DNA from: Candidatus Omnitrophota bacterium
GTDB taxonomy: Bacteria; Omnitrophota; Gorgyraeia; Gygaellales; UBA12090
Length of the DNA stretch: 64,000 bases
Reading direction: 5' to 3'
NCBI GenBank assembly: GCA_030674475.1
Contig: JAUSCZ010000022.1
Coordinates: 2,628-66,627 of the forward strand
Both the position numbers and the translations under genes were made by a program. The notes under the pieces are model-generated. The model was not told the DNA's origin. It did not search any database and worked only from the letters and a program-made list of their open reading frames with translations. This document shows, piece after piece, positions 1-64,000 of this stretch. Positions within the stretch are counted from its first letter, which is position 1, and each line of letters begins with the position of its first letter.

Positions 1-340
1 ATTATCTGAGCGCGGTATTTATTTATCTTGGGGTTATCGGCGATAAGCACACTGTCAATGTTTTCTATTTTGTATCCGGCCTGGGTTATTTTCTGATGGA
101 CTATGGCTAATAACTTCAGGCTGGGAATATCTTTATATTTGTCGTCACTATTCGGGAAATTGACCCCAATATCTTCTAATCCCGCGCTGCCTAAGAGCGC
201 GTCACAGATGGCATGGGTAAGGACATCCCCATCAGAATGAGCCAGCAGGCCTTTTTCAAAAGGTATTTCCAGGCCGCCTAAAATCAGCTTTCTTCCGGAA
301 ACTAAACGGTGGATATCGTAACCTATGCCTATCCTAAACA
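1..340 (-). CDS. ispF: 2-C-methyl-D-erythritol 2,4-cyclodiphosphate synthase (3' end truncated by window edge)
   Basis: Own minus-strand translation gives MFRIGIGYDIHRLVSGRKLILGGLEIPFEKGLLAHSDGDVLTHAICDALLGSAG..., the classic IspF signature. The ATG is at 338-340 and the ORF runs off the window start. It follows ispD, as in the B. subtilis ispD-ispF arrangement. Confidence 0.8.
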
Positions 341-403
341 TAACTTAACCAAAAATTTGCAATAATGAAATGGATTCTGTAGGGACTGCACAATGTGCTG
401 TCC

Positions 404-1177
404 CTACTTTAAAATGGCCCGGGCAAATACCAAATCCTCAGGGGTGGTAATCTTGATATTAAAATAAGAGCCTAAAACCACCTTTACTCTTACTCCTGTT
501 TTTTCTACTAAGGAGGCATCGTCGGTTGCCTCTAGATGTCTGTATTTTTTATACGCGTTTATCAGGGTATCTTTTTTAAAAACCTGGGGGGTTTGAATTT
601 CCCAGATATTTTTCCTATCCAGGGTTTCGGATATTTCGTAATTATCTGTTACGCGTTTTAAAGTTGATTTGGAAGGGATAGCGCACACCGCCGCCTGATT
701 AACTTTGGCCGCTTTTACTATTTTGATAATTAATTCTCGTGAGATAAACGGCCTGACCGCGTCATGCACCAGGATAAAATCCGTATCTTTACCTATATGT
801 TTTAAGCAATTGTTTACGGAATCCCGGCGGGTTTTTCCTCCCGGGACTAAAAAGATTTCTTTCTTTATTTTGTATAGCTTTAAAGCCCGCTTAAACTTAC
901 CTAATCCCTCCGGATTGACCGCGATGATAATTCTTTGTATCAAGTCGAGCTTGGCTAATGCTAATAAGGTATGAATGAGTAGGGGTTTTCCGTTTATCTT
1001 TACCAACGGCTTAAGGGTTTTTGATTTCAGCCTCCTGCCGTATCCGGCCGCGGGGATAATCGCTTCAAGATTACCCCTCCCCGCCTCCCCTTGGTAAGGG
1101 GAGGATTTCTTCCCTCCCCGCCTCCCCTTGGTAAGGGGAGGATTTCTTACCCCGCTCTTTCTTGCTGCAGGATACAT
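404..1177 (-). CDS. ispD: 2-C-methyl-D-erythritol 4-phosphate cytidylyltransferase. The 5' coding region carries two tandem in-frame copies of a 38-bp palindromic repeat.
   Basis: Motif IIPAAGYGRRL...VHDAVRPF is typical of IspD. The only canonical start is ATG 1175-1177, immediately after the yacL stop. The N-terminal ~38 aa are encoded by the repeat (..KKSSPYQGEAGRG..). Confidence 0.8.
   Translation of the reverse strand: MYPAARKSGVRNPPLTKGRRGGKKSSPYQGEAGRGNLEAIIPAAGYGRRLKSKTLKPLVKINGKPLLIHTLLALAKLDLIQRIIIAVNPEGLGKFKRALKLYKIKKEIFLVPGGKTRRDSVNNCLKHIGKDTDFILVHDAVRPFISRELIIKIVKAAKVNQAAVCAIPSKSTLKRVTDNYEISETLDRKNIWEIQTPQVFKKDTLINAYKKYRHLEATDDASLVEKTGVRVKVVLGSYFNIKITTPEDLVFARAILK
1074..1148. repeat. 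Two tandem copies (1074-1111, 1112-1148) of a palindromic MITE/REP-like element CCCCTCCCCGCCTCCCCTTGGTAAGGGGAGGATTTCTT
   Basis: Near-identical direct tandem copies, each containing the inverted repeat CCTCCCCTT-GGTA-AGGGGAGG. The same element recurs at 40058-40095 and 46811-46848. Confidence 0.8.
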
Positions 1178-1178
1178 C

Positions 1179-2159
1179 TTACCGATTTTCCATCTTGGTA
1201 AAGATCATCCTGCCGGCCTGGGTTTGAAGCACCGAGGTTACTGCTACTTTCATTGTCTGTCCGATAAACTTTCTGCCCTCTTCAACCACTACCATAGTTC
1301 CGTCTTCCAGATAGCCTATGGCCTGGTTATGCTCTTTTCCTTCCTTAATCAGCTTGATCTCCATTGTTTCACCCGGAAAGACTACCGGCTTAAGGGCATT
1401 AGCCAGCTCGTTGATATTTAAAACCCGCACATTCTGGATGGTGGCTACCCGGTTCAGGTTGAAATCCACGGTGAGCACCATTGCCCCCAAGAGCTTGGCT
1501 AATTTTACTAACTTAGCGTCCACCTCCGGGACATCCGGAAAGTCCTCCTCATGAATAGTCAGATGCACGCCTAAGTCCTTCTGGATGGTGTTAAGCACCT
1601 CCAGGCCGCGCCTGCCGCGCTGCCTTTTAATCGGGTCAGAGGAGTCGGCTATCTGCTGGAGCTCTTTAAGGACAAACCTGGGCACAATGAGTTTGCCTTC
1701 AAGAAATTTTGTTTTGCAGATATCGGTAATTCTTCCGTCAATTATTACGCTGGTGTCAATCACAATCATAGACTCGGATTCATCCTGGCGGCTCAGGCGC
1801 ACATAAGGAATAATAATGTTGAATTCGTCTTTTCCCCGGATAGCCATAATCATCCCCAGATAACAGAATATAAAGGTCATAATAGCCCGGATAATCTTTA
1901 GATTTTCCTGTAAAGGGCCAAAAAGGATGATTGCCTCATATACTATCCTGGACATAACTAAACCTAAAAGCAGGCCAAAAACGGCGCTGGATAATCCCCT
2001 TACTGAGATTCTGCGCATTCCGATTTCAAATAAAATAATCAGTACCCCGGCAAACCCTCCCGCCAGCATCTTGATCCAGCCGTTGGCCGGTCCGCCGGTC
2101 TGATAACCGATCAGTGTGGCTCCCACGATAAAAAGTATACGGATAAATAATAAGGTCAT
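1179..2159 (-). CDS. YacL-like membrane protein with PIN and TRAM domains
   Basis: N-terminal TM helices, then a PIN-like region ([14 protein letters not shown]) and a C-terminal TRAM-like region. It sits between radA and ispD, matching B. subtilis radA-disA-yacL-ispD synteny (disA absent here). Confidence 0.6.
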
Positions 2160-2200
2160 TTTAGGTTATTCCTCTCTTTTTATGAGTTATATATTAAATT

Positions 2201-3577
2201 TTAGTTATTAAATACAACTTCCATCGCTTCCTGGATGTTTCTTACCGGTGTAACCTCAATATCAAATTTATCCTCGGGACTTAGGTTATCCTTAGGGACG
2301 AGGCACTGCGTGAAGCCTAACTTTTGGGCCTCTTTTATTCTTAAAGGAAGTTGAGCAACATTGCGGATTTCCGCGGCCAGCCCGATTTCCCCAATCAGGA
2401 CCGCATTATCTTTTATAATCTTTTCTTTAAAGCTGGAGATAATCACCATGGCCACGGCTAAATCGCAGGAGGGGTCATCTACCTTTATTCCTCCTACTAC
2501 GTTAATAAAGACATCGTCATTTTCTAAATGCAGGCCCAGTTTTTTTTCTAAGACCGCGATCAGCATATTCAGCCGGTTATAATCAAAACCCTCGGCCTTG
2601 CGGCTGGCATAGCCAAAAGCGCTTCGGGATACCAGGGCCTGGATTTCTAAAAGCAGGGGCCGGGTCCCCTCTAAAACCGAGGTAACCACGGAACCTGAGG
2701 AATTTTTAGGCCTTTGAGCCAGGAATATCCGCGATGGGTTCAGCACTTCTTCCAGGCCGGATGAACCCATCTGGAAGACTCCAATCTCATTGGTTGAGCC
2801 GAAACGGTTTTTTACCGCCCGGAGTATCCGGTAAGAAGAATACCTTTCTCCTTCAAAATAGAGCACAGTGTCTACGATATGTTCTAAGACCCGCGGCCCG
2901 GCAATCATCCCTTCTTTGGTAACATGGCCGATGATAAACATTGATATACCCTGGGCCTTGGCTAATCGGGTTAAGGTGTTGGAACATTCCCTGACCTGGC
3001 CTACTGAGCCGGGACTGGAGGAGATATCCGGATTAAAGATGACCTGGATAGAGTCAATAAAGACGGCATTGGGCTTTACTTTTTTGATATATTCAAGTAT
3101 CTGGGAGAGGTTGGTTTGATTTACGATGTAGATATTTTCGCTGGAGCTGATATTTAATCTCTCGGAGCGCAGTTTGGTCTGCTGGATGGATTCCTCCGCG
3201 CTGACATAAAGTATCTTTATTCCCAATCCCGCCAGTTGAGCTGAAATCTGTAAAGATAGGGTGGATTTACCTATTCCCGGGTCTCCTCCCAGAAGGGTAA
3301 CCGCGCCCTTGACCACCCCTCCTCCTAAAACCCGGTCTAATTCCAGGATGCCGGTTTTGATCCGCATTTCTTCTTTGTTCTCTATGTCTTTGAGAAGGAT
3401 TGGCTCAGAGATATAAAATTCGTTGATTCGCGAAGAATCCGTTTTCGCGGTTAATTTCGGTTCGATAAAATCTTCTTCAACAAAGGAGTTCCAGGAGGAG
3501 CAGTCCGGACACCGGCCTAACCACTTTGCCGACTGATGCCCGCAGTTCTGACAGGAGAAAATAACCTTGGTTTTCAT
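2201..3577 (-). CDS. radA: DNA repair protein RadA/Sms
   Basis: N-terminal zinc ribbon CQNCGHQSAKWLGRCPDCSSWNS, Walker A GGDPGIGKSTL, KNRFG motif and Lon-like C-terminus, 458 aa. Confidence 0.9.
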   Translation of the reverse strand: MKTKVIFSCQNCGHQSAKWLGRCPDCSSWNSFVEEDFIEPKLTAKTDSSRINEFYISEPILLKDIENKEEMRIKTGILELDRVLGGGVVKGAVTLLGGDPGIGKSTLSLQISAQLAGLGIKILYVSAEESIQQTKLRSERLNISSSENIYIVNQTNLSQILEYIKKVKPNAVFIDSIQVIFNPDISSSPGSVGQVRECSNTLTRLAKAQGISMFIIGHVTKEGMIAGPRVLEHIVDTVLYFEGERYSSYRILRAVKNRFGSTNEIGVFQMGSSGLEEVLNPSRIFLAQRPKNSSGSVVTSVLEGTRPLLLEIQALVSRSAFGYASRKAEGFDYNRLNMLIAVLEKKLGLHLENDDVFINVVGGIKVDDPSCDLAVAMVIISSFKEKIIKDNAVLIGEIGLAAEIRNVAQLPLRIKEAQKLGFTQCLVPKDNLSPEDKFDIEVTPVRNIQEAMEVVFNN

Positions 3578-3584
3578 AGTATTA

Positions 3585-4220
3585 TTATTTCTTTTTTTCT
3601 TTAGTTTTAAAAAACAGTTTCCAGGGATGGCGCTTTAGGTCGTCGGTCAGCTCTTCGATGTTTTTATAGACCGTCTCGTCAGAAAAAAACTTTCCGATAG
3701 TGCCTTCTCCGGTTTTTATCCCGGACAATATCTCATTAAGGCCGGTAACCGCTTCATCGGTTTTTGAGACTAATTCTTTTATCTCTTTGGTGATTTCTTC
3801 CATTGGTATCGGATCCTGCCCAAGAATAGTGTCGTTTTCTTTAAGTGTGTGGTTATAATCTTTGCCCGGCATTATTTCAATATATTTTTCGCCTAAAAGC
3901 CCCAGGGTATTTATCCAGACCGCGGAATCAGAAGGAATTTGGGCGTCTTTATTTACCCAGACCCGCACCCCCACCTTGGTGGTTTTTGATTCTGAGTCAG
4001 AGAAAATCTTTATGCTTTTGATCTCGCCGATATCTACCCCGGAAAACCGGGTGGGGGCGCCTATTTTGAGTCCGTTGGCAAAGCCAAAGATTATGTCAAA
4101 TTTATAGCCGGGCTTGATAATTTGAAAATCACGGATAAAAAAAACAAAAATGGTCAGGATGATCAGGCCGATAATTATGAATAACCCGACAAATAATTCT
4201 ACTCGTGATTTCGCGGTCAT
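3585..4220 (-). CDS. mlaD: MCE-domain protein, MlaD-like periplasmic component of the phospholipid ABC transporter
   Basis: N-terminal TM anchor plus MCE domain (KPGYKFDIIFGFANGLKIGAPTRFSGVDIGEIKSI). Last gene of an mlaE-mlaF-mlaD operon. Confidence 0.7.
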   Translation of the reverse strand: MTAKSRVELFVGLFIIIGLIILTIFVFFIRDFQIIKPGYKFDIIFGFANGLKIGAPTRFSGVDIGEIKSIKIFSDSESKTTKVGVRVWVNKDAQIPSDSAVWINTLGLLGEKYIEIMPGKDYNHTLKENDTILGQDPIPMEEITKEIKELVSKTDEAVTGLNEILSGIKTGEGTIGKFFSDETVYKNIEELTDDLKRHPWKLFFKTKEKKK

Positions 4221-4233
4221 TTATGTTCCTCCA

Positions 4234-4995
4234 TTAAATGCACTTATCTATGGTTTCGGTAATCGGCCCCTTGGCCAGGCCGTTAATGAACTGATAGACT
4301 ACCGGATGATTTGTCTGTTGTATCTCTTCTGCCGAGCCCTCAGCGATAATTTTCCCATGATACAACATAGCGATTTTGTCAGCAATCCTGTAGGCGCTTT
4401 TCATATCGTGGGTAACCACAATAGAGGTTACTTTTAATTTATCGTGAAGGCTGCGGATAAGCTCATTAATGCTGTCAGCGGTTATAGGGTCAACGCCGGT
4501 AGTAGGCTCGTCATAGAGGATGATCTCCGGGTTGACGCATAAAGCCCTGGCAATAGCTACCCGTTTTTTCATTCCGCCGCTCAATTCTGAAGGTAAAAGT
4601 TTTTGTATGCCGCAGAGTTCCACATTGCTAAGGGATTCCTCTACCCGATGCTCGATTTCCCGCGCGCCTAATTTAGAGTATTCATACAAGGTAAAACCCA
4701 CATTTTCACCCACAGTGAGGGAGTCAAACAATGCCCCTCCCTGAAAGACCATGGCCATGCGCATCCTTAGCTTATTCAGTTCTTTAGATGAAATTTTAGC
4801 GATATTCTTTCCGTCAATAATAATCTCTCCGCTCTCAGGCCTTAAGACGCCCATAATATGCTTTAAGAGGACGCTTTTGCCGCAGCCGGAGCGGCCGATA
4901 ATCACCTTGGTTTCTCCATCGGCTATGTTCAGGCTTAAGCCCTTTAAAATTTTGCTGGAGTTAAAATTTTTATATATATTTTTGATTTCAATCAT
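4234..4995 (-). CDS. mlaF: ABC transporter ATP-binding protein, MlaF-like
   Basis: Walker A GRSGCGKS, ABC signature LSGGMKKRVAIARAL, Walker B ILYDEPTTGVD. Flanked by the MlaE permease and MlaD. Confidence 0.8.
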   Translation of the reverse strand: MIEIKNIYKNFNSSKILKGLSLNIADGETKVIIGRSGCGKSVLLKHIMGVLRPESGEIIIDGKNIAKISSKELNKLRMRMAMVFQGGALFDSLTVGENVGFTLYEYSKLGAREIEHRVEESLSNVELCGIQKLLPSELSGGMKKRVAIARALCVNPEIILYDEPTTGVDPITADSINELIRSLHDKLKVTSIVVTHDMKSAYRIADKIAMLYHGKIIAEGSAEEIQQTNHPVVYQFINGLAKGPITETIDKCI

Positions 4996-5140
4996 AGCAA
5001 CCGCGGAAGCGCAGAATAACCCTTAAATATGCTGTTTTTACCGCAGAAGCGCAGAATAACCCTTAAATATGCTGTTTTCCACAGAGACACAGAACTCTGC
5101 GTCTCTGTGGTTACATCTCTATTTAGAGTCATTCTGCGTC
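4996..5140. repeat. Intercistronic tandem repeat plus hairpin array between mlaE and mlaF
   Basis: Direct repeat CCGC(G/A)GAAGCGCAGAATAACCCTTAAATATGCTGTTTT x2 (4996-5038, 5040-5080). It is followed by the palindrome CACAGAGACACAGAACTCTGCGTCTCTGTGG and a third inverted copy ATTCTGCGTCTCTGCGG. Confidence 0.7.
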
Positions 5141-5147
5141 TCTGCGG

Positions 5148-5942
5148 TTACGGAAAGATAAAATAAAATATCGCGGTAAACACGCAGTCAGCCGCGATAA
5201 TCAGAATGAAGCTGGTTACTACTGAAAGGGTGGTAGCTTTACCTACGCCTTCGGCTCCGCCTTCGGTGCGCATACCCTCCAGACAGCCGACCATCGCGAT
5301 TATCATCCCAAAAATCAGGGTTTTAAATAAGCCTGTAGTTACGTCTTTAATCTGCAGGGAATCAAAGGTCATGTTCAGATACATACTTGACCTTATGCCT
5401 AAGCGGTAAACACAAATGAGATACCCTCCAATAATTCCCACCAGATTGGCATACATCGTTAATACCGGAACCATAAAGGTAAAAGCCAAAAAGCGCGGCA
5501 CCACCAGATATTTTATCGGGTTAGCGGCCAGGGTCTCTAAAGCGTCTATCTGTTCGGTTACTTTCATTGTGCCCAATTCGGCGGTTATGGCCGCCCCGCA
5601 CCTCCCGGCAACTATCAGGCTGGTGATTACCGGCCCCAGTTCCCGGACGATAGAGAGGGCGACAATGTTAGCGATATAAATCTCGCTGGAAAGCTTTTGC
5701 ATCTGGTAGGCGGTCTGCAGGGCCAGAATTACTCCGATGAAAAAGGCGACCAAGGAAACAATCGGCAGGCTCTCTACTCCGATAATAAAGGCCTGGCGCA
5801 TGATTCTTTGGCCCTTTAAAGGCGGGATAAATATCCAATAGAGCGTTTTAAAAAAAAGCCTGGTGAGCGCGCCCACATAGTCAACATAATATACTATGTG
5901 GGCGCCAACCTTATGAGCAAAGCTAATAATATTTTTAGCCAT
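5148..5942 (-). CDS. mlaE: ABC transporter permease, MlaE/YrbE family
   Basis: 264 aa, multi-TM, MlaE-like conserved core (LSVVTSFILIIAADCVFT...). First gene of the mla operon. Confidence 0.75.
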   Translation of the reverse strand: MAKNIISFAHKVGAHIVYYVDYVGALTRLFFKTLYWIFIPPLKGQRIMRQAFIIGVESLPIVSLVAFFIGVILALQTAYQMQKLSSEIYIANIVALSIVRELGPVITSLIVAGRCGAAITAELGTMKVTEQIDALETLAANPIKYLVVPRFLAFTFMVPVLTMYANLVGIIGGYLICVYRLGIRSSMYLNMTFDSLQIKDVTTGLFKTLIFGMIIAMVGCLEGMRTEGGAEGVGKATTLSVVTSFILIIAADCVFTAIFYFIFP

Positions 5943-5974
5943 AGTTTTTAACGCTACATGCTATATGCCATACG

Positions 5975-6991
5975 CTAAAACTTTACCGTCTTCTGCCATC
6001 CCAGGGTCTCGTCCTGATTCTTGATGCGCATCTTAAGCGCCTGGTTGTTCTTTAACGGATACGCCGCCTCCACGATATCCTTTCCTTCGTAATCAATATT
6101 ATGCTTGATTATCCAATCCTGGATAAGCATAATATTATTTGCCGAATGGACGGTTACCTGGTGCTGGGGAGAGCCAAGATTAGATAGCTCTAAAAGATTA
6201 AATTGCCCTTTTAATTCGTAGGCCGCTCCGTTTACCTCGTTTATTTGGGCGTCCTCTAAGCGCATAACCGGAAAAATTCCTCCCAGGGTGAATTTCGCGC
6301 TGTTGAATTTAACCTCTCCCGCCCCGCCGTCAAGAGCGGTTAATTTAGCTTCTATCTTTATCGCCTCCTTGGGGCCTTTTAGCCGTATTTCTCCGGATAC
6401 CTTACCGGATAAAGCGGTATCTTTGGGATTAATGCCCAGGAGCCCGGCCAGTTCATCCAGGGCCATTTCTTTAATGGTTAAAGAGAGGTCAAAATCAGGG
6501 TTAGAAAAAAGAGTGCCGTCCGGGTTTCTTTTGATGTCTCCTTTTATTTCTATATCCGCCCAGCTGAGCGCCTTAATGGTCAGGCCGCTGTCGTTTATTT
6601 CATAATCCGCGGAGAATTCTTTTAGAGGTTTAAAATTAAGCAATGAAGCCTGGGTCCAGGCCTTTCCTTTTACCGCTTTTATTTTCCCGCTTCCCGCTTT
6701 TATAATTATGCCGCTGGAGTAAAAATCGCAAGATATATCGCTTTTACCGAATCTTACATGTTTTAAAGATACGTGTAGGCTGTAGTTATCGCCTTGCGTA
6801 TTTCCCGCGGCTGAAAGCATGCCTTGTTCTTTCAGGTCAAAGATGAAAGAGGCGTATTGGCTGAAGAAATCAATCCTGCCGTCGAAGGTTTTGGTTTCCT
6901 GGGCTAAGGCTTCCTTAGACAGGATACTTAAGCCGACACAGCAGAAAAGAAAAATCAGGATCCTAAAAGTTTTATTCAAACACCAGGGCAT
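5975..6991 (-). CDS. Hypothetical secreted protein (possibly AsmA-like), 338 aa from the Met at residue 9 of the track ORF
   Basis: Signal-peptide-like N-terminus [32 protein letters not shown] and no recognisable catalytic motif. Lies between clpC and the mla operon. The track ORF starts 24 nt earlier. Confidence 0.5.
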   Translation of the reverse strand: MPWCLNKTFRILIFLFCCVGLSILSKEALAQETKTFDGRIDFFSQYASFIFDLKEQGMLSAAGNTQGDNYSLHVSLKHVRFGKSDISCDFYSSGIIIKAGSGKIKAVKGKAWTQASLLNFKPLKEFSADYEINDSGLTIKALSWADIEIKGDIKRNPDGTLFSNPDFDLSLTIKEMALDELAGLLGINPKDTALSGKVSGEIRLKGPKEAIKIEAKLTALDGGAGEVKFNSAKFTLGGIFPVMRLEDAQINEVNGAAYELKGQFNLLELSNLGSPQHQVTVHSANNIMLIQDWIIKHNIDYEGKDIVEAAYPLKNNQALKMRIKNQDETLGWQKTVKF

Positions 6992-9401
6992 CGTTTTTTT
7001 TGTCCACCCGGACATTAGAGCCTTCCCTAAAACGTTTAGTGATGATCTCTTGAGCCAGAGGATCCTCCACGAACCTCTGGATTATCCTTTTTAAAGGCCT
7101 GGCCCCAAAGACCGGGTCAAAACCTTTTTCAATCAGGAAATCTTTGGCGGCCGGGGTAAGCTCCAGGTTAATCTTTTGCTCCGTAAGCCTTTGGGTAAGA
7201 TAAGCCAGCTCAATATCCACAATTATATGCAGGTCCCCTTTGACTAAGGGCCTGAAGACGATTATATCATCAATCCGGTTAAGAAACTCTGGCTTGAAGG
7301 CGTGCTTTACCTCACCCAAGAGCTTTTCTTTCATTTCCTGATAAGTCAATTCCTCTTTTTGGGATTTGAAGCCTAAAGAGCCTTGCTTGCGGATAAGTTC
7401 CGCCCCAACATTAGAGGTCATAATCACTACGGTATTACGGAAGTCTATCTTTCGGCCGAAGCTGTCCGTGAGCCGTCCGTCTTCAAACACCTGCAATAAC
7501 AGGTTAAAGACATCAGGATGGGCCTTTTCAATTTCATCTAAAAGGATGACCGAATAGGGCCGGCGCCTGACCTTTTCAGTCAACTGTCCGCCTTCCTCAT
7601 AGCCCACATATCCCGGAGGAGCGCCGATTAGCCGGGAGATATTGTGTTTTTCCATATATTCGGACATATCTATCTGAATTAGGGATTCTTCATCGCCGAA
7701 CATAAACTCAGCCAGGGCCCGGGCTAAGAGGGTTTTACCTACGCCGGTCGGCCCTAAGAAAATGAATGAGCCGATAGGCCGGCGGGGGTCTTTAATCCCG
7801 GCCCGGGAACGCCGGGTGGCATTAGCAATTGCCGAGATGGCCTCTTCCTGGCCAACTACCCGCTTATGCAGATTTTCTTCAATTTTAAGTAGTTTTTCGC
7901 CCTCCTTTTCCTCTAAACGAAAAAGTGGGATTCTTGTCCATTGCGAAACTATCTTGGCAATGCTTTCGTAGTCTATCTGGGGGCGCATCTGGTCTTTCTT
8001 TTGGCTCCACTCCTTATTTACCTTCTCCAGTTCCAGGCGGGCCTGCCTTTCCTGGTCGCGCAGGGCCGCGGCCTTTTCAAAATCCTGGGATTTTATCAGG
8101 GCTTCCTTTTCTTTCTTTAAGGCCTCTACTTTTGCCTCAAATTCTTTGATGTCCGGGGGAATTACTAAGACGTTTAACCTGGCCCGGGAACCGGATTCAT
8201 CAATCAGGTCAATGGCTTTATCCGGAAGGAACCGGCCGGAGATATAGCGGTCGGATAATTTCGCCGCCGCCTCTAAAGCCTCATCTAAGAACTTTACTTT
8301 GTGATGGGCTTCGTATTTATCCCTTAAGCCTTTAAGTATCTCAACTGTCTGCGGGACGTTCGGCGGCTCAACCATTATGGTCTGAAATCTTCTTTCCAGG
8401 GCCGCGTCTTTCTCAATGTATTTGCGGTATTCATCCAGGGTAGTGGCGCCGATGCACTGGATTTCTCCCCGGGATAAGGATGGTTTTAAAATATTGGAGG
8501 CATCTATTGCTCCCTCAGCCGCTCCGGCCCCGACTAAGGTATGTAGTTCGTCTATGAATATGATTACATCCTGAGAGCGTTTGATTTCTTCCATTACCGC
8601 CTTAATCCGCTCTTCAAACTGGCCGCGGTATTTAGTCCCGGCAACCATCAGGGCTAAATCCAGGATTATCAGGCGTTTATTTCTTAAGACCTCCGGAATA
8701 TTCTCGTTAACGATTAATTGGGCTAATCCCTCAACAATCGCGGTTTTTCCCACCCCAGCCTCACCCAGAAGCACTGGGTTATTTTTGGTGCGCCGGGATA
8801 AAATCTGGATAATCCGCTCAATCTCAGCTTTGCGGTCAATTACCGGGTCAAGCTTACCTTCTTTGGCGGCCTGGGTAAGATCCCGGCCAAAGGCATCCAG
8901 GGCCGGGGTTTTGGTTTTTCCGTGCGGGGCCTGTTGTTGTTGCTGCGGGCTAAAACCGGGGGTAGCCGCTCCCAGAACCGACATAATTTCGTTCTTTACT
9001 CTTTCTAAATCCAATCCTAAATTAAGCAAAACCTGCGAGGCCACGGACTCGCCCTCCCGGATTATCCCTAACAAGATGTGTTCAGTGCCGATATAATTGT
9101 GGCCCAGGGAACGGGCCTCTTCAGCCGCCAACTCCAGGGCCTTTTTTGCCCTGGGGGTAAAGGGAATATCCCCTAATATCTGGGTGGTTGGCCCGGGCTG
9201 GACCACTTTTTCTACTTCTAAGCGGATGGTTTGCAGGTCTAAGCCCAGTTTTTCTAAGACCGCCGCCGCTACTCCTTCGCCTTCCCGGATTAAACCTAAC
9301 AGTATATGTTCAGTTCCGATATAATCGTGGTTAAAACGCCTGGCCTCCTCTTTAGCTAAAATAATGACCTTTCTTGCTCTTTCAGTAAAACGATTAAACA
9401 T
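6972..9401 (-). CDS. clpC: ATP-dependent Clp protease ATP-binding subunit ClpC
   Basis: Two Clp_N repeats, two AAA+ modules ([18 protein letters not shown]), a UVR-like linker and a ClpB_D2-small C-terminus. The true start is [12 protein letters not shown] at 9401; the track ORF is extended by 17 codons. Confidence 0.9.
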
Positions 9402-9430
9402 CAGTCCTCCCAGGTTAATAGATAAACTGT

Positions 9431-9578
9431 TAAGTAAAAAGTTAAAACGCAAAAGGCAAAACTACAAGGAAAAAGTTAAAGCTGGATTGAAAATAAGTGC
9501 CTTTTTTCACTTTAGTCCTAATTTTACCTTTTGACTTTTGGTTTTACTTTTTTACTTTTACCTTTTTACTTTCATTTT
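9431..9578. repeat. AT-rich long inverted repeat (copy a) between mcsB stop and clpC start
   Basis: The arms TAAGTAAAAAGTTAAAACGCAAAAGGCAAAAC... and ...CCTTTTGACTTTTGGTTTTACTTTTTTACTTTTACCTTTTTACTTTC are largely complementary. Both contain AAGTAAAAAG and AAAAGTCAAAA cores and are related to 11171-11280. Confidence 0.6.
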
Positions 9579-10621
9579 ATTAACTTACTTCTAATCAAGC
9601 TTGCCCTTTTGATATCTCTTTCCTGGCTGTTGAGCTTCTTGCTTTCTAACTTTTGCAGATGCGCGGGCTGAATCAGGATAAATAATTCATTCACTGTTCT
9701 GCGGTCAGTGTCCTTAATGATGTTTAAGTCAATACCCAGCCTGAGCATGGAAAGTAATTCTGTGGTCTCCTGCGATGAGATGATAAAGGAGTTTTTGAGT
9801 ATGCCTAAGGAGCGCCAGACCCGGTCTTCTAAAAGAGTCTTCTGCTGCTTTAGGAGGACACCTCTGGCGGTTTCCTCATGCTCGATAACCTGGCGGATAA
9901 GCCCGTTGATGTTGCTGATAATCTCATCTTCATTATGCCCCAAAGAAATCTGGTTAGAAATCTGAAAGAAATTTCCGATAGCCTGGGTTCCTTCTCCGTA
10001 AAGGCCCCGGGTGGTAAAGCTTAGTTTGGCAATGGCTGAGAGGACCTTATCTATGGTCCTGAGCATTACCAAAGCCGGCAAATGCAGCATCACTGAGCCG
10101 CGCATCCCGGTTCCGGTATTGGTGGGGCAGGCGGTTAAGTAGCCGTATTCCGAGGAGAAGGCGAAGCTTAGCTCTTTGGAAAGGGCGTCGTCAATCCGGT
10201 TCATTATCTCCCAGGCGTCCAGCAAGTCAAAGCCGGATTTCATTACCTGGAGCCTGAGGTGGTCCTCTTCGTTAATCATTATAGATATAATTTCATCATC
10301 GTCAATGACTACCGCCTTGGAGTTGGGCTTAGAGGCCTGTTCCCGGCTCATCAGATGGCGCTCTACCAGAAACTGTTTATCCACGTTATCCATCTCGGAA
10401 AGCTTAAAATAGGTATTTCTTTTAAGGTATTCCACCTTCTGGATAGCTTGATAAATAATGCCGGCGGTTTCATCTCCCTGGGTTTTATCCGCCCAATGGG
10501 GAAAGAACCTGGCCATAATGTTCCTGGCCAGCCTTATCCGGCTGGAAATCACAATATCGGAATTTGGCCCGCTTCCTTTAAGCCATTCGCTGGAATGGCT
10601 AAGTAAATCGTCTAATTTCAC
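9572..10621 (-). CDS. mcsB: Protein arginine kinase McsB (ATP:guanido phosphotransferase)
   Basis: Phosphagen-kinase active-site motif CPTNTGTGMRGSVMLHLPAL, 349 aa, between mcsA and clpC. Confidence 0.85.
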   Translation of the reverse strand: MKLDDLLSHSSEWLKGSGPNSDIVISSRIRLARNIMARFFPHWADKTQGDETAGIIYQAIQKVEYLKRNTYFKLSEMDNVDKQFLVERHLMSREQASKPNSKAVVIDDDEIISIMINEEDHLRLQVMKSGFDLLDAWEIMNRIDDALSKELSFAFSSEYGYLTACPTNTGTGMRGSVMLHLPALVMLRTIDKVLSAIAKLSFTTRGLYGEGTQAIGNFFQISNQISLGHNEDEIISNINGLIRQVIEHEETARGVLLKQQKTLLEDRVWRSLGILKNSFIISSQETTELLSMLRLGIDLNIIKDTDRRTVNELFILIQPAHLQKLESKKLNSQERDIKRASLIRSKLIK

Positions 10622-11133
10622 GGCGTATCCTTGTCTTTTGGTTCGCTGTTCTCTAACTTTTTAATTATATCCCGGACGCGCGCCGCCTCTTCAAAGTCCT
10701 CGATAGAAACAGCTTTTTGTAATTTTACCTTTAGTTCTTCAATATCGGATTTTGTCTTCAGAGGTTTGGCTAAAACCAGGGGCATCTTTCCGTAATGTTT
10801 ATTTGAGCCGTGGATGCGCTTAAGCAGGGGCAGAAGATATTTGCGGAAAGAATTATAACATTCGCTGCAGCCCAGACGGCCTACTTTCTTAAAATCCGCG
10901 TAGGTCAGCCCGCAGTTGGAACACTTGATTTTCAGGCTTTCCTTGGTTTCAATCGCCCCTTTCCCTAAATCCGAGAGCCCGGCCAACAGGTCAGCCAAAC
11001 CAAACTGCTGTTCCATCTCGCTGGATTTATTCTTGGCGCATTCCTCGCAAAGATGAAGCTCAGTCATCTGCTCATCTACAATTTCAGTCAGGTGCACTGT
11101 CGCGGGGTTGGCCGCGCATACATCGCATAGCAT
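10618..11133 (-). CDS. mcsA: McsA, activator of McsB with zinc fingers and a UVR motif
   Basis: Two CxxC pairs at the N-terminus (CDVCAANPA...CEEC) and a second pair further on (CSNCG...CSEC). C-terminal UVR-like motif (IEDFEEAARVRDIIKKLE). 4-nt overlap with mcsB. Confidence 0.75.
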   Translation of the reverse strand: MLCDVCAANPATVHLTEIVDEQMTELHLCEECAKNKSSEMEQQFGLADLLAGLSDLGKGAIETKESLKIKCSNCGLTYADFKKVGRLGCSECYNSFRKYLLPLLKRIHGSNKHYGKMPLVLAKPLKTKSDIEELKVKLQKAVSIEDFEEAARVRDIIKKLENSEPKDKDTP

Positions 11134-11170
11134 ATTTTCTCCTAATCTTTGACTCCCTTTAGCATATTAA

Positions 11171-11280
11171 CTCAAAAGTAAAAAGGAAAAAGTCAAAACC
11201 ACAAGTTAAAATTTAAAAGTAAAAAAATATATCATAAGAGCTAAGTTTTAACTTTTTAATTTTGCCTTTTTACTTTTGAG
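11171..11280. repeat. AT-rich palindromic element (copy b) with perfect 16-bp terminal inverted repeats, upstream of the mcsA start
   Basis: CTCAAAAGTAAAAAGG at 11171-11186 is the exact reverse complement of CCTTTTTACTTTTGAG at 11265-11280. The interior contains AAAAGTCAAAACC. Confidence 0.65.
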
Positions 11281-11287
11281 TTTTTAT

Positions 11288-12160
11288 TTAATATTTGACT
11301 CCCTCTTTCTTGGTAACTTTATGGAATTCTTCTCTTAGTTTTAGGGTCATCTTCCCGGGCTTGCTATCTCCGATTTTCCGGCCGTCCACGCAGACCACCG
11401 GAATAATTTCAGCCGCGGTCCCGGTCAAGAAACATTCATCCGAAATATACACCTCGTGCCGGGTTATGACGTGTTCATGAACAGAAATCCCTTTTTTTGA
11501 GGCTATTTCCAGGATAGTGTCCCGGGTTATCCCGCGCAGGGTCCCCATACACTGGGGCGGGGTGTAAAGTTCATTTTTCTTAACGATAAAAATGTTATCT
11601 CCGGTGCATTCAGCCACATACCCCAGGGAATCCAGCATAATCGCTTCTTCATATCCGCAGTTGATGGCCTCAATTTTAGCCAAGATGTTGTTCAGGTAAT
11701 TCAGGGATTTGATTTGAGGGTTAAGGGCCTCGGGAAGATTGCGAACAGTCGCAACCGTGATGATTTTTAGCCCCTCCTGGTATAGTTTTTCCGGATAAAG
11801 GGCAATCTTATCGGTAATGATCACGATAGTGGCGTTGCCGTTACATTTACGGGGGTCAAGTCCCAGGTCGCCCTCACCCCGGGAAACAATCAGGCGGATA
11901 TAGGCGTCATCTAACTTATTTATTTTGAGGGTATCACAGACCGCCTTAGTCAGATTTTCTTTACTCGTAGGTATCTTTAGGCAGATGCTCTGGGCCGACT
12001 CGTATAATCTTTCAATATGCTCTTTTAACTTAAAGACCACCCGGCCGTAAGACCGTATTCCTTCAAAAACCCCGTCTCCGTAAAGGAAGCCGTGGTCAAA
12101 GACCGAAACCTTGGCATCTTTTTTTTCGTAGAATTTTCCGTTAATGTAAACTTTCATCAT
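11288..12160 (-). CDS. ilvE: Branched-chain-amino-acid aminotransferase (class IV, PLP-dependent)
   Basis: 290 aa with a class IV aminotransferase fold signature (FDHGFLYGDGVFEGIRSY, ...EAIMLDSLGYVAECTGDNIF). Confidence 0.75.
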   Translation of the reverse strand: MMKVYINGKFYEKKDAKVSVFDHGFLYGDGVFEGIRSYGRVVFKLKEHIERLYESAQSICLKIPTSKENLTKAVCDTLKINKLDDAYIRLIVSRGEGDLGLDPRKCNGNATIVIITDKIALYPEKLYQEGLKIITVATVRNLPEALNPQIKSLNYLNNILAKIEAINCGYEEAIMLDSLGYVAECTGDNIFIVKKNELYTPPQCMGTLRGITRDTILEIASKKGISVHEHVITRHEVYISDECFLTGTAAEIIPVVCVDGRKIGDSKPGKMTLKLREEFHKVTKKEGVKY

Positions 12161-12172
12161 CTCTCCTATTTG

Positions 12173-12841
12173 TCAGCGCAGGTATCCATCTTTTATATTA
12201 TAAACCTTGGAAGCGAATTTTGCCATATCTAAATTATGAGTAACCATTATTATAGTCATCGCCTTCTCTTGATTGAGTTTTTTAAGCAGACGGCAGACCT
12301 CCTGGCCGTTTTCGGAGTCTAAATTCCCGGTTGGCTCATCACAGAGTAAAAGCTTAGGATCGTTAATCAAGGCCCGGGCAATGGCTGTCCTCTGCTGTTC
12401 TCCTCCGGAGAGCTGAGAAGGAAAATGCCCGGCTCTCTTTTCTAATCCAAAAGATTTTAACAGTCCCTCGGCCTTTTCTTTCTTCTCTTTGGCATCCCGG
12501 TTTTTGTGTATTAAGGCCGGTAGTAACACATTCTCCAGGACGGTAAATTCCGGCAGGAGATGATAAAACTGAAAGACGAATCCGATCAGACGATTGCGGA
12601 TTCCCGAGAGTTCCTTCTGGGGCAGTTCCCAGAGAGAATTACCCTCGAAGCTGACCTGGCCTTTTGAGGGTTCATCTAATCCTCCTAAGATATGCAGTAA
12701 GGTTGACTTTCCCGCTCCGGATGGCCCCAGTATGGCTACTATTTCTCCTTTGTCAATATTTAAGTCTATGCCCTTGAGGACATGAATATCTTCTTTGCCG
12801 TTTTTATAATACTTATGAATATCCCGGGCCTTAATCATCAC
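12173..12841 (-). CDS. lolD: Lipoprotein-releasing system ATP-binding protein LolD
   Basis: Walker [10 protein letters not shown] and [15 protein letters not shown], 222 aa. Translationally coupled to the LolC/E permease upstream. Confidence 0.75.
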
Positions 12842-14016
12842 TCGTAACGCAAGGCCTCAAGCGGATTCAGCTGTCCGGCTTTTCTCGCCGGATATATGGT
12901 TGAGACCAGGCTGATTAAAAAGGCCGCGATTATCACCATTCCCACATCCGGCCAGAATACCAGGCTTACCGGTAAGCGGTCTAAATAATAAATATCCGGA
13001 GGAAGTTTAACGAATTGATATTTTTTAAGCAGTAATGATAAAGTTATCCCGATACCGGAGCCCAGGATACAGCCGAATAGGCCGATAAACAGCCCCTCTA
13101 AGGTAAAAATAGCCCGGATTTTAGCGTTGGTCATTCCCACGGCCTTGAGTATGCCGATGTCTTTGGTTTTTTCGGTAACCATTACTACTAAGGTGCTGAT
13201 GATATTAAAGGCGGCCACCAGGATAATCAGGGTTAAAATTATAAACATAGTGATTTTCTCTAACTTTAAGGCGGCAAAAAAATTCTTGTTACGTTCAATC
13301 CAGGTTTTTATATTATAGGCCGGGCCGATGGTTTTCTGTATTTCAGCCTTGAGGGCGTCCGCCAAAAAAAGCTTGTCAACCTTAACGCTTATTCCGCTTA
13401 CGGAATTACTGAAGCCAAAGAAATCCTGAGCTTGGGCTAAGTCCATATAAATAATGTTGGTATCATAATCATACATCCCGGAATTAAACAATCCGCTGAT
13501 TTTGGCGGTTATCCGGCCTCCCTCGGGATTGATCAAAGTAAGCTCGTCTCCGGCTTCCAGTCCAAGGATGCCGCTTAACTCTTTGCCGATAAAAACACCC
13601 TTATTGAAATCCCGGGTTTTTTGGCCCAGGTATCTTTCAATGTCAGTTACCCGGGATTCCAGGTTCAGGTCAATCCCCCGCACCAATATCCCTCTATTTT
13701 GCTGTGGGGCTTCTAAGAAGACCTGATTCTGGATAAAAGGCGCGGATGCCGATATGTGCTCAAGCTTATTTATATCCTGGATAATCCTGGTATAATCGCT
13801 GATGGGAAAAGGGGCCTCAATCACAATATGGGAATAATTGCCGATGATTTTTTCCTTGAGGTCCTTATCAAACCCGGACATCACCGCCAGGACTATAATC
13901 AGCGCCGCCACCCCAATCGCCACCCCCAGTATGGAGATTACACTAATCAAAGATACAAAGCGCTCCTTGCGCTTAGTCCACAAATAACGCCAGGCTATCC
14001 AGAAAATCATCTTCAT
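12838..14016 (-). CDS. Lipoprotein-releasing system permease LolC/LolE (FtsX-like)
   Basis: 392 aa. N-terminal TM, large periplasmic MacB-like domain, C-terminal FtsX 3-TM bundle. Confidence 0.7.
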   Translation of the reverse strand: MKMIFWIAWRYLWTKRKERFVSLISVISILGVAIGVAALIIVLAVMSGFDKDLKEKIIGNYSHIVIEAPFPISDYTRIIQDINKLEHISASAPFIQNQVFLEAPQQNRGILVRGIDLNLESRVTDIERYLGQKTRDFNKGVFIGKELSGILGLEAGDELTLINPEGGRITAKISGLFNSGMYDYDTNIIYMDLAQAQDFFGFSNSVSGISVKVDKLFLADALKAEIQKTIGPAYNIKTWIERNKNFFAALKLEKITMFIILTLIILVAAFNIISTLVVMVTEKTKDIGILKAVGMTNAKIRAIFTLEGLFIGLFGCILGSGIGITLSLLLKKYQFVKLPPDIYYLDRLPVSLVFWPDVGMVIIAAFLISLVSTIYPARKAGQLNPLEALRYE

Positions 14017-15461
14017 TATTGCGGTCTCAATAAAGGAAATAAAATCACATCCCGGATTGAAGACTGGTTAGTTAAGATCATCACCAGCCGGTCTATGCCG
14101 ATGCCTAAGCCTCCGGCAGGCGGCATTCCGTATTCCAAGGCAGTGATAAAATCTTCATCCAGCATCCTTAAGCTGTTGGCCTCGGTTCCGGCTTCGCTTA
14201 TTTCTTCTTCTAGCCTTTTTCTCTGCTCTAGGGGATTGTTTAACTCGGAATAGGCATTGGCCACCTCCATCCCGGCGATAAAAAGCTCAAACCTTTCGGA
14301 GATAAAAGGATTATCCGGCTTATTTTTAGCCAGAGGGCAGAGGATGGAAAAATAATCGGTAAAAAATGTGGGCGAGAAATCCCGCTCTTCCTGGATGGCT
14401 TCCTCGACTATTTTTACTATCTGGGAGCGGGAGAGCCTTTTTTCTTCTTTGGCTTTGCCTTTTTTTTGCAGTTTTTCCAGCATTACTTCGGCTGAATCTT
14501 CAGGCGCGATGTCAAATCTATCTTTTACCATCTGGGCGAAAGAACAACGTTTCCAGGGAGGAGTGATATCTATGGTCTTTCCCTGATATTCAAACTTGAG
14601 TCCACAACCCGATGCCCTGGCCGCTTCCACCACTATTTCTTCCACCAAAGACATCATCCCTTCGCAGCTGCTGTAGGCGGCATAGACCTCAAGCATAGTG
14701 AATTCCGGGTTGTGCCGGGTAGAGACCCCTTCATTGCGGAAACTGCGGTTGATTTCATAGACCTTTTCAAAGCCGCCTACCAGAAGGCGCTTTAAATAGA
14801 GCTCCGGGGCAATCCTTAGGTATAGCTGGGCGTCATATTCATTGTGATGGGTCTTAAACGGCCGGCCGGCCGCCCCGCCGGGAATAGGATGCATCATCGG
14901 CGTTTCCACCTCTAAATAGCTTTTGGCGTCCAGATAGCCGCGGATAGCCGAGACGATTTTAGAGCGCTTGGTGAAGATTTCCCTGATTTCATAATTAGAA
15001 ATCAAATCCAGGTATCTCTGGCGGTAACGGATTTCCACATCCTTCAGGCCGTGCCACTTTTCCGGAAGCGGCCTTAAGGACTTAGCCGATAAAGATAAGT
15101 TTACGGCCTTAATAGTCGGCTCCTGGGTGCGGGTCATAAAAAGCTCACCCTCAATTACTATCAAGTCTCCGATGTCTAAGCTCTGGAATAACTCAAATCC
15201 GTCTTTACCTAAGGTATCCTCTTTAATATACACCTGGATTTTAGCGGCCTGATCCCTTAGATCAATAAAGATAACTTTGCCGTGTTCCCGCTTAGCCATC
15301 AGACGGCCGGAAACCACAATTAGCAAGCCTTCCTTAAAATCCGCCAAGGCCTTGGTTATGGGAGTAAGGTTATCTAATTTGCCCCCAAAAGGATTTATCC
15401 CTTTATCCTGCAAGGCCTTAAGTTTTGCCTGCCGGTCATTAATTATATTTTCTAGTTCCAT
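14016..15461 (-). CDS. lysS: Lysine--tRNA ligase (class II)
   Basis: 481 aa. N-terminal OB anticodon-binding domain and class II core motifs (FRNEGVSTRHNPEFTMLE, GGLGIGIDRLVMILTN). Confidence 0.9.
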   Translation of the reverse strand: MELENIINDRQAKLKALQDKGINPFGGKLDNLTPITKALADFKEGLLIVVSGRLMAKREHGKVIFIDLRDQAAKIQVYIKEDTLGKDGFELFQSLDIGDLIVIEGELFMTRTQEPTIKAVNLSLSAKSLRPLPEKWHGLKDVEIRYRQRYLDLISNYEIREIFTKRSKIVSAIRGYLDAKSYLEVETPMMHPIPGGAAGRPFKTHHNEYDAQLYLRIAPELYLKRLLVGGFEKVYEINRSFRNEGVSTRHNPEFTMLEVYAAYSSCEGMMSLVEEIVVEAARASGCGLKFEYQGKTIDITPPWKRCSFAQMVKDRFDIAPEDSAEVMLEKLQKKGKAKEEKRLSRSQIVKIVEEAIQEERDFSPTFFTDYFSILCPLAKNKPDNPFISERFELFIAGMEVANAYSELNNPLEQRKRLEEEISEAGTEANSLRMLDEDFITALEYGMPPAGGLGIGIDRLVMILTNQSSIRDVILFPLLRPQ

Positions 15462-15516
15462 AGATAAAGTATTATAAAGGATAACTGTCCAACTGTCAAA
15501 TTAAAAACAAAACCCC

Positions 15517-15556
15517 GTCTATCTTTATTAAATAAACGGGGTATTATTCTTAATTT
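15517..15556 (-). terminator. Rho-independent terminator downstream of the 992-aa gene
   Basis: Minus strand reads CCCCGUUUAUUUAAUAAAGAUAGACGGGG followed by UUUUGUUUUU. Confidence 0.55.
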
Positions 15557-15583
15557 TCCCTATTTTTTTCTTTTACGCTTTAT

Positions 15584-18562
15584 TTATGTTTCTATCCACT
15601 CCGCCATTACCAGGGCTTCTCTTAAGGCCGGGTCACTCTCCACTGCCAGGCTTTCTTCTAAGTTACAGATTTCCACTAAACTAACAATGATGCCTTCTCT
15701 GCGGGAATCAAACTCTCCCTTTTGATAGCAGGCTGAGAGATATTCCTTCAGCCTGTTACCTGAAGGCACTATCCCGGAGTTGACCATCCTTTGGATATCG
15801 GTTAATTCCTTATCTAAGTCCAAAGACTCTACCTCCGCCTTGCTCAACATCGGCAGGTTAAAATTCAGCCCCGAAAAACTTCCCATCGGCTTAGTCAGAA
15901 TATTCATCTGCCTAAAGTCAATACCGCCGGTTTTTGTAGGCGCGGTTGTTGCCAGGGCAGATGAAGTTTTATCTTCTGGAGCTGATAGGACTGATGGATT
16001 GGGATGACGATAAGGTGAATCAAAAATATCATTTTCTATGGCTGTGGCTGAATTTGTCAACACCAGATATATGTCTGGCATAGATTTCAGCAACGAGCCA
16101 TCTTTTCTTATTAAAACAGCGGTATCTGTTAACAGTTTATGAAGTGACGAATGGCCAAATAATCCCTGGATTTCATCTCTGGCTGTCTGGAGATATTCAG
16201 GAAGCTTACGGCCACCGTTTTCATAATTAGTAAATGCTTGTTCAATAAGTTTTTTGTATTGTTCTATTGATGAAGAAGTGATAGGATCGACGCCGGTATC
16301 AGCTGCGATAGTGGTATCTTTTGGAGTAATTTGTGGTTGCGCTGAGGGTGGCCGCTTATCTATAATTTGCTGAATTTTTGACAGCGCTGATAAGCTATCC
16401 TCAGGCACTGTGCCGAAAAGCATAAACTGTCGTATATCTTTCGCCAGATGTATAAATGCCCACCTCATCTCTGCATCCTGTAATTTATCCCCGGCCAGAG
16501 AGCTTAATTTATTTGCCGCGGAAATAAGGTCGTTACGGGTAAAATAGCCATCCATTTCTCTTTTTTCGAAAGGCTCAAGCAGCCCCTTCCTTTCATAGGT
16601 ACTCATAAATCTGTTTATTTCGCTTTCATATCTAACCATCTGTATCAGCCATTTTTGAATAGCATCCCATTTTGAAATATCGTCTTCAGTATTCATTGTT
16701 TTCTTTATCTTAGCCGCTATTATACTTAATCTGTAATAAGAGGGATTCCTGCCAATTTTCGGATACTCTTCCATAAATGGGAGCATCCGCGATTTTATTT
16801 CTTCTAAGCTCAGCGGGGAGGAGCCGGCGAAGATTTCTTTTTCGCCATTAAGAATATCCCTTATCTTCAGCGCGTTTTCCATGACTGTAAATATTAAGTC
16901 ACGAGCAGCCATGGTGTTCGTGTTAAAAATGTCTTCTATCCTTCCATAGATATGCTCAGCCGCGGGGATAACTTCATTCTTATCTAAAAATGCGGTTATT
17001 TGATTTCTAAAATCATAATTTTTCGTAAAAAAACTGGTTAATTCCTTACTATTTATTAAGCTACGCATCTCCTTTCCATACACCGCAAGAAGATCTTCCA
17101 ACTTATTCTTTAATATCTTTCTTATTTCCCCAAGATTAAATTCATCATTTTTCGTAAGATCTTTCAGAACAATTGCTATTGAACTAAGAAAATCTTTTTT
17201 TCCTTCAAAAACTAACGTGGCTTCAGCATTTCTAAATATATTAATTAATTTATCAAAATTTTTTACAGGCGCGTCGGACGAAAATAACATTTTTAATACT
17301 ATATACGCTTCGATATCTGTATTTTCAGTTGACACCAATTCAGTATCAGTATCCTCATTAGCGAAGAACGTAAATATAACATATTTTTTCATGGTAGTCA
17401 TATAATTCTTTAGAAAATCTTTACCTTTTTTAAATTTATTAAAAAATCTCCCCTCCAGCGGACTCCCTGACATAATATTTACTCCCCCGCTCATATACCT
17501 CCTGATTGCCTGTCCGGTAGGGGTGTAGATGGGTTCTGAGAGGTTGTACTCGCCTTCCTTGAATGATTTCTGATAGGTATTAAAGTAGGTAGTCTTATCC
17601 CAGGCTTGTTTTGAGGTGAGGTTGGTTAAGTTATGGGAGTTAATTAGCTTGAGGTAGTCTCCTTGAGCTTGGGGGCTACTCTTAAAGGTCTCCTTGAACC
17701 ATCGGGCTAAGATCAAGGAGAAGTAGACCTGCCTGAGATTAGCGTAGTCCTTGGAGGAGTTAACCTTCTGGGTGAGCTTAGGAAGAATCAATTCTCGGAT
17801 CAGCTGGGTAGAGTATTGGTTTAATTCTTTGAGTCTGGGATCAGTGAAAGAATATATCTGGTTACCGGTTACTGGTTTCTGGTTACTGTTTTTAAGATAG
17901 TCTTCTTCCAGCATCACCTTGAGATTAGCCTTGTAGATATAGGCTCCTGAGGCGTTATTGGCTGAATCAGCGGATTCTCTCAGGATAATCTCACCCGGGA
18001 CTATCCAGGGCCGGGTTAGGGTGGGGATAGTGATGTTTTCCGTGCCGAAGAGTTCTCCGGCTCTCTTATAGAGCTTATTCCAGTATTCCTTACCCTGGGG
18101 GGTTTGGGGTGAGGTGAATAAGGCGGTGTCTTGTTTAAGTTTAAGGTCAGCTTCTAACATTACCCTGCCTAAGTCTGTCTTAGCTAACTCATCATCTATT
18201 ATCTGGTCTTCAGAGTCCGGTCTTAAGTTTACCCAGAACTTATCATTAGGTAAGCTTAAGCCTATTTTAAAGTAGTCTAAGAGTATGCTAGCCTCTTGCT
18301 TAAGCACATCCACCCCTCCTGCACCTCGTAGGTGCAGGGAGGGTTCTTGGTAGTCTCCCTTGTCTAAGAGGATCTGGAAGTCATTGGTTTGAGGCTGATA
18401 GGAGAAGTATCTTAGGTTGATTGGGCGGAATCTATCCGAGACTGCGAGATTAGGGCCCTGGTTAAGATAGCCGGAGAGGTTAAGGGTAGCGGTGTAGGCA
18501 AAGACCGGCCGGGTAAAGAGCAAACTAAAGGATATGATTAAAGATATGGCTTTTTTGAACAT
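15584..18562 (-). CDS. Large hypothetical secreted protein (992 aa), family not recognisable
   Basis: Signal peptide MFKKAISLIISFSLLFTRPVFA. Long, mostly alpha-helical-looking low-complexity body with no catalytic motif I can identify. The N-terminal ~330 aa differ in composition (G+T-rich plus-strand DNA at 17500-18540). Confidence 0.6.
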   Translation of the reverse strand: MFKKAISLIISFSLLFTRPVFAYTATLNLSGYLNQGPNLAVSDRFRPINLRYFSYQPQTNDFQILLDKGDYQEPSLHLRGAGGVDVLKQEASILLDYFKIGLSLPNDKFWVNLRPDSEDQIIDDELAKTDLGRVMLEADLKLKQDTALFTSPQTPQGKEYWNKLYKRAGELFGTENITIPTLTRPWIVPGEIILRESADSANNASGAYIYKANLKVMLEEDYLKNSNQKPVTGNQIYSFTDPRLKELNQYSTQLIRELILPKLTQKVNSSKDYANLRQVYFSLILARWFKETFKSSPQAQGDYLKLINSHNLTNLTSKQAWDKTTYFNTYQKSFKEGEYNLSEPIYTPTGQAIRRYMSGGVNIMSGSPLEGRFFNKFKKGKDFLKNYMTTMKKYVIFTFFANEDTDTELVSTENTDIEAYIVLKMLFSSDAPVKNFDKLINIFRNAEATLVFEGKKDFLSSIAIVLKDLTKNDEFNLGEIRKILKNKLEDLLAVYGKEMRSLINSKELTSFFTKNYDFRNQITAFLDKNEVIPAAEHIYGRIEDIFNTNTMAARDLIFTVMENALKIRDILNGEKEIFAGSSPLSLEEIKSRMLPFMEEYPKIGRNPSYYRLSIIAAKIKKTMNTEDDISKWDAIQKWLIQMVRYESEINRFMSTYERKGLLEPFEKREMDGYFTRNDLISAANKLSSLAGDKLQDAEMRWAFIHLAKDIRQFMLFGTVPEDSLSALSKIQQIIDKRPPSAQPQITPKDTTIAADTGVDPITSSSIEQYKKLIEQAFTNYENGGRKLPEYLQTARDEIQGLFGHSSLHKLLTDTAVLIRKDGSLLKSMPDIYLVLTNSATAIENDIFDSPYRHPNPSVLSAPEDKTSSALATTAPTKTGGIDFRQMNILTKPMGSFSGLNFNLPMLSKAEVESLDLDKELTDIQRMVNSGIVPSGNRLKEYLSACYQKGEFDSRREGIIVSLVEICNLEESLAVESDPALREALVMAEWIET

Positions 18563-18780
18563 TTTTGGCCTACCTCATAATTTCCAAATAAAAAACCGGA
18601 CAGACATCTTTCGTAGTCTATCCGGCTGAAATCTCTCCGCTCTTAGCGGAAGTTTCCCGTGGCTTGCCGCTTGAGTATCTCTTTACTCAAGCAGAAGCCG
18701 GACAATAAGTTATTTTAAAAAGGTTAAATAAAGTATATAGCAAATATAGATTTTGTCAAGTATTTTTTGAAAATTTTGGG

Positions 18781-19977
18781 TTATTTTTTGATCTCGATGG
18801 CGAAGTTTCTGCCGAATTCAAAGCATTGTTTGAGTTCGTCCGGGCTAGGGGCGTATTTTATATTTAGGGGCGGCAAGACCAGTTTTATTCCGGCCTCTTT
18901 AATTTCGGCCTCTAACTCTTTAACCGGCGCATCCTTACTCCAGCCGTAAGAGCCGAAGAAAGCGCCGATTTTGTTCAGGGGTTTGAGGCTTTTTAGCTCA
19001 GCCAGAAGCTTGGTTATGGTGGGCAGGATATGATTGTTAGCTACGGATGAGCCGATAAGCAGTCCTTTGGCATCCAGGAGTTCTTTCATAATATCGCTTA
19101 AGTCAGAGATGGGGACACGGTAAACTTCTGCCCTTGCTCCCTCTGCGGTAATTCCCTCTAAAATTGCTGTGGCCATTTTTTCGGTGGAAAACCACATTGT
19201 ATCATAAGCGATAATAACCTTTTCTTTTGATTCTCCTTTGGCCCATCTTAGGTAAGACTCAATCGCCTTATCCGGATATTTGCGCCAGTTCAACCCATGG
19301 CTGGTGAGTATCATTCTGATGGAGAGATTCAGCTTTTGGATTTCCTGAAGTTTTCTTAAAATGGTAGAGCTTAGGGGCATAAGGATATTGGCGTAGTATT
19401 TGGCGTTCTCATCCATAATCAGGCCAAAATCCACCTCATCATCAAAGCGCTCCTGGCTGGCATAGTGCTGGCCAAAGGCATCGTTAGAAAAAAGTATTTC
19501 TTCTTGTTCCAGATAAGTCCACATACTGTCCGGCCAGTGAATCATCGGAGTCTCAATAAAGCGCAGGGTGTTTTTACCCAATTTTAAGGTATCACCGGTT
19601 TTGACGATCTGAAAATCCCAATTGTTGGGATAGTATTTATCCAGGCCTTCTTTGGCCTTTTGGTTAGTAATAATCTTTATTTTAGGCAGAAGCTTCATCA
19701 GCTTAGGAATAGCCCCGGAGTGATCCGGCTCAATATGATTGCAGATAAAATAATCTATTTTTTTAAGGTCAATGACTTCGCTGATCCGCTCAATCCACTC
19801 CCCAGAGAAATTATGATGCACGCCGTCAATCAGGACGGTTTTTTCATCCCTAAGAAGATAAGAATTATAAGTGGTTCCGGTGCGGGTGGTATAGGTATAT
19901 CCGTGAAAAAAACGGATATCCCAATCAATAGCTCCCACCCAATACAGGTTATCTTGTATTTTACAGGGATTAAACAT
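18781..19977 (-). CDS. Flavodiiron protein (rubredoxin:oxygen/NO oxidoreductase, FprA family)
   Basis: N-terminal metallo-beta-lactamase diiron domain (HIEPDHSGA) plus C-terminal flavodoxin domain, 398 aa. Confidence 0.8.
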   Translation of the reverse strand: MFNPCKIQDNLYWVGAIDWDIRFFHGYTYTTRTGTTYNSYLLRDEKTVLIDGVHHNFSGEWIERISEVIDLKKIDYFICNHIEPDHSGAIPKLMKLLPKIKIITNQKAKEGLDKYYPNNWDFQIVKTGDTLKLGKNTLRFIETPMIHWPDSMWTYLEQEEILFSNDAFGQHYASQERFDDEVDFGLIMDENAKYYANILMPLSSTILRKLQEIQKLNLSIRMILTSHGLNWRKYPDKAIESYLRWAKGESKEKVIIAYDTMWFSTEKMATAILEGITAEGARAEVYRVPISDLSDIMKELLDAKGLLIGSSVANNHILPTITKLLAELKSLKPLNKIGAFFGSYGWSKDAPVKELEAEIKEAGIKLVLPPLNIKYAPSPDELKQCFEFGRNFAIEIKK

Positions 19978-21685
19978 TGCCTATTTCCTCCTTGAATCTA
20001 TTAGTGATCGGCATTCTGCGGTCTCTGCCAAAGGCCCGGGGGGTGATTTTTACTCCCGGCGGAGACTGCCGGCGCTTGTATTCGCTGGTATCAACCATTC
20101 GGACAGTTTTTAAAACATCTTCCTGTTTAAAGCTTTTTTTGATTATTTCGGAAACTGCTAAATCATCCTCAATATAATATTTTAAAATCGGGTCTAAGGT
20201 CTCATATACCGGCAGGCTGTCGGAGTCCTTTTGATTTTCCCGCAATTCGGCAGTGGGCGCCTTTTCCAGGACCCGCTGGGGGATAATTTCTTTATTCTCC
20301 CTTTGATTATAAAACCCCGAAAGTTTATAGACCAGGGTTTTGGGCACATCCTTAATTACCGCGAAGCCTCCGGCCATATCCCCGTAAAGAGTGGCATAGC
20401 CTACGCCCATCTCACTCTTATTCCCGGTAGTCAGGACTAACCAGCCGAATTTGTTGGAAAGGGCCATCAAAATATTCCCCCGGATTCTGGCTTGGAGATT
20501 TTCTTCAGCCGTATTCCAGGGTTGGCCTGAGAAATGGGGATTCAGGATATCTAGGTATTTTTCAAAAATCTCCTGTATCGGGATAGTGCTATGTTTTAGG
20601 CCCAGGTTATTCGCTAAGCTAATGGCATCATCAGAACTGTCCGGGGAATTAAATCTGGAGGGTAGGATTGCCCCAATGACATTATCTCTACCTAAAGCCT
20701 CTGCCGCGATTACCGCCACCAGACTAGAGTCAACGCCTCCGCTTAATCCCAGGACTACTTTAGAGAATCCGTTTTTTTGGCAATAATCCCGGGTACCTAA
20801 AACTAAGGCCGAAAATACCTCTTCCGTTGTTTCGAGTTTTTGAATTCTGGCTGGGGGTATAAGTTGAAGTATATTTTTTTGTTCCGGAAGGTGGATAGTT
20901 ATAACTTTTGTTTTTTTGGATTTTGGTTTCTGAGGCAGTTTTTCCAAATCTAGGTCTACAGCCAGGAGGTCTTCTTTAAAGGCTGCAGCCAGAGATAAGA
21001 TTTTCCCTTTATCCGATATCAGCATACTCTGTCCGTCAAAGACCAACTCGTCCTGGCCTCCCACCAGATTTATATAAGCGATGAAAACTTTATTTTTCCT
21101 GGCTTGGTTTTTAAGCATTTTCTGGCGCAGGTTGATTTTACCGGTATGATACGGTGAGGCATTGATAGTCAGGATAAGGCTCGCGCCGGCTTGAGCCTGA
21201 GAGTTGATTACTCCGTCCTCTATCCAGATGTCTTCGCAGATATTCACCCCCAGTCGTAATCCATTTAGCTCATAAAGGTTGAATTTACTGCCGCTGGAAA
21301 AATAGCGCTTTTCATCAAAGACCCCGTAATTAGGCAGGTGTATTTTGTGATAGATGTCTATTGTTTTTTTGTTCGCCAATACCGCGGCGCTGTTAAATAG
21401 CGCTCCCTTTTCTTTAGATATACTGCCGACAATAGCGATAATCCCTGAGGTTTTTTCTTTGATTTGGTTTAAGCGCCGGATATTTTCCTGAATGAAGCTA
21501 TTTTTAAAAAGCAGGTCTTCCGGGGGATAACCACAGACCGCGAGCTCCGGAAAGCAGACTATATGTGAGCCTTGAGCCTTGGCTTGTTCAATAGCGTTGA
21601 TTATCTTGTGGGCATTACCGGCAAAATCACCGACACAAGTATTAATCTGGGCCATGGCTAAACGCAGGATATTATTTTTTTTCAA
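19970..21685 (-). CDS. nadE: Glutamine-dependent NAD+ synthetase (nitrilase + NAD synthetase domains)
   Basis: CN-hydrolase domain (FPELAVCGYPPEDLL) plus PP-loop SGGVDSSLVA. The start is reassigned to TTG 21683-21685 (MKKNNILRLAMAQINT...), with AGAGGAG 8 nt upstream. The track ORF is over-extended by 44 codons. Confidence 0.8.
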   Translation of the reverse strand: MKKNNILRLAMAQINTCVGDFAGNAHKIINAIEQAKAQGSHIVCFPELAVCGYPPEDLLFKNSFIQENIRRLNQIKEKTSGIIAIVGSISKEKGALFNSAAVLANKKTIDIYHKIHLPNYGVFDEKRYFSSGSKFNLYELNGLRLGVNICEDIWIEDGVINSQAQAGASLILTINASPYHTGKINLRQKMLKNQARKNKVFIAYINLVGGQDELVFDGQSMLISDKGKILSLAAAFKEDLLAVDLDLEKLPQKPKSKKTKVITIHLPEQKNILQLIPPARIQKLETTEEVFSALVLGTRDYCQKNGFSKVVLGLSGGVDSSLVAVIAAEALGRDNVIGAILPSRFNSPDSSDDAISLANNLGLKHSTIPIQEIFEKYLDILNPHFSGQPWNTAEENLQARIRGNILMALSNKFGWLVLTTGNKSEMGVGYATLYGDMAGGFAVIKDVPKTLVYKLSGFYNQRENKEIIPQRVLEKAPTAELRENQKDSDSLPVYETLDPILKYYIEDDLAVSEIIKKSFKQEDVLKTVRMVDTSEYKRRQSPPGVKITPRAFGRDRRMPITNRFKEEIGNV

Positions 21686-21705
21686 CTGAAGATCTCCTCT
21701 TGGGT

Positions 21706-21746
21706 GCGATAAATCGCCTGCCTGCGGTAGGCAGGCACCGCTACGC
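21706..21746 (-). promoter_or_regulatory. Conserved motif GCGATAAATCGC..CACCGCTACGC, copy A, ending 20 nt upstream of the nadE start. It contains an extra 18-bp palindrome CTGCCTGCGGTAGGCAGG.
   Basis: Matches the motif at 43414-43441 and 50335-50359 with identical spacing to the start codon. Confidence 0.6.
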
Positions 21747-21765
21747 AACACGGATGATTCAAACT

Positions 21766-22785
21766 TTATTTTCCTTGTAAGGCTAGTCCGTCTAAGGCGG
21801 TAGCACAGCCGGGACATTTACCGTCCTTTAAAACATTTTTAACTACATTAAAGCCGACGCGCGCGATGAGGTCTTGGCCGCACTTATAGCAATAAGTCTT
21901 TTCTTCTTCCAGGACATTTCCGATATAGACATAACGCAGGCCGGCGTCTTTGCCGATAGTGTAGGCTTCTTTGAGTTTGGTTAGGGGTGTGGGTTCTCCA
22001 TCCGTAATTTTATAATCCGGGTGAAAGCGCGAGATATGCCAGGGGATTTCCTTACCCACTCCGCTTAAGAATTCGGCTATATCTTTGAGTTCTTCGCTTG
22101 AATCATTAAAGTCCGGTATCACTAAAGTAGTTATCTCAACCCAGATATTCATCCGGCGCATCAAGGAGATGGTGTCCAAAACCGGTTGAAGCCTTCCCCC
22201 GCAGACTTTTTGGTAATTCGCGTCGTTAAAAGATTTCAGGTCCACATTGGCGGCGTCCAAATACGGCTTAATCATCTCTAAAGCTTCCGGGGTCATATAG
22301 CCGTTGGTAACAAATATGTTGTAGAGGCCTTTTTCTTTAGCTAATTTCGCCGTCTCCAGGGCGTATTCAAAAAATATAGTTGGTTCGGAATAGGTGTAGG
22401 ATATGCTTTGACACTTATGCTGAAGGGCTTCGCTGACAATTCTTTCCGGGCTTTTTGGCTCTACTCTTATTCCTAATTTGTCTGCTTCTTTTTTTTGGGA
22501 TATCTGCCAGTTTTGGCAAAAGCCGCACCTGAAATTACAGCCTAAGGCGGCAAAAGAATAAGACTTTGAGCCGGGCAGCATATGGAAGATGGGCTTTTTC
22601 TCGATGGGGTCAATATTGGCCGCGCACAACTCTCCGTAGGTCAAGGTATAGAGCGTGCCCTCTTTATTCTGACGCGCCTGGCAGATTCCAAATTGCCCGT
22701 CAGCAATCAGACAGCGATGGCCGCAAAGAAAACAGCTGACCTTATGGTCTTGGAGTTTTTTATAAAGAAGCGCCTCTTTTAACAT
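21766..22785 (-). CDS. AmmeMemoRadiSam-system-type radical SAM enzyme (AmrS-like)
   Basis: Radical SAM CNFRCGFCQN motif preceded by the N-terminal Cys/His cluster VSCFLCGHRCLIADGQFGICQ. Start assigned to MLKEALLYKK at 22785; the track ORF has a 64-codon spurious extension. Confidence 0.65.
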   Translation of the reverse strand: MLKEALLYKKLQDHKVSCFLCGHRCLIADGQFGICQARQNKEGTLYTLTYGELCAANIDPIEKKPIFHMLPGSKSYSFAALGCNFRCGFCQNWQISQKKEADKLGIRVEPKSPERIVSEALQHKCQSISYTYSEPTIFFEYALETAKLAKEKGLYNIFVTNGYMTPEALEMIKPYLDAANVDLKSFNDANYQKVCGGRLQPVLDTISLMRRMNIWVEITTLVIPDFNDSSEELKDIAEFLSGVGKEIPWHISRFHPDYKITDGEPTPLTKLKEAYTIGKDAGLRYVYIGNVLEEEKTYCYKCGQDLIARVGFNVVKNVLKDGKCPGCATALDGLALQGK

Positions 22786-23524
22786 TGAGATTATCCACAG
22801 GCTTGATTTCTTCCTTAAGCAGTATTTTCTCCAGCCAGACAAAAAGTATGGAGAAGAAATATTTGCGCGAGAGGGCGCAAATATCGTATTTGGATACCCC
22901 GCTCTCCCTGCCCCGCCAATTAATCGGCACCACCGCGTAAGAATAACCCCTGATGATGGCCTTAAGGGGAATCTCAACGGTAATATTGAAATGCTGGGAT
23001 ATTAAAGGCTGGACTGTCCTGATGACCTCAACCCGGTAGGCCTTAAAGGCGTTAGAGACATCATTATATTTGATTTGAAAGAGAAACTGAATGAGTTTGT
23101 TACCTAAGCGGTTTAAAAGCAGTTTGAGTAGGGGATATTCGCTTACCTTGCTGTCTTTGACAAAGCGCGAGCCAAAGGCGCAATCGTAACCCTCCAATAT
23201 TTTATTGTAGTATTTTATTACATCTGCCGGGTCATCCGAGCCGTCGCCCATACAAATCACCACCACATCGCCTTGAATATTATTCAGGCCTACCCTTATT
23301 GCCCGGCCAAATCCTTTGGGTTCAGTAGAGGTAATGATCCTGACCGCGGCATAATCTTTTTTGAGCTTATCCAAAACCCGGGGAGTGCTATCGCTGGAAT
23401 TATCATTGACTAAGATAAGCTCATAAGGGATTATTTTAGCTTCCAGCTCCCGGATTAGCTCCCGGGCAGTCTTTTCGATGCAGGCTTCTTCATTGTGCAC
23501 CGGAATGACTACGGAGAGTTTCAT
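22760..23524 (-). CDS. Family 2 glycosyltransferase (dolichyl-phosphate mannose synthase-like)
   Basis: MKLSVVIPVHNEE...LVNDNSSD...DGDGSDDP, 254 aa. Confidence 0.75.
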   Translation of the reverse strand: MKLSVVIPVHNEEACIEKTARELIRELEAKIIPYELILVNDNSSDSTPRVLDKLKKDYAAVRIITSTEPKGFGRAIRVGLNNIQGDVVVICMGDGSDDPADVIKYYNKILEGYDCAFGSRFVKDSKVSEYPLLKLLLNRLGNKLIQFLFQIKYNDVSNAFKAYRVEVIRTVQPLISQHFNITVEIPLKAIIRGYSYAVVPINWRGRESGVSKYDICALSRKYFFSILFVWLEKILLKEEIKPVDNLNVKRGASL

Positions 23525-23528
23525 CTTT

Positions 23529-23714
23529 TTAGGAAATTTTTATCGCCTCAACCGGGCAATCCTCAGCTCCTTTTTTGGCGCACTCTTCCTGGTCGGCGGG
23601 CACATTTTCGGTAATAGCAATTGCCTTATCGCCTTCCATTCGGTACATTTCCGGACAAGTGTCCGCGCACAATCCGCATCCAATACAGGTATCCGCGTCA
23701 ACTACAGCTTTCAT
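23529..23714 (-). CDS. Small 4Fe-4S ferredoxin
   Basis: 61 aa with CIGCGLCADTCP ... CPVEAI. Confidence 0.7.
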   Translation of the reverse strand: MKAVVDADTCIGCGLCADTCPEMYRMEGDKAIAITENVPADQEECAKKGAEDCPVEAIKIS

Positions 23715-23724
23715 TGTTTTCCTC

Positions 23725-24450
23725 CTATTTTTCCTGTTTAAGTATCTTTACCTCTATTTTTCCTTTTAATAACTCCTGGAAGCGTTGGGCATCCGCGAGA
23801 GAACCCACAATATCGCCGTAATGCATGGGCACGGCTATTTTAGGCTTAATGGCTAAGGCCGCCTCAGCCGCTTCATCGGCGGTCATTACATAGGTTCCGC
23901 TTACCGGAAGCAGGGCTAGATCACAGCGGTAATCTTTCATCTGGGGGATATTGTCGGTATCTCCGGCATGATATACAGTTATCCCGTCAATAGTAACAAT
24001 AAACCCTAATTTGCGGCTGTCTTGAGTATGAAATTCCTTGCCGATGTTATAACTGGACACAGCCTGGACTTTAACTTTAGATACCTCGATAGTTTCTCCG
24101 GGATTGAGGCCCTTAATCTCCTGGCAATTGATTTTGCCCTGAAGTTGCCGGCTCACGTTTTTATCTGTAATAATCACGGTTTCACTGGAGCTTATCGCGG
24201 ATATATCATCCCGGGAAAAGTGGTCAAAATGCTCATGGGAAATAAATATCAAGTCCGCTTTTTTAGAATTTTTAGACAGTTTCCAGGGGTCAAAGTATAT
24301 TGTCTTAGAGCCATCAAAGCGAAAACTGTCATGTCCCAGCCAGTGCAGATTTTTTAACATCTTATTCACCTCTTTCTCGGTCTGGGCAAAGATTGGTCCG
24401 GCAAAGAATATAGCTGTTCCCAGTGTTATAAACAAAAGGTTTTTTTTCAT
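23725..24450 (-). CDS. Secreted MBL-fold metallo-hydrolase
   Basis: Signal peptide MKKNLLFITLGTAIFFAGPIFAQ, HxHxDH motif (SHEHFDHF), 241 aa. Confidence 0.7.
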   Translation of the reverse strand: MKKNLLFITLGTAIFFAGPIFAQTEKEVNKMLKNLHWLGHDSFRFDGSKTIYFDPWKLSKNSKKADLIFISHEHFDHFSRDDISAISSSETVIITDKNVSRQLQGKINCQEIKGLNPGETIEVSKVKVQAVSSYNIGKEFHTQDSRKLGFIVTIDGITVYHAGDTDNIPQMKDYRCDLALLPVSGTYVMTADEAAEAALAIKPKIAVPMHYGDIVGSLADAQRFQELLKGKIEVKILKQEK

Positions 24451-24454
24451 CCCG

Positions 24455-25336
24455 CTATTTTTTTATCAGACACTCGAACTGAATATTGGTGTGCTCGATA
24501 TGAAATCTTTCCTCCAGAAGCTTATTGATTTTTTCCAAAAGTTCGTTGGCCGTGCTTACCTTGCAGTCTTCGATCACTATCTGAGCGGTTAGGGCATACA
24601 TTGAAGAAGCGATGGTCCAGGCATGCAGGTGATGCACTTCATGCACTCCCTTTACTTCATTCTTTAAGACCTGGATCACCTCATCTATGTCCAAATGTTT
24701 GGGTGTGGCCTCTAAAAGGATATTCGCCGACTCAATAATCAGCTTTACCGCCCAGATGACAATCAGCCCGCAGATAAAAAAAGCCAACAACGGGTCAATA
24801 ATATAATTTTTAGTATAAAATATGATAATACCCGCCGCGACTACCGCGATACTGGATATCATATCTCCTATTTCGTGGAGAAACGCGCTTTTTATATTGA
24901 TGTCATGTTTGCAGACTCCGGCCAGCAAAAAGGTGCTTATCCCGTTTATAACCAGGCCAAATCCGGCCACTAAGAGCATCTCACTGGCCTTAATTTCTTC
25001 CGGAGAAACGAATCTCTTTAGCGCCTCATAGGCTAAGTATCCGGTTATAAGTATCAGGACTACGCCGTTGATAAAGGCCGCCAGTATCTCCGCCCGGTAA
25101 AAACCATAAGTCCTTTTTTTGGTGGGAGAGCGCAGGGAAAGGACAATCGCGAAATAGCTCATCCCCAAGGCAAAGATATGGGTCAGCATATGCCCGGCAT
25201 CGGAAATCAGGGCCAAGCTGTTAGAAATAAAACCACCGATAAACTCAAAAAACATCCCTAAGGAAGTTAAAATAAGGGCAATTTTTAACCGGGATAATTT
25301 TGTCTGCTTATCGTGTTGATGGCTGTGTATGGTCAT
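24455..25336 (-). CDS. Cation diffusion facilitator family transporter (CzcD-like)
   Basis: Six TM segments plus C-terminal cytoplasmic domain with HEVHHLHAW. Start assigned to MTIHSHQHDKQ at 25336; the track ORF is extended by 60 codons into the leader region. Confidence 0.75.
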   Translation of the reverse strand: MTIHSHQHDKQTKLSRLKIALILTSLGMFFEFIGGFISNSLALISDAGHMLTHIFALGMSYFAIVLSLRSPTKKRTYGFYRAEILAAFINGVVLILITGYLAYEALKRFVSPEEIKASEMLLVAGFGLVINGISTFLLAGVCKHDINIKSAFLHEIGDMISSIAVVAAGIIIFYTKNYIIDPLLAFFICGLIVIWAVKLIIESANILLEATPKHLDIDEVIQVLKNEVKGVHEVHHLHAWTIASSMYALTAQIVIEDCKVSTANELLEKINKLLEERFHIEHTNIQFECLIKK

Positions 25337-25416
25337 TTTATTCTTGGCGGGAGATATAATCCCGGAATTTGCAATAGTAATGGCATTCGCCGCCAAATAA
25401 GGACGCATCTTCGTCA

Positions 25417-25456
25417 GAAAAAAGCGCTTGCATACTAAAAGTATGCGCGCACTTTT
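25417..25456 (-). terminator. Bidirectional hairpin terminator, AAAAAAGCGCTTGCATACTAAAAGTATGCGCGCACTTTTTT
   Basis: 13-bp stem flanked by A and T runs. Lies ~110 nt downstream of the rnpB 3' end on the minus strand and upstream of the CDF gene. Confidence 0.5.
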
Positions 25457-25567
25457 TTCTGCCAAATCTGCTGGCCAGAAGGCCGTGGTTGGGCTTCCTA
25501 TTAGCCCAAGCCACACCCTTCTTTGTCGTCCTCGGTGTCCGCATTCCTATTGCAAAATCCGGGATAA

Positions 25568-25940
25568 TTAAGACAGGCTTACTGTAAGCCGAGTTTTGTC
25601 TTAGCGCGAAAAAACTTCGCGCTAAGAGCGGCTATTTCTCTCGACCCTGACGTTGCCGCCAAGGCTCATGCAGCCTACCCGTCCTGGCAATATCGCGCCT
25701 TACGGCGAACATTTAAAGCGGGCAACTTTTAACCAGGACCTATTTGGCCTTACTCCGCGCAGAGATTGCTCGTTTCACCCTGCAACCAATGTCTTCTGCG
25801 GTTACAGACTCGTCTCTGTGGCTCTAATCCTATCCTTCAAATAAGGATGCCCTGATGTTCTCAGGGTGCGCCGCCCTGGGGAGCCCGGACTTTCCTCCCC
25901 CGCCGCTAAAGCGGCGGGAGCAGCCGCTCATAAGCCTGCC
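25568..25940 (-). ncRNA. rnpB: RNase P RNA (bacterial type A)
   Basis: Minus strand contains GGAGGAAAGUCCGGGCUCC (P4 5' strand) and ACAAAACUCGGCUUA (P4 3' strand). A P1 helix GGCAGGCUUA/UAAGCCUGUC closes the molecule. About 373 nt, starting directly after the rnhA stop codon. Confidence 0.8.
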
Positions 25941-26336
25941 TTAATATTTCGTTTGTTCAGAGGCTTTCTTTGCCAGCTTATCGGCCTGCTGATTTTCGGT
26001 TCGCGGGATATGCTTTATCTCAAAAGAGCTTAAACTGTTGGCTAGATGTTTGACCTGCTCAAATAAAGGTTTCAGGTTTATATGCCGAACCTTGTAAGCT
26101 CCCGTCATCTGCCGGCAAAGAAGTTCGCTGTCGCTATAGACCTTAACTTTATTGGCTTTAAGGATAATTGCTTCCTGCAGGGCATAGATCAAGGCGGTAT
26201 ATTCGGCCACATTATTGGTAGTATTACCGATAAATTTATGCAGGTTTTTAATCGGACTGCCGTCTTGTAAAATTACCACTCCGATTCCGGCCGGGCCGGG
26301 ATTACCTTTGGCTGCTCCGTCAATGTAAATTTCCAT
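25941..26336 (-). CDS. rnhA: Ribonuclease HI
   Basis: MEIYIDGAAKGNPGPAGIGVVI...NNVAEYTALIYAL...VYSDSELLCRQM, 131 aa. Confidence 0.85.
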   Translation of the reverse strand: MEIYIDGAAKGNPGPAGIGVVILQDGSPIKNLHKFIGNTTNNVAEYTALIYALQEAIILKANKVKVYSDSELLCRQMTGAYKVRHINLKPLFEQVKHLANSLSSFEIKHIPRTENQQADKLAKKASEQTKY

Positions 26337-26341
26337 CCTGT

Positions 26342-27070
26342 TTAGAGATCCTCTTCCAGATAAAGTATGCGCGCGCAGGCCCCGCAGGTAACCAACTTTT
26401 CCAGCATCTTGATTTCGTTAACCACCTGAGGAGTTACTGAGATAAAGCATCCCTGACAGGTGTAATTTTCCACCTTAACCAGGGCCAATCCGTGTAAGGC
26501 TTTGAGGATTCTCTCGTAAACAGCGTAAATCCGCTTATCTATGGAAGGAATGATTTGCTTGCCTTTGGCGGTCAGGTCGTTGATGGCGCCTTCCAGTTCT
26601 ATTACCCGTTCCTCCACCTTCTTTTTTTGCTCTAAGAATTTTTTTTCTTCCTCGCTCAAGCGCGCCTTTTCCTTAGTTATCTCTGCTTTAATGACATCCT
26701 GCTCATCCATAATTTTCAGGATTTCCTCTTCGCGCACCGAATTGTCGGCTTTTCCACCGGCAATCTGCTCCAACATAGTTTGATATTCTTTGTTGGTTTT
26801 TAAGGAAAAAAGCTGGCTGTTGAGCTTTTTTACATTTTCCTCCTTAGAGGATAATTCCAGTTCTTTTTCTTTGCGCCGGACCGCCAGGGCCTTAGACCTG
26901 TCCTCTAAACTGTTCAAATGGGCCTTTTTTTCCTCAAAGCTTTTTTGCAAAGAGGCAATTTCCTGAGGCAGTTCATCCTTAGCGGTTTTTAAGGCGTAAA
27001 TTTTGCCATCTATATCTTGCAGTGAAACCAGTTGCTTTATTTGCTCTTTTATGTTCAGGGTTTCAGCCAA
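26342..27070 (-). CDS. Coiled-coil protein with C-terminal C4 zinc ribbon (COG1579/DUF164 family)
   Basis: Long heptad-rich body ending in YTCQGCFISV...CGACARILY. This family is commonly found beside rnhA/rnpB. Confidence 0.6.
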   Translation of the reverse strand: MAETLNIKEQIKQLVSLQDIDGKIYALKTAKDELPQEIASLQKSFEEKKAHLNSLEDRSKALAVRRKEKELELSSKEENVKKLNSQLFSLKTNKEYQTMLEQIAGGKADNSVREEEILKIMDEQDVIKAEITKEKARLSEEEKKFLEQKKKVEERVIELEGAINDLTAKGKQIIPSIDKRIYAVYERILKALHGLALVKVENYTCQGCFISVTPQVVNEIKMLEKLVTCGACARILYLEEDL

Positions 27071-27101
27071 ATTTTAACCTCGCTCTCTTGGGGTAATAAA
27101 A

Positions 27102-27175
27102 TGGGCGCAATAGGATTCGAACCTATGACCTCCACAATGTGAATGTGACGCTCTAACCAGCTGAGCCATGCGCCC
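27102..27175 (-). tRNA. tRNA-Val(CAC)
   Basis: Minus strand GGGCGCAUGGCUCAGCUGGUUAGAGCGUCACAUUCACAUUGUGGAGGUCAUAGGUUCGAAUCCUAUUGCGCCCA folds as a cloverleaf with anticodon loop UUCACAU. Confidence 0.75.
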
Positions 27176-27189
27176 GAAAGTTGCTTTAC

Positions 27190-27263
27190 TGGGCCCAGGA
27201 GGATTCGAACCTTCGACCAAGTGATTATGAGTCACCTGCTCTAACCGACTGAGCTATGGGCCC
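27190..27263 (-). tRNA. tRNA with CAU anticodon (elongator Met or lysidine-modified Ile2)
   Basis: GGGCCCAUAGCUCAGUCGGUUAGAGCAGGUGACUCAUAAUCACUUGGUCGAAGGUUCGAAUCCUCCUGGGCCCA. U8, GCUC/GAGC D-stem, anticodon loop CUCAUAA. It lacks initiator features (no GGG:CCC anticodon stem, no 1:72 mismatch). Confidence 0.7.
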
Positions 27264-27334
27264 CAATAATACAGAACTAAAAGTTAAGATTTAAGAAGGA
27301 TTTGGGCCTTATCGCGTAGAAATGAAATTTTATA

Positions 27335-27485
27335 CTAACAGATTTTTTGGGTACTGTCCAGAAAAGATTTTGGCTTGCCGACTTGGCGAGGGCCGGTAAT
27401 TACCTGAATAAAACGCCTCTCTTCAACCAATCTAGCAAGAATTTTACCAGTTATATCTCTTTTAAATTCAGGGACTTGTATCATA
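27335..27485 (-). pseudogene. 49-codon remnant of an AAA_14/DUF4143-type ATPase N-terminus
   Basis: Translation MIQVPEFKRDITGKILARLVEERRFIQVITGPRQVGKPKSFLDSTQKIC. It resembles the N-terminus of AAA_14 ATPases up to a degenerate Walker A (GPRQVGKP instead of GxRQVGKT), then stops. It lies in a tRNA-rich intergenic region. Confidence 0.35.
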
Positions 27486-27558
27486 ATTATTTATTATTTC
27501 AAGGTATTGAGTAAAGAAGAGAGAGCGTATGGTTAACTTTTGAATAAAATATTTTGAT

Positions 27559-27954
27559 TTATGAAGGAAGGATTTTGCGCAGCATTTCCAGGAGGTCTTC
27601 AGCGGAAACCGGCTTGGCCATCATAAAATGTTTGCCGGATTTCTTGCCCCCTTCTTTTTTGCCTTGAAGTTCTTCTTCTTTGCTGAGGATTCCGGTGAGG
27701 AATAATATTGGGGTATGCGCGGTAGCGGGGTCATTGGAGATGATATCGGCAACCGAGCCGCCGTCTAATCCGGGAAGCACGATATCCATAATTATCAAAT
27801 CCGGATGATTGGCTTTGGCTAATTTTATTGCTTCTTCTCCGCTGGTGGTAGTAGATACAATATAATTAGCGCGTCTTAAGATGTTGCCCAAAGGTATCAG
27901 GACATCTTCTTCATCGTCAACTATTAATATTTTCTTTGGGTATTGAATCGCCAT
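27559..27954 (-). CDS. Orphan single-domain response regulator (CheY-like receiver)
   Basis: ILIVDDEEDV...DLIIMDIVLPGLDG...ILFLTG. 131 aa, no adjacent histidine kinase. Confidence 0.75.
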   Translation of the reverse strand: MAIQYPKKILIVDDEEDVLIPLGNILRRANYIVSTTTSGEEAIKLAKANHPDLIIMDIVLPGLDGGSVADIISNDPATAHTPILFLTGILSKEEELQGKKEGGKKSGKHFMMAKPVSAEDLLEMLRKILPS

Positions 27955-28163
27955 AGCTATATTCTAAAATAGCACTAAAATAAAATCTGTCAAACAATTT
28001 ATTCTTAAAAGTTAAACGCGGGTTTAAGGCTGTTTCTTACATTTAAAGCAATAGGTATCGTGGAGGCATTTAATCAGATTGGTCAAAAAGGCAAAGATTA
28101 TTATTAATAATACAATCTGTCCAAATAATTTCCAGCTCATCACGTCCTTCCTTGATAAAAAAA

Positions 28164-28512
28164 TGGGCAGGAGAGGATTTGAACCTCTGAAGCACAGGTG
28201 CAACAGATTTCAAGTGCCCTCAAGTTACCTCGAGGCTTGGACTATCTCATCACCATAGTTATTATATATTGAAAATATAATAACTTTAGGCGGCAGGCGC
28301 TTAGTCTCTGCACCTTCCATCGACAATGTCTGCCTGGCGGTAGACATATGCCGGGGCTTGGCTCAGGATTGCCCTTCGACTTGCGAAGACCACACATTCA
28401 TTACAAGCCGCTTCGGGTTTCCCTGAATTCACCTACTTTTACACCCCAACCTTTCGTCGGAGCGCTGCGTTCTAACACAGTCTGTCCCCTTTGACCACTT
28501 GGGTACCTGCCC
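28164..28512 (-). tRNA. tRNA-Tyr(GUA) interrupted by a group I intron. Exon 1 is 28477-28512, intron 28211-28476, exon 2 28164-28210.
   Basis: Exons join to GGGCAGGUACCCAAGUGGUCAAAGGGGACAGACUGU|AAAUCUGUUGCACCUGUGCUUCAGAGGUUCAAAUCCUCUCCUGCCCA. That is a class II tRNA with anticodon loop CUGUAAA, closely resembling E. coli tRNA-Tyr. Confidence 0.75.
28211..28476 (-). ncRNA. Group I self-splicing intron (about 266 nt, no ORF) in the tRNA-Tyr anticodon loop
   Basis: Starts with G after exon U and ends with G. IGS GCAG can pair with exon CUGU (U.G at the splice site). Core elements: P-like GAAUUCAGGGAAAC, Q-like AAUCCUGAGCC (UCAGG/CCUGA = P4), R-like CAGAGACUAAG, S-like GAGAUAGUCC (GACUA/UAGUC = P7). 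Confidence 0.7.
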
Positions 28513-28564
28513 AAAAAAGTTATTAACGATTATAAACTGTCAACTGAAAACTGTCAACTAATAA

Positions 28565-28637
28565 AGCTGGCGGCCCGAATCGAACGGGCGACCACCTCAT
28601 TACAAATGAGGAGCTCTACCAATTGAGCTACGCCAGC
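28565..28637 (-). tRNA. tRNA-Thr(UGU)
   Basis: GCUGGCGUAGCUCAAUUGGUAGAGCUCCUCAUUUGUAAUGAGGUGGUCGCCCGUUCGAUUCGGGCCGCCAGCU. Anticodon loop UUUGUAA. Confidence 0.75.
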
Positions 28638-28639
28638 AA

Positions 28640-28800
28640 ATTTCAAAATAACCAATAATCAATCATCAATAACCAAAGAATAACCAAACACCAAACATCA
28701 ATAACCAAACAATAGATTAGTTTTCCGATTTATCATTGATTATTGGTTATTGGGTATTGGGTATTGGGTATTTTTTGGTTATTGGATCTTGGTTATTGAT
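28640..28800. repeat. Long imperfect inverted repeat rich in AACCAA/TTGGTT, with a 3x GGGTATT tandem
   Basis: Left arm AATAACCAATAATCAATCATCAATAACCAAAGAATAACCAAACACCAAACATCAATAACCAAAC. Right arm ATCATTGATTATTGGTTATTGGGTATTGGGTATTGGGTATTTTTTGGTTATTGGATCTTGGTTATTGATTATT. Confidence 0.6.
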
Positions 28801-28817
28801 TATTTTAAATCACCGAT

Positions 28818-29663
28818 TCATAATTTTTTTATTGCCGCGGGAATGTTTTCTATGATGTCTGAGGCGATGAGGCCGGTTTGAGTCTTCTCTTTTGCGGCCA
28901 GATCCCCGGCCTGGCCGTGCAGATAGACTCCGGTCTTGGCGGCGGTCAATCCGTCTAATCCCTGGCCTAATAAGGCGCTGATGATGCCGGTTAATACATC
29001 GCCTGAACCGGCGGTGGCCATTCCGGGGTTGCCGGTTTTATTCACATACAGCTTATTCGGCGAAGCCACCACCGTATGATGCCCCTTTAAAACAAGGACT
29101 ATATTATAATCATAAGCGAACCTTTTTGCAAGTGTTTCTCTGTTTTTTTGGATATAAGCTGTGGATTGGCCTGTCAGGCGGCTGAACTCTCCGGGATGGG
29201 GAGTGAGTATTTTAAGATTGGGATTTAGCCTTAGGATATCTAAATGTCCGGCTAAGGCGTTTAGCGCGTCGGCGTCAATAACCATAGGCTTATTGACATT
29301 GCTGATTATCCGGCGGATGAGTTTTTGGGTTTGAGGATTTCGGGATAATCCCGGGCCGAGGGCTAAAACATCTGTTTTGTGGGTAAACGCGGCTATTTTC
29401 GGGTAGGCGCTTAAGCTTAAGGTCTTCTCTTTTGTCTGGGGTAGGGGTTTAAGCATTACCTCTAAAAATACCTTTTTCGCGGCAATGCCGCATAAACTCT
29501 CAGGAAGGCCCAGGGTAACTAGCCCGGCCCCGGAGCGCATCGCGCTGTTGGCGCACAAAATAGCGGCTCCGCTAAAACTAAGAGAGCCGGCTAAGACAAA
29601 AATATGGCCGTAATCGCCTTTATGGGTATCGGGTTTACGGCGGGGAAAAACCCTATTTGTCAT
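28818..29663 (-). CDS. nnrD: ADP-dependent (S)-NAD(P)H-hydrate dehydratase (YjeF C-terminal domain)
   Basis: Carbohydrate-kinase-like fold, GDYGHIFVLAGS...GSGDVLTG, 281 aa. Confidence 0.7.
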   Translation of the reverse strand: MTNRVFPRRKPDTHKGDYGHIFVLAGSLSFSGAAILCANSAMRSGAGLVTLGLPESLCGIAAKKVFLEVMLKPLPQTKEKTLSLSAYPKIAAFTHKTDVLALGPGLSRNPQTQKLIRRIISNVNKPMVIDADALNALAGHLDILRLNPNLKILTPHPGEFSRLTGQSTAYIQKNRETLAKRFAYDYNIVLVLKGHHTVVASPNKLYVNKTGNPGMATAGSGDVLTGIISALLGQGLDGLTAAKTGVYLHGQAGDLAAKEKTQTGLIASDIIENIPAAIKKL

Positions 29664-30039
29664 TCTTGATTAAAATGGCATTGGCCACGGCCAATTTGTG
29701 GGTGTGGGACATACTGATGATAATATCGGAGATTTTTTTCTTTTCTTTTATTTTTTTAGCCTCTCCGGAAAGCCGGATGAAAGGTTTTCCGGATTTATCG
29801 TTTAAAACTTCAACCTCGCGAAGGTTAATCTGATGAATAGATGAATCGCCGATAGCCTTTAAGACCGCTTCCTTAGCCGCGAAGCGGGCGGCCAGATGTT
29901 GATAAGAAAATTTCTTGGCCTGGGAATAATTTATTTCATTCTCAGTAAAGATTCGCTTTAAGAAAGAATCTTTCCAACGAAGAACCGCGTTTTTTATCCG
30001 GGAAATCTCAATGATGTCTATGCCTGTTCCGCTAATCAT
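29653..30039 (-). CDS. acpS: Holo-[acyl-carrier-protein] synthase
   Basis: 128 aa, MISGTGIDIIEISRI...AAKEAVLKAIG. Confidence 0.8.
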   Translation of the reverse strand: MISGTGIDIIEISRIKNAVLRWKDSFLKRIFTENEINYSQAKKFSYQHLAARFAAKEAVLKAIGDSSIHQINLREVEVLNDKSGKPFIRLSGEAKKIKEKKKISDIIISMSHTHKLAVANAILIKNDK

Positions 30040-30749
30040 CGTGTATGTTTGAGCATTTCTTTGACCGCGGTTTCTAAACCAATAAAAATACCGCGGCAGA
30101 TTATGGAGTAACCGATATTCAATTCCTGGATTTCCGGAATTTTGGCAATAGCCTGAGCATTGTTGTAGTCTAAGCCGTGTCCGGCAGCCACTGTAAGGCC
30201 CAGGCTTTGGGCAAAGGAAGCGGCCTTAGCCAGCTCTTGTAATAATTTATTTCTTTGGCTTTGAGTTTTGGCCGCGGCGTATTTTCCGGTGTGCAGTTCA
30301 ATAATTTTTGCCCCTGTCTCTGTGACGGCGGAAATCTGTTTTTTGTCCGGGTCAATAAATAAACTTATTTCTATTCCACTCCCGGTTAACTTTTTAACTA
30401 CTTTTTTTATTTTAGATTTCTGCTTTAGGATATCCAGGCCGCCTTCGGTGGTCAGCTCTTTTCTTTTTTCCGGAACTAAGGTTGCCTGATGCGGCTTGAC
30501 TAAACAGGCAATATCTACAATCTCCGCGGATATAGACATCTCTAAATTGAATCTGGTCTTGACGCTTTGCCTGAGGCGCCGGATATCATTATCGTTGATA
30601 TGGCGGCGGTCCTCGCGTAAATGGGCAACTATGGAGTCACAACCGGCCTTCTCGCAAATAGAGGCGGCGTAGACCGGATCCGGGAATTGACCTTTACGGG
30701 CCTGCCGTAAGGTGGCGATATGGTCTATGTTAACTCCTAATTTAACCAT
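30036..30749 (-). CDS. pdxJ: Pyridoxine 5'-phosphate synthase
   Basis: MVKLGVNIDHIATLRQARKG...ELHTG, 237 aa, TIM barrel. Confidence 0.85.
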   Translation of the reverse strand: MVKLGVNIDHIATLRQARKGQFPDPVYAASICEKAGCDSIVAHLREDRRHINDNDIRRLRQSVKTRFNLEMSISAEIVDIACLVKPHQATLVPEKRKELTTEGGLDILKQKSKIKKVVKKLTGSGIEISLFIDPDKKQISAVTETGAKIIELHTGKYAAAKTQSQRNKLLQELAKAASFAQSLGLTVAAGHGLDYNNAQAIAKIPEIQELNIGYSIICRGIFIGLETAVKEMLKHTR

Positions 30750-30863
30750 GTTAGAACTTTAAAACCATTTTAGCTATTTCTCCGTTTACATAAAGCCAGG
30801 TTAAAATAGCCAGAATCAAAGATATTATTTTTAACCAGAAATGTCTAAACGGCCAAATTTTCA

Positions 30864-31634
30864 TTATTTATTCTTGCGGTTTTTAAAATTACTCTTGAGT
30901 TTTTCAGAGAGTTGTTCCAGGTCAAGGTCGCGGAAGAGTTTTCCGTTATAGCAGAGTGATATATCCCCGGTTTCCTCAGAGGCCACTACCACTATCGCGT
31001 CGGTCTGCTCAGCCAGGCCGATGGCCGCCCGATGGCGGGTGCCCAGGATACGGTCTAAGTTTGGTTTCTCGGTTAAAGGAAAGAGGCATCCAGCGGCAAT
31101 TACGCGGGTGTTTTGGATAATCAACCCTCCATCGTGTAAAAGGCTGTTAGGGGTGAATATGGTTTGGATGAGCTCCGCGCTTATGCGGCTGTCTATCTTT
31201 ACCCCGCTTTCAATATATTCCTTAAGACTATCCTCTTTCTCTATGGCAATCAGGGCGCCTATTTTTTTCCGGCTCAAGATATCTACCGCCGAAACAATCT
31301 GGGCTATGATTTCTTTCAGCTCTTCCTCATAAAGCCCGCCCTTAAAGATTTTCTGCTGTCCTAATTTTGCCAGGCCCTGACGTATCTCCGGCTGAAAAAT
31401 TACCAGGATACCGATAATCGATATGGCAAAAAAATGGGTCATCAACCAGTCCAGGGTTTCCAGCCTTAAAATCTGAAAGATAAAAAAGGCAAAGACTAAA
31501 ACAATAAGGCCGCGTAAGACCTGAATCGCCCGAGTGCCCTTAAAAAAGAGCATAATCTGATAAAAGACTATCCAGAGTATGGTTATCTCTAACAGCGCCT
31601 TCCAATTATTAAGCAGATTTATTGAGATGGGCAT
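30864..31634 (-). CDS. cdaA: Diadenylate cyclase CdaA (c-di-AMP synthase, DAC domain with N-terminal TM helices)
   Basis: Three N-terminal TM segments plus DAC motifs DGGLIIQ, RHRAAIGL, TGDISL. 256 aa. Confidence 0.85.
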   Translation of the reverse strand: MPISINLLNNWKALLEITILWIVFYQIMLFFKGTRAIQVLRGLIVLVFAFFIFQILRLETLDWLMTHFFAISIIGILVIFQPEIRQGLAKLGQQKIFKGGLYEEELKEIIAQIVSAVDILSRKKIGALIAIEKEDSLKEYIESGVKIDSRISAELIQTIFTPNSLLHDGGLIIQNTRVIAAGCLFPLTEKPNLDRILGTRHRAAIGLAEQTDAIVVVASEETGDISLCYNGKLFRDLDLEQLSEKLKSNFKNRKNK

Positions 31635-32824
31635 TTAAGGATGCGGTCTAAGACCATAAAGGCCTGCTTGGACTCTTTTACGTCATGAACCCGGATAATT
31701 TTAGCGCCATTAAATACTGCCAGGCAGTTACTGCTGATGGTTGAGGACAGGCGCTCCTTAGGCCCCTGATGAGTAATATTCCACAGAAACGACTTGCGGG
31801 ATAATCCGATTAAAATCGGCCGGCCTAATATTTTAAGCTGGGCGAGGGACTTAATTATTTCCAGATTATGCTCCAGGGTTTTACCAAAACCGATTCCCGG
31901 GTCAACAATGATTTTCTCAAAATCTATTCCGGCCTCAAGGGCAATGGCTATGGATTTATTTAAGTATTCGATAATTTCACCCATCAGCGATTGATACGCG
32001 GGGTTTTTCTGCATATTTTTAGGTATCCCGCGCATATGCATTAACACTACCCCGGCCTTATACCTGCTGATAGTTTTAGCCATTTTTTTATCGGCAGTAA
32101 GGGCACTGATGTCATTAATAATATCGGCGCCGCTATCTAAGGCGGCCTTGGCGGTTTCAGCTTTATAGGTATCAATAGAAATTGGCAGGTTAATTTCCTT
32201 ACGAATTCGCTTTAGGGCCGGAATCAGCCTTTTAATCTCATCTTTTGCCGAAACAGGCTTAGCCCCCGGCCGAGTGGACTCCGCGCCGATATCCAGCATA
32301 TCCGCCCCTTCATCCGCTAATTTTCGCGCGTATTCCACCGCGGAGCCCAATGTCTCTAAAAGCCCATCGCCGCTAAATGAATCCGGAGTGAGATTGATAA
32401 TACCCATAATCCGGGTTTGAGAAGCCAGATTTAATTGATGATTCTTTAGCGCGAGGGTAAAATTATCTTTTTGGTAATTATTAAAGGCGGCTTGTAATTC
32501 CAGGGCGATTTTATTCAAACCGTAGGGCTGTCTTTTTAGCTTTTCAGAGAGTCTTTGGATGTGGGTGAGATTTCCGATAATCAGGCAATCGGTATGCTTT
32601 TTCTTTCCGGTTAAGGCATCGCGGGATACGGCGGTGTCCGCGCCGATAGAAAGGCTTTCTTGTTTAAGAATATTGGCGGCAAAGATGGGCAGGTTATTTA
32701 TTCTGACTAAGGCCGGGATGGTCTTGGGAGCCATAATCTCAATGCCGGCGGTCTCAACCCCTAAATCCCTCATCAGGGCTTTGGCCTCGGATTGATCGCG
32801 CAGTGAGATTATGCGAACAGTCAT
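31619..32824 (-). CDS. folP: Dihydropteroate synthase with an extra ~130-aa N-terminal domain
   Basis: Pterin-binding core INLTPDSFSGDG...DIGAESTRPG...HMRG. It is preceded by ~130 aa (MTVRIISLRDQSEAKALMRDLGVE...) not found in minimal DHPS. 401 aa. Confidence 0.75.
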   Translation of the reverse strand: MTVRIISLRDQSEAKALMRDLGVETAGIEIMAPKTIPALVRINNLPIFAANILKQESLSIGADTAVSRDALTGKKKHTDCLIIGNLTHIQRLSEKLKRQPYGLNKIALELQAAFNNYQKDNFTLALKNHQLNLASQTRIMGIINLTPDSFSGDGLLETLGSAVEYARKLADEGADMLDIGAESTRPGAKPVSAKDEIKRLIPALKRIRKEINLPISIDTYKAETAKAALDSGADIINDISALTADKKMAKTISRYKAGVVLMHMRGIPKNMQKNPAYQSLMGEIIEYLNKSIAIALEAGIDFEKIIVDPGIGFGKTLEHNLEIIKSLAQLKILGRPILIGLSRKSFLWNITHQGPKERLSSTISSNCLAVFNGAKIIRVHDVKESKQAFMVLDRILKCPSQ

Positions 32825-32832
32825 TTTGAGTT

Positions 32833-32860
32833 TAAGTAGGGGCGGGTTCGAACCCGCCCC
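32833..32860. repeat. Palindrome GTAGGGGCGGGTTCGAACCCGCCCCTAC (family H, copy 1)
   Basis: Perfect 28-nt palindrome downstream of the ftsH stop. Related copies at 35045-35075 and 42039-42067. Confidence 0.7.
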
Positions 32861-32884
32861 TACTTATGGCTTTGCCTTGCTGGC

Positions 32885-34816
32885 TTATGGCTTTGGCTGT
32901 ATGGAAGCCAAACCATTGCCTTGCTGGCTTATGGGTGAGCTTATTTCTAATTGTGGTTCTGGTTTTGGCTCCAGGCCAAGCAGTCGCCTGACCTCGGCTC
33001 CGTCTAAAACCTCTTTTTCTAATAAAGCGGAGGAGACTAACTTCAGCTTATCCTCTTTTTCCTGGAGGAGTTTTTTGGCCTGGGCATAACATTCATCCAC
33101 AATCCGTTTCACCTCTTCATCAATCATCCTGGCGGTGTCTTCGCTGTAGTTTCTTTCCTCCACTATATCCCGGCCTAAAAATAAGGGGCCGTGCGCCCGG
33201 CCTAAGGTAATATTTCCTAAGCGTTCGCTCATTCCGAAACTACAGATCATTTTTTTAGCGATATGGGTGGCGTTTTCCAGGTCGCTTCCGGCTCCGGTAG
33301 TAACATCGCCAAAGCTTAACTCTTCAGAAACCCTTCCACCCAGAAGTATGGTAATTTCTCCTAAAAACTCTTTTTTGGAGCGGTAACTGCGGTCTTCAAT
33401 AGGCGGAGTTAAGGTGTAACCTCCGGCCATTCCCCGGGGGATGATGGAAACCTTGGTTACCGGATTAACCTCAGGCACTAATAAGGATAAAATAGCATGT
33501 CCGGCCTCATGAAAGGCGGTAAGTTCTTTTTCCCGTTTCGACATTACCTTACTTTTTTTCTCCGGGCCGATCATTACCCGCTCAATCGCCGCCTCCAGCT
33601 CAACCTGCTCCACCGCCTCTTTATTGCGCCGGGCAGCCAAAAGCGCGGCCTCATTACAGAGATTAGCCAGGTCCGCCCCGGAAAACATTGAGGTATGCTG
33701 AGCAGTCAGCCTTAAGTTTACATTAGGGGAAAGCTTTATCTTTCGGACATGCACCTTAAGAATTTCCTCTCTCCCGACAATATCCGGTAAGTTTACCACA
33801 ATATGCCGGTCAAATCTCCCGGGACGTAAAAGCGCCGGGTCTAAGGTATCCGGCCGGTTGGTGGCGGCAATCAAAATTAAACCCTCGACGGTGTCAAAGC
33901 CGTCCATCTCCACCAAAAGTTGATTAAGGGTTTGTTCTCTTTCGTAGTGGCCGCCGCCGATACCGGCAAAGCGCAGTCTGCCCACCGCGTCAATTTCATC
34001 AATAAAGATAATCGCCCCCTTACCCGAGGCCTTACCCGCCTTGCGGCCCTGCTCAAATAAATCCCTGACCCGGGAAGCCCCCACACCCACAAACATCTCC
34101 ACAACCTCCGAGCCGCTGATAGAGAAAAAAGGCACCTCGGCCTCACCGGCCACCGCCTTGGCCAGCAGAGTTTTACCGCATCCCGGAGGGCCAACCAATA
34201 AAACCCCCTTAGGGATTTTGCCGCCTAATTTTTGAAATTTCTTAGGATCTTTTAAGAATTCAATAACCTCCTGAAGCTCTTCCTTGGCCTCATCCACTCC
34301 GGCCACATCTTTAAAAGTAATCTTTTGATTTTTTCCTTCCTCGGCCAATTTCGGCCTGATTTTGCCAAAACCCATAATCCGATTGCCTAATTGTTCTCCC
34401 CGGGAAGCCATAAGCCACCAGAATAAAATCAAAAGCAAAACCGGGCCCAGGGAAAATAACAGAGAAATCAGAAGCGGCTGGGTCTTGATTTCAAAATTTT
34501 CTATATTCTCCCTTAACGCGGGAATCAAATCCTTGTCATTATCGGGGATCAATACAAAGAACTTGGTTTTATCCTTAAGCTGTCCTTCCAGGCGGCCGTC
34601 TATTTTGGCCGTGTAAACGATATTTCCGGTAGAGGGATTTTCCTTGAGCAGGCGGTAGAAATCGCCGTATTTTATCTCCTTAGTCGGCGCGGCAATATTA
34701 ACAAAGTTTATCACGTAGAAAAGAGCCAATATTATCAGCATCCAGAATATATTGGGTTTCTTTTGGCTGTTTAACTTATTTAATTTTGGTTTTAATTTAG
34801 GAAGATTAGCACTCAT
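32885..34816 (-). CDS. ftsH: ATP-dependent zinc metalloprotease FtsH
   Basis: N-terminal TM, AAA+ [11 protein letters not shown], zinc-binding HEAGHA, 643 aa. The 3' end carries GCCTTGCTGGCTTATGG direct repeats. Confidence 0.9.
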
Positions 34817-34893
34817 TTTCTCCTTTATTTTTCCTGAAATATCAAATTCGCGAACATAAGACAGTAAGTTCCGTTAATTAACGTGTCTCTCGG

Positions 34894-34921
34894 ATTATAA
34901 CCTAAATAGAAATAAAATCAA
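34894..34921 (-). promoter_or_regulatory. Sigma-70-like promoter candidate for ftsH (-35 TTGATT, 16-nt spacer, -10 TATAAT)
   Basis: Minus strand reads TTGATTttatttctatttaggtTATAAT, about 80 nt upstream of the ftsH ATG. Confidence 0.4.
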
Positions 34922-35044
34922 GCCTTATTTAGGCGCTAGTGTAATGCGTCAGTAAACAGGGGAAAATCTCCCCTCGCCCCTCTTTATAAAAGAGGGGGTA
35001 AAAATTCCCCCTTTGACAAGCCAGAGGGCGGTGGTTTGGCTTTC

Positions 35045-35075
35045 AATGTAGGGGCAGGTTCAGAACCTGCCCCTA
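35045..35075. repeat. Palindrome GTAGGGGCAGGTTCAGAACCTGCCCCTAC (family H, copy 2)
   Basis: Downstream of the tilS stop, inside a cluster of G/C-stem hairpins at 34940-35100. Confidence 0.7.
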
Positions 35076-35116
35076 CAACGGGGGGTCAGGGGGATTTTTT
35101 AAAAAGACGCTCCCGC

Positions 35117-36115
35117 TCACTGATCGGTTACGCGCAAGTAGATATCAAGAAATTCCTGGTTTTTACGGGTTGAGATATGAGAGGGCAAATCTACGACAGA
35201 GCCTTGAGGCCGGCAATACATTAAATCCCGGAGTTCGCGGATATGCTGATAGGTGAGCCTGCGGGTATCCCCTTTCAACTCTTCAAAACTCAGGCGCAAA
35301 ATGATATTTTGCAGGGCGGGGTGCAGGCTTAAAAATTTTTCTAAAGGAAGCTTCAATTGTTTCAGCTTGATAATTTTTATCTTATTAAACGCCTTCAAGG
35401 CGCTGGTATATAAAAAATCATAATCATAAGCCGCTGTCTGGGCGGTTCCGGCTAAAACCTCTTTGATGTTAGGATTATATTTTTCTAATTCCGGAAGCAA
35501 TGTCCGGCGCAGACGGTTCCGGAAATAAATTTCCCTGAGATTGCTGGAATCTACGCGGGAGGTTATTTTCTTGAGCCGTAAAAAACTCTCTATATCTTTC
35601 CTTTTGATTCCAAGCAGGGGCCGAATAATCGTAAAACCGCCGATTTTTCTCTTGGGTAAGATTGCCGCTAATCCTAAAAGTCCGCTGCCTCTTATCAAGC
35701 GCATCAAAACCGTCTCGGCCTGATCGTCTTGATTGTGGCCTAAGGCTATTTTGGTCAGGTGGTTTTCTTTGGCGGTTTGAAAAAGAAAATCAAACCTTAT
35801 CTTCCTGGCGGATTCTTCCGAGCAACAGGTTTTTGCCGCCCTTGAAACATCAACTTTTTTAAAGAAGGCCGGTATCTTTAGCTTCTCAGATAACTTTTTG
35901 ACAAATTCCTGGTCTTGATCGGATTCCCGGCCTCTTAAGGAATGATTCAGGTGGCCGATATACAACTTAAGGCTAAACTCTTCTTTTAGCGCGTTCAGGG
36001 CATAGAGCAGACAAACCGAATCCGGCCCGCCGGAAAGGCCGATTAAGATTTTATCCCGCGCATTGATCAGCTGGTATTGTTTTATGAATTTCCTGACTTT
36101 TTCCGGCAAGGTCAT
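35117..36115 (-). CDS. tilS: tRNA(Ile)-lysidine synthetase
   Basis: PP-loop LSGGPDSVCLLY, 332 aa. Confidence 0.85.
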   Translation of the reverse strand: MTLPEKVRKFIKQYQLINARDKILIGLSGGPDSVCLLYALNALKEEFSLKLYIGHLNHSLRGRESDQDQEFVKKLSEKLKIPAFFKKVDVSRAAKTCCSEESARKIRFDFLFQTAKENHLTKIALGHNQDDQAETVLMRLIRGSGLLGLAAILPKRKIGGFTIIRPLLGIKRKDIESFLRLKKITSRVDSSNLREIYFRNRLRRTLLPELEKYNPNIKEVLAGTAQTAAYDYDFLYTSALKAFNKIKIIKLKQLKLPLEKFLSLHPALQNIILRLSFEELKGDTRRLTYQHIRELRDLMYCRPQGSVVDLPSHISTRKNQEFLDIYLRVTDQ

Positions 36116-36639
36116 TTAGTTTCTAAGAGGGAGTTTTGGAGGGCAAACTCTTCTTTTTCCAGGTCCTGACGGATAAATTCCTTAAGCTGTTCTTTAATTT
36201 GGTTGGTTTTGGCGTCTTCCTTAGCCTTAACTTTAGCGTCTAAAGCGTCAATTTTCTCGCGGTATTTTTCATTAGTGTCGTAGCGGTACTCCGAGATAAT
36301 ATGCGCCGGCAGTTTAATGGTATTGGCAAAGATACTCCACATCATTCTGGGAAAATGGGTAAGATATCTTCGGCCATAACTTTCAATCTGGCCCATGCGG
36401 ATATAATAGATCTCCACCATATCGTGCCTTCTGCTAAACCTGCTCTTGGCCAGGGCGAGGTCCTGGGGGGCTTTGTTTTCTAAATCCGTGGTGTATTCAG
36501 GAATGATATAGCCGAAACGAGCCACTGTCTGCCCGTCGTATTTTTCGGATTTCTGAAATCTATGCACTGTGCAGCCACCTAGAACCAGACAGGCGATTAA
36601 GGTGATAAATTTGTTTTTAAGGAGGAAGTCAGCGGCCAT
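36112..36639 (-). CDS. Hypothetical lipoprotein
   Basis: Lipobox LVLGGC after a signal peptide. 175 aa, no other recognisable motif. Confidence 0.5.
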   Translation of the reverse strand: MAADFLLKNKFITLIACLVLGGCTVHRFQKSEKYDGQTVARFGYIIPEYTTDLENKAPQDLALAKSRFSRRHDMVEIYYIRMGQIESYGRRYLTHFPRMMWSIFANTIKLPAHIISEYRYDTNEKYREKIDALDAKVKAKEDAKTNQIKEQLKEFIRQDLEKEEFALQNSLLETK

Positions 36640-37120
36640 AGAGCAATAAAGGGCGGTTTTTATAGATATACATGATCAAGACCAGCCAGAGCGCCAGGAA
36701 GATAACGGCGAAAACCAGGGAAAACCAAAAAAAGACCGCGTCTTTAATTTGAGGCCTTAGATCAATCACCATTGTTTTGGCGGCCTTATCCCCTATTCTT
36801 CTTCCCTGTTGATTCTTAAGCAGCACAAAATATTCTACCAGCGGTAAAACGGGGAGCACGATAAAGATATTCCTGATTATGGCCTGACTTATTTTAAGCG
36901 GCCGTTTTTTGACATCTATTACCTTTAGGCCGCAGGCAAGCTTACCCAGACTTCTTCCGCCAAAGGTATCCCGCAAAAGCATATAAAAAAGACAGTTAGT
37001 CCAGGCAGCCATCTTAGTCTCCAATAAGATGGCTAAGCAGATTCCCAGAGTTGAAGCCAAGCCGTAATCAATGATATAAGCGCATACCCTTTTATTCGGG
37101 CCGGGTTTATTAAATTCCAT
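36629..37120 (-). CDS. RDD family membrane protein
   Basis: RDD-like N-terminal motif (RVCAYIIDYGL...RDTFGGRSLGK) plus TM helices. Start assigned to MEFNKPG at 37120. Confidence 0.55.
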   Translation of the reverse strand: MEFNKPGPNKRVCAYIIDYGLASTLGICLAILLETKMAAWTNCLFYMLLRDTFGGRSLGKLACGLKVIDVKKRPLKISQAIIRNIFIVLPVLPLVEYFVLLKNQQGRRIGDKAAKTMVIDLRPQIKDAVFFWFSLVFAVIFLALWLVLIMYIYKNRPLLLYGR

Positions 37121-37139
37121 GTTTCCTTTTTTTGTATTA

Positions 37140-37255
37140 AGTAGTGCTATTGAACAATAGAACAATAGAAAATAGACCGCAATTGAGCGTTGTTTGTTTA
37201 TTGTTCTATTGTCTATTGTCTATTGCTCTATAAATTTTCGCATAGCGGAAATTTA
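37140..37255. repeat. Inverted repeat with CAATAGA tandem units plus hairpin AAATTTTCGCATAGCGGAAATTT, immediately 3' of tRNA-CAU
   Basis: GAACAATAGAACAATAGAAAATAGAC ... GTTCTATTGTCTATTGTCTATTGCTC. Confidence 0.55.
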
Positions 37256-37329
37256 TAGCGAGGGGCGGACTTGAACCGCCGACACTGCGGGTATGAGCCG
37301 CATGCTCTAACCAACTGAGCTACCTCGCC
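37256..37329 (-). tRNA. tRNA with CAU anticodon (Met or Ile2)
   Basis: GGCGAGGUAGCUCAGUUGGUUAGAGCAUGCGGCUCAUACCCGCAGUGUCGGCGGUUCAAGUCCGCCCCUCGCUA. Anticodon loop CUCAUAC. Confidence 0.7.
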
Positions 37330-37373
37330 ATCTTAGTGCCTATTTTACTGTATTTGGCCTGTTAAATAAAGAT

Positions 37374-38162
37374 TTATTTCTTCCGGTAGGCATCCAGATA
37401 GGAATCGCAGTAAATATGTTTATTCAAAATCAAATCCGAGGTTATTGCTCCATCCATCAGGTCTTTATCCAGAGGGTCTAGTATTGCCCCGTCTAAGCCG
37501 TAGCCTACGGCCATAATCATAAAGGTCTTGTTGATCAAGCCGCGCTGGCAGGTGCCCTGGGAAACATTGCTTAAACCCACCACCGTCTTGGGCGCCGGGT
37601 CAGAGATGATCTTAAACTCCCTTAGGGATTCTAAAATATCCTTCATCTGCGACTGGGCGACATTCACCGGCATCACAATCGGATCTAAAAAGAGGTCCTC
37701 CACGGGAAAACCTTTTTCCTGGGCCGAGGCCACAATCATAGCCGCCAATTCCAAGCGCTGGTCCTTATTCTGGGGGATGCCTTTTTTACTGATAGTCAGC
37801 CCGATCAGCCGGGCATTATATCTCATAGCCAGAGGAATAAGGATATCTAATTTTTCCTGGTCAGCAGTAGTGGAATTTATTATGGCCTTATTCTTGAGGA
37901 CTTTAAGCCCGGATTCAATCACTTGAGTCCGGCTGGAATCTATGGAAAGCGGTTTATCGGTAACCTCTTGAATAGTATTCACCAGCCACTGAATGTCGTT
38001 GATTGGGTCTTTTGAAGCCGGGCCGCAGTTTACATCCAGGGCGTCCGCGCCGGCCTTGATCTGTTCCAGGGCCTTATTCTGAATAATACTTTTATCTTTA
38101 GTCTGGATAGCCTTGCCGATATCCTTATACATCCCATTAATTAACTCACCGATTATAAACAT
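37374..38162 (-). CDS. acsE: Methyltetrahydrofolate:corrinoid/iron-sulfur protein methyltransferase (MeTr, pterin-binding)
   Basis: Pterin-binding TIM barrel similar to DHPS/MetH, 262 aa. Adjacent to the corrinoid Fe-S protein subunits. Confidence 0.7.
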   Translation of the reverse strand: MFIIGELINGMYKDIGKAIQTKDKSIIQNKALEQIKAGADALDVNCGPASKDPINDIQWLVNTIQEVTDKPLSIDSSRTQVIESGLKVLKNKAIINSTTADQEKLDILIPLAMRYNARLIGLTISKKGIPQNKDQRLELAAMIVASAQEKGFPVEDLFLDPIVMPVNVAQSQMKDILESLREFKIISDPAPKTVVGLSNVSQGTCQRGLINKTFMIMAVGYGLDGAILDPLDKDLMDGAITSDLILNKHIYCDSYLDAYRKK

Positions 38163-38233
38163 TTCTTCCTCCCTTTGGTCGTCAGAGATTACAGAGTACA
38201 GAGTACAGAAAAAACTATTATTCGCGAACTTCG

Positions 38234-39199
38234 CTATTCCTTCATTAATTCATCTATGTGTTTTCTGACTAATTCCACGGCTTTAGGATGACGCATCACC
38301 AAAATATCCGCTCCGGCCTGCAGGAAGGTGGTGGCGGTAAGTGCCTCCCAGGCAATACCCCGTTCTAACTGCTTTCCCCAGGTTGGAAATTCAGTTTCCG
38401 AGGCCTTGGCTTCTTTGGCTCTCCAGGCCTCATACCCCACAAAGCAAATAAAAGGCATTCCTAACATTTTATCCCCGGAGAGAGCGGCTAAGCGCGCCCG
38501 TTCCATTATGGAGTAGGCGTATTCCAGGCCGTAACCTAGAGCTCCCACCGTGGGGTTAATCACAATTCGTTCTATGGACATTGACATATCGCTGATGAGA
38601 ATATTAAGCTGTTTAGCAATATTTATGTCAATGGGTGACTGGGCGATAATGCTGTGTCCGTCGGCCAGCGCGCTGGCAGTTAAGGTTTTATAATTTGCCT
38701 GGACTGTTTCCCCAATCAATAGGCGCTCCCCCTTGGCGGCTTGAGAACATAGCGGCAATATTTCATTATCCCGCTTGTCCTCGCCGCAGCCGATTAAAAT
38801 CAAAGGGATGGTAGTAGCCTGTAAAATATCCTTAACTACCTTGGTTAATTGCTCAGCCGGTCTGTTTTGGGCGTCGGGATGGGCTCCGGCCAGACGCAGG
38901 CAGATCAGATCCGCCTTATAATCCTTTTCGCATTTCACCGCCCATTCCACCGGGTTTTTTATGGCTGGTCCGATAGCGGAAGTTAGGCTTTGCGGCCAGT
39001 CGTCCGGCTCGACATCCAGCACTTCCATAGCGATTACCGGCCGGTGAGGAGTCTTCCCTTCCGCGAACAAGAAAGGAAGCCCTTCTTCGCCTCCACAGCG
39101 GACTACCGACGAACGGGTTCCTCCCTCATCCTTAAGCGCCCCGATAGTTACCACGGCCACCGCGTTAGACCACTTTTCTTTAACCAAATCCAGTGCCAT
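38234..39199 (-). CDS. acsD: Corrinoid iron-sulfur protein small subunit (CdhD/AcsD)
   Basis: 321 aa with a TIM-barrel CFeSP delta-subunit pattern (ICLRLAGAHPD...GYGLEYAYS). Follows cooC. Confidence 0.7.
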   Translation of the reverse strand: MALDLVKEKWSNAVAVVTIGALKDEGGTRSSVVRCGGEEGLPFLFAEGKTPHRPVIAMEVLDVEPDDWPQSLTSAIGPAIKNPVEWAVKCEKDYKADLICLRLAGAHPDAQNRPAEQLTKVVKDILQATTIPLILIGCGEDKRDNEILPLCSQAAKGERLLIGETVQANYKTLTASALADGHSIIAQSPIDINIAKQLNILISDMSMSIERIVINPTVGALGYGLEYAYSIMERARLAALSGDKMLGMPFICFVGYEAWRAKEAKASETEFPTWGKQLERGIAWEALTATTFLQAGADILVMRHPKAVELVRKHIDELMKE

Positions 39200-39204
39200 A
39201 TTCT

Positions 39205-39270
39205 CTTCCTTTCTCGCCGTTTTATTTGGGGGTCAAACCTCAACCTTAGAAGTTAGTTTCTATTGTTGAG
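39205..39270. other. Strong 17-bp-stem hairpin between cooC and acsD
   Basis: GGGGGTCAAACCTCAAC-(20 nt)-GTTGAGGTCTGACCCCC. Confidence 0.6.
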
Positions 39271-40021
39271 GTCTGACCCCCAATATTTTATCCAGTATAT
39301 TTTTTAATTCTTTATAGGCTTGGGATGATTCCTCAAGATGGGTGATGGATTTGCCCTGGCGGCTTAAGCTTAACAGGGACTCGTCTTCAGGGATGACTCC
39401 GATCAGCTCAACTCCTAATTCCTCGATTTTATCTTTAAGAAAAATCTGAGGACAGCGGTTGAGCAATAAGTAAACCTTTCTGACTTCGATCTCCAGCTCT
39501 TTAACTAAGTTGATTATCCTTTTGGCCGCCCGCAGTCCGGCCTCGGAAGAATCCGAAACCAGCAGTAGGCGATCCGCCCGGCGCATTGTCCTTCGCGAGA
39601 GATGCTCAAATCCGGCCTCATTATCAATCACGATATAGTCGTAATCATCGGCTAATCTTTTAAGCAGGGTCCTCAGGAGGTTATTCACGAAGCAGTAGCA
39701 GCCCGGCCCCTCGGGACGGCCCATAGCCAGAAGGTCAAAACCGTCTTCCTCTATGATGCTGGTCTGGATGCGGTAATCAATATAGGCATCCTTGGTCATC
39801 CCCGTGGGGATACTGGCGGGATTTTTGGCCACGAAATCCACAATCGTCCCGATGTCATCCTTGGTTTTTAGGCCTAAGCTCTCGGCTAAATTGCTGTTGG
39901 GGTCGGCGTCTATGCCTAAGACCGTGCCGGTCTTGCGCTTAGCCAGCAGACTGACCAAAAGTGAGGATATGGTGGTTTTTCCGGTTCCGCCTTTTCCGGC
40001 GATGGCGATGATAAAGCTCAT
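39260..40021 (-). CDS. cooC: CO dehydrogenase/acetyl-CoA synthase nickel-insertion ATPase (CooC/AcsF, MinD/ParA family)
   Basis: Deviant Walker A IAIAGKGGTGKTT, 253 aa. Confidence 0.75.
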   Translation of the reverse strand: MSFIIAIAGKGGTGKTTISSLLVSLLAKRKTGTVLGIDADPNSNLAESLGLKTKDDIGTIVDFVAKNPASIPTGMTKDAYIDYRIQTSIIEEDGFDLLAMGRPEGPGCYCFVNNLLRTLLKRLADDYDYIVIDNEAGFEHLSRRTMRRADRLLLVSDSSEAGLRAAKRIINLVKELEIEVRKVYLLLNRCPQIFLKDKIEELGVELIGVIPEDESLLSLSRQGKSITHLEESSQAYKELKNILDKILGVRPQQ

Positions 40022-40057
40022 ATTCCTCCACTGTGCTTAAGGAGTAACTGGTTTTTA

Positions 40058-40095
40058 CCCCTCCCCGCCTCCCCTTGCTAAGGGGAGGATTTCTT
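40058..40095. repeat. MITE/REP-like palindromic element copy 3 (variant TTGCTA centre)
   Basis: CCCCTCCCCGCCTCCCCTTGCTAAGGGGAGGATTTCTT overlaps the last 6 codons and stop of the RACo gene (..GKKSSP*). Confidence 0.8.
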
Positions 40096-42027
40096 ACCAG
40101 TTACGCTGGGAAACTTAGATAAATCCGTATGGGGAAAAAACAAGGATGCCATATATTCATCCATATACCCCGGCTCAACCGACAGTTCAAAATAGGTTAT
40201 CTTTTTGGCAATCTCATCCGCGTCCATAATCGCCTCGTGGGAAAGCAGTATCTGTCGCGCGCCTACCAGGGAGCTGTTACCCACAAAGACAAATTTCTCT
40301 CTTGGTAGATCCGGCAGTAAACCGATAAATATGGCGTTGGGCATATCCACATAGGTGCCGAATCCTCCGCCGATATACACTTGCTCCAAATCATTAAAAC
40401 CAAACCCCATATGATTAACCAGCATTGCCGAGGCGGCGTATATCGCCCCTTTTGCCCGTTTTATATTCTCAATATCCATCTCATTAACTATCAGGTCGAC
40501 AGTTGTGCCGAGGCCTTCTTTAAAAGCAAGCACAAATTCCCGACCATACTCTCCTTCACGAATACGCCTATGGATGAGCTTAGGATCAAATTTTCCGCCG
40601 CGGTCAATAATCCCGGCCCTTAATAACTCGGCTATCGCGTCAATATAACCCGAACCGCAGACCCCGGATGCCGGGGTATCCAGGATAGTAGAATAAGTTA
40701 CCTCAAAGGTCTCAGGATTAATTTTTACCTTTTGGATCGCGCCTCGGGATGCCCGCATGCCGCAGGTAACCCCACTGCCTTCAAAGGCCGGCCCGGCGGA
40801 GGCCGCGCAGGCAATCAGCCAGTCTTTGCTCCCCAGGACTATTTCGCCGTTAGTGCCGATATCAATCAACAGGCTTAATTTCTCGGTCTTATCCATGCCG
40901 CAGGCTAAAACCCCCGCGGTAATATCTCCTCCCACATAGCTGGATATCCCGGGCACGCAGGCCAGAAGCCCGCGGGGATTTATTTTAATCCCGGCCTCAT
41001 AAGCCCTGACCACCGGAATAAAATTGGCCGTAGGCACATAAGGCTCCCTGCGAATATAGGTAGGGTCAACCCTAAGCAAAAGATGCATCATAGTGGTATT
41101 TCCAGCGCACAAACAGCAGGTTACATCATTGAGGTCAATATTGTTTTCCCGGGTCAGCTCCTGAATCATCAGATTCATCTCATCAATTACCGCGTGATGC
41201 AATTTCTCCAGGCCGTCGGTGCCCTGAGCAAAGATAATCCGGGTAATCACATCCGAGCCGTAAGAGGCCTGCTTATTGTAGGCGGCCTTGGTGCCGAGTA
41301 TTTTTTTGGTATTTAAGTCAATCAGCTGTCCGCAAATAGTAGTGGTGCCGATATCAAAGGCGAATCCAAAGTTGCGCTTTGAGGTATCTCCCGGCTCAAG
41401 TATCACAATTTCGGTGGTGCCGTTACGTTTGCCTAAAGTCGCGGTAATCTTCCAATCGCTTGAGCGCAATAGTTCTCCCAGCCTTCTAATATTAGACAGG
41501 CCGGTTTGTAACACCGGGAGGTCCTGCAAAGAACGGATTTGCCGGTAAAGCCGTTCCAAATCGCTGATTTTATCCTCCAGATTAGGCTTGGGCAGGTCCA
41601 GATATAGTTTACTGGCCAAAGGAGAGTGGATAAAGATATTTTCTCCTAAGATAGAGTCACCCTTATCCGTGTCCTCCGGCTCACTGAATATGCCTTTAAG
41701 CCGAAGCATATGGGCGTCATCTTTGGCCAATGTCCCGGAGTCTAAGCGGGATTCAGCCGGCACCTCTACCTCCAGATCGCTCTGGGCAACGCTAAGACAA
41801 GAAAGATGGTAGCCCTTTTTCCTCTCCTCAGCGCTGATTCTTCCGGTAGGCAAACTGACGGCCTGGCCTTTTTTAAGGATCACCTTACAGCGGCCACAGA
41901 CCCCGTCTCCGCCGCAGCTGGAATTGATATGTATTCCGGCAGAGATAGCCGCCGAAAGCAGGGTTATCCCCTTTTCCACTTCTACGGTTTTGTTGTCCGG
42001 TAAAAAAGTTATTTTGAATTTATCCAT
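40078..42027 (-). CDS. Reductive activator of corrinoid Fe-S protein (RACo): N-terminal 2Fe-2S ferredoxin domain plus ASKHA ATPase
   Basis: N-terminal plant-type ferredoxin cysteines CGGDGVCGRC and a long DUF4445/ASKHA body. 649 aa, located between acsC and cooC. Confidence 0.7.
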   Translation of the reverse strand: MDKFKITFLPDNKTVEVEKGITLLSAAISAGIHINSSCGGDGVCGRCKVILKKGQAVSLPTGRISAEERKKGYHLSCLSVAQSDLEVEVPAESRLDSGTLAKDDAHMLRLKGIFSEPEDTDKGDSILGENIFIHSPLASKLYLDLPKPNLEDKISDLERLYRQIRSLQDLPVLQTGLSNIRRLGELLRSSDWKITATLGKRNGTTEIVILEPGDTSKRNFGFAFDIGTTTICGQLIDLNTKKILGTKAAYNKQASYGSDVITRIIFAQGTDGLEKLHHAVIDEMNLMIQELTRENNIDLNDVTCCLCAGNTTMMHLLLRVDPTYIRREPYVPTANFIPVVRAYEAGIKINPRGLLACVPGISSYVGGDITAGVLACGMDKTEKLSLLIDIGTNGEIVLGSKDWLIACAASAGPAFEGSGVTCGMRASRGAIQKVKINPETFEVTYSTILDTPASGVCGSGYIDAIAELLRAGIIDRGGKFDPKLIHRRIREGEYGREFVLAFKEGLGTTVDLIVNEMDIENIKRAKGAIYAASAMLVNHMGFGFNDLEQVYIGGGFGTYVDMPNAIFIGLLPDLPREKFVFVGNSSLVGARQILLSHEAIMDADEIAKKITYFELSVEPGYMDEYMASLFFPHTDLSKFPSVTGKKSSP

Positions 42028-42038
42028 ATTTACATAGT

Positions 42039-42067
42039 AGGGAACGGTTTAGAACCGTTCCCTACGT
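42039..42067. repeat. Palindrome GTAGGGAACGGTTTAGAACCGTTCCCTAC (family H, copy 3)
   Basis: Lies between the acsC stop and the RACo start. Confidence 0.7.
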
Positions 42068-43393
42068 TAAATTCTTTAAAAACGACGGGATGCCGGCGGC
42101 CTCTTTGGGCCCGACCACGATTTTCCAACCGCTTTTTTCTTCCAACTCCCCGCTCATTACCGCCACATATCCCGGGATAATTAAATTGCGGTGCTTGAGC
42201 TTCTCTTCAATCCCGGATTTCTTCAGACTGTCGGAGATTTTATCCGGGGTGAATTTCTCGGCGGCCCAGGCAGTCAGAACCGACATCCCCTCAGTATCCA
42301 CACTTAAGATATTCGTGGGAACCTTACTGGCCTCCACTTCCCCTAATACCGTGTAGTAGCTAAGAGAGAAATTAGTGGTAACCAGAACCGGAGAGTTTTC
42401 AGTGGTGTTTCCGATTGGATAAAGCTTGGGCTCAATCTGTAAAGGCTTCTGGGGATCGGTGTAGATATTCTGGCGCAGGGTAAGCAGTGAGAGGACTGCC
42501 CACTCCTCAAGGGTATTCAGCAAAATTATTCCGGCGTATTTGGCAAGATAATCTCCGGCCTTAATCAACTCCTGGTAAGAATCTAATTTTTCTATTACCG
42601 CGATAACCGGATAACCCAAATTGCGGTTATTCTTTTTTAAGGCCTGACGACGAATCTGGGTCAGTTCCCCGAGGGTTCGCGAGGGCTTATTATTGGTATT
42701 TACCGCGATAAGAATATCCTGAAGGCCGGATTCTTTAACCTTGGCGGCGAGCTCAGAAAGGCTATCAATGGAATCCGCCTTAACCGCCAAGGAAGCGCCG
42801 TACTCCTTAGCCAGGATTGAGAAAGCGTTTAAGTTCTCGGAATCGGCCGCGTAGATAAGCGGTTTTTTACCGGCTAATATCTTTAAGGCGTCCCCCAGGG
42901 CGGTTTTGTCGTTACTGATTAAAGCCAGCGGCTGATTAATCCCTAAAACCAGCTTAAGGACTTCGATGAATCTTTCCCCGGTTTGAGTTTGTTTTATGGC
43001 AATGAGATCGGTCTTAATCAACTGCCCCACCCGCTCAAAGTGAAACTGCTTTATCTTTTCCAAGCGCTGGGTTATTTCCTGGTTGGAAAGGCTGTCTTCA
43101 ATAATAAATCCAATGGCGCAGGGGTGATGAAATTTCTCCTCGTGACGAAAAAGAACGGTTTCATTTCCCACCTCCACCTTGTTGGCATCATCTCCTAAAG
43201 TAATTAATTTTATCGGCGGCTGGGACTGCGCCTCCAGGGCGGCCTTGGCCTGTTCGCTGACAAAAGGACATTTAGCCAATACCACCGCTTTTTTGGCTAA
43301 AGAAAGGGCGAAGGCCAGACAGGTGGGGAATCCGCACTGGCGGCAGTTGGTTTTAGGAAGAAGTTTGTAGATATCTAATCCGGATAAAGCCAT
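42062..43393 (-). CDS. acsC: Corrinoid iron-sulfur protein large subunit (CdhE/AcsC)
   Basis: N-terminal 4Fe-4S motif CRQCGFPTCLAFA...KCP, then TIM-barrel and B12-binding regions. 443 aa. Confidence 0.75.
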   Translation of the reverse strand: MALSGLDIYKLLPKTNCRQCGFPTCLAFALSLAKKAVVLAKCPFVSEQAKAALEAQSQPPIKLITLGDDANKVEVGNETVLFRHEEKFHHPCAIGFIIEDSLSNQEITQRLEKIKQFHFERVGQLIKTDLIAIKQTQTGERFIEVLKLVLGINQPLALISNDKTALGDALKILAGKKPLIYAADSENLNAFSILAKEYGASLAVKADSIDSLSELAAKVKESGLQDILIAVNTNNKPSRTLGELTQIRRQALKKNNRNLGYPVIAVIEKLDSYQELIKAGDYLAKYAGIILLNTLEEWAVLSLLTLRQNIYTDPQKPLQIEPKLYPIGNTTENSPVLVTTNFSLSYYTVLGEVEASKVPTNILSVDTEGMSVLTAWAAEKFTPDKISDSLKKSGIEEKLKHRNLIIPGYVAVMSGELEEKSGWKIVVGPKEAAGIPSFLKNLT

Positions 43394-43413
43394 ATTTTCT
43401 CCTCACTTTATGT

Positions 43414-43441
43414 GCGATAAATCGCACCGCTACGGTAGCGG
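43414..43441 (-). promoter_or_regulatory. Conserved motif GCGATAAATCGC-ACCGCTACGGTAGCGG, copy B, ending 20 nt upstream of the acsC ATG
   Basis: Same core and same spacing to the start codon as the copies at 21706 and 50335. GAGGAG Shine-Dalgarno lies between motif and ATG. Confidence 0.6.
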
Positions 43442-43472
43442 CGTCACTTATGACGCCTACAAACGGCGCGTT

Positions 43473-43889
43473 TTATCGCGATAGAAAAATAGATCTGACC
43501 CCTTTTTTATAAAACTCCATGGCTATCTTTTCTGATGTAAGATGGTCAACCGCGGACTTGAGCCTTTCAAGAGTCTCCTCACTTAAAAAGACAGTCAACT
43601 CTTTTGTCGTCTTGAGATCGCGGAAATTGACCTTGATTGCTTTCCCGCCATATTTCGCGATATTACCTTTACCGTAGGTGCAGCCGGTAGAGAGCTGTAA
43701 TCCGTCAATAAGGCAGGACTTGGGCTTGTTTTTCGCTCCCCAGACTTTTACCTCCAGGCCAAAATGCGGCCGGGCCCGCATTTTTTTTAAAGCATACTCA
43801 CCCATCAAGAGGCCTAAAACCAAATAAGGGCCTAAATGGCCGTGAAAATCAATTGCTGTTTTTAGTTGGATCTTTAATATTCTTCGCAT
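43473..43889 (-). CDS. FmdE/FwdE-domain protein
   Basis: DFHGHLGPYLVLGLLMG matches the HGH-containing FmdE domain core. 138 aa, lacks the usual C-terminal zinc ribbon. Confidence 0.45.
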   Translation of the reverse strand: MRRILKIQLKTAIDFHGHLGPYLVLGLLMGEYALKKMRARPHFGLEVKVWGAKNKPKSCLIDGLQLSTGCTYGKGNIAKYGGKAIKVNFRDLKTTKELTVFLSEETLERLKSAVDHLTSEKIAMEFYKKGVRSIFLSR

Positions 43890-43918
43890 AGCACAGAATC
43901 ATGTAAAATCTTTAGCGC

Positions 43919-45301
43919 TCAAGAGGCAGATTTTACTTGATTTTTAAGGTAGTTGTCTATTGCCAGGGCGGCTTTTTTGCCCGCGCCCATTGCCGCGATT
44001 ACCGTATCCGCGCCGGTTACTATATCTCCCCCGGCAAATACTCCCGGAATTGAAGTCATCAAGTTTTCATCCACAAAAATCGTTCCCTGAGGATTGACTT
44101 TAATCCGGCTTTCCGCTTTTCCCAGCAGGGGATTGGGAGTTTGGCCTATAGCCACGATAACCGTATCCACATCTAAAACAAAATCGGAATCTTTGAGTGG
44201 AAGAGGTCTCTTTCTTCCTGAGGCATCCGGCTCGCCTAATTTCATTTTCTGGCACTCCAGACCCCGGACAAAGCCCTTATCGTCACCCAATATCCTTAGC
44301 GGTTGAGTCAAAAGCTGTAAATGCACCCCTTCTTCCTGGGCATTCTCTATTTCTTCAATCCTGGCCGGCATCTCTGTTTCAGTGCGGCGGTAGACTATAC
44401 TAACTTCACAGCCCAGCCGCAAAGCGCACCGGGCGCTGTCAAAAGCCACATTACCCGCCCCGATCACCGCGATTTTTTTGCCGATATTGATGGGGGTTTT
44501 ATACTCGGGAAATTTATAGGCCTTCATCAGGTTTATCCGGGTCAGGAATTCATTCGCGGAATACACCCGGTCCAGATTCTCACCCGGTATGCCCAAAAAC
44601 TGAGGTAGGCCGGCCCCCAGGCCAAGGAAGACCGCCCGATAACCTTTCTCAAAAAGTTCATTTAGGCTAAAGGTCTTCCCGATTAAAATATCGGTTTTTA
44701 TTTCTACCCCTAAACCTTGGATATACCCTAATTCTTCGGCTACGATTTTTTTAGGCAGGCGGAATTCAGGTATGCCGTAGGAAAGCACCCCTCCGGCTGA
44801 ATGCAGGGATTCAAAGAGCGTAACTAAAAAACCCATTTTAGCAAGGTCAGCCGCTGCTGTCAAGCCCGCAGGGCCGGAACCAACCACCGCGATTTTTAAA
44901 TTGTTTTTCTTTGCTGACTGCTGACTGCCGACTGCCGACTGCTTTCCGTAATCCGAGGCGTATCTTTCCAACGCTCCGATGTTTATAGGAATATTTTTCT
45001 TATTTAAAATACACCTGCCTTCACATTGGTCTTCCTGCGGACAGACCCGGCCGCAGACCGCGGGCAGGTTATTTTTTTCTTTGATTTTCCTTAAAGCTTC
45101 TTCGGGCTTATTCTCTCTCAGCAGGCGGATAAAGGAAGGGATATCGATACCTACCGGACAGCCCTTTACGCATAAAGGCTCCTTGCATAAAAGACAGCGC
45201 TCTGTCTCTAATCGCGCCTGGTCATTAGAATACCCACAAGAAACCTCGGAGAAGTTTTTTATCCTTTCTCCTATATCCTGTTGTTTAGCTTTATTGCGCA
45301 T
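43919..45301 (-). CDS. nfnB: NADH-dependent reduced ferredoxin:NADP+ oxidoreductase large subunit (NfnB / GltD-like / SudA)
   Basis: Two N-terminal 4Fe-4S clusters (CLLCKEPLCVKGCP; CGRVCPQEDQCEGRC) plus FAD/NAD(P) Rossmann AVVGSGPAGLTAA. 460 aa. Confidence 0.75.
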   Translation of the reverse strand: MRNKAKQQDIGERIKNFSEVSCGYSNDQARLETERCLLCKEPLCVKGCPVGIDIPSFIRLLRENKPEEALRKIKEKNNLPAVCGRVCPQEDQCEGRCILNKKNIPINIGALERYASDYGKQSAVGSQQSAKKNNLKIAVVGSGPAGLTAAADLAKMGFLVTLFESLHSAGGVLSYGIPEFRLPKKIVAEELGYIQGLGVEIKTDILIGKTFSLNELFEKGYRAVFLGLGAGLPQFLGIPGENLDRVYSANEFLTRINLMKAYKFPEYKTPINIGKKIAVIGAGNVAFDSARCALRLGCEVSIVYRRTETEMPARIEEIENAQEEGVHLQLLTQPLRILGDDKGFVRGLECQKMKLGEPDASGRKRPLPLKDSDFVLDVDTVIVAIGQTPNPLLGKAESRIKVNPQGTIFVDENLMTSIPGVFAGGDIVTGADTVIAAMGAGKKAALAIDNYLKNQVKSAS

Positions 45302-45333
45302 CTATTCTTATTCGTATCTTCTCAATCCGTATC

Positions 45334-46155
45334 TTAAAGACTATCTTCTTTTTCTTTAAATGAATTCAACCTCTTCTTTAGCTCTTCGAAGTCAACTTGA
45401 TGGCCGTCAAATTCCGGGCCGTCAACACAGCCAAATACAACCTTACCCCCCACACTCACCCGGCAGCTTCCGCACATTCCGGTAGCGTCAACCATTATCG
45501 GATTAAGGCTGACAATGGTCTTGATGTTATACATTTTAGTTAAATTAGAAACTGCCTGCATCATCACTACCGGGCCGACAGCATACACACGATTAGGATA
45601 CAGGGTATGGGTAGATTTCTCTACTGAAGTAAACAGGTCTTGGAGTATATCGGTAACCAATCCCTTTTTTCCTAAGGAGCCGTCATCGGTAGTAATAAAA
45701 AATTCATCACAGAGCTCTCGCAGTTCTTCTTTTAGGATGATTAAGCTCTCTTTACGGGCCCCGATAATTCCCAGCACCCGGTTTCCCGCCTTTTTCATTG
45801 CCTTAACCACCGGATAGATTTCAGCTATGCCCACTCCCCCGCCTACGCAGATAACCGTGCCGAAATTCTCAATATCCGTAGGCTGGCCTAAGGGGCCTAA
45901 GATATGCTGAATTGAATCACCGGGGCCAAGCAGGCCGAGTTCCCGGGTGGAAAAACCTATTTCCTGGAATATCAGGGTAATTGTTCCCTCTTGAGGGTTT
46001 AAATCGGCGATGGTTAAAGGAATGCGCTCGGAACTTTCTTTACTCACAATAACTACAAATTGTCCGGGCCGGGCCTTACGGGCTATTTCCCCGGCCTCCA
46101 CAACTATCTTTTTTATCTGAGGAGCAAGATTAGTTTTTTCAATTATTTTAAACAT
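45334..46155 (-). CDS. nfnA: NfnA / SudB-like subunit (FAD, 2Fe-2S; DHODH electron-transfer-subunit fold)
   Basis: FAD-binding RPGQFVVI and C-terminal 2Fe-2S CGMCGSCRV...C. 273 aa. Confidence 0.7.
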   Translation of the reverse strand: MFKIIEKTNLAPQIKKIVVEAGEIARKARPGQFVVIVSKESSERIPLTIADLNPQEGTITLIFQEIGFSTRELGLLGPGDSIQHILGPLGQPTDIENFGTVICVGGGVGIAEIYPVVKAMKKAGNRVLGIIGARKESLIILKEELRELCDEFFITTDDGSLGKKGLVTDILQDLFTSVEKSTHTLYPNRVYAVGPVVMMQAVSNLTKMYNIKTIVSLNPIMVDATGMCGSCRVSVGGKVVFGCVDGPEFDGHQVDFEELKKRLNSFKEKEDSL

Positions 46156-46178
46156 CTTTAAGTCAGTGACTGGTTGAT

Positions 46179-46201
46179 AGTTGATAGTTGATGGCTTATG
46201 G
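46179..46201 (-). promoter_or_regulatory. 23-mer AGTTGATAGTTGATGGCTTATGG upstream of nfnA (shared with the dnaE upstream region)
   Basis: 22/23 identical to 61395-61417. Both are followed by CTATAAAC-containing repeats. Confidence 0.5.
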
Positions 46202-46236
46202 ATTTTCGCTATACACTATAAACCATACACTATAAA

Positions 46237-47205
46237 CTATTTCTCAATTATTTTAACTTCTACGCCGTCCATTTTTCCGGCCAACTCGAGACCTTTTTCT
46301 TTTCCTAAGACGAACACGGTTGTGCTCAGGCCATCGCTGGTGGCGGCATCCGGAGCAATAATAGTTACCGAGGAGATATTGTTATCCACAGGCCAGCCGG
46401 TTTTAGGGTCAATGATATGGCTGTAGCGTTTTTTGTCCAGAATAAAAAACTGCTCGTAGTCGCCGGAGGTAGCCGCCCCCTGATTCTCTAAATCCAGATA
46501 AAAGACAATCTCCGCGGGCTTGCGGGGATGGCGCACACCGATACGCCATTTGCGGCTTCCCTTTTTACCTAAGCAATAGACATTGCCTCCGGCATTGACT
46601 AAGGCGGATCGCACGCCTGATTCTTTAAGCCGCCTTACCGCCTTATCCACGGCATAGCCCTTGGCGATTGCCCCTAAATCAATAGACATTCCAGATTGGG
46701 TGAAACTCATGGAAGAGGTGCTATCATCCAGGCTGATTTTATCTGAACCCACCAGGCTAAGGGCTCTTTTAATCTGGCTTTCTGACGGCAAGGTTAATCC
46801 GCGGCTCTTACCCCTCCCCGCCTCCCCTTGGTAAGGGGAGGATTTTTTATTTTCAAATTCCCGGATTTTTTCTTTCCAAATATTAACCAGCGGCGCGACG
46901 GTGATATCAAAGGCTCCTTCGGAAAGACGGTAGTATTTCAAAGACTCTCTAACCATATTATACAAATCCTGGCTGGCCTGAATTTTTCCCGCGGCATTAA
47001 GGCGGGATATCTCGGAATCAGGATTAAAATTATTGGCGATTGTTTCAATCTTTTTTATCTCCTCAAAAGCTGAGGTGATGGCCGCGCGATCTTGACAGGT
47101 AATCTCCACGATTGTGCCCAGCATCAAGCGGGCTTCTTTGTGATAGGGCTGAAAAGAACATCCGGCCAATCCCAGAATCAAAATTAAAAATTTTATCTTT
47201 TTCAT
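46237..47205 (-). CDS. apbE: FAD:protein FMN transferase (ApbE/Ftp) lipoprotein with an in-frame MITE insertion
   Basis: Lipobox LAGC, ApbE motifs (DLGAIAKGYAVDKA, SGDYEQ, HIIDP). The palindromic repeat at 46811-46848 encodes an inserted KKSSPYQGEAGRGKSRG segment. Confidence 0.75.
   Translation of the reverse strand: MKKIKFLILILGLAGCSFQPYHKEARLMLGTIVEITCQDRAAITSAFEEIKKIETIANNFNPDSEISRLNAAGKIQASQDLYNMVRESLKYYRLSEGAFDITVAPLVNIWKEKIREFENKKSSPYQGEAGRGKSRGLTLPSESQIKRALSLVGSDKISLDDSTSSMSFTQSGMSIDLGAIAKGYAVDKAVRRLKESGVRSALVNAGGNVYCLGKKGSRKWRIGVRHPRKPAEIVFYLDLENQGAATSGDYEQFFILDKKRYSHIIDPKTGWPVDNNISSVTIIAPDAATSDGLSTTVFVLGKEKGLELAGKMDGVEVKIIEK
46811..46848. repeat. MITE/REP-like palindromic element copy 4, in frame inside apbE
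   Basis: CCCCTCCCCGCCTCCCCTTGGTAAGGGGAGGATTTTTT. Confidence 0.8.
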
Positions 47206-48983
47206 AGCTTAAAGAAATTTAGCAATTCATTCACGGACAGCGTATTTATTACATCGTCTTTAGTAAGCCAGCCGCGCCGGGCCGTGGCCACGCCTAAGGA
47301 CATACACTTTAGCTGGTCAGTAGTATGGGAATCGGTGGAAACAGCCAGTTTTATTCCTTTTTCTTTGGCCTTACGGCAGTTGACATCATTCAAATCCAGC
47401 CTTAAGGGATACGCGCTGACTTCTAATACTATACCATAATCTGAGGCGGCTTTAAAGAATTCTTCAAAATCTATCTCATAGGGGTCTCTGGTTCCCCAGA
47501 GTTTTCCGGTAGGATGAGCGATAATATCCACATTTTTATTTTTACAGGCCTTTACTAAACGCTTAGTAATCTGCTGTTTTGATTGCTTGAATCCGGTATG
47601 GATTGCCGCTACCACGATATCAAATTCAACCAAAACGCTATCCGGATAGTCTAGCGTGCCCGCGGAGTCAATATCCACCTCCGCTGCGAAGAAAATCCTA
47701 AAATCCTTTAACTTGGAGTTTAATTTATTTATCTCGGCTCTTTTTATTTTTAAATCTTCCAGAGAGAGACCGCCGGCTACTTTCAGGCTTTGGGAATGGT
47801 CACTCATATTAAGGTATTCATAACCTAAATCCCGGGCGGCCTGAGCCATTTCTAAAATGCTGTTTTTCCCGTCAGAATATTGGGAATGGGCGTGCAGGTC
47901 ACCCCGGATATCTTTTAAGGTAAGCAGTCGGGGAAGCATATCCCGGGCGGCAAGCTCTATCTCGCCTCTATCCTCGCGCAATTCCGGCTCAATAAACTGA
48001 AGGCCTAGAGAGGTAAAGACCTCTTCTTCACTTTTCCCGCAGAGATAATTTTCCTTATTATCCTTAGCGCCTAAGGCTGGAGCGCCAACAGCGGGAACCT
48101 TAAATACCCCGTATTCATTTATTTTTAAGTTTTTCTTAATAGCTAACTGCCGAAGCTTAATGTTGAAATTCTTTGAACCGGTAAAATAAATCATCGCCGC
48201 GCCAAAGCTTTTTTCCTCTACTATTCTTAAATCTATTTTGATGCCCTCCTTAGTTATGACTGAGGTTTTAGTGAGGCCTTTAGCGCCGACATCTTTTATA
48301 TTGGGAAGCCGGAGAAAGGCATCTATTATTTTATCCGGATAGCCGGATACTGCCAAAATATCAATATCTCCTACTGTCTCTCGCATTCGGCGCAGGGATC
48401 CGCAGGCTGATATTTTTCGCGCGTAGGGGTTCTTTTTTAAAGGTTTAATAAATTCGTCGGCGGTCTTAAGCGCGCTGGCCAAATCCATCCGCTCCCGGCC
48501 CTTTTTAAACAACGCGATTCCCTTCAGGATATTCTCAACCGTTTTTTCTTTAATGCCCTCCAGTTCCAAGAGCTTTCCCTTTCTGGCAAATTCCTCCAAT
48601 TCTTTGACGCTTTTCACCTTAAGCTTATCATAAAACAACTTCGCGTGTTTAGGCCCTACGGAGGGTACGCGTAAAAGATCTAATAATCCTTCAGGAATGC
48701 TTCTTTTGAGCTCCTCAAAGAATTTCAGCTTTCCGGTTTTGGTTATCTCGATAATTTTCTGAGCCAAGTCGCTTCCGACACCGGGAATACTATTGAGCCG
48801 GTTTTCATTGATCAGGTCCTGAATATCTTCGCTCAGGGATTCGATATTCCGGGCCGCCCGTTCGTAGGCGCGCGCCCTAAAAACATTTTCCCCTTTGATT
48901 TCTAATATTTTAGCGATAGCGCGGAATATTTCGGATATGGTTTTACTTATCATTTTGCTTAAACTCTTTGACCCGGAAACCAT
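47202..48983 (-). CDS. polX: DNA polymerase X family protein with C-terminal PHP phosphoesterase domain
   Basis: N-terminal HhH/Pol-beta-like domain and PHP domain (HAHSQYSDG..., HTDSH). 593 aa. Confidence 0.75.
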   Translation of the reverse strand: MVSGSKSLSKMISKTISEIFRAIAKILEIKGENVFRARAYERAARNIESLSEDIQDLINENRLNSIPGVGSDLAQKIIEITKTGKLKFFEELKRSIPEGLLDLLRVPSVGPKHAKLFYDKLKVKSVKELEEFARKGKLLELEGIKEKTVENILKGIALFKKGRERMDLASALKTADEFIKPLKKNPYARKISACGSLRRMRETVGDIDILAVSGYPDKIIDAFLRLPNIKDVGAKGLTKTSVITKEGIKIDLRIVEEKSFGAAMIYFTGSKNFNIKLRQLAIKKNLKINEYGVFKVPAVGAPALGAKDNKENYLCGKSEEEVFTSLGLQFIEPELREDRGEIELAARDMLPRLLTLKDIRGDLHAHSQYSDGKNSILEMAQAARDLGYEYLNMSDHSQSLKVAGGLSLEDLKIKRAEINKLNSKLKDFRIFFAAEVDIDSAGTLDYPDSVLVEFDIVVAAIHTGFKQSKQQITKRLVKACKNKNVDIIAHPTGKLWGTRDPYEIDFEEFFKAASDYGIVLEVSAYPLRLDLNDVNCRKAKEKGIKLAVSTDSHTTDQLKCMSLGVATARRGWLTKDDVINTLSVNELLNFFKL

Positions 48984-49377
48984 TAAGAATTCTCAAGGTG
49001 AGAAAATAGAAATAGGGCATCTTGAAAAAATCCCGGTTGACTACCAAATCAAAAAGCATATGCTGGGTAATGCCTATACCTAAGGCCAGCCAGAAGTTTC
49101 CCAGCTTAAAGAAGTAAATTGCCAGCCAGAATAAAATCAGGCACTCCAGGGAATGAAATATAAGAGTTAGATGTGTAAATTTACACTTAACGCAGAATTC
49201 ATAGAAACGCCGGACCTTAAGGTTAAAGCCCTGATGCAGGTAGTAATCTATAACATGGTCTAAGTCAATCAGGAATCCCCCGACAAAAGATATCATCAGG
49301 CAGGATTCCGACTTCGAGGCCAAATAAATAGTCCCGCTTACTATGGAAGTAGCTATAAAGTGATACGCCGGCCGCAT
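48943..49377 (-). CDS. Small membrane protein, possibly a YdjM-like membrane-bound metal-dependent hydrolase
   Basis: Four predicted TM segments and an IDLDHVIDY motif. 144 aa. Confidence 0.35.
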   Translation of the reverse strand: MRPAYHFIATSIVSGTIYLASKSESCLMISFVGGFLIDLDHVIDYYLHQGFNLKVRRFYEFCVKCKFTHLTLIFHSLECLILFWLAIYFFKLGNFWLALGIGITQHMLFDLVVNRDFFKMPYFYFLTLRILNGFRVKEFKQNDK

Positions 49378-49378
49378 C

Positions 49379-50314
49379 TTATAAATTCACTCTTAAATTA
49401 TAAGAGGCTTCGATGGTTTTAACCAGGTTAGTTAATACGGAGTTTACCGGGGTGGGGAGGTTTAGGGCTTGGGCCTGGCGGACTATGGCTCCGTTGATAA
49501 AGTCTATTTCGGTTGGTTTGCGCCTTAAGACATCCTGCAGCATACTAGAGACATTGGCGGCAGTGGCCTCGCAGACTGCCTCAACCTTGGAAAGCGGGTC
49601 GTCGTAAATCAGCTTAATTCTCTTTTTCTTAGCCACTCTCACCGCTTCATTGACTGCCTCTTCTAATATTTTTCTGGTTCCCGCGAACTCAATCAACTTT
49701 CCGTTGTTTAAATGGGTAAGGGCGGTTAAGGCGTTTATCCCTACATTTATAATCAGCTTGGACCAGAGAAGCGACCTTATGTCTTTGGACAGGCGGGTCT
49801 CCAGGCCGCATTGGTTAAAGAGTTCGCGGATAAAGCGCAGTTCCACCGGCAGTCTTCCGTCAAGCCTTCCAATGACAGTCTCGGCCTTTCCGGCATGCCG
49901 AACCCAGCCCGGACCCAAAAGAGTAGCCCCCTGGTTAGTTATCCCTCCCAGGACTCTCTCCTGGCCAACCACCTCCGAGATAATTTCTATGTTGCCTAAA
50001 CCGTTCTGCAGGCTTAAAACCAGGCTTGACTCACTTAACAAGCTTTTTATATCTTTGACGGCATTCTTAGTGTCATAAGATTTTACCGCGATAATCACTA
50101 AGTCCTGGGGTTGAGGTATCTCTTTTGCCTGGGAGGCAGTATTCACCTTCACCTGCCAGCTTCCCGAGATGCCTTCAATCTTCAGGCCTTGTTCTTTAAT
50201 CTTTTGGGCGCGCTCAGGGTTATTATCCAAAAGCCAGATTTCCTCTTTACTCTTAGACAGGAAACAGGCTAACAAGCACCCCATTGCCCCGGGGCCGACT
50301 ATGGTTATTTTCAC
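49379..50314 (-). CDS. panE: 2-dehydropantoate 2-reductase (ketopantoate reductase), GTG start
   Basis: MKITIVGPGAMG Rossmann, ApbA family, 311 aa. GAGGAG 8 nt upstream of the GTG. Confidence 0.7.
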   Translation of the reverse strand: MKITIVGPGAMGCLLACFLSKSKEEIWLLDNNPERAQKIKEQGLKIEGISGSWQVKVNTASQAKEIPQPQDLVIIAVKSYDTKNAVKDIKSLLSESSLVLSLQNGLGNIEIISEVVGQERVLGGITNQGATLLGPGWVRHAGKAETVIGRLDGRLPVELRFIRELFNQCGLETRLSKDIRSLLWSKLIINVGINALTALTHLNNGKLIEFAGTRKILEEAVNEAVRVAKKKRIKLIYDDPLSKVEAVCEATAANVSSMLQDVLRRKPTEIDFINGAIVRQAQALNLPTPVNSVLTNLVKTIEASYNLRVNL

Positions 50315-50334
50315 CTAAAAATCTCCTCTCCAGC

Positions 50335-50359
50335 GCGATAAATCGCGCCGCTACGCGAC
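50335..50359 (-). promoter_or_regulatory. Conserved motif GCGATAAATCGC-GCCGCTACGCGAC, copy C, ending 20 nt upstream of the panE GTG
   Basis: Third copy of the motif, with identical spacing. Confidence 0.6.
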
Positions 50360-50417
50360 ACGAGTAACCTAAGTTCTATTTTCTTATTCTTCCAAGAAAG
50401 CTAAAAGCCGGTTATTT

Positions 50418-51167
50418 TCAACAGCTCAGCGCATCTAAAACCTCTTTTGAACGCGGCCTGACCTGGAGGTGAAATTCCATAAAATTCTGCAGTATGGTAT
50501 TAAACTCTTCCTTGATTTTACCGCTTAAACCCAGGCGCAGGGAATTGTCCCAATCGTTTTCCTCCATATGCAGTATTGAGGCCACGGTCCCTTTAAGCAC
50601 CGCGGCGGAGTAATTATCGCTCACGCCGCATTTGGGACACAACAGCCCTCCGCGTTTAGCGTTAAAATAGGCATCTTCAAAAACATCTTTATTGCAGATA
50701 ACACAGGCCTCCAGGCGGGGCCTAAAGCCTATCAACTTTAAGAATTTAATTAAGAATACGCGCGAAATCTTCTGAGGCTCTTTATGCGACTCCATTCGTC
50801 GTAAGGCCGAAACCGCCAATTCATATACCGCGGTATTCTTTTCCTCCTCAGGCATAAACTGCCTCAAGAGATCCACCAGATAATAAGCGCAGACGACCGA
50901 CTCGAGATTATTTCTCAGAGGACTAAAGTTATCTTTAAGGTCGCACTGGGAAACCAGGTGCAGGCCGGAATTACGGCTCTGGTAGAAAATTATCTCATTG
51001 GAAGAAAACGGTTCTAAGGTAGAGGCGAATTTCCTGGGGTCTTTCCTGATTCCCTTTAATATGCCGTTTACCCTGCCGTGGTCCTTGGTAAAAAAATGGG
51101 CAATCAGGCTGGTTTCCCTAAAATCAAAGGTTTTTAAGACTATTGCCTCGGTTTTAATGATGGCCAT
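50418..51167 (-). CDS. recO: DNA repair protein RecO
   Basis: N-terminal OB fold and C-terminal Cys4 zinc motif (CVICNKD...CPKCG). 249 aa, downstream of ybeY as in Firmicutes. Confidence 0.75.
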   Translation of the reverse strand: MAIIKTEAIVLKTFDFRETSLIAHFFTKDHGRVNGILKGIRKDPRKFASTLEPFSSNEIIFYQSRNSGLHLVSQCDLKDNFSPLRNNLESVVCAYYLVDLLRQFMPEEEKNTAVYELAVSALRRMESHKEPQKISRVFLIKFLKLIGFRPRLEACVICNKDVFEDAYFNAKRGGLLCPKCGVSDNYSAAVLKGTVASILHMEENDWDNSLRLGLSGKIKEEFNTILQNFMEFHLQVRPRSKEVLDALSC

Positions 51168-51240
51168 ATTTTCTTGGTGTATAGGAAATTATATCAGGTC
51201 ACCTAAATCAGATCCTTCGCCGCCTTCGGCGGGGTCAGGA

Positions 51241-51720
51241 TCAAAAAAATCGCCGAAAGTCATCGCCAAAGGCGATTTTTTTGAGTATTTCCTCTTGTTT
51301 CGCGAACATCCGCTTTCTTTCTTTAGGTGCCGCGTCATTATATCCGTTTAAATGCAGGATTCCGTGAATGATATACAGCAAGATTTCTTTCTTGAGTGAA
51401 CTTTTATATATCCTGGCGTTTCTTTTGGCAGTATCTAAAGATATCGCGATATCGGCATTATCTTTGGAGTAAGGGAAGGCGATTACGTCGGTCGGAGTAT
51501 TAGTTTTGAGGTATTTTTGGTTCAGCTTCTTGATCCGGACATCACTAAAGAAGCTGATTCCTAAAGACAGGCCTGTGTATTTCTTCCCGGATAACCTAAG
51601 GGCGTTTCGCGCGCATCTTTTTAAAACACTTTGAGTTAAAGGAAGATGACGTTTAGTCGTGTTTTTTATGATGATGTTCTTTGGTATGGCCGGGTGATTC
51701 GGGATAGTTAATTCTTCCAT
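51241..51720 (-). CDS. ybeY: Endoribonuclease YbeY
   Basis: HGILHLNGYND metal-binding motif. The true start may lie downstream of the track start, because the track ORF overlaps pgpH by 68 nt. Confidence 0.75.
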   Translation of the reverse strand: MEELTIPNHPAIPKNIIIKNTTKRHLPLTQSVLKRCARNALRLSGKKYTGLSLGISFFSDVRIKKLNQKYLKTNTPTDVIAFPYSKDNADIAISLDTAKRNARIYKSSLKKEILLYIIHGILHLNGYNDAAPKERKRMFAKQEEILKKIAFGDDFRRFF

Positions 51721-53095
51721 GATATATGCCGCTCAACATATGAATAAAAACCTTGGCTATTTTTTCTAAATCCTTTAGGGTCAAATCACAATTATCCAAC
51801 TGTCCGTCAATAAACTTGTTATTGATTACCTTATGAACTACCTCTTCAATCCTGGAGGCGTTAGGCTCGGCTATGGCCCGGGTGGCCGCCTCAACCGAAT
51901 CCGCCAGGAGCACAATGGCGGTTTCCCGGGAGGCCGGTTTCGGCCCGGGATAACGAAAACCTTCTTCTAAGATTTTTTCATCCTGCTCTATCTCTTCTAA
52001 GGCCTTGCGGTAGAAATAATATACTAAGCCTGAGCCGTGATGCTGGGTTATGAAATCCACTATAGCCGGTTTAAGCCGGTATTTTTTAGCCAACTCCATT
52101 CCTTCCTTAATATGATTGATGATTACCATCTTGCTTATGGAGGGGCTTAAGTGTTCGTGCTTACTCAGGGCCTTTTGGTTTTCCATAAAATATTCGGGGC
52201 TATTGAGCTTGCCTATATCGTGGTAATATCCCCCGATGCGGGCCAGGAGGGAATTCGCCTGGATACTTTCGGCTGCCGCCTCGGCAATATTTCCCACGAC
52301 TATGCTATGATGATAGGTGCCGGGAGCGTCCAAAATCATTTTTTTAAGCAGGGGGTGATTAAAGTCGGATAACTCCAAAAGGCTGATATCGGTAACCATA
52401 CCGAAGAAATTCTCTAAAAGCGGCAATATTCCGGTTACGGTAACCGCGCAGATTAAACCGTTAAAAAGATTAGCCGCGATATCGTTAATGCCCGCTTGAG
52501 GATAGGCCATCCAGAAAAGCAGGGCCTGGGCCCCTCCGGCAAATAATCCGGCGCTTAAAATCTGAATCCTCCGGCGCAGCCTTCTGGTGGAAATAGCGGT
52601 AACCATCCCGGTGATGAAGAAAATCAGGGTTACGGAGAGCGAATTCCCCGACAATATTCCGGCAAAACACGCCGAAAGAACGGCAAAATAAAAAGATAAG
52701 GCGGCGTCTTTGTAGAGTATGGAGACACACATTATCAGGCCGCTTACCGGTATGTAGGAGGCGGGAATTTGATAGTCTAATATTTTTTTGGTAATCACCA
52801 AAAAAAGAACAAACAGAAACGTCAGCACCAGACAATCGTATTTTTTGCCGCGGCTGTTGGAATTAAGCGCGGGGTGAGAAAATCCAAGATAGAGAATAAA
52901 TCCGACCAGAAGGGCCCCGGGTAAAAGATTAAGATTCAAGAAAAATATTTCCGCCGCCACTATGACGATTCCTAGAACAACATACAGGCACAGCTCTTTT
53001 TTAAAAACAAGCGCTTTTTCTATAAGGCGTTTTAATAAAAATTTTCCTGGGGGTTTTTGAATAAGATCAGGGCGGGGACTGTTTTTAGGGCGCAT
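51653..53095 (-). CDS. pgpH: 7TM receptor with intracellular HD hydrolase (PgpH-like c-di-AMP phosphodiesterase)
   Basis: Seven TM helices, C-terminal HD domain (HHSIVVGNIAEAAA...YHDIGK). 480 aa, between phoH and ybeY. Confidence 0.7.
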   Translation of the reverse strand: MRPKNSPRPDLIQKPPGKFLLKRLIEKALVFKKELCLYVVLGIVIVAAEIFFLNLNLLPGALLVGFILYLGFSHPALNSNSRGKKYDCLVLTFLFVLFLVITKKILDYQIPASYIPVSGLIMCVSILYKDAALSFYFAVLSACFAGILSGNSLSVTLIFFITGMVTAISTRRLRRRIQILSAGLFAGGAQALLFWMAYPQAGINDIAANLFNGLICAVTVTGILPLLENFFGMVTDISLLELSDFNHPLLKKMILDAPGTYHHSIVVGNIAEAAAESIQANSLLARIGGYYHDIGKLNSPEYFMENQKALSKHEHLSPSISKMVIINHIKEGMELAKKYRLKPAIVDFITQHHGSGLVYYFYRKALEEIEQDEKILEEGFRYPGPKPASRETAIVLLADSVEAATRAIAEPNASRIEEVVHKVINNKFIDGQLDNCDLTLKDLEKIAKVFIHMLSGIYHGRINYPESPGHTKEHHHKKHD

Positions 53096-53140
53096 AATTT
53101 ATTTTTTTAGATTGGATCACATAAAGAAAGGCCTCGCGCC

Positions 53141-54088
53141 TTAACGTAAAGCGGATAATTTCTCGTAGGCCGCGACTATCTTCCGCACTAACTCGTGCCT
53201 GACCACATCTTTTCCGCTGAAATAGACAAATCCTATTCCTTCTATAGTCTTGAGTATATCCAGCGCCAGGCACAATCCCACAGGTTTTCCCCCGGGAAGG
53301 TCAGTCTGGGTGATATCGCCGGTGATTACCACCTTGGAGTCGAAGCCTAATCTGGTAAGAAACATCTTCAATTGTTCAACGGTGCAATTTTGGGCCTCAT
53401 CCAGAATTATAAAGGCGTCATTTAAGGTTCTCCCTCGCATATACGCTAATGGCGCGACCTCGATGGTCCCGATTTCAATGTATTTTTCAATCTGCACTCC
53501 CTCCATCATATCGTATAAGGCGTCATAGAGCGGCCTCAAAAAAGGGAGTATTTTCTCATAAAGAGTTCCCGGCAGATACCCTAAGGATTCTCCCGCTTCC
53601 ACAGCCGGCCGGGTAAGGATGATCCTGCGAAAATAGCCTTTTCTTAAGGCCTCAACCGCCATAGCCATGGCTAAGTAGGTTTTGCCGGTTCCGGCGGGGC
53701 CGACCCCAAAAACAATGTCGTGCTGTTTTATGGCCTGGATGTATTCGTTCTGGGTTGACGTTTTCGGCCCTACGGTTTTTCCTTTGAAAGAAAAACCTAT
53801 ATCCAGTTTTTCTTCTTTTTTTTCGCGGGCCTTTACCTTAGCGCTAGAAAACACGCTCTGTAATTCCTGCTTAGTTACAGCCTGTCCTGAACGGATAGCG
53901 TCTAAAACACGCTCAATAACCGGCAGGGCATTTTTGAGTTTTTCTTTACTGCCGGATATTTTCAGGGTATCCGACCGCAGAAGAATTGTTACTTCCAACT
54001 CCTTCTCTAAAATTGGGATATTTTCGTCCCGGGGCCCAAGAAACATCAATGCCTCAGAACTATTCTTTAGCTTAATCTGTTTTTCCAT
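53141..54088 (-). CDS. phoH: PhoH-like ATPase
   Basis: Walker A GPAGTGKTYLA, 315 aa. Confidence 0.8.
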   Translation of the reverse strand: MEKQIKLKNSSEALMFLGPRDENIPILEKELEVTILLRSDTLKISGSKEKLKNALPVIERVLDAIRSGQAVTKQELQSVFSSAKVKAREKKEEKLDIGFSFKGKTVGPKTSTQNEYIQAIKQHDIVFGVGPAGTGKTYLAMAMAVEALRKGYFRRIILTRPAVEAGESLGYLPGTLYEKILPFLRPLYDALYDMMEGVQIEKYIEIGTIEVAPLAYMRGRTLNDAFIILDEAQNCTVEQLKMFLTRLGFDSKVVITGDITQTDLPGGKPVGLCLALDILKTIEGIGFVYFSGKDVVRHELVRKIVAAYEKLSALR

Positions 54089-54096
54089 ACAAGGGG

Positions 54097-54696
54097 TTAA
54101 TCCCGGGGTATTATCAGCTCCTGGCCGGGCTTTATCCTGTCCGGAGCCTTAAGTTTATCCTTGTTAGCCTTATAAATCTTTACCCATTGTTTATGGGTTC
54201 CATAAATCTCCGGGCGGGCCGATATCTTCTGCAAAGTATCTCCGTTTTTGACTATATAGGTGCCGGGAAGATTTGATTTCGCGCTCAGAGGCTGGAGCGG
54301 GGTTTTAACTTCCTGCATATCCATGATCGTAGACCGGGTTTTTGGCTCGAAACCCTCCTGGAGGGGTTCGTTTTCTAGGTTCTGACTCACCACTTCCGGC
54401 GCGTTGACGGTATTTTCTCCCAGCGTCTTAGGCGGCTCTTTAAGATGTTCAATTTTTAAAGGGCTCTGGAGCTCGACCTCAAAAAATTTATACCGGCGCT
54501 GAGTGAATTTCTTGGGCTGTTGATAATTTGCCGGGGCCTGGCCGCTTAAGAATCCCTGGTTTCCGGATACCTCCTGGTCAGGCCGGTCTTTTGTCACCGT
54601 ATAAGTCCGGATTAAACAGCCGTTTAAAAGAAACAACGCGAATAATCCGTATGCCGTGAAACATTTTTTGCTTTTAAAGATTCCATTTTTTCTCAT
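54097..54696 (-). CDS. LysM-domain lipoprotein
   Basis: Lipobox LLNGC. C-terminal LysM (YIVKNGDTLQKIS...IKPGQELIIP). Confidence 0.65.
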   Translation of the reverse strand: MRKNGIFKSKKCFTAYGLFALFLLNGCLIRTYTVTKDRPDQEVSGNQGFLSGQAPANYQQPKKFTQRRYKFFEVELQSPLKIEHLKEPPKTLGENTVNAPEVVSQNLENEPLQEGFEPKTRSTIMDMQEVKTPLQPLSAKSNLPGTYIVKNGDTLQKISARPEIYGTHKQWVKIYKANKDKLKAPDRIKPGQELIIPRD

Positions 54697-54709
54697 AAAT
54701 TCCTCCTGG

Positions 54710-56110
54710 TTAAAATTTGTTTTGATTTATTCTAACTTTAGCCAAATTCAATTCTTTTAACTGTTTGTCGCTTACTTCGCCGGGGGCGTTAGTCATTAGA
54801 CAAGTTCCTTTTTGAGTCTTGGGAAAGGCAATCACTTCCCGGATGGAATCGCATCCGGAAAGGATAGTCAATAATCTGTCTATGCCAAAGGCAATCCCTC
54901 CGTGAGGAGGAGCCCCATAACTAAAGGCCTCTAAGAGAAAGCCAAACTTTGCCTTAATATCTTCCGGTTTAAGGCCGAGAATTTTGAATATTTTATCCTG
55001 GAGGCCTTGATTATGGATACGGATTGAGCCTGAGGCGATCTCCTGGCCGTTGAGCACCAAATCATAGGAACGACTCCTTACAGAAGACAGATCCTCGCCA
55101 TCTAATAAGGCCAGGTCTTGAGAATCAGGGGCGGTAAAAGGATGATGTTCGGATTCCCAACGATTTTCATCCTTATTAAATTTGAACAAAGGAAAATCCG
55201 TAATCCAGACAAAGACAAAATCCTCTTTATCCTGGCGCAAGTCCGGCTTATCGGAATTATAGTCTTTCATTGCCTGGGCATAACTCATCCGTCTAAAAGG
55301 AATTTTTAACTCAACGCCTTTTAGTTCCTTAAGGATCTTAAAAAATAATCTCTCCGAGACGGTAAATATGTCTTCTTCGCCGATAAAAGACATCTCCATA
55401 TCCAGCTGGGTAAATTCCGGCTGTCTATCCGCCCTTAAATCCTCATCCCGAAAACACTTGGCTATCTGAAAATATTTTTCGATTCCCGAAACCATCAGTA
55501 TTTGTTTAAATAACTGGGGAGATTGGGGCAGGGCGTAAAACTCTCCCGGGCTCAAGCGGGAAGGAACCAGAAAATCCCTGGCCCCTTCAGGGGTAGATTT
55601 GGTCAGGATCGGCGTCTCCACCTCAATAAAACCCTCAGTATCCAAATATGTCCGGATCAGCTGGTAAAGCTTATGCCGCGAGAGGATATTGCCCAGCATC
55701 CGCGGCCTCCTTAAATCAAGATAGCGGTGTTTAAGCCTTATCTCTTCACCCAATTCAATATTATCACTGATTTCAAAAGGAGGATTATTGCTGGAATTGA
55801 GTATCTCTAATTCCTGGGCTAATATCTCTACCTCACCGGTGGGCATCTTGGGGTTAATGGTGCCCTTGGGCCGGGGATTGACCTTACCCTTAAGCCTGAT
55901 GACGAATTCACTTCTTAAATCTCCGGCAGATTTGTGGGCCTCCGGAGCCTCTTTGGGAATAAAAACCACCTGGGTTAGTCCCTGGCGGTCCCGGATATCT
56001 ATAAAAATCAGCTTACCATGGTCGCGGCGCGAGCCGACCCAGCCACACAGCACTACCTCTTTTCCGACATCTTTTAAGGTCAATTCTCCACAAGTATGGG
56101 TGCGCATCAT
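54710..56110 (-). CDS. aspS: Aspartate--tRNA ligase (compact form lacking the GAD insertion; possibly non-discriminating)
   Basis: MRTHTCGEL... N-terminus and class IIb motifs (FRDEDLRADRQPEFTQLD, GGIAFGIDRL). 466 aa. Confidence 0.75.
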   Translation of the reverse strand: MMRTHTCGELTLKDVGKEVVLCGWVGSRRDHGKLIFIDIRDRQGLTQVVFIPKEAPEAHKSAGDLRSEFVIRLKGKVNPRPKGTINPKMPTGEVEILAQELEILNSSNNPPFEISDNIELGEEIRLKHRYLDLRRPRMLGNILSRHKLYQLIRTYLDTEGFIEVETPILTKSTPEGARDFLVPSRLSPGEFYALPQSPQLFKQILMVSGIEKYFQIAKCFRDEDLRADRQPEFTQLDMEMSFIGEEDIFTVSERLFFKILKELKGVELKIPFRRMSYAQAMKDYNSDKPDLRQDKEDFVFVWITDFPLFKFNKDENRWESEHHPFTAPDSQDLALLDGEDLSSVRSRSYDLVLNGQEIASGSIRIHNQGLQDKIFKILGLKPEDIKAKFGFLLEAFSYGAPPHGGIAFGIDRLLTILSGCDSIREVIAFPKTQKGTCLMTNAPGEVSDKQLKELNLAKVRINQNKF

Positions 56111-56115
56111 AGGTT

Positions 56116-57384
56116 TTATAGCCTCTTTTTAATTTCTCCGATAAAATTATTAAAACTGATTTCTTCCTGGGCGCCTGAAGCCATATCTTTCAGGAGCAGG
56201 CTTTGTTTCTTCAGCTCTTCATCCCCGATTAAAATCGTGAATTTTACCCCTAAATCATTGGCCTTACGCATCTGGCCTTTTAAGGATTTGTTTTCATAAT
56301 CCATATCTGAAGCAATATCTGCCTCTCGAAGTTTATCTAATAGCTGAAAACCTTCTTTTTTCGCTTCTTCACCAAGCGTAACCACAAAAACCTTAGTTTG
56401 TCCGGCGTGGCCGTGAGGCCGGCAACCGGCAACTAAAAGCAATCTCTCTATCCCCAAGGCAAAGCCCACGGCCCCGGATTTTGGCCCTCCCAACTCAAAG
56501 ATTAAATTATCGTATCTGCCTCCCGCGCCCAAGGCATCCTGAGCCCCCAAATCCTTATGGGATATCTCAAATATGGTGCGGTTGTAATAATCCAGGCCTC
56601 GGACTAAATTAGGAGAAAGCGTATAGTTTATATTCAATTTATCTAAGTTTTTCTTAACCGCGGAAAAATGCTCTGAGCATTCCTGACAAAGATAATCCTC
56701 AGGTGTAAGGCTTAACCGGGAAACCACCTGCTTACAGTTTTCATTTTTACAGTCCAGAACCCTAAAAACGTTACGGTTAAGGCGTTCCTTGCAATCAGGA
56801 CAGAGCTTTTCTGTTTCATCTTTTAACCTATCCTGGAGCATCCGGCTTAATTTTTGCTTATCCTCCGGACAGCCTAAGCTGTTGAGCTTAAGCTCATACC
56901 CGGATATTCCCAGGGCGTTTAAGATGTATTTGATTAAAGAGATTATTTCGCTGTCCAAATAAGGGCTGTTTGAGCCCAAGGCCTCGGCTCCAATGTGATG
57001 AAATTGCCTGAGCCGCCCTTTCTGGGGACGCTCGGCCCGAAACATCGGCCCGATGTAGTAAAGCTTGACAAAGGAATCGGTTTTATCCAGGTTATTCTCT
57101 ATATAGGCCCTAACCACCCCGGCGGTGGCCTCCGGCCGCAACACATAGCTATCCTCGCTATGACGGATAACGAACATCTGTTTTTTTACTATTTCCGTTT
57201 CGTTTCCCAGGGAGCGGTTAAACAGGCCCTCCTCTTCAAGAAGCGGAGTCCTTATTGGCTTATAACCATAAAGATTAAATGCCGCTTTGGCCTTGTCTTC
57301 GGCTTCCTGCCACAGATAAGCCTCCGCGGAAAGTATGTCCTTCATCCCGGAAGGAATCTTAAACTTTTTTAAATTTTCAGCCAT
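56116..57384 (-). CDS. hisS: Histidine--tRNA ligase
   Basis: Class II HisRS motifs (RPEATAGVVRAY, GGRYD). 422 aa. Confidence 0.85.
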   Translation of the reverse strand: MAENLKKFKIPSGMKDILSAEAYLWQEAEDKAKAAFNLYGYKPIRTPLLEEEGLFNRSLGNETEIVKKQMFVIRHSEDSYVLRPEATAGVVRAYIENNLDKTDSFVKLYYIGPMFRAERPQKGRLRQFHHIGAEALGSNSPYLDSEIISLIKYILNALGISGYELKLNSLGCPEDKQKLSRMLQDRLKDETEKLCPDCKERLNRNVFRVLDCKNENCKQVVSRLSLTPEDYLCQECSEHFSAVKKNLDKLNINYTLSPNLVRGLDYYNRTIFEISHKDLGAQDALGAGGRYDNLIFELGGPKSGAVGFALGIERLLLVAGCRPHGHAGQTKVFVVTLGEEAKKEGFQLLDKLREADIASDMDYENKSLKGQMRKANDLGVKFTILIGDEELKKQSLLLKDMASGAQEEISFNNFIGEIKKRL

Positions 57385-57412
57385 TTTAGAGATATTTTAG
57401 GAGGGAAGGGCT

Positions 57413-57685
57413 TTATTTTATTTTCTGCTTCATCTCTAAACCTGGCTTAAAGATTACTACTTTGCGGGAAGGAACAGGCACGGTTTGTCCGGTGCGCGGA
57501 TTTCTGCCTATGCGCGGGCGGCGGGTTTTTATCTTGAAAACTCCGAAATTGCGCAATTCTATCTTTTCATCGCGAATCAGGCTTTCAATAATGCAATCAA
57601 AAATTCCCTGGAGAACCTGCTTAACTATAATCTGCTTTATCCCGGTTTTATCCGCGACTTTTAAGGCTATATCTTTCTTAGTCAT
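57413..57685 (-). CDS. hup: HU/IHF family DNA-binding protein
   Basis: 90 aa. GFGKFEV-like arm region RNFGVFKIKTRRPRIGRNPRTGQ. Confidence 0.8.
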   Translation of the reverse strand: MTKKDIALKVADKTGIKQIIVKQVLQGIFDCIIESLIRDEKIELRNFGVFKIKTRRPRIGRNPRTGQTVPVPSRKVVIFKPGLEMKQKIK

Positions 57686-57940
57686 TTTCTTAAACCTCCT
57701 GAATTAGTTACCGCTGAAAAAATGGCAACTAGTGTAGTGTTGCATAAATTTCTTTACGAATGTCATTGCCCGGCTTGACCGGGCAATCTATACCAGCTCT
57801 TCTGGATTCCCTGCCGGCAGGCAGGCCGCTTTCGCGGGAATGACAACTTTAACGCCAAATGTAAAGGAACGTTTAGAAACACCACACTATATAAAAAAAT
57901 CTCTTAACTCTATTTATACCAAAAGTTTAGCAGAAAAAAT

Positions 57941-60900
57941 TTAGATGGTCAAGGAAAATCTTTCCTCTCCCAGGAGGGCTTCTATATCCTGAATAAGGCT
58001 TTGGTTAGGCTGGACATGGAGCTCGTCACCCACCAGAATCTGATATCGGGCCCGATGCGGAATATCCATATGCAGGTATACCGGGATCTGGCCGGAGTTT
58101 TGAACCAGTTTTTCTTTGAGGCTATTTAAAAGGTTTTCCCGTATCCCGGCAATATTTATATCTATTTTGGTTATCTGCTTATAGGCTTCATCAACCGGCA
58201 GGATGGAATTAGCGATTATTTTAGGCGATTCCTCCTTGAGGTTCAGGCGCCCGGAAACAAAAACCGCGCTGTTGGGCTGGATATAGCGGGAATTCTGCTT
58301 ATAGCTTTCCGGAAAAACCAAAACCTCAATTGCCCCCTCCAGGTCTTCTATCTTCAGGATAGCCATTTTCTCGCCCGACTTGCGGGTAACCGTATTCTTA
58401 ATCTTAATGATCAATCCGGCCATCTTTACCATATCTCCGTCTTTGTGATTAGGTATATTCGCGATTGATGAGCAGGAGAACCTCTTTAGTTGGCCGGCAA
58501 AACGGGCCAGGGGATGCCCGGTAACATAGAAGCCCAGCATTTCTTTTTCAAAGGCCAATAACTGCGGTTCAGGCCATTCCCTGACATTAGACGATTCAAT
58601 AACGGTCTTTTTAAAACCGTTGTCCGAGCCCAAGTCAAAAAAAGAAAGCTGTCCTTTGGCTTTTTCTTTTTGGGCCTTAGATGAGGCATCCAGGGTTTGG
58701 TCCAAATTGAGCATAAGCTGGGCCCGGTATAAACCGAACAAATCCATCGCGCCGGCTTTAATCAGAGACTCAATTACTTTGCGGTTTACCAGCCTAAGAT
58801 CAATATTTTCGCAAAAATCCTCCAGGGACTTGAATTTTCCGTGTATATCTCTGGCCCGGAGCATGGATTCAATTGACCCCTGTCCGACATTTTTTACCGC
58901 GATCAGGCCGAAACGGATGTTCTTTTCGTCTATAACCGTAAAGATATCCCCGGACTCATTTACGTCCGGCGGCAGAACCTCGATACCCATCCTTTTAGTT
59001 TCGTTGACATATTCCACGATTTTATCGGTGTTGTCCTTTTCTGAAGTTAAAAGCGCGGCCATAAATTCAACCGGATAATTCGCCTTAAGGTAAGCGGTAC
59101 GGTAAGAAATCAGCGCGTAGGCGGCGGAATGTGACTTGTTGAAGCCGTAGCCAGAAAAATATTCAATCTGGTCAAAGATTTTGTTAGCGGCCTCTTCCCG
59201 AATCATATTTTTCTTACAACCGCTGATAAAGTGTTCGCGCTGGCGCTCAAGGACCTCGGGAATTTTTTTGGCCATGGCCTTGCGCAGGAGGTCGGCCTGA
59301 GCCAAGGAAAAGTTAGCCAATTCCGAGGCAATCTGCATAACCTGCTCCTGATAAACCATTATTCCATAGGTAGGCGCGAGTATCGGCTCCATTTTTTTGG
59401 ACTCGTAGCGGATTGAAATATGGTTATTGCGGCGCTTGATAAATTCATCCAGCATCCCTGAACCCATCGGGCCGGGGCGATAAAGGGCCAGAATAGCGAT
59501 TAAATCTTCAAATTGATCCGGATTGATCTTTTTAAGCAGATCGCGCATCCCGGCGGATTCCAACTGAAACACCCCGGCGGTTACCGCCGAGCCTAAGAGC
59601 TGAAAAGTTTTGGCATCGGAAAGCGGGATATTATCAATATCTACTGCCACACCATGCCTACGCGCGATGATTTCAATGGTCCGCTGAATAACCGTGAGAG
59701 TGCGCAGGCCCAGAAAATCAATTTTCAAAAGCCCTATTTTCTCTAAGGCCTCCATGGCATAACCGGTAGTTACCACATCATCGCCGGATTTAAAAAGCGG
59801 CAGGTATTGGCTTAACTCCTGATCGGCTATTACCACCCCGGCGGCATGGATTGAGGCATGCCGGGTTAAACCTTCCAAATGCCTGGCAGTATCAATAAGC
59901 TGGGTTATCTGGGGGTCGCTTTTGTAGAGGCTATCCAACTCCGGCTCCTGCTTTAAGGCGTCATCTATGGTAATGTTTAATTCCGCCGGAACCAGCTTAG
60001 CGATTCTATCCACCTCGGCATAGCTTACTCCCATAACCCGGCCCACATCCCGGATAGCCGCCCTGGCCAGCATGGTCCCAAAGGTGATTATCTGGGCAAC
60101 ATTGTTTTGGCCGTATTTTTTACTGACATAGTCTATAACCTCCTGGCGCCTTTCGTAACAGAAGTCAATATCAATGTCCGGCATACTTACCCGCTCAGGA
60201 TTCAGGAAACGCTCAAAAAGTAAACCATATTTCAAAGGATTAATGTCGGTTATGCCTAAAAGATAGCTGACCAGGCTTCCCGCGGCTGAACCCCTTCCCG
60301 GCCCGACCGGAATGCCTTTAGTCTTGGCATAATGGATAAAATCCCAGACAATCAGAAAATAACTGGTGAAGCCGACTTTTTTGATTATTTCCAGCTCATG
60401 CTCCAGGCGTTTTTGAATTTCGGAATCTATTCCTTCCTTAAATCTCACCTTCAGGCCTTCAGCGCAGAGTTTACGCAGGAATTCTTCTTTAGTCTGCCCT
60501 ATGGGCACCTGATAATTAGGCAAGTGAAGTTTGTTGAAGGATAATTCCAGATTGCACATTTGCGCTATAGCTATGGTGTTAGTGATGGCCTCGGGCAATT
60601 CTTTAAAAAGCGCTTTCATCTCCTCAGCACTCTTAAAATAAAATTCATCAGTTTGAAAACGCATGTGCTGGGGGTCGGAAAGAGTGGTCTGGGTCTGAAT
60701 GCACAATAGGGCCTCATGTGAGGCGGCCATCGGGCGGCTGAGGTAATGCACATCGTTGGTGGCTACGATAGGCAGGGATAATTCTTTGGCAATCCTTAAT
60801 AACCCCTGATTAGCCGTGGTTTGCTCCACGAGGCGGTTTTCCTGAAGCTCTAAATAAAAATTGCCTTTTCCGAAAATCTGGGAGAAATCATCAGCGCATT

Positions 60901-61378
60901 TAAGGGCTTGATTAAATTGGTTGTTTTGGATAAGCCGGGGAATTTCTCCTTTTATGCAGGCAGTCAGGCCGATTAATCCTTTAGAGTATTTACTTAAGAC
61001 TTCTTTATCTATTCGGGGCTTATAATAAAATCCCTCCATATAGCCGATAGATACCAGGCGCATCAGGTTGTGGTAACCTTCTTCATCTTTACAAAGAAGA
61101 ATTAAATGATAAGAGGTATCCTGGATTTTGCCGGAGGTTTTATCCAAGCGGCTCTGGGGAGCGATGTAAGCTTCACAGCCAATAATCGGCTTGATTCCGG
61201 CGGCCTGGGCCTGAGTATAAAATTCAATGGCCCCGAACATATTCCCGTGATCGGTAATAGCCACCGCCGGCATTTTATATTGATTGGTTAAATTGAAAAG
61301 CTTCTTCAGCTGGCAGGCGCCGTCAAGCAGGCTGTATTGGGTATGCAGATGCAGGTGGACAAAATCGGAGTGCGGCAT
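57941..61378 (-). CDS. dnaE: DNA polymerase III alpha subunit
   Basis: 1145 aa with an N-terminal PHP domain (HLHLHTQYSLLDG), polymerase core and OB fold. Confidence 0.9.
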   Translation of the reverse strand: MPHSDFVHLHLHTQYSLLDGACQLKKLFNLTNQYKMPAVAITDHGNMFGAIEFYTQAQAAGIKPIIGCEAYIAPQSRLDKTSGKIQDTSYHLILLCKDEEGYHNLMRLVSIGYMEGFYYKPRIDKEVLSKYSKGLIGLTACIKGEIPRLIQNNQFNQALKCADDFSQIFGKGNFYLELQENRLVEQTTANQGLLRIAKELSLPIVATNDVHYLSRPMAASHEALLCIQTQTTLSDPQHMRFQTDEFYFKSAEEMKALFKELPEAITNTIAIAQMCNLELSFNKLHLPNYQVPIGQTKEEFLRKLCAEGLKVRFKEGIDSEIQKRLEHELEIIKKVGFTSYFLIVWDFIHYAKTKGIPVGPGRGSAAGSLVSYLLGITDINPLKYGLLFERFLNPERVSMPDIDIDFCYERRQEVIDYVSKKYGQNNVAQIITFGTMLARAAIRDVGRVMGVSYAEVDRIAKLVPAELNITIDDALKQEPELDSLYKSDPQITQLIDTARHLEGLTRHASIHAAGVVIADQELSQYLPLFKSGDDVVTTGYAMEALEKIGLLKIDFLGLRTLTVIQRTIEIIARRHGVAVDIDNIPLSDAKTFQLLGSAVTAGVFQLESAGMRDLLKKINPDQFEDLIAILALYRPGPMGSGMLDEFIKRRNNHISIRYESKKMEPILAPTYGIMVYQEQVMQIASELANFSLAQADLLRKAMAKKIPEVLERQREHFISGCKKNMIREEAANKIFDQIEYFSGYGFNKSHSAAYALISYRTAYLKANYPVEFMAALLTSEKDNTDKIVEYVNETKRMGIEVLPPDVNESGDIFTVIDEKNIRFGLIAVKNVGQGSIESMLRARDIHGKFKSLEDFCENIDLRLVNRKVIESLIKAGAMDLFGLYRAQLMLNLDQTLDASSKAQKEKAKGQLSFFDLGSDNGFKKTVIESSNVREWPEPQLLAFEKEMLGFYVTGHPLARFAGQLKRFSCSSIANIPNHKDGDMVKMAGLIIKIKNTVTRKSGEKMAILKIEDLEGAIEVLVFPESYKQNSRYIQPNSAVFVSGRLNLKEESPKIIANSILPVDEAYKQITKIDINIAGIRENLLNSLKEKLVQNSGQIPVYLHMDIPHRARYQILVGDELHVQPNQSLIQDIEALLGEERFSLTI

Positions 61379-61394
61379 TTTAAAATCAGTTTAT

Positions 61395-61417
61395 AGTTGA
61401 TAGTTTATGGCTTATGG
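61395..61417 (-). promoter_or_regulatory. 23-mer AGTTGATAGTTTATGGCTTATGG upstream of dnaE
   Basis: Shared with 46179-46201 (1 mismatch). Followed by CTATCAACAATAAACTATAAAC. Confidence 0.5.
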
Positions 61418-61454
61418 CTCCTTAGCTATCAACAATAAACTATAAACTAAATTA

Positions 61455-63080
61455 TTATTCCCACTCAATGGTGGCCGGGGGTTTGGATGAAATGTCGTAG
61501 ACTACGCGGTTTACGCCTTTTACTTCGTTGATGATACGGCTTGAGATGGCTTCCAGGAGCTCATTGGGCAGTTTCGCCCAGTCGGCAGTCATCCCGTCAA
61601 TTGAGGTGACACAGCGCACTGCCACTACGTTTTCATAGGTGCGCGCGTCTCCCATCACCCCGACGGTTTTTATGGGAAGCAGGACGGCAAAAGACTGCCA
61701 GATTTGCTCATACAGCCCGGCCTTTCTCACCTCTTCCACAACCCTCCTGTCCACTTCCCGCAGAGTATCCAGCCTTTCTTTAGTTATCTCACCGATTATC
61801 CTGATGGCCAGCCCCGGTCCGGGAAAAGGCTGGCGAAAAATAACATTCTCCGGCAGGATTAATTCTCGGCCTATTTTTCTGACTTCATCCTTAAAAAGCT
61901 CTCTTAAGGGTTCAATCAGCTTTAACTTCATATTCAGCGGCAGTCCTCCCACATTATGGTGGGTTTTGATTTTTACCGACGGGCCTCCCAGAACCGATAC
62001 CGACTCTATCACATCCGGATACAGCGTCCCTTGAGCCAAAAACTCCACCCCTTTAAATTTAGCCGATTTCTCTTCAAAGATTTTAACAAATTCATTCCCG
62101 ATAATCTTACGCTTTTCTTCCGGGTCGGTAATACCGTTTAGGCTTTTTAAAAACCTATCTTGCGCCTCCACATAATCCAGATTAAGCCGCATTGTGTCTT
62201 TAAATACCTTCTTTACCTGGGCTCCTTCGTCCTTGCGCAGTAAGCCGTTATCAATAAAAATACATCTTAGATTTTTGCCTATTGCCTTATGGATAAGCAT
62301 CGCGACCACCGCGGAATCCACCCCGCCGCTCAATCCGCAGACTACCCGTTTCTTTCCCACCGTCTTCTTTATATTCTCAACCGCTTCCCTGACAAACGAT
62401 TTGATATTCCATCTTCCGGAACAGCCGCATATCCTAAAGAGAAAATTAGCCACTATTTCATTTCCTTTAGAGGTATGGGCCACCTCGGGATGAAACTGCA
62501 CTCCGTAAATTTTTCTTTTTTTATCAGCGATTGCCGCGTGGGGCGTATTTAAGGTATGGGCTATGGTTTTAAAACCCTGGGGAAGCTTGGTTATGCAATC
62601 CCCATGGCTCATCCAGCAGGTCAGGTTTCCCGGCAAATGATTAAAGAGAGTGCTGTTGTCATCAATAAATAACTCGGTCTTCCCGTATTCGCGCTCCTGG
62701 CTGAACTTGACTTTTCCGCCTAAAAGATGGGTAGTCGCCTGAAGGCCGTAGCAGACTCCTAAAATCGGAATCCCTAATTTAAATATATCTTTATCGGGAA
62801 GGGGGCTCTTGCTCTGATACACCGAGGACGGGCCTCCGGATAAGATTATTCCTTTAGGAGAAATTTCGGATATTTCCTTAGCGCTGATAGTATAAGGCAC
62901 TATCTGGCTATAGACATGATTTTCCCTCACCCGGCGGGCAATCAGCTGGGTATACTGCGAGCCAAAGTCAAAAATCAAAACCAATTCCCTTTTACCGGAG
63001 GGTTTTATGGAATTTTGTTTTACCATCCGCGCTTTTCTGATCTTTCTTCTGCCGGTCATATTCATAATATTGGTTTTCAT
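61455..63080 (-). CDS. guaA: GMP synthase (glutamine-hydrolysing)
   Basis: GATase1 domain ([21 protein letters not shown], ...GVCYG) plus ATP-PPase SGGVDS. The true start may be the internal Met MVKQNS... Confidence 0.85.
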
Positions 63081-63126
63081 TTAATTTTTGCCATTGAATT
63101 TATAATCGCGGACTATTGACTGTAGA

Positions 63127-64000
63127 CTATTTTCCCATCCCTACTCCCTGCACTACCTGAAAGATTTTTCCTTCAGTCTGGATGCTGGGGGCGATAATTA
63201 TTTCCACATCGTGCATCTGCCGGATATCCGCGACTCCTAAGGCGCCCATACAGGTAGTTAAAGCGCCCATCAGATTCTGCGAGCCGTCATCGGTCTTAGC
63301 CGGGCCAAAGAGTATTTCTTTAAGGCTTCCGCTTACCCCCACCCTGACCCTGGTTCCCCGAGGTAAATTTACGTGAGAGGTAGCCATGCCCCAATGACAG
63401 CCTTTTCCCGGGGCTTCTTTTGCCCGGGCAAAAGCCGAACCAACCATAACCGCGTCCGCGCCGCAGGCAAAGGCCTTACAAATTTCACCGCCGATACGCA
63501 TTCCTCCGTCGGTGATAATCGGGATGTATTTTCCGTATCGTTTATAATAGTAGTCTCTGGCGGCGGCGGCATCCACAGTCGCGCTTACCTGCGGGACGCC
63601 AATGCCTAAAACTCCTCTGGTGGTGCAGGCGGCTCCCGGCCCAATCCCGATTAAGAGCCCGCTGGCTCCGGTATCTAAAAGCTCTAAGGTAACCTCATAG
63701 GTAACGCAGTTCCCGATAACTACCGGTATTTTCATATTTTTACAGAATTTATGCAAATCCAAGGCTTTATATTCTTTGGAAATATGCCGGGTAGTGGTTA
63801 CCGTGGATTGGACTACGAATATATCACAGCCGGCATCCTGGGCGATTTTACCAAAACGCACCGCGTTTGCCGGTATACAACTGACACAGGTGGTGGCCTT
63901 TTTGCTTTTGATTTCATGGATGCGCTTGGTAATCAGGCTTTCCTTGATCGGCTTGGTGTAGATAGTCTGGACAAGTTCAGTTGCCTTTTGAGGCGCGGCC
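63127..64000 (-). CDS. guaB: IMP dehydrogenase, catalytic C-terminal part (5' end beyond window edge)
   Basis: Active-site loop GIGPGAACTTR and C-terminal IMPDH barrel. The reading frame stays open upstream of the track start, so the gene is probably truncated by the window. Confidence 0.7.
   Translation of the reverse strand, partial: AAPQKATELVQTIYTKPIKESLITKRIHEIKSKKATTCVSCIPANAVRFGKIAQDAGCDIFVVQSTVTTTRHISKEYKALDLHKFCKNMKIPVVIGNCVTYEVTLELLDTGASGLLIGIGPGAACTTRGVLGIGVPQVSATVDAAAARDYYYKRYGKYIPIITDGGMRIGGEICKAFACGADAVMVGSAFARAKEAPGKGCHWGMATSHVNLPRGTRVRVGVSGSLKEILFGPAKTDDGSQNLMGALTTCMGALGVADIRQMHDVEIIIAPSIQTEGKIFQVVQGVGMGK

What the first reader, a model, noticed from the sequence alone, without database searches (positions are those of the whole stretch)
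1074..1148. Palindromic ~38-bp mobile-like repeat inserted in frame inside coding sequences (ispD, apbE, RACo 3' end)
Four near-identical copies of CCCCTCCCCGCCTCCCCTTGGTAAGGGGAGGATTTCTT occur: two in tandem at 1074-1148, one at 40058-40095 and one at 46811-46848. Each has an internal inverted repeat CCTCCCCTT/AAGGGGAGG. Each is bounded by TTA(C) on both sides, which resembles target-site duplication. All four overlap coding sequence without breaking the frame. The tandem pair is 75 nt (25 codons) and lengthens the ispD N-terminus. One copy adds KKSSPYQGEAGRGKS to the middle of ApbE. One supplies the last codons and stop of RACo. The same peptide SSPYQGEAGRG is therefore encoded in unrelated proteins. 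This looks like a miniature inverted-repeat or REP-like element that is tolerated, or selected, as in-frame insertions.
Basis: seen in the sequence. Interest (0 to 1): 0.6.

Follow-up and report, generated by a model that had tools for sequence, protein, structure and literature searches.

The report
Tiny hairpin mobile element inside genes
A 36-base hairpin-forming piece of selfish DNA that adds exactly 13 codons where it lands sits in frame in three genes of this Omnitrophota-like genome, and the same sequence lies at the ends of small DUF559 endonuclease gene cassettes in several bacterial phyla.

Summary
Four near-identical copies lie at 1074-1109, 1112-1146, 40058-40093 and 46811-46846; none is expected by chance. 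All four overlap open reading frames on the minus strand.

- **ApbE:** alignment with orthologues and a syntenic empty site show a clean 39-nt, 13-codon insertion. It consists of a 36-nt element plus a duplicated TAA, and it falls in a disordered loop.
- **RACo:** the element replaces the last codons, and the stop codon lies in the hairpin loop.
- **ispD:** the only canonical start codon lies upstream of two copies, which are read in two different frames. Small deletions of 2 nt and 1 nt keep the frame open.

Related Omnitrophota contigs carry about 27 distinct sites. About 12 are inside real ORFs, including a histidine-kinase ATPase domain, a PilZ domain and guanylate kinase. In every one the G-rich strand is the sense strand.

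The new result concerns the 32-nt core, which occurs in many phyla. In 574 kb of DNA retrieved by the motif alone, the only recurrent neighbouring gene is a DUF559 (Vsr-like) endonuclease, and the module sits 3-45 nt upstream of it. A related inverted hairpin lies at the 3' end of that gene.

My best reading is a miniature, ORF-compatible, non-autonomous derivative of DUF559 cassettes. Mobilisation by the DUF559 protein is inferred, not shown.

The parts
1074..1109 (-). Element copy E1, 36 nt. The G-rich strand is the - strand: GAAATCCTCCCCTTACCAAGGGGAGGCGGGGAGGGG. The ispD ORF reads it as KKSSPYQGEAGRG.
1112..1146 (-). Element copy E2, 35 nt, lacking its first C on the + strand. It lies in tandem with E1 across the junction TT (1110-1111). 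The ispD ORF reads it in the other open frame, as RNPPLTKGRRGG.
1071..1073 (.). TTA flank of the tandem pair (TAA on the - strand). Its partner is at 1147-1149.
1147..1149 (.). TTA flank of the tandem pair, partner of 1071-1073.
404..1177 (-). ispD ORF. The only ATG/GTG/TTG in frame lies upstream of both element copies, immediately after the stop of the upstream PIN-domain gene (1179-2159).
40058..40093 (-). Element copy E3, 36 nt, with loop GCT on the + strand, flanked by TTA at 40055-40057 and 40094-40096. It supplies the last 4 codons (KSSP, from AAA TCC TCC CCT) and the TAG stop of RACo. The preceding Lys codon AAG spans the flanking TAA and the element's first base.
40078..42027 (-). RACo-like ORF whose 3' end runs into E3. 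Its stop codon is the complement of + strand 40078-40080, in the hairpin loop.
46811..46846 (-). Element copy E4, 36 nt, flanked by TTA at 46808-46810 and 46847-46849. Together with one TAA it forms the 39-nt, 13-codon insertion in ApbE.
46237..47205 (-). ApbE / FAD:protein FMN transferase ORF. The insert is residues 123-135 and lies in a disordered loop between helices 104-121 and 142-149.
34968..34997 (+). Related 'B-type' hairpin with a C-run (CTCCCCTCG-CCCCTCTTT-ATA-AAAGAGGGG), intergenic. It resembles the 3'-end hairpin of DUF559 cassettes (CCTCCCCTA-CCCCTCCTT-NNN-AAGGAGGGG).

Best explanation
The repeat is a miniature, non-autonomous mobile DNA element of 36 nt. It consists of a 9-bp GC-rich hairpin with a free 3-nt loop, a G-run (CGGGGAGGGG) on one side and GAAAT on the other.

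**Why it is tolerated in genes.** It is found at TAA sites with TAA on both sides, so each insertion adds exactly 39 nt, or 13 codons. A TAA inside an ORF is by definition out of frame. With the consensus loop, the G-rich strand has no stop in the two remaining frames. An insertion with the G-rich strand as sense strand therefore neither shifts nor truncates the host protein. It only adds a Gly/Pro/charged 13-residue loop, KKSSPYQGEAGRG or NPPLTKGRRGGV. Copies survive where such a loop is harmless: at N-termini, at C-termini and in surface loops.

**Where it comes from.** The element is the 5'-end module ('A') of small gene cassettes that encode a roughly 110-130-aa DUF559 (Vsr/EDxHD-like, PD-(D/E)xK) endonuclease. 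The 3' end of each cassette carries a related inverted hairpin ('B'). Solo copies match the DUF559-linked copy of the same lineage base for base.

**What is shown and what is inferred.** Shown: the insertion polarity, the 39-nt size, the single TAA at the empty site, in-frame tolerance in many proteins, distribution across phyla, and exclusive physical linkage to DUF559 genes. Inferred: that the DUF559 endonuclease mobilises both the cassettes and the solo modules (my estimate is about 0.4-0.5), and whether the mechanism is transposition or break-induced copying.
For: **Copies and chance.** Four copies against 0 expected.

**ApbE.** The 13-aa insert is present only in the window and in P0001 among 18 orthologues. 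The empty site in syntenic L091 reads GAAAATAA|GACCCGG. The occupied site reads GAAAATAA[36 nt]TAA GAGCCGC. The insert has pLDDT <50 in a model with mean pLDDT 85.9 that matches ApbE/Ftp structures at TM 0.82.

**ispD.**
- Most orthologues start M[IKS]VEAIIPAAG.
- L095/L096, 95% identical to the window, lack the element.
- L034 has one copy in frame.
- The window has two copies plus deletions of 2 nt and 1 nt, which keep the frame.
- L097 keeps an in-frame, hairpin-deleted remnant.
- Neither the window nor L098 has an alternative canonical start.

**Other in-frame copies.** These lie inside a HATPase_c domain, inside a PilZ domain, at the Gmk N-terminus, in a MurD-like ORF and in a PheT-like ORF. 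About 12 of 27 unique sites are in ORFs, all with the G strand as sense. TAA flanks 13 of 29 copies upstream and 16 of 28 downstream, and most of the rest are one mismatch away.

**Distribution.** The core ACCCCWCCCCGCCTCCCCTT-NNN-AAGGGGAGG is found in Nitrospirota, Omnitrophota, Patescibacteria, Bacteroidota (including one cultured isolate), Delta- and Gammaproteobacteria MAGs and Nitrospinota.

**DUF559 link.**
- All 8 DUF559 genes in 574 kb of motif-selected DNA lie 0-45 nt from a module. Seven have it directly upstream in the sense orientation.
- An unbiased clustering of all ORFs within 600 nt of a module finds DUF559 as the only family recurrent across phyla.
- In the reciprocal test, 4 of 4 DUF559 genes chosen from the protein side carry an A-like module upstream, with lineage-specific variants.
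- About half of the top 120 homologues end in a B-hairpin-encoded tail.
- A gene-less fusion of the two ends forms a ~100-nt MITE-like repeat (~190-200 nt with family-specific flanks) in Manganitrophaceae.

**Stem.** Pairing is kept through C:G to T:A double changes at 5 of 9 positions.
Against: - No DUF559 gene lies in the 64-kb window, and the rest of the source genome could not be inspected.
- DUF559 proteins are not known transposases, and no activity has been shown for them on these hairpins.
- Only one clean empty site (ApbE) defines the 36+3 structure. A TAA duplication cannot be told apart from an element that ends in TAA and inserts 3' of a TAA.
- The tandem junction and the ispD site need additional small deletions to fit the model.
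- At RACo the syntenic L091 sequence differs by about 3 nt from the empty site the 36+3 model predicts, so that site does not independently confirm the TAA duplication.
- Some larger composites in related contigs have outer 26-27-nt inverted repeats. In L100 these are flanked by a 6-8-bp direct repeat, which hints that a conventional transposase encoded elsewhere could move the cassettes.
- The orientation bias could reflect replication-strand bias rather than selection, because all genes near the window copies are on the same strand.
- The hairpins used for the covariation count were hand-picked as hairpins.
- Many hits come from MAGs, where binning errors are possible.
Confidence: 0.7

Rival explanations
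1. The hairpin is an independent REP-like or SDR-like tiny element moved by some other enzyme (a RAYT/IS200-type Y1 transposase, or a DDE transposase acting on the outer inverted repeats). DUF559 genes are merely frequent neighbours, either because the module likes to insert upstream of them or because they use it as a ribosome-binding or promoter module.
For: Solo copies in the window lack the outer inverted repeats and the B hairpin, so they behave as units of their own. Composite elements have outer 26-27-nt TIRs, and one is flanked by a 6-8-bp direct repeat typical of DDE transposition. The flanking TTAC recalls the IS608 target, which I cite from my own knowledge. The module ends in GGAGGGG 3-8 nt before the DUF559 start, so it could serve as a Shine-Dalgarno sequence.
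Against: No transposase family recurs near the module in 574 kb from many phyla; only DUF559 does. The module keeps a fixed position relative to the DUF559 start across phyla, and its sequence variants track the DUF559 lineage. This fits co-inheritance better than repeated independent insertion.
Confidence: 0.2
2. The copies are host-beneficial cis elements. On the + strand they would act as intrinsic terminators that stop antisense transcription. On the - strand they would stabilise mRNA or provide a ribosome-binding site. Under this view they are maintained for that function rather than as selfish DNA.
For: On the + strand the copies at 40068 and 46821 are the best terminator-like sites in a 9-kb scan: a 9-bp stem with 6 GC pairs followed by a T-rich tail. 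The hairpin is predicted to be stable at about -16 to -18 kcal/mol. In many related loci the G-rich orientation lies just upstream of genes.
Against: Terminator-like sites in that scan are no more frequent than in shuffled sequence (14 against 11.8). Three of the four window copies lie inside coding sequence, antisense to any + strand transcript, and no + strand genes are nearby. The presence/absence polymorphism between close relatives, the decay of copies (P0001, P0129, L097) and the identical DNA in unrelated genes all fit recent spread rather than conserved regulation.
Confidence: 0.08
3. The module spreads by break repair or gene conversion rather than transposition. The DUF559 nuclease, or another nuclease, nicks at TAA-containing sites, and a copy of the hairpin is patched in by templated repair or strand slippage. 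Tandem copies arise by slippage.
For: Relatives of DUF559 are homing and mismatch-nicking endonucleases (3hrl match; PMC3424549 group 58; PMC3239194; PMC9403480). Tandem pairs recur independently in the window, L059 and L068. One composite repeat exists both with and without the [gene-B-A] insert next to a resident A, which resembles homing into a repeated target.
Against: Classical homing needs flanking homology, which ApbE, RACo and ispD do not share. The clean 3-nt duplication at ApbE is more typical of a staggered-cut insertion.
Confidence: 0.15
4. The peptide segments are ancestral or convergent low-complexity protein features, or an assembly artefact, and not inserted DNA.
For: Gly/Pro-rich linkers are common in proteins. 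The ispD extension is shared by several lineages.
Against: Sixteen of 18 ApbE orthologues lack the segment, including close ones. The same 36 nt is 97-100% identical across unrelated genes and is read in two frames. Orthologous copies appear in independent assemblies (L034, L072, P0001).
Confidence: 0.02

Closest known systems
Rickettsia palindromic elements (RPE; Ogata et al. 2000, as summarised in PMC10969869)
   Same: Both are palindromic selfish DNA found in frame inside many unrelated, often essential, protein-coding genes. Both add a peptide segment that the protein fold tolerates.
   Different: RPEs are about 100-150 bp, are restricted to Rickettsia and have no associated gene. This element is 36 nt plus a 3-nt duplication, occurs across phyla, is read in two alternative frames and is physically linked to DUF559 endonuclease genes.
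REP / REPIN elements with RAYT transposases (PMC3116915)
   Same: Both are short (20-40 nt), GC-rich, imperfect palindromes present in many copies. In both, the same sequence flanks a small single gene thought to mobilise them. Both also build larger composites.
   Different: REPs are extragenic by definition and their partner is a Y1 (IS200-like) transposase. Here copies are often intragenic, no Y1 gene was found nearby, and the partner is a PD-(D/E)xK DUF559 protein.
Small dispersed repeats (SDR) of Nostoc (Elhai et al. 2008, Genome Res 18:1484; cited in PMC3116915; details recalled from my own knowledge because the paper is not held)
   Same: Both are very small (21-27 nt in that work) apparently mobile repeats. 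Some form hairpins and are nested inside larger MITE-like elements. No mobilising enzyme is known for either.
   Different: The sequences differ and SDRs are restricted to cyanobacteria. To my knowledge SDRs were not tied to a gene or to a codon-multiple insertion size. A Nostoc DUF559 gene here (L101) is flanked by hairpins of the same architecture, so the two may be related; I did not test this.
Bacterial MITEs such as Correia/NEMIS and ERIC (PMC10969869)
   Same: All are small and non-autonomous, have inverted repeats and a short target duplication, are occasionally found in frame inside genes, and can carry terminator or promoter-like signals.
   Different: Typical MITEs are 100-400 bp, have two TIRs and derive from IS elements that encode DDE transposases. 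This unit is a single 36-nt hairpin module.
EDxHD / Vsr-like homing endonucleases (I-Bth0305I, PMC3239194; 'fractured genes' HEGs, PMC2677866)
   Same: The associated gene belongs to the same PD-(D/E)xK group as Vsr, DUF559 and I-Bth0305I (PMC3424549). It shows the E-x-D-G-x-x-H motif and is a small, apparently selfish, horizontally spread gene.
   Different: Known members sit in group I introns or between split inteins and home into one cognate site. The cassettes here are free-standing, are bounded by hairpin inverted repeats and are accompanied by dispersed solo ends.
IS200/IS605 family (IS608 inserts 3' of TTAC; from my own knowledge)
   Same: Both have subterminal hairpins, a short specific target (TTA[C] here) and a strong strand/orientation bias.
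   Different: No Y1 transposase is present, and those elements make no duplication. Whether the TAA here is duplicated or belongs to the element remains unresolved.

Membership tests
MITE (miniature inverted-repeat transposable element) | Small, non-coding, multi-copy | tested here: met
   The unit is 36 nt. There are 4 copies in 64 kb and about 27 distinct sites in related contigs.
MITE (miniature inverted-repeat transposable element) | Terminal inverted repeats | tested here: inconclusive
   The unit contains one 9-bp inverted repeat (the hairpin arms) rather than two terminal ones. Full cassettes do have two inverted ends, A and B, about 70-75% alike.
MITE (miniature inverted-repeat transposable element) | Target-site duplication | tested here: met
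   The ApbE empty site has one TAA and the occupied site has TAA on both sides. TAA or a one-mismatch variant flanks most copies. An element that ends in TAA cannot be excluded.
MITE (miniature inverted-repeat transposable element) | Shares its ends with an autonomous element that encodes a transposase | tested here: inconclusive
   The element shares 39 of 39 nt with the 5' end of a DUF559 cassette (L064). DUF559 is not a known transposase.
REP/REPIN-RAYT | Extragenic location | tested here: not met
   About 12 of 27 sites are inside ORFs.
REP/REPIN-RAYT | Associated Y1 (RAYT) transposase gene flanked by the repeat | tested here: not met
   ORF clustering around the modules finds only DUF559 as a recurrent neighbour. 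Whole genomes were not searched.
Rickettsia palindromic elements | In-frame insertion into unrelated protein-coding genes | tested here: met
   Seen in ApbE, IspD, RACo, a histidine kinase, a PilZ protein, Gmk, a MurD-like ORF and a PheT-like ORF.
Rickettsia palindromic elements | Length of about 100-150 bp and membership of the RPE sequence families of Rickettsia | tested here: not met
   The element is 36 nt with an unrelated sequence, and the hosts are Omnitrophota and other phyla.
DUF559 / Vsr-like endonuclease (the associated gene, not the repeat) | Match to Pfam PF04480 above the gathering score | tested here: met
   E-values of 1e-27 to 4e-32 for five module-adjacent ORFs. PDB 3hrl matches at 7e-12.
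Homing endonuclease gene | The encoded nuclease cleaves the element-free allele and the gene is copied into the break | not testable with these tools
   The only supporting observation is the 'A-gene-B-A' versus 'A' composite pair (L065 against L069/L089). No biochemistry is available.
Intrinsic (Rho-independent) terminator | GC-rich stem followed by a U-run | tested here: met
   The + strand copies at 40068 and 46821 top the consensus scan.
Intrinsic (Rho-independent) terminator | Located at the 3' end of a co-oriented transcription unit | tested here: not met
   All neighbouring genes are on the opposite strand, and three copies lie inside coding sequence.
IS200/IS605 | Y1 transposase and insertion 3' of a fixed tetra- or pentanucleotide without duplication | tested here: inconclusive
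   The TTA(C) target is compatible with this. No Y1 gene lies near any module. Duplication cannot be told apart from an element-borne TAA.
Known RNA families (Rfam 15) | Match at or near the gathering score | tested here: not met
   The best hit scores 17.5 bits against a gathering score of 49.5.

The most novel reading that the evidence does not exclude
DUF559 proteins, a very widespread 'domain of unknown function', may be the nucleases of a previously unrecognised class of tiny mobile elements found across phyla. In this reading a cassette of roughly 0.5 kb is bounded by hairpin-plus-G-run inverted ends. Its 36-nt end module can multiply on its own. Because it adds 13 stop-free codons at TAA sites, it is effectively built to survive inside protein-coding genes. 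It would be a general, RPE-like source of new protein loops well beyond Rickettsia.
Probability: 0.35. Interest if true: 0.8.

Novelty: new variant of a known kind. Interest (0 to 1): 0.62.

Why it matters
In-frame selfish palindromes in genes have essentially been a Rickettsia curiosity. This finding shows the same phenomenon in free-living, uncultivated bacteria, with a much smaller unit. It also offers a simple structural reason why the copies are tolerated: 39 nt added at an out-of-frame TAA, with no stops on the sense strand.

The finding gives a concrete, testable role to DUF559, a domain present in thousands of genomes with no assigned biology. It explains recurrent annotation oddities such as PPLxKGRxGGV, SSPYQGEAGRG and SPTPPCKGGD stretches at protein termini and in loops.

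It also matters for annotating MAGs. Start-codon calls, apparent N-terminal extensions and 'novel' inserts in essential enzymes may be element-derived.

Tried and rejected
- **Rfam.** A scan of the tandem region at a permissive E-value gave only sub-threshold noise.
- **Folding.** Single-strand folding shows just the 9-bp hairpin. The - strand fold is no better than shuffled sequence, so I did not pursue an RNA gene.
- **CRISPR-like array.** Rejected, because the tandem copies are head to tail with no spacer and the other copies are dispersed.
- **Alternative ispD start.** I looked for one supplied by the element. The TTG after GGAGGGG is out of frame and runs into a stop, and no in-frame ATG/GTG/TTG lies near EAIIP.
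- **DUF559 gene in the window.** None was found (tblastn).
- **Phage carriage.** Two scans of viral contigs with the module pattern found nothing.
- **Other recurrent neighbouring genes.** No transposase family recurs near the modules.
- **Literature.** Searches for DUF559, Vsr-like homing endonucleases, small dispersed repeats and in-frame palindromic elements found no description of DUF559 genes bounded by these hairpins. The nearest hint is a 14-fold enrichment of DUF559 proteins next to predicted invertible repeats (PMC9881135). The Elhai 2008 paper could not be opened.
- **Non-family hit.** One genome hit, L012 (Thermoanaerobaculia), lacks the ACCCC prefix and was treated as not belonging to the family.
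- **Covariation count.** The count on the stem is only indicative, because I chose the sequences as hairpins.
Full report
**1. The observation**

All four are on the + strand, and none is expected in shuffled sequence. The 21-nt hairpin core and the 17-nt C-run each recover only these four places. A repeat search groups them into one family.

Every neighbouring gene is on the - strand:
- an IspD ORF at 404-1177;
- a RACo-like ORF at 40078-42027;
- an ApbE ORF at 46237-47205.

Close homologues of the ApbE and IspD proteins are labelled Candidatus Omnitrophota by their sources. Read on the - strand the unit is GAAAT-CCTCCCCTT-ACC-AAGGGGAGG-CGGGGAGGGG.

**2. Are these insertions?**

*ApbE.* An alignment of 18 orthologues shows a 13-residue segment (KKSSPYQGEAGRG) only in the window protein and in one 92%-identical relative. 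It is absent from proteins 86-90% identical and from all more distant ones.

A syntenic contig from a related population (L091) supplies the empty site:
- empty: GAAAATAA|GACCCGG;
- window: GAAAATAA[AAAATCCTCCCCTTACCAAGGGGAGGCGGGGAGGGG]TAA GAGCCGC.

The gain is exactly 39 nt, made up of a 36-nt element plus a second TAA. In an AlphaFold model (mean pLDDT 85.9) that matches solved ApbE/Ftp/FmnB structures at TM 0.82, the insert is the only internal stretch with pLDDT below 50. It lies between two helices.

*RACo.* In L091 the protein ends ...FPSVINK and stops at a TAA at the site. In the window it ends ...FPSVTGKKSSP, with a TAG formed by this copy's loop variant. A second relative (L072) carries the element at the same place with loop GTT, which gives TAA.

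*ispD.* Most orthologues begin M[IKS]VEAIIPAAG. The related loci show a range of states:
- L095 and L096, 95% identical to the window protein, read cggTAAgATGATTGTTGAG and carry no element.
- L034 (UBA12090) has, after the same ATG, an in-frame 69-nt extension containing one copy.
- L098 has a longer extension with one copy.
- L097 has the extension with GTAAGAAAT-GGTGGGGTGAAT. These are the element's two ends with the hairpin (24 nt) removed in frame.
- P0129 has a decayed copy (NNTPPAKGRRREV).

Relative to L034 the window has a second copy. It lacks 2 nt at the junction and the G of L034's second ATG. The net gain is 36 nt, so the ORF stays open while the two copies are read in different frames.

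Neither the window nor L098 has an in-frame ATG, GTG or TTG near EAIIP. A canonical start therefore requires translation through the element. The polarity of events at this site is complicated and I do not claim to have resolved it.

**3. How general is in-frame occurrence?**

A metagenome scan with the lineage-specific form of the motif returned 32 contigs. Together with the UBA12090 contigs from the genome scan, these give about 27 distinct sites.

About 12 sites lie inside long ORFs, and in every case the G-rich strand is the sense strand. Only two reading frames are used, giving KKSSPYQGEAGRG or NPPLTKGRRGGV. Pfam confirms the following:
- a copy, plus a decayed second one, lies inside the HATPase_c domain of a histidine kinase;
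- one copy lies inside a PilZ domain;
- one precedes the guanylate kinase domain.

In other phyla the same core sits in frame in a MurD-like ORF and a PheT-like ORF.

The arithmetic explains the tolerance. The gain is a multiple of three. A TAA inside an ORF cannot be in frame. The G-rich strand has no stop in the other two frames unless the loop creates one, as at RACo.

The complete orientation bias is not explained by stops, because two frames of the C-rich strand are also open. It may reflect termination by the hairpin plus U-run when the C-rich strand is transcribed, or a strand-specific insertion mechanism.

Flanks are TAA in 13 of 29 copies upstream and 16 of 28 downstream. Most of the rest are one mismatch away.

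**4. What is it part of?**

A scan of one genome per species with CCCCGCCTCCCCTTNNNAAGGGGAGG found 58 loci. They come from Omnitrophota, Nitrospirota (Manganitrophaceae, Nitrospira, Thermodesulfovibrionales), Nitrospinota, Patescibacteria, Bacteroidota (including the isolate Prevotellaceae KH2P17), and Delta- and Gammaproteobacteria MAGs. The conserved core is ACCCCWCCCCGCCTCCCCTT-NNN-AAGGGGAGG with a free loop.

In Manganitrophaceae the module lies 8 nt upstream of a 118-aa ORF. A second, related hairpin follows that ORF's stop in inverted orientation. In another genome of the family the two ends are fused without the gene, as a ~100-nt MITE-like repeat core (~190-200 nt with family-specific flanks).

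The ORF is DUF559 (PF04480, E 4e-32), as are module-adjacent ORFs in Nitrospira, a Deltaproteobacteria MAG, Andersenbacteria and Bacteroidota. Two Omnitrophota-type metagenome contigs (L064, L065) carry a DUF559 gene whose upstream 39 nt (TAAGAAAT + core) are identical to the window's solo copies.

In all 574 kb retrieved by the motif alone there are eight DUF559 genes. Every one lies 0-45 nt from a module. Seven have the module directly upstream in the sense orientation, and one has it inverted at the 3' end. Clustering all 614 ORFs within 600 nt of a module finds DUF559 as the only family shared across phyla, and no transposase recurs.

The reciprocal test gave the same answer. Four DUF559 genes were picked from the protein search in long contigs: an 'Actinobacteria' MAG, Nostoc, Thermodesulfovibrionia and one unlabelled. 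All four have an upstream hairpin + G-run + T module, with lineage-specific sequences such as CCCCCCTT..AAGGGGGG-ATTAAGGGGGGT and TCTCCCCTT..AAGGGGAGA. About half of the top 120 homologues end in a tail encoded by the 3' hairpin (SPTPPCKGGD and similar). Some gene calls begin inside the 5' module (PPLGKGRVGGV).

Across these variants the stem stays fully paired, through C:G to T:A double changes at five of nine positions. The sequences were hand-picked, so this is indicative only.

The cassettes can sit inside larger composites:
- L100 has outer 27-nt inverted repeats flanked by a direct TAAATT(T).
- The same outer motif forms the conserved '75-nt tail' seen next to many Omnitrophota copies.
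- One composite exists both without the gene (L069, L089) and with [gene-B-A] added next to the resident A (L065).

**5. Mechanism**

*Shown.* The element is inserted DNA. It adds 39 nt at a TAA. It is tolerated in frame in many proteins. It is shared across phyla. It is the 5' end module of DUF559 cassettes whose 3' end carries a related inverted hairpin.

*Inferred.* The DUF559 endonuclease recognises these hairpin ends and mobilises the cassettes and, in trans, the solo modules.

DUF559 is grouped with Vsr and the homing endonuclease I-Bth0305I in the PD-(D/E)xK classification (PMC3424549). It matches the solved 'endonuclease-like protein' 3hrl. One paper refers to it as part of the EDxHD homing endonuclease family (PMC9403480, citing PMC3239194). 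DUF559 proteins were reported as 14-fold enriched next to predicted invertible repeats (PMC9881135), which fits genes bounded by inverted hairpins.

Whether movement is by staggered-cut insertion or by break-induced copying is open.

**6. Rivals**

- A different, unseen transposase could move the element. The outer TIRs and the 6-8-bp duplication in L100 leave room for this.
- The copies could be regulatory hairpins. On the + strand they look like terminators, but they are antisense to all local genes, lie inside coding sequence, and are polymorphic and decaying.
- The segments could be ancestral protein features or artefacts. The orthologue comparisons and the independent assemblies exclude this.

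**7. Comparison with known elements, and novelty**

Functionally the closest analogue is the Rickettsia palindromic element, which is in-frame selfish DNA in genes (PMC10969869). Structurally and in genetic logic the closest is REP/REPIN with its flanked RAYT gene (PMC3116915). In size the closest are the small dispersed repeats of Nostoc (Elhai 2008, recalled from memory).

The element fails defining features of each:
- it is not extragenic and has no RAYT gene;
- it is not 100-150 bp and not from Rickettsia;
- no IS-type transposase is associated with it.

I found no paper describing DUF559 genes bounded by these hairpins, nor their solo ends in coding sequence. The library is incomplete, so prior description cannot be excluded.

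I classify this as a new variant of a known kind, a tiny palindromic mobile element. There is a substantial chance that the DUF559 link defines a new class of element.

**8. Caveats**

- Only one clean empty site was available.
- Many comparison sequences are MAG or metagenome contigs.
- No experiment links DUF559 to mobility.

Noticed in passing
window 34968-34997 (+), intergenic between ORFs 32885-34816 and 35117-36115: A second kind of hairpin with a C-run (CTCCCCTCG-CCCCTCTTT-ATA-AAAGAGGGG). It resembles the 'B' hairpin at the 3' end of DUF559 cassettes. Another GC hairpin follows at about 35050-35075 (AGGGGCAGGTTCAGAACCTGCCCCT).
   Followed up: partly
L005, L006, L061, L063, L065-L067, L069, L073, L076, L083, L089 (downstream of the module on the G-rich strand): A conserved tail of about 75 nt (TAAGAAAAGCGGCTTTGCGATAAACGAATGAATTTACTCACTCAAAACTTCAAAGAACC) follows the module upstream of unrelated genes. 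Its end is the inverted copy of the motif GGYTCTTTGRAWTTYSAGYGGGTAA found upstream of the module in L064, L069, L100 and L103. This indicates a larger composite MITE of about 150 nt with outer TIRs.
   Followed up: partly
L064, L065, L016, L100, L103 (DUF559 start region): Several module-linked DUF559 genes have ATA or ATT where homologues have the ATG start (ITKAFNRT... against MTKIFNRT...). This suggests either weak non-canonical initiation of a potentially toxic nuclease or recent pseudogenisation.
   Followed up: no
L019 3799-5544 (also L062, L070, L085): A 567-aa protein with an N-terminal transposase-type HTH (weak HTH_33 and HTH_Tnp_Tc3_2 hits) carries two in-frame copies of the element. 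Its own function is unknown.
   Followed up: partly
L101 (Nostoc sp. ChiSLP02 contig): A DUF559 gene sits inside nested palindromic repeats. An outer 77-nt inverted repeat includes hairpins of the same architecture but a different sequence. This may connect to the cyanobacterial small dispersed repeats.
   Followed up: no
window 5000-5078 and 7612-7650: Two tandem copies, 97% identical, of a 39-40-nt unit (ACCGCGGAAGCGCAGAATAACCCTTAAATATGCTGTTTT), with a 67%-similar third copy 2.5 kb away. They are followed by an inverted repeat, CACAGAGACACAGAACTCTGCGTCTCTGTG. Their nature is unknown.
   Followed up: no
window 46173-46240 and 61389-61450: A shared intergenic motif, GTTGATAGTTGATAGTT[G/T]ATGGCTTATGG ... 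ACTATAAACTA, lies just downstream of apbE and again 15 kb away. It may be a regulatory or promoter-region repeat.
   Followed up: no
window 9527-9586 and 11245-11290; 28647-28710: T-rich repeats with a 14-nt period (GTTTTACTTTTTTACTTTT...) occur in two places. A 32-nt tandem AATAACCAA-type repeat lies next to tRNA-Thr.
   Followed up: no
window 27102-27263, 28565-28637, 37255-37330 (-): Four tRNA genes: Val-CAC, Met-CAT, Thr-TGT and Met-CAT. They explain repeat family D6 from the repeat search.
   Followed up: yes
window, whole length: Cumulative GC skew falls steadily across all 64 kb, so the + strand is C-rich throughout, and nearly all inspected genes are on the - strand. The window therefore lies within one replichore, and element orientation, gene orientation and replication direction are confounded.
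   Followed up: partly

Follow-up and report, generated by a model that had tools for sequence, protein, structure and literature searches.

The classical bacterial hosts of tRNA introns are the genes for tRNA-Leu, tRNA-fMet, tRNA-Ile, and tRNA-Arg. The recognized settings were expanded to 21 by Williams (2020; bioRxiv 10.1101/2020.01.27.920355), whose seed introns include Mba143.Tyr.4Ug, a tRNA-Tyr entry in which position 4 denotes insertion between nucleotides 35 and 36, together with U-1 and omega-G. Another compilation reports 333 tRNA group I introns from 4,934 complete genomes (Nakagawa et al. 2026; PMC13011429). Twenty-eight of these are located at site 35/36, with 19 from Patescibacteria and the others from Cyanobacteriota, Nitrospirota, Bacillota_A, Bipolaricaulota, and Pseudomonadota. 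The same source gives one case at 35/36 of tRNA-Tyr(GUA), from Patescibacteria (GCA_016699995.1), and reports that Patescibacteria representatives at 35/36 of tRNA-Asn and tRNA-Asp self-splice in vitro. Among the entries listed there, at least one intron is from Omnitrophota, which resides at 33/34 of tRNA-fMet and is typed IC3. A full-text literature search returned no paper in which group I introns of tRNA genes are connected with Omnitrophota.

The locus described here lies within a 64 kb stretch of DNA that was analyzed as a whole (the window). With a probability that we place near 0.9, it represents a functional Omnitrophota tRNA-Tyr(GUA) gene in which a group I ribozyme of 266 nt, without an ORF and predicted to be self-splicing, separates U35 from A36. 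The group I assignment is based on a match to the Rfam model, on a splice junction that agrees with intron-less orthologues, on 18 homologues at the same site, and on covariation throughout P1 to P9. An earlier note on this DNA had called both the host and the insertion point unusual. They are indeed rare, but the combination of a group I intron, tRNA-Tyr, and site 35/36 has already been catalogued (Williams 2020; Nakagawa et al. 2026) and its mechanism is standard. The understanding of how such introns work is unchanged by the Omnitrophota case, and what is new is the phylum and the intron sub-lineage.

The interrupted gene and its orthologues

When introns are allowed, ARAGORN reports tRNA-Tyr(gta) i(38,266) on the minus strand, whereas the default program makes no tRNA-Tyr call on the window. 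The gene and the 266-nt insert had been placed at 28164-28512 in the earlier note, and these boundaries agree to the base with the spliced product (Table 1). Splicing in silico yields an 85-nt class II tRNA-Tyr cloverleaf with the GUA anticodon, long variable arm, G1-C72 pair, and A73 expected of a bacterial tRNA-Tyr. CCA is not encoded, and a T-run comes after exon 2. Compared with uninterrupted tRNA-Tyr genes from this locus in related genomes (e.g., L074 and L025), the spliced RNA shows 95-98% identity. Its best match in E. coli is the annotated tRNA-Tyr, with 75% identity over 88% of the length, and the initial description of the exons as almost base-for-base E. coli-like was therefore overstated.

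A sequence with 12 of 12 matches to the sigma-70 consensus precedes the gene and, judged by this match, is likely the promoter of the interrupted tRNA-Tyr gene. The adjacent tRNA-Thr(UGU) gene is part of a conserved gene order that served as the syntenic anchor. A class A RNase P RNA gene was also noted 2.2 kb from tRNA-Tyr in the Rfam scan.

Table 1. Coordinates in the window of the tRNA-Tyr exons, the intron with its predicted helices, and the neighboring features
Feature	Position	Strand	Description
tRNA-Thr(UGU)	28565..28637	-	directly 5' of tRNA-Tyr
Putative promoter, TTGACA-17-TATAAT	28529..28557	-	sigma-70 consensus, 12/12 matches, 17 nt 5' of tRNA-Tyr
tRNA-Tyr exon 1	28477..28512	-	36 nt, 3' end ...GACUGU (ARAGORN, spliced and unspliced); acceptor 5' strand, D arm, anticodon stem 5' strand, C32 U33 G34 U35 (= U-1)
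Group I intron	28211..28476	-	266 nt, without endonuclease-size ORF; omega-G = 28211
P1	28465..28480	-	CUGUG 28480-28476 / CGCAG 28469-28465; loop UUAGAA
P2	28442..28464	-	9 bp hairpin, GAAA tetraloop (L2), -12.4 kcal/mol
P3	28436-28430 / 28299-28293	-	GUAGGUG / CGCCUGC
P4	28363..28426	-	UCAGGG 28426-28421 / UCCUGA 28368-28363; encloses J4/5 and P5 with its extension
P5 and extension hairpin	28417-28372	-	inside P4
P6 and extended P6a hairpin	28312..28362	-	P6 GCC/GGU; -18.0 kcal/mol
P7, guanosine-binding helix	28308-28302 / 28244-28239	-	G(A)GACUA / UAGUCC; bulged A
P8 and long AU-rich distal hairpin	28251..28292	-	P8 CGCC/GGUG; -12.4 kcal/mol
P9	28217..28235	-	CCUCGAG GUAA CUUGAGG; GNRA loop, -10.8 kcal/mol
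3' tail after P9		-	CACUUG; last base = omega-G, 28211
tRNA-Tyr exon 2	28164..28210	-	47 nt, begins AAAUCUGU, ends with discriminator A73; A36 A37 A38, anticodon stem 3' strand, long variable arm, T arm, acceptor 3' strand

A comparative set was assembled by using the upstream NnrD-like protein as a query, which provided 80 loci from species-representative genomes. All 80 are from Candidatus Omnitrophota MAGs or SAGs, some of which are mislabelled 'uncultured Planctomycetales', and the closest NnrD-like match (72% identical) is from Omnitrophica WOR_2 bacterium GWF2_43_52 (L002). The gene order nnrD, tRNA-Thr(UGU), tRNA-Tyr(GUA) is conserved across these loci. The tRNA-Tyr gene is uninterrupted in 49 of the 80, and an intron is present at the identical site (after CUGU, ending in G, before AAAUCUG) in 18, namely 17 complete loci and one (L005) whose 5' part is N-masked. 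In the complete loci, CAGACUGU is followed by an intron of 181-267 nt ending in CUUG and then by AAAUCUG. Matches to Intron_gpI (83-107 bits) were obtained for each of the eight related interrupted loci that were checked. No such match, and thus no hidden intron, was found in six loci lacking a tRNA-Tyr call (L007, L041, L042, L046, L058, and L071), and in L049 the anticodon loop is intact and the gene truncated.

The anticodon loop reads CTGTAAA in every tRNA-Tyr gene compared, whether intact or spliced, and therefore the splice junction can be set independently of any intron model. The junction predicted at the outset, with GACUGU joined to AAAUCU, matches the intron-less orthologous genes exactly. 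One proposed hallmark, that the intron starts and ends with G, holds for the window intron and is half correct as a rule: the terminal omega-G is invariant among the relatives, as is U-1, but their first intron base can be G, A, C, or U, and the starting G is therefore no hallmark.

Fold, covariation, and predicted splicing of the ribozyme

The identification of the insert as a group I intron, made originally by inspection, is borne out by Rfam. The model RF00028 (Intron_gpI) gives 89.0 bits (E 2.1e-21) in a whole-window scan, compared to a gathering score of 50, and a local scan of the intron gives 88.3 bits. The P1 5' strand consists of exon CUGU plus the first intron G and pairs with the internal guide CGCAG, which leaves U35 (28477) in the U.G wobble with a guide G that marks a 5' splice site. 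This P1 pairing with guide GCAG and the P4 and P7 pairings proposed in the earlier note are all present in the window intron. Both the terminal omega-G and the bulged P7 nucleotide typical of RF00028 are likewise found, and P7 equals that of the Azoarcus Ile2 seed in the Williams (2020) alignment. J8/7 (AUGAGA) lies directly 5' of the P7 3' strand, and only AG separates the P7 5' strand from the P3 3' strand, so the intron is without a P7.1/P7.2 insert. P8 holds a tetraloop-receptor-like motif, CCUAAAG...CUAUGG. A search for P10, in which the P1 loop would pair with AAAUCU, gave no convincing helix.

As had been stated from the outset, the intron contains no evident gene: no ORF longer than 59 aa overlaps it, and those situated mostly within it do not exceed 51 aa. 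The longest ORFs that overlap the 266 nt (43-59 aa) are found on either strand and cross conserved helices. An internal ORF of homing endonuclease size, as expected for a mobile intron, is absent, and the homologous introns span just 181-267 nt.

Two automated drawings of the structure were set aside. In the drawing by RNAalifold from a MAFFT alignment, the P7 3' strand is taken up by the exon, and AGGUGC/GCGCCU forms a false helix. The Rfam alignment placed P1, which is in fact CUGUG/CGCAG, on the duplicated TTGACAG promoter repeat 5' of the tRNA, an artefact of the model. Because RNAalifold is unable to draw a pseudoknot, P1 to P9 with the P7 pseudoknot were drawn by hand according to group I conventions, and this structure was tested separately. 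The test used a MAFFT alignment of 18 sequences, namely the window intron and its 17 complete homologues, all extended by 6 nt of exon (the homologue alignment).

The resulting fold, which has the P7 guanosine-binding site sought since the earlier note, is strongly supported by the homologue alignment. Standard pairs occupy 97.6% of 1107 cells, a proportion that falls to 88.9% after column shuffling and to 32-48% after sliding of the 3' partners, and none of 500 shuffles reached any of five measures. Compensatory changes are present in 28 of the 62 pairs. They are abundant in P2 (6 of 9 pairs), P5 (4 of 7), P6a, P8, and P9 (5 of 7); two pairs covary in P3, which is fully paired (100%), and one covaries in P6, where pair 124-170 changes from CG to GC. 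Covariation therefore backs the P3-P8 core and P3/P7 pseudoknot expected under RF00028, with the qualification that P4, invariant in this alignment, and P7 show no variation and contribute no covariation signal of their own. The four exon pairs of P1 are likewise invariant, and its +1 pair covaries (GC, CG, and UA). U-1 is paired with the G of GCAG in 17 of 18 rows. The MAFFT alignment offsets the window and L038 rows by 2 nt at the P1 columns, and the lone exception (L038) can be attributed to this offset, since exon CUGU and guide GCAG are present in all 17 loci.

Additional natural variants were collected with an exact 18-mer spanning the P7/P3' junction (GTGCAGAGACTAAGCGCC), which occurs in at least 120 metagenomic stretches. 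The tRNA-Tyr junction is present in 83 of the 120 stretches listed, and these supply at least 76 new distinct sequences. Adding 76 metagenomic copies to the homologue alignment gives a wider set of 94 distinct sequences, in which every helix is 93.5-100% canonical except the most variable hairpin, P6a (87.3%). P7, as G(A)GACUA/UAGUCC, is invariant in all 94, and P3, P6, and P8 covary. For example, P3 pair 49-190 is UA in 67 sequences and CG in 20, and pair 50-189 is AU in 65 and GC in 25. In P1, U-1 is paired with the G of GCAG in 90 of the 92 sequences scored, and the +1 pair is GC in 41, AU in 9, and CG in 4.

The wider set also reveals a tertiary signal, covariation between L2 and P8. A GAAA L2 accompanies the P8 motif CCUAAAG...(A/U)(A/U)GG in most of the sequences, and all seven sequences with GUAA or GCAA in L2 are without the receptor motif and carry a plain UCC/GGA helix instead. 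In the Azoarcus intron, P8 contains the classical 11-nt receptor for GAAA, which the CCUAAAG motif resembles. By these features the architecture is compact and Azoarcus-like, with L2 GAAA predicted to dock on the P8 receptor motif, a GNRA L9, and no P7.1/P7.2.

Splicing would be expected to proceed as for other group I introns. The pre-tRNA would probably be transcribed from its own consensus promoter, and the intron is predicted to fold as P1 to P9, with guide GCAG on exon CUGU setting U35 in the U.G wobble. By group I chemistry, exogenous guanosine bound at the bulged G-C pair of P7 would attack the phosphodiester between U35 and G. Omega-G (28211) would next occupy the same P7 site, and the free 3'-OH of U35 would attack after omega-G, joining U35 to A36 and restoring the anticodon loop CUGUAAA. 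In place of P10, and in keeping with other tRNA introns, the anticodon stem (ACAGA/UCUGU) presumably aligns the exons, a role described by Zaug et al. (1993), as cited in PMC13011429. One point against this scheme is that P1 consists of only four exon pairs and one intron pair.

Two other accounts of the insert must be weighed against that of a working ribozyme. If the intron were a decaying relic that no longer splices, the gene would be a pseudogene, and an intact tRNA-Tyr elsewhere would carry out decoding. There is room for such a gene, since only 64 kb of the genome is visible. However, the window contains no second tRNA-Tyr according to default ARAGORN and the Rfam scan, which upholds the earlier statement that this is the only one in the window, and none lies within 10 kb of any of the 18 intron-bearing loci. 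The window intron is also about 65 nt longer than a typical relative of about 200 nt, with the additional AU-rich length in P5, P6a, and P8, which might be viewed as a sign of decay, but this length is confined to the tips of peripheral hairpins that still fold. Both exons are intact, with the identity to functional-looking orthologues given above, and every core helix has been kept through compensatory changes among species with as much as ~40% difference in their flanking proteins. Such changes over this divergence are a signature of selection for folding, and we regard a relic as very improbable.

An assembly or binning artefact could be suspected because the window apparently derives from a metagenome-assembled genome and its sequence is otherwise found on just one 2.8 kb Logan contig. 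Yet 17 independent assemblies, L005, and the further metagenomic sequences described above all show the gene interrupted in the same way. Removal of the insert by proteins, as for bulge-helix-bulge introns, would conflict both with the group I score and with its location at 35/36, as opposed to the 37/38 site given in PMC4090602 as usual for protein-spliced tRNA introns. Recurrence in genomes and metagenomes and the group I match have effectively refuted these readings already. For the predicted self-splicing ribozyme, a plausible extension beyond the 64 kb window is that Tyr decoding in this organism may rely entirely on splicing, a reasonable view when the ribozyme fold is so evidently under selection and one conserved locus is involved.

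Relationship to published tRNA introns

To place the intron among described examples, 21 published introns were scored against a sequence profile of the homologue alignment. The highest scores, 65 and 59 bits, belong to Nitrospirota tRNA-Asn(GUU) introns at 35/36 that are typed IA1. A second tier of 51-56 bits is formed by the seeds Phe.2Ug, Asp.4Ug, and Asn.4Ug, and a third (33-51 bits) by IC3 introns of tRNA-Leu, tRNA-fMet, and tRNA-Ile. The lowest score of all 21, 6.2 bits, is that of Mba143.Tyr.4Ug.

The Omnitrophota introns fall within the Tyr.4Ug class as it is defined, with CUGU before the intron, a terminal intron G, and AAA after it. They are like the Mba143 seed in host tRNA, site 35/36, U-1, omega-G, and the P1 pairing CUGU/GCAG. 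In contrast, the J3/4-P4 core of the seed is GAUAACGGUG and that of the Omnitrophota introns is AAUUCAGGG, no common descent beyond the universal core is apparent, and the seed represents a different lineage. The Omnitrophota introns also differ in host phylum from the published 35/36 tRNA-Tyr cases (Tyr.4Ug and Patescibacteria). At the level of primary sequence, the Omnitrophota Tyr intron is not closely related to the published Tyr.4Ug intron, and Asn introns are its closest relatives.

Similarity to the 35/36 introns of tRNA-Asn(GUU) from Nitrospirota and Patescibacteria, which Nakagawa et al. (2026) place in IA1, extends to P1 (CUGU at the exon end and GCAGC in the guide) and to insertion after CUGU. 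The Tyr and Asn introns also have in common the P3-J3/4-P4 segment GGGUGAAUUCAGGGAA and the P7 strands GCAGAGACUA and GAGAUAGUCC. Aside from the host, Tyr rather than Asn, the main difference is an insert of ~33 nt between GAGACUA and AGCGCC in the Nitrospirota Asn introns, which contains P7.1/P7.2, the hallmark of IA introns. The Omnitrophota Tyr introns are without it; GAGACUA is followed by AGCGCC in 18 of 18, and the P7.1/P7.2 expected of IA1 between P7 and P3' is thus missing. Among the metagenomic matches listed, about 13 are tRNA-Asn genes that carry an insert-less core in which the 18-nt P7-P3' junction is identical. The P1 in common with Asn introns and these insert-less tRNA-Asn copies together point to a CUGU-targeting lineage of GUN-anticodon tRNAs. 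Several metagenomic copies that ARAGORN labelled Asp, His, Ser, Thr, Phe, or Ala proved by eye to be Tyr or Asn genes with a shifted boundary, and therefore Asp or His hosts are not claimed.

The IC3 introns, such as those at 34/35 of cyanobacterial tRNA-Leu(UAA) and at 36/37 of Azoarcus tRNA-Ile(CAU), provide an architectural parallel. They are likewise small, ORF-less, and located in the anticodon loop, with a GAAA loop on P2, a P8 receptor of the CCUAAG/UAUGG type, a GNRA L9, and no P7.1/P7.2. The P4-P6 and P7 core sequences AAUCCUGAGCCAAG, GGUGCAGAGACUA, and AUAGUCC are the same. The classical Leu and Ile introns of this subgroup differ in host and site and have lower profile scores (38-51 bits). 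Furthermore, P3 and J8/7 (AUGAGA) of the Omnitrophota introns follow the Asn/Asp/Phe-type introns, whereas J8/7 is AAGGGA or AAGGCA in IC3. The Omnitrophota introns have an IC3-like architecture (no P2.1, no P7.1/P7.2, an L2-P8 receptor, and a GNRA L9) and a sequence nearest to introns typed IA1.

Descent and possible spread of the intron

The history of the intron was examined with neighbor-joining host trees, one from a single protein and another from five proteins (1912 columns). Intron-plus and intron-minus species are interleaved on both trees, and a basal group is wholly intron-minus. Introns of more distant hosts tend to be more distant themselves (Mantel r = 0.45, p = 0.005). The clade mates L048 and L078 carry mutually nearest introns, and together with L044, from the same host clade, they have P5 and P6a sequence in common. 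Other features are discordant with the host trees: L061, a distant host, carries the intron nearest to that of L002, and a homologous P9 extension is found in L003, L009, and L078, which are from different host clades. In view of this interleaving and these discordances, descent may not have been purely vertical. We read the overall pattern as suggesting mostly vertical descent with repeated precise loss, perhaps with occasional lateral movement.

Our tentative proposal for the longer history, held at somewhat less than even odds, is that one CUGU-recognizing ribozyme lineage moved between tRNA-Asn(GUU) and tRNA-Tyr(GUA) and then became a long-lived vertical resident of the syntenic tRNA-Tyr locus of Omnitrophota, stripped of P7.1/P7.2. 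The same mechanism could also be combined with a different history, in which the intron repeatedly and recently spread into empty sites (CUGU followed by A) by reverse splicing or recombination. Such lateral spread would account for intron-plus and intron-minus neighbors among close relatives (L078 with intron and L080 and L051 without, L031 with and L024 without, L009 with and L008 without), for the proximity of the L002 and L061 introns, and for a P9 extension that crosses host clades. It would also suit the occurrence in tRNA-Asn genes of the same intron core, with its GCAG guide and 18-nt P7-P3' string, which points to at least one host switch. The distance correlation and the P5 and P6a sequence common to L044, L048, and L078 argue in the other direction, as do the lack of a homing endonuclease gene and the fact that the intron is always located in the same syntenic gene. 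On balance, repeated recent spread seems rather unlikely. If a host switch followed by long residence is true, then all Tyr decoding in approximately one-quarter of the sampled Omnitrophota species would depend on self-splicing.

With its many natural variants of a compact, ~200-nt ribozyme and its intron-less orthologous sites, the Omnitrophota set is a clean system in which to study how introns are lost and gained and how they switch hosts among tRNAs with GUN anticodons. There is also a practical lesson for genome annotation. With introns allowed, ARAGORN mislabelled several of the homologues as Ser, Phe, Asp, His, Thr, or Ala. Because standard tRNA finders miss or mislabel the gene, genomes of Omnitrophota will seem to be without tRNA-Tyr.

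Introns in metagenomic tRNA-Asn genes

Among the metagenomic matches listed, which were found by an exact 18-mer across the P7-P3' junction of the tRNA-Tyr intron, at least about 13 tRNA-Asn(GUU) genes carry an intron between positions 35 and 36 (see table). Their intron lengths of 209-505 nt are as called by ARAGORN, which shifts the boundaries. The 18-nt junction in these introns is identical to that in the tRNA-Tyr introns, and therefore P7.1 and P7.2 are lacking at that point. This feature distinguishes the metagenomic introns from the Nitrospirota tRNA-Asn introns, which have been typed as IA1.

Features of the window, related Omnitrophota loci and metagenomic stretches (P9 extension coordinates are approximate)
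Feature	Location	Position	Strand
tRNA-Asn(GUU) with 35/36 intron	L092, L093, L112, L124, L126, L136, L147, L161, L162, L169, L175, L193, L198
tRNA-Tyr mislabelled by ARAGORN	L009	7705-8033
	L056	11694-11977
	L062	11527-11806
	L098, L117, L129, L138, L139, L155, L166, L167, L189 (metagenomic, among matches listed)
P9 extension	L003	11780-11825
	L009	7938-7983
	L078	11915-11960
Partial tRNA-Tyr	L049	11334-11403
tRNA-Tyr with N run	L005	10985-11158
tRNA-Gly after tRNA-Tyr (examples)	L013	10136-10206
	L061	11890-11960
AATAACC array	window	28647-28708
ATTGGTT array	window	28735-28804
Sigma-70 consensus	window	28529-28557	minus
Response-regulator-like ORF	window	27559-27954
RNase P RNA, bacterial class A	window	25569-25939	minus

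Annotation hazards and irregular tRNA-Tyr genes

Introns at position 35/36 present a hazard for annotation through errors in boundary placement. When introns are allowed, ARAGORN moves the boundary by 1-3 nt, and intron-bearing tRNA-Tyr genes are consequently labelled Ser(tga), Phe(gaa), Asp, Asn or His. Another gene is obscured by its sequence record: in the copy of UBA1562 (L005) in the collection used here, a run of N hides the 3' part of exon 1 together with the intron's 5' part, so automatic tools overlook this intron. The tRNA-Tyr of L049 runs unbroken past the anticodon loop and the variable arm, stops before the T arm, and is followed by unrelated sequence. The break may reflect an integration site or a misassembly.

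An extension shared by three introns

The introns of three related loci, whose hosts belong to different clades, are lengthened downstream of P9 by a homologous stretch of about 50 nt, which is absent from the other 15 aligned introns. It consists of two additional hairpins, which precede the terminal CACUUG of the intron.

Surroundings of tRNA-Tyr in the window

Between tRNA-Thr and tRNA-Tyr lies a perfect match to the sigma-70 consensus (TTGACA-17-TATAAT), situated within a duplication of the motif TTGACAG. The Rfam group I model places P1 on this duplicated repeat, an assignment we reject as wrong. The spacer between nnrD and tRNA-Thr holds two opposed heptamer arrays, about nine copies of AATAACC and about ten of ATTGGTT, the latter nearly matching the reverse complement of the former.

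In most relatives tRNA-Gly is the next gene after tRNA-Tyr. Its place in the window is taken by a response-regulator-like ORF, followed by tRNA-Met and tRNA-Val. The window also encodes an RNase P RNA (180 bits), one helix of which contains an insert of about 26 nt not found in the Rfam consensus.
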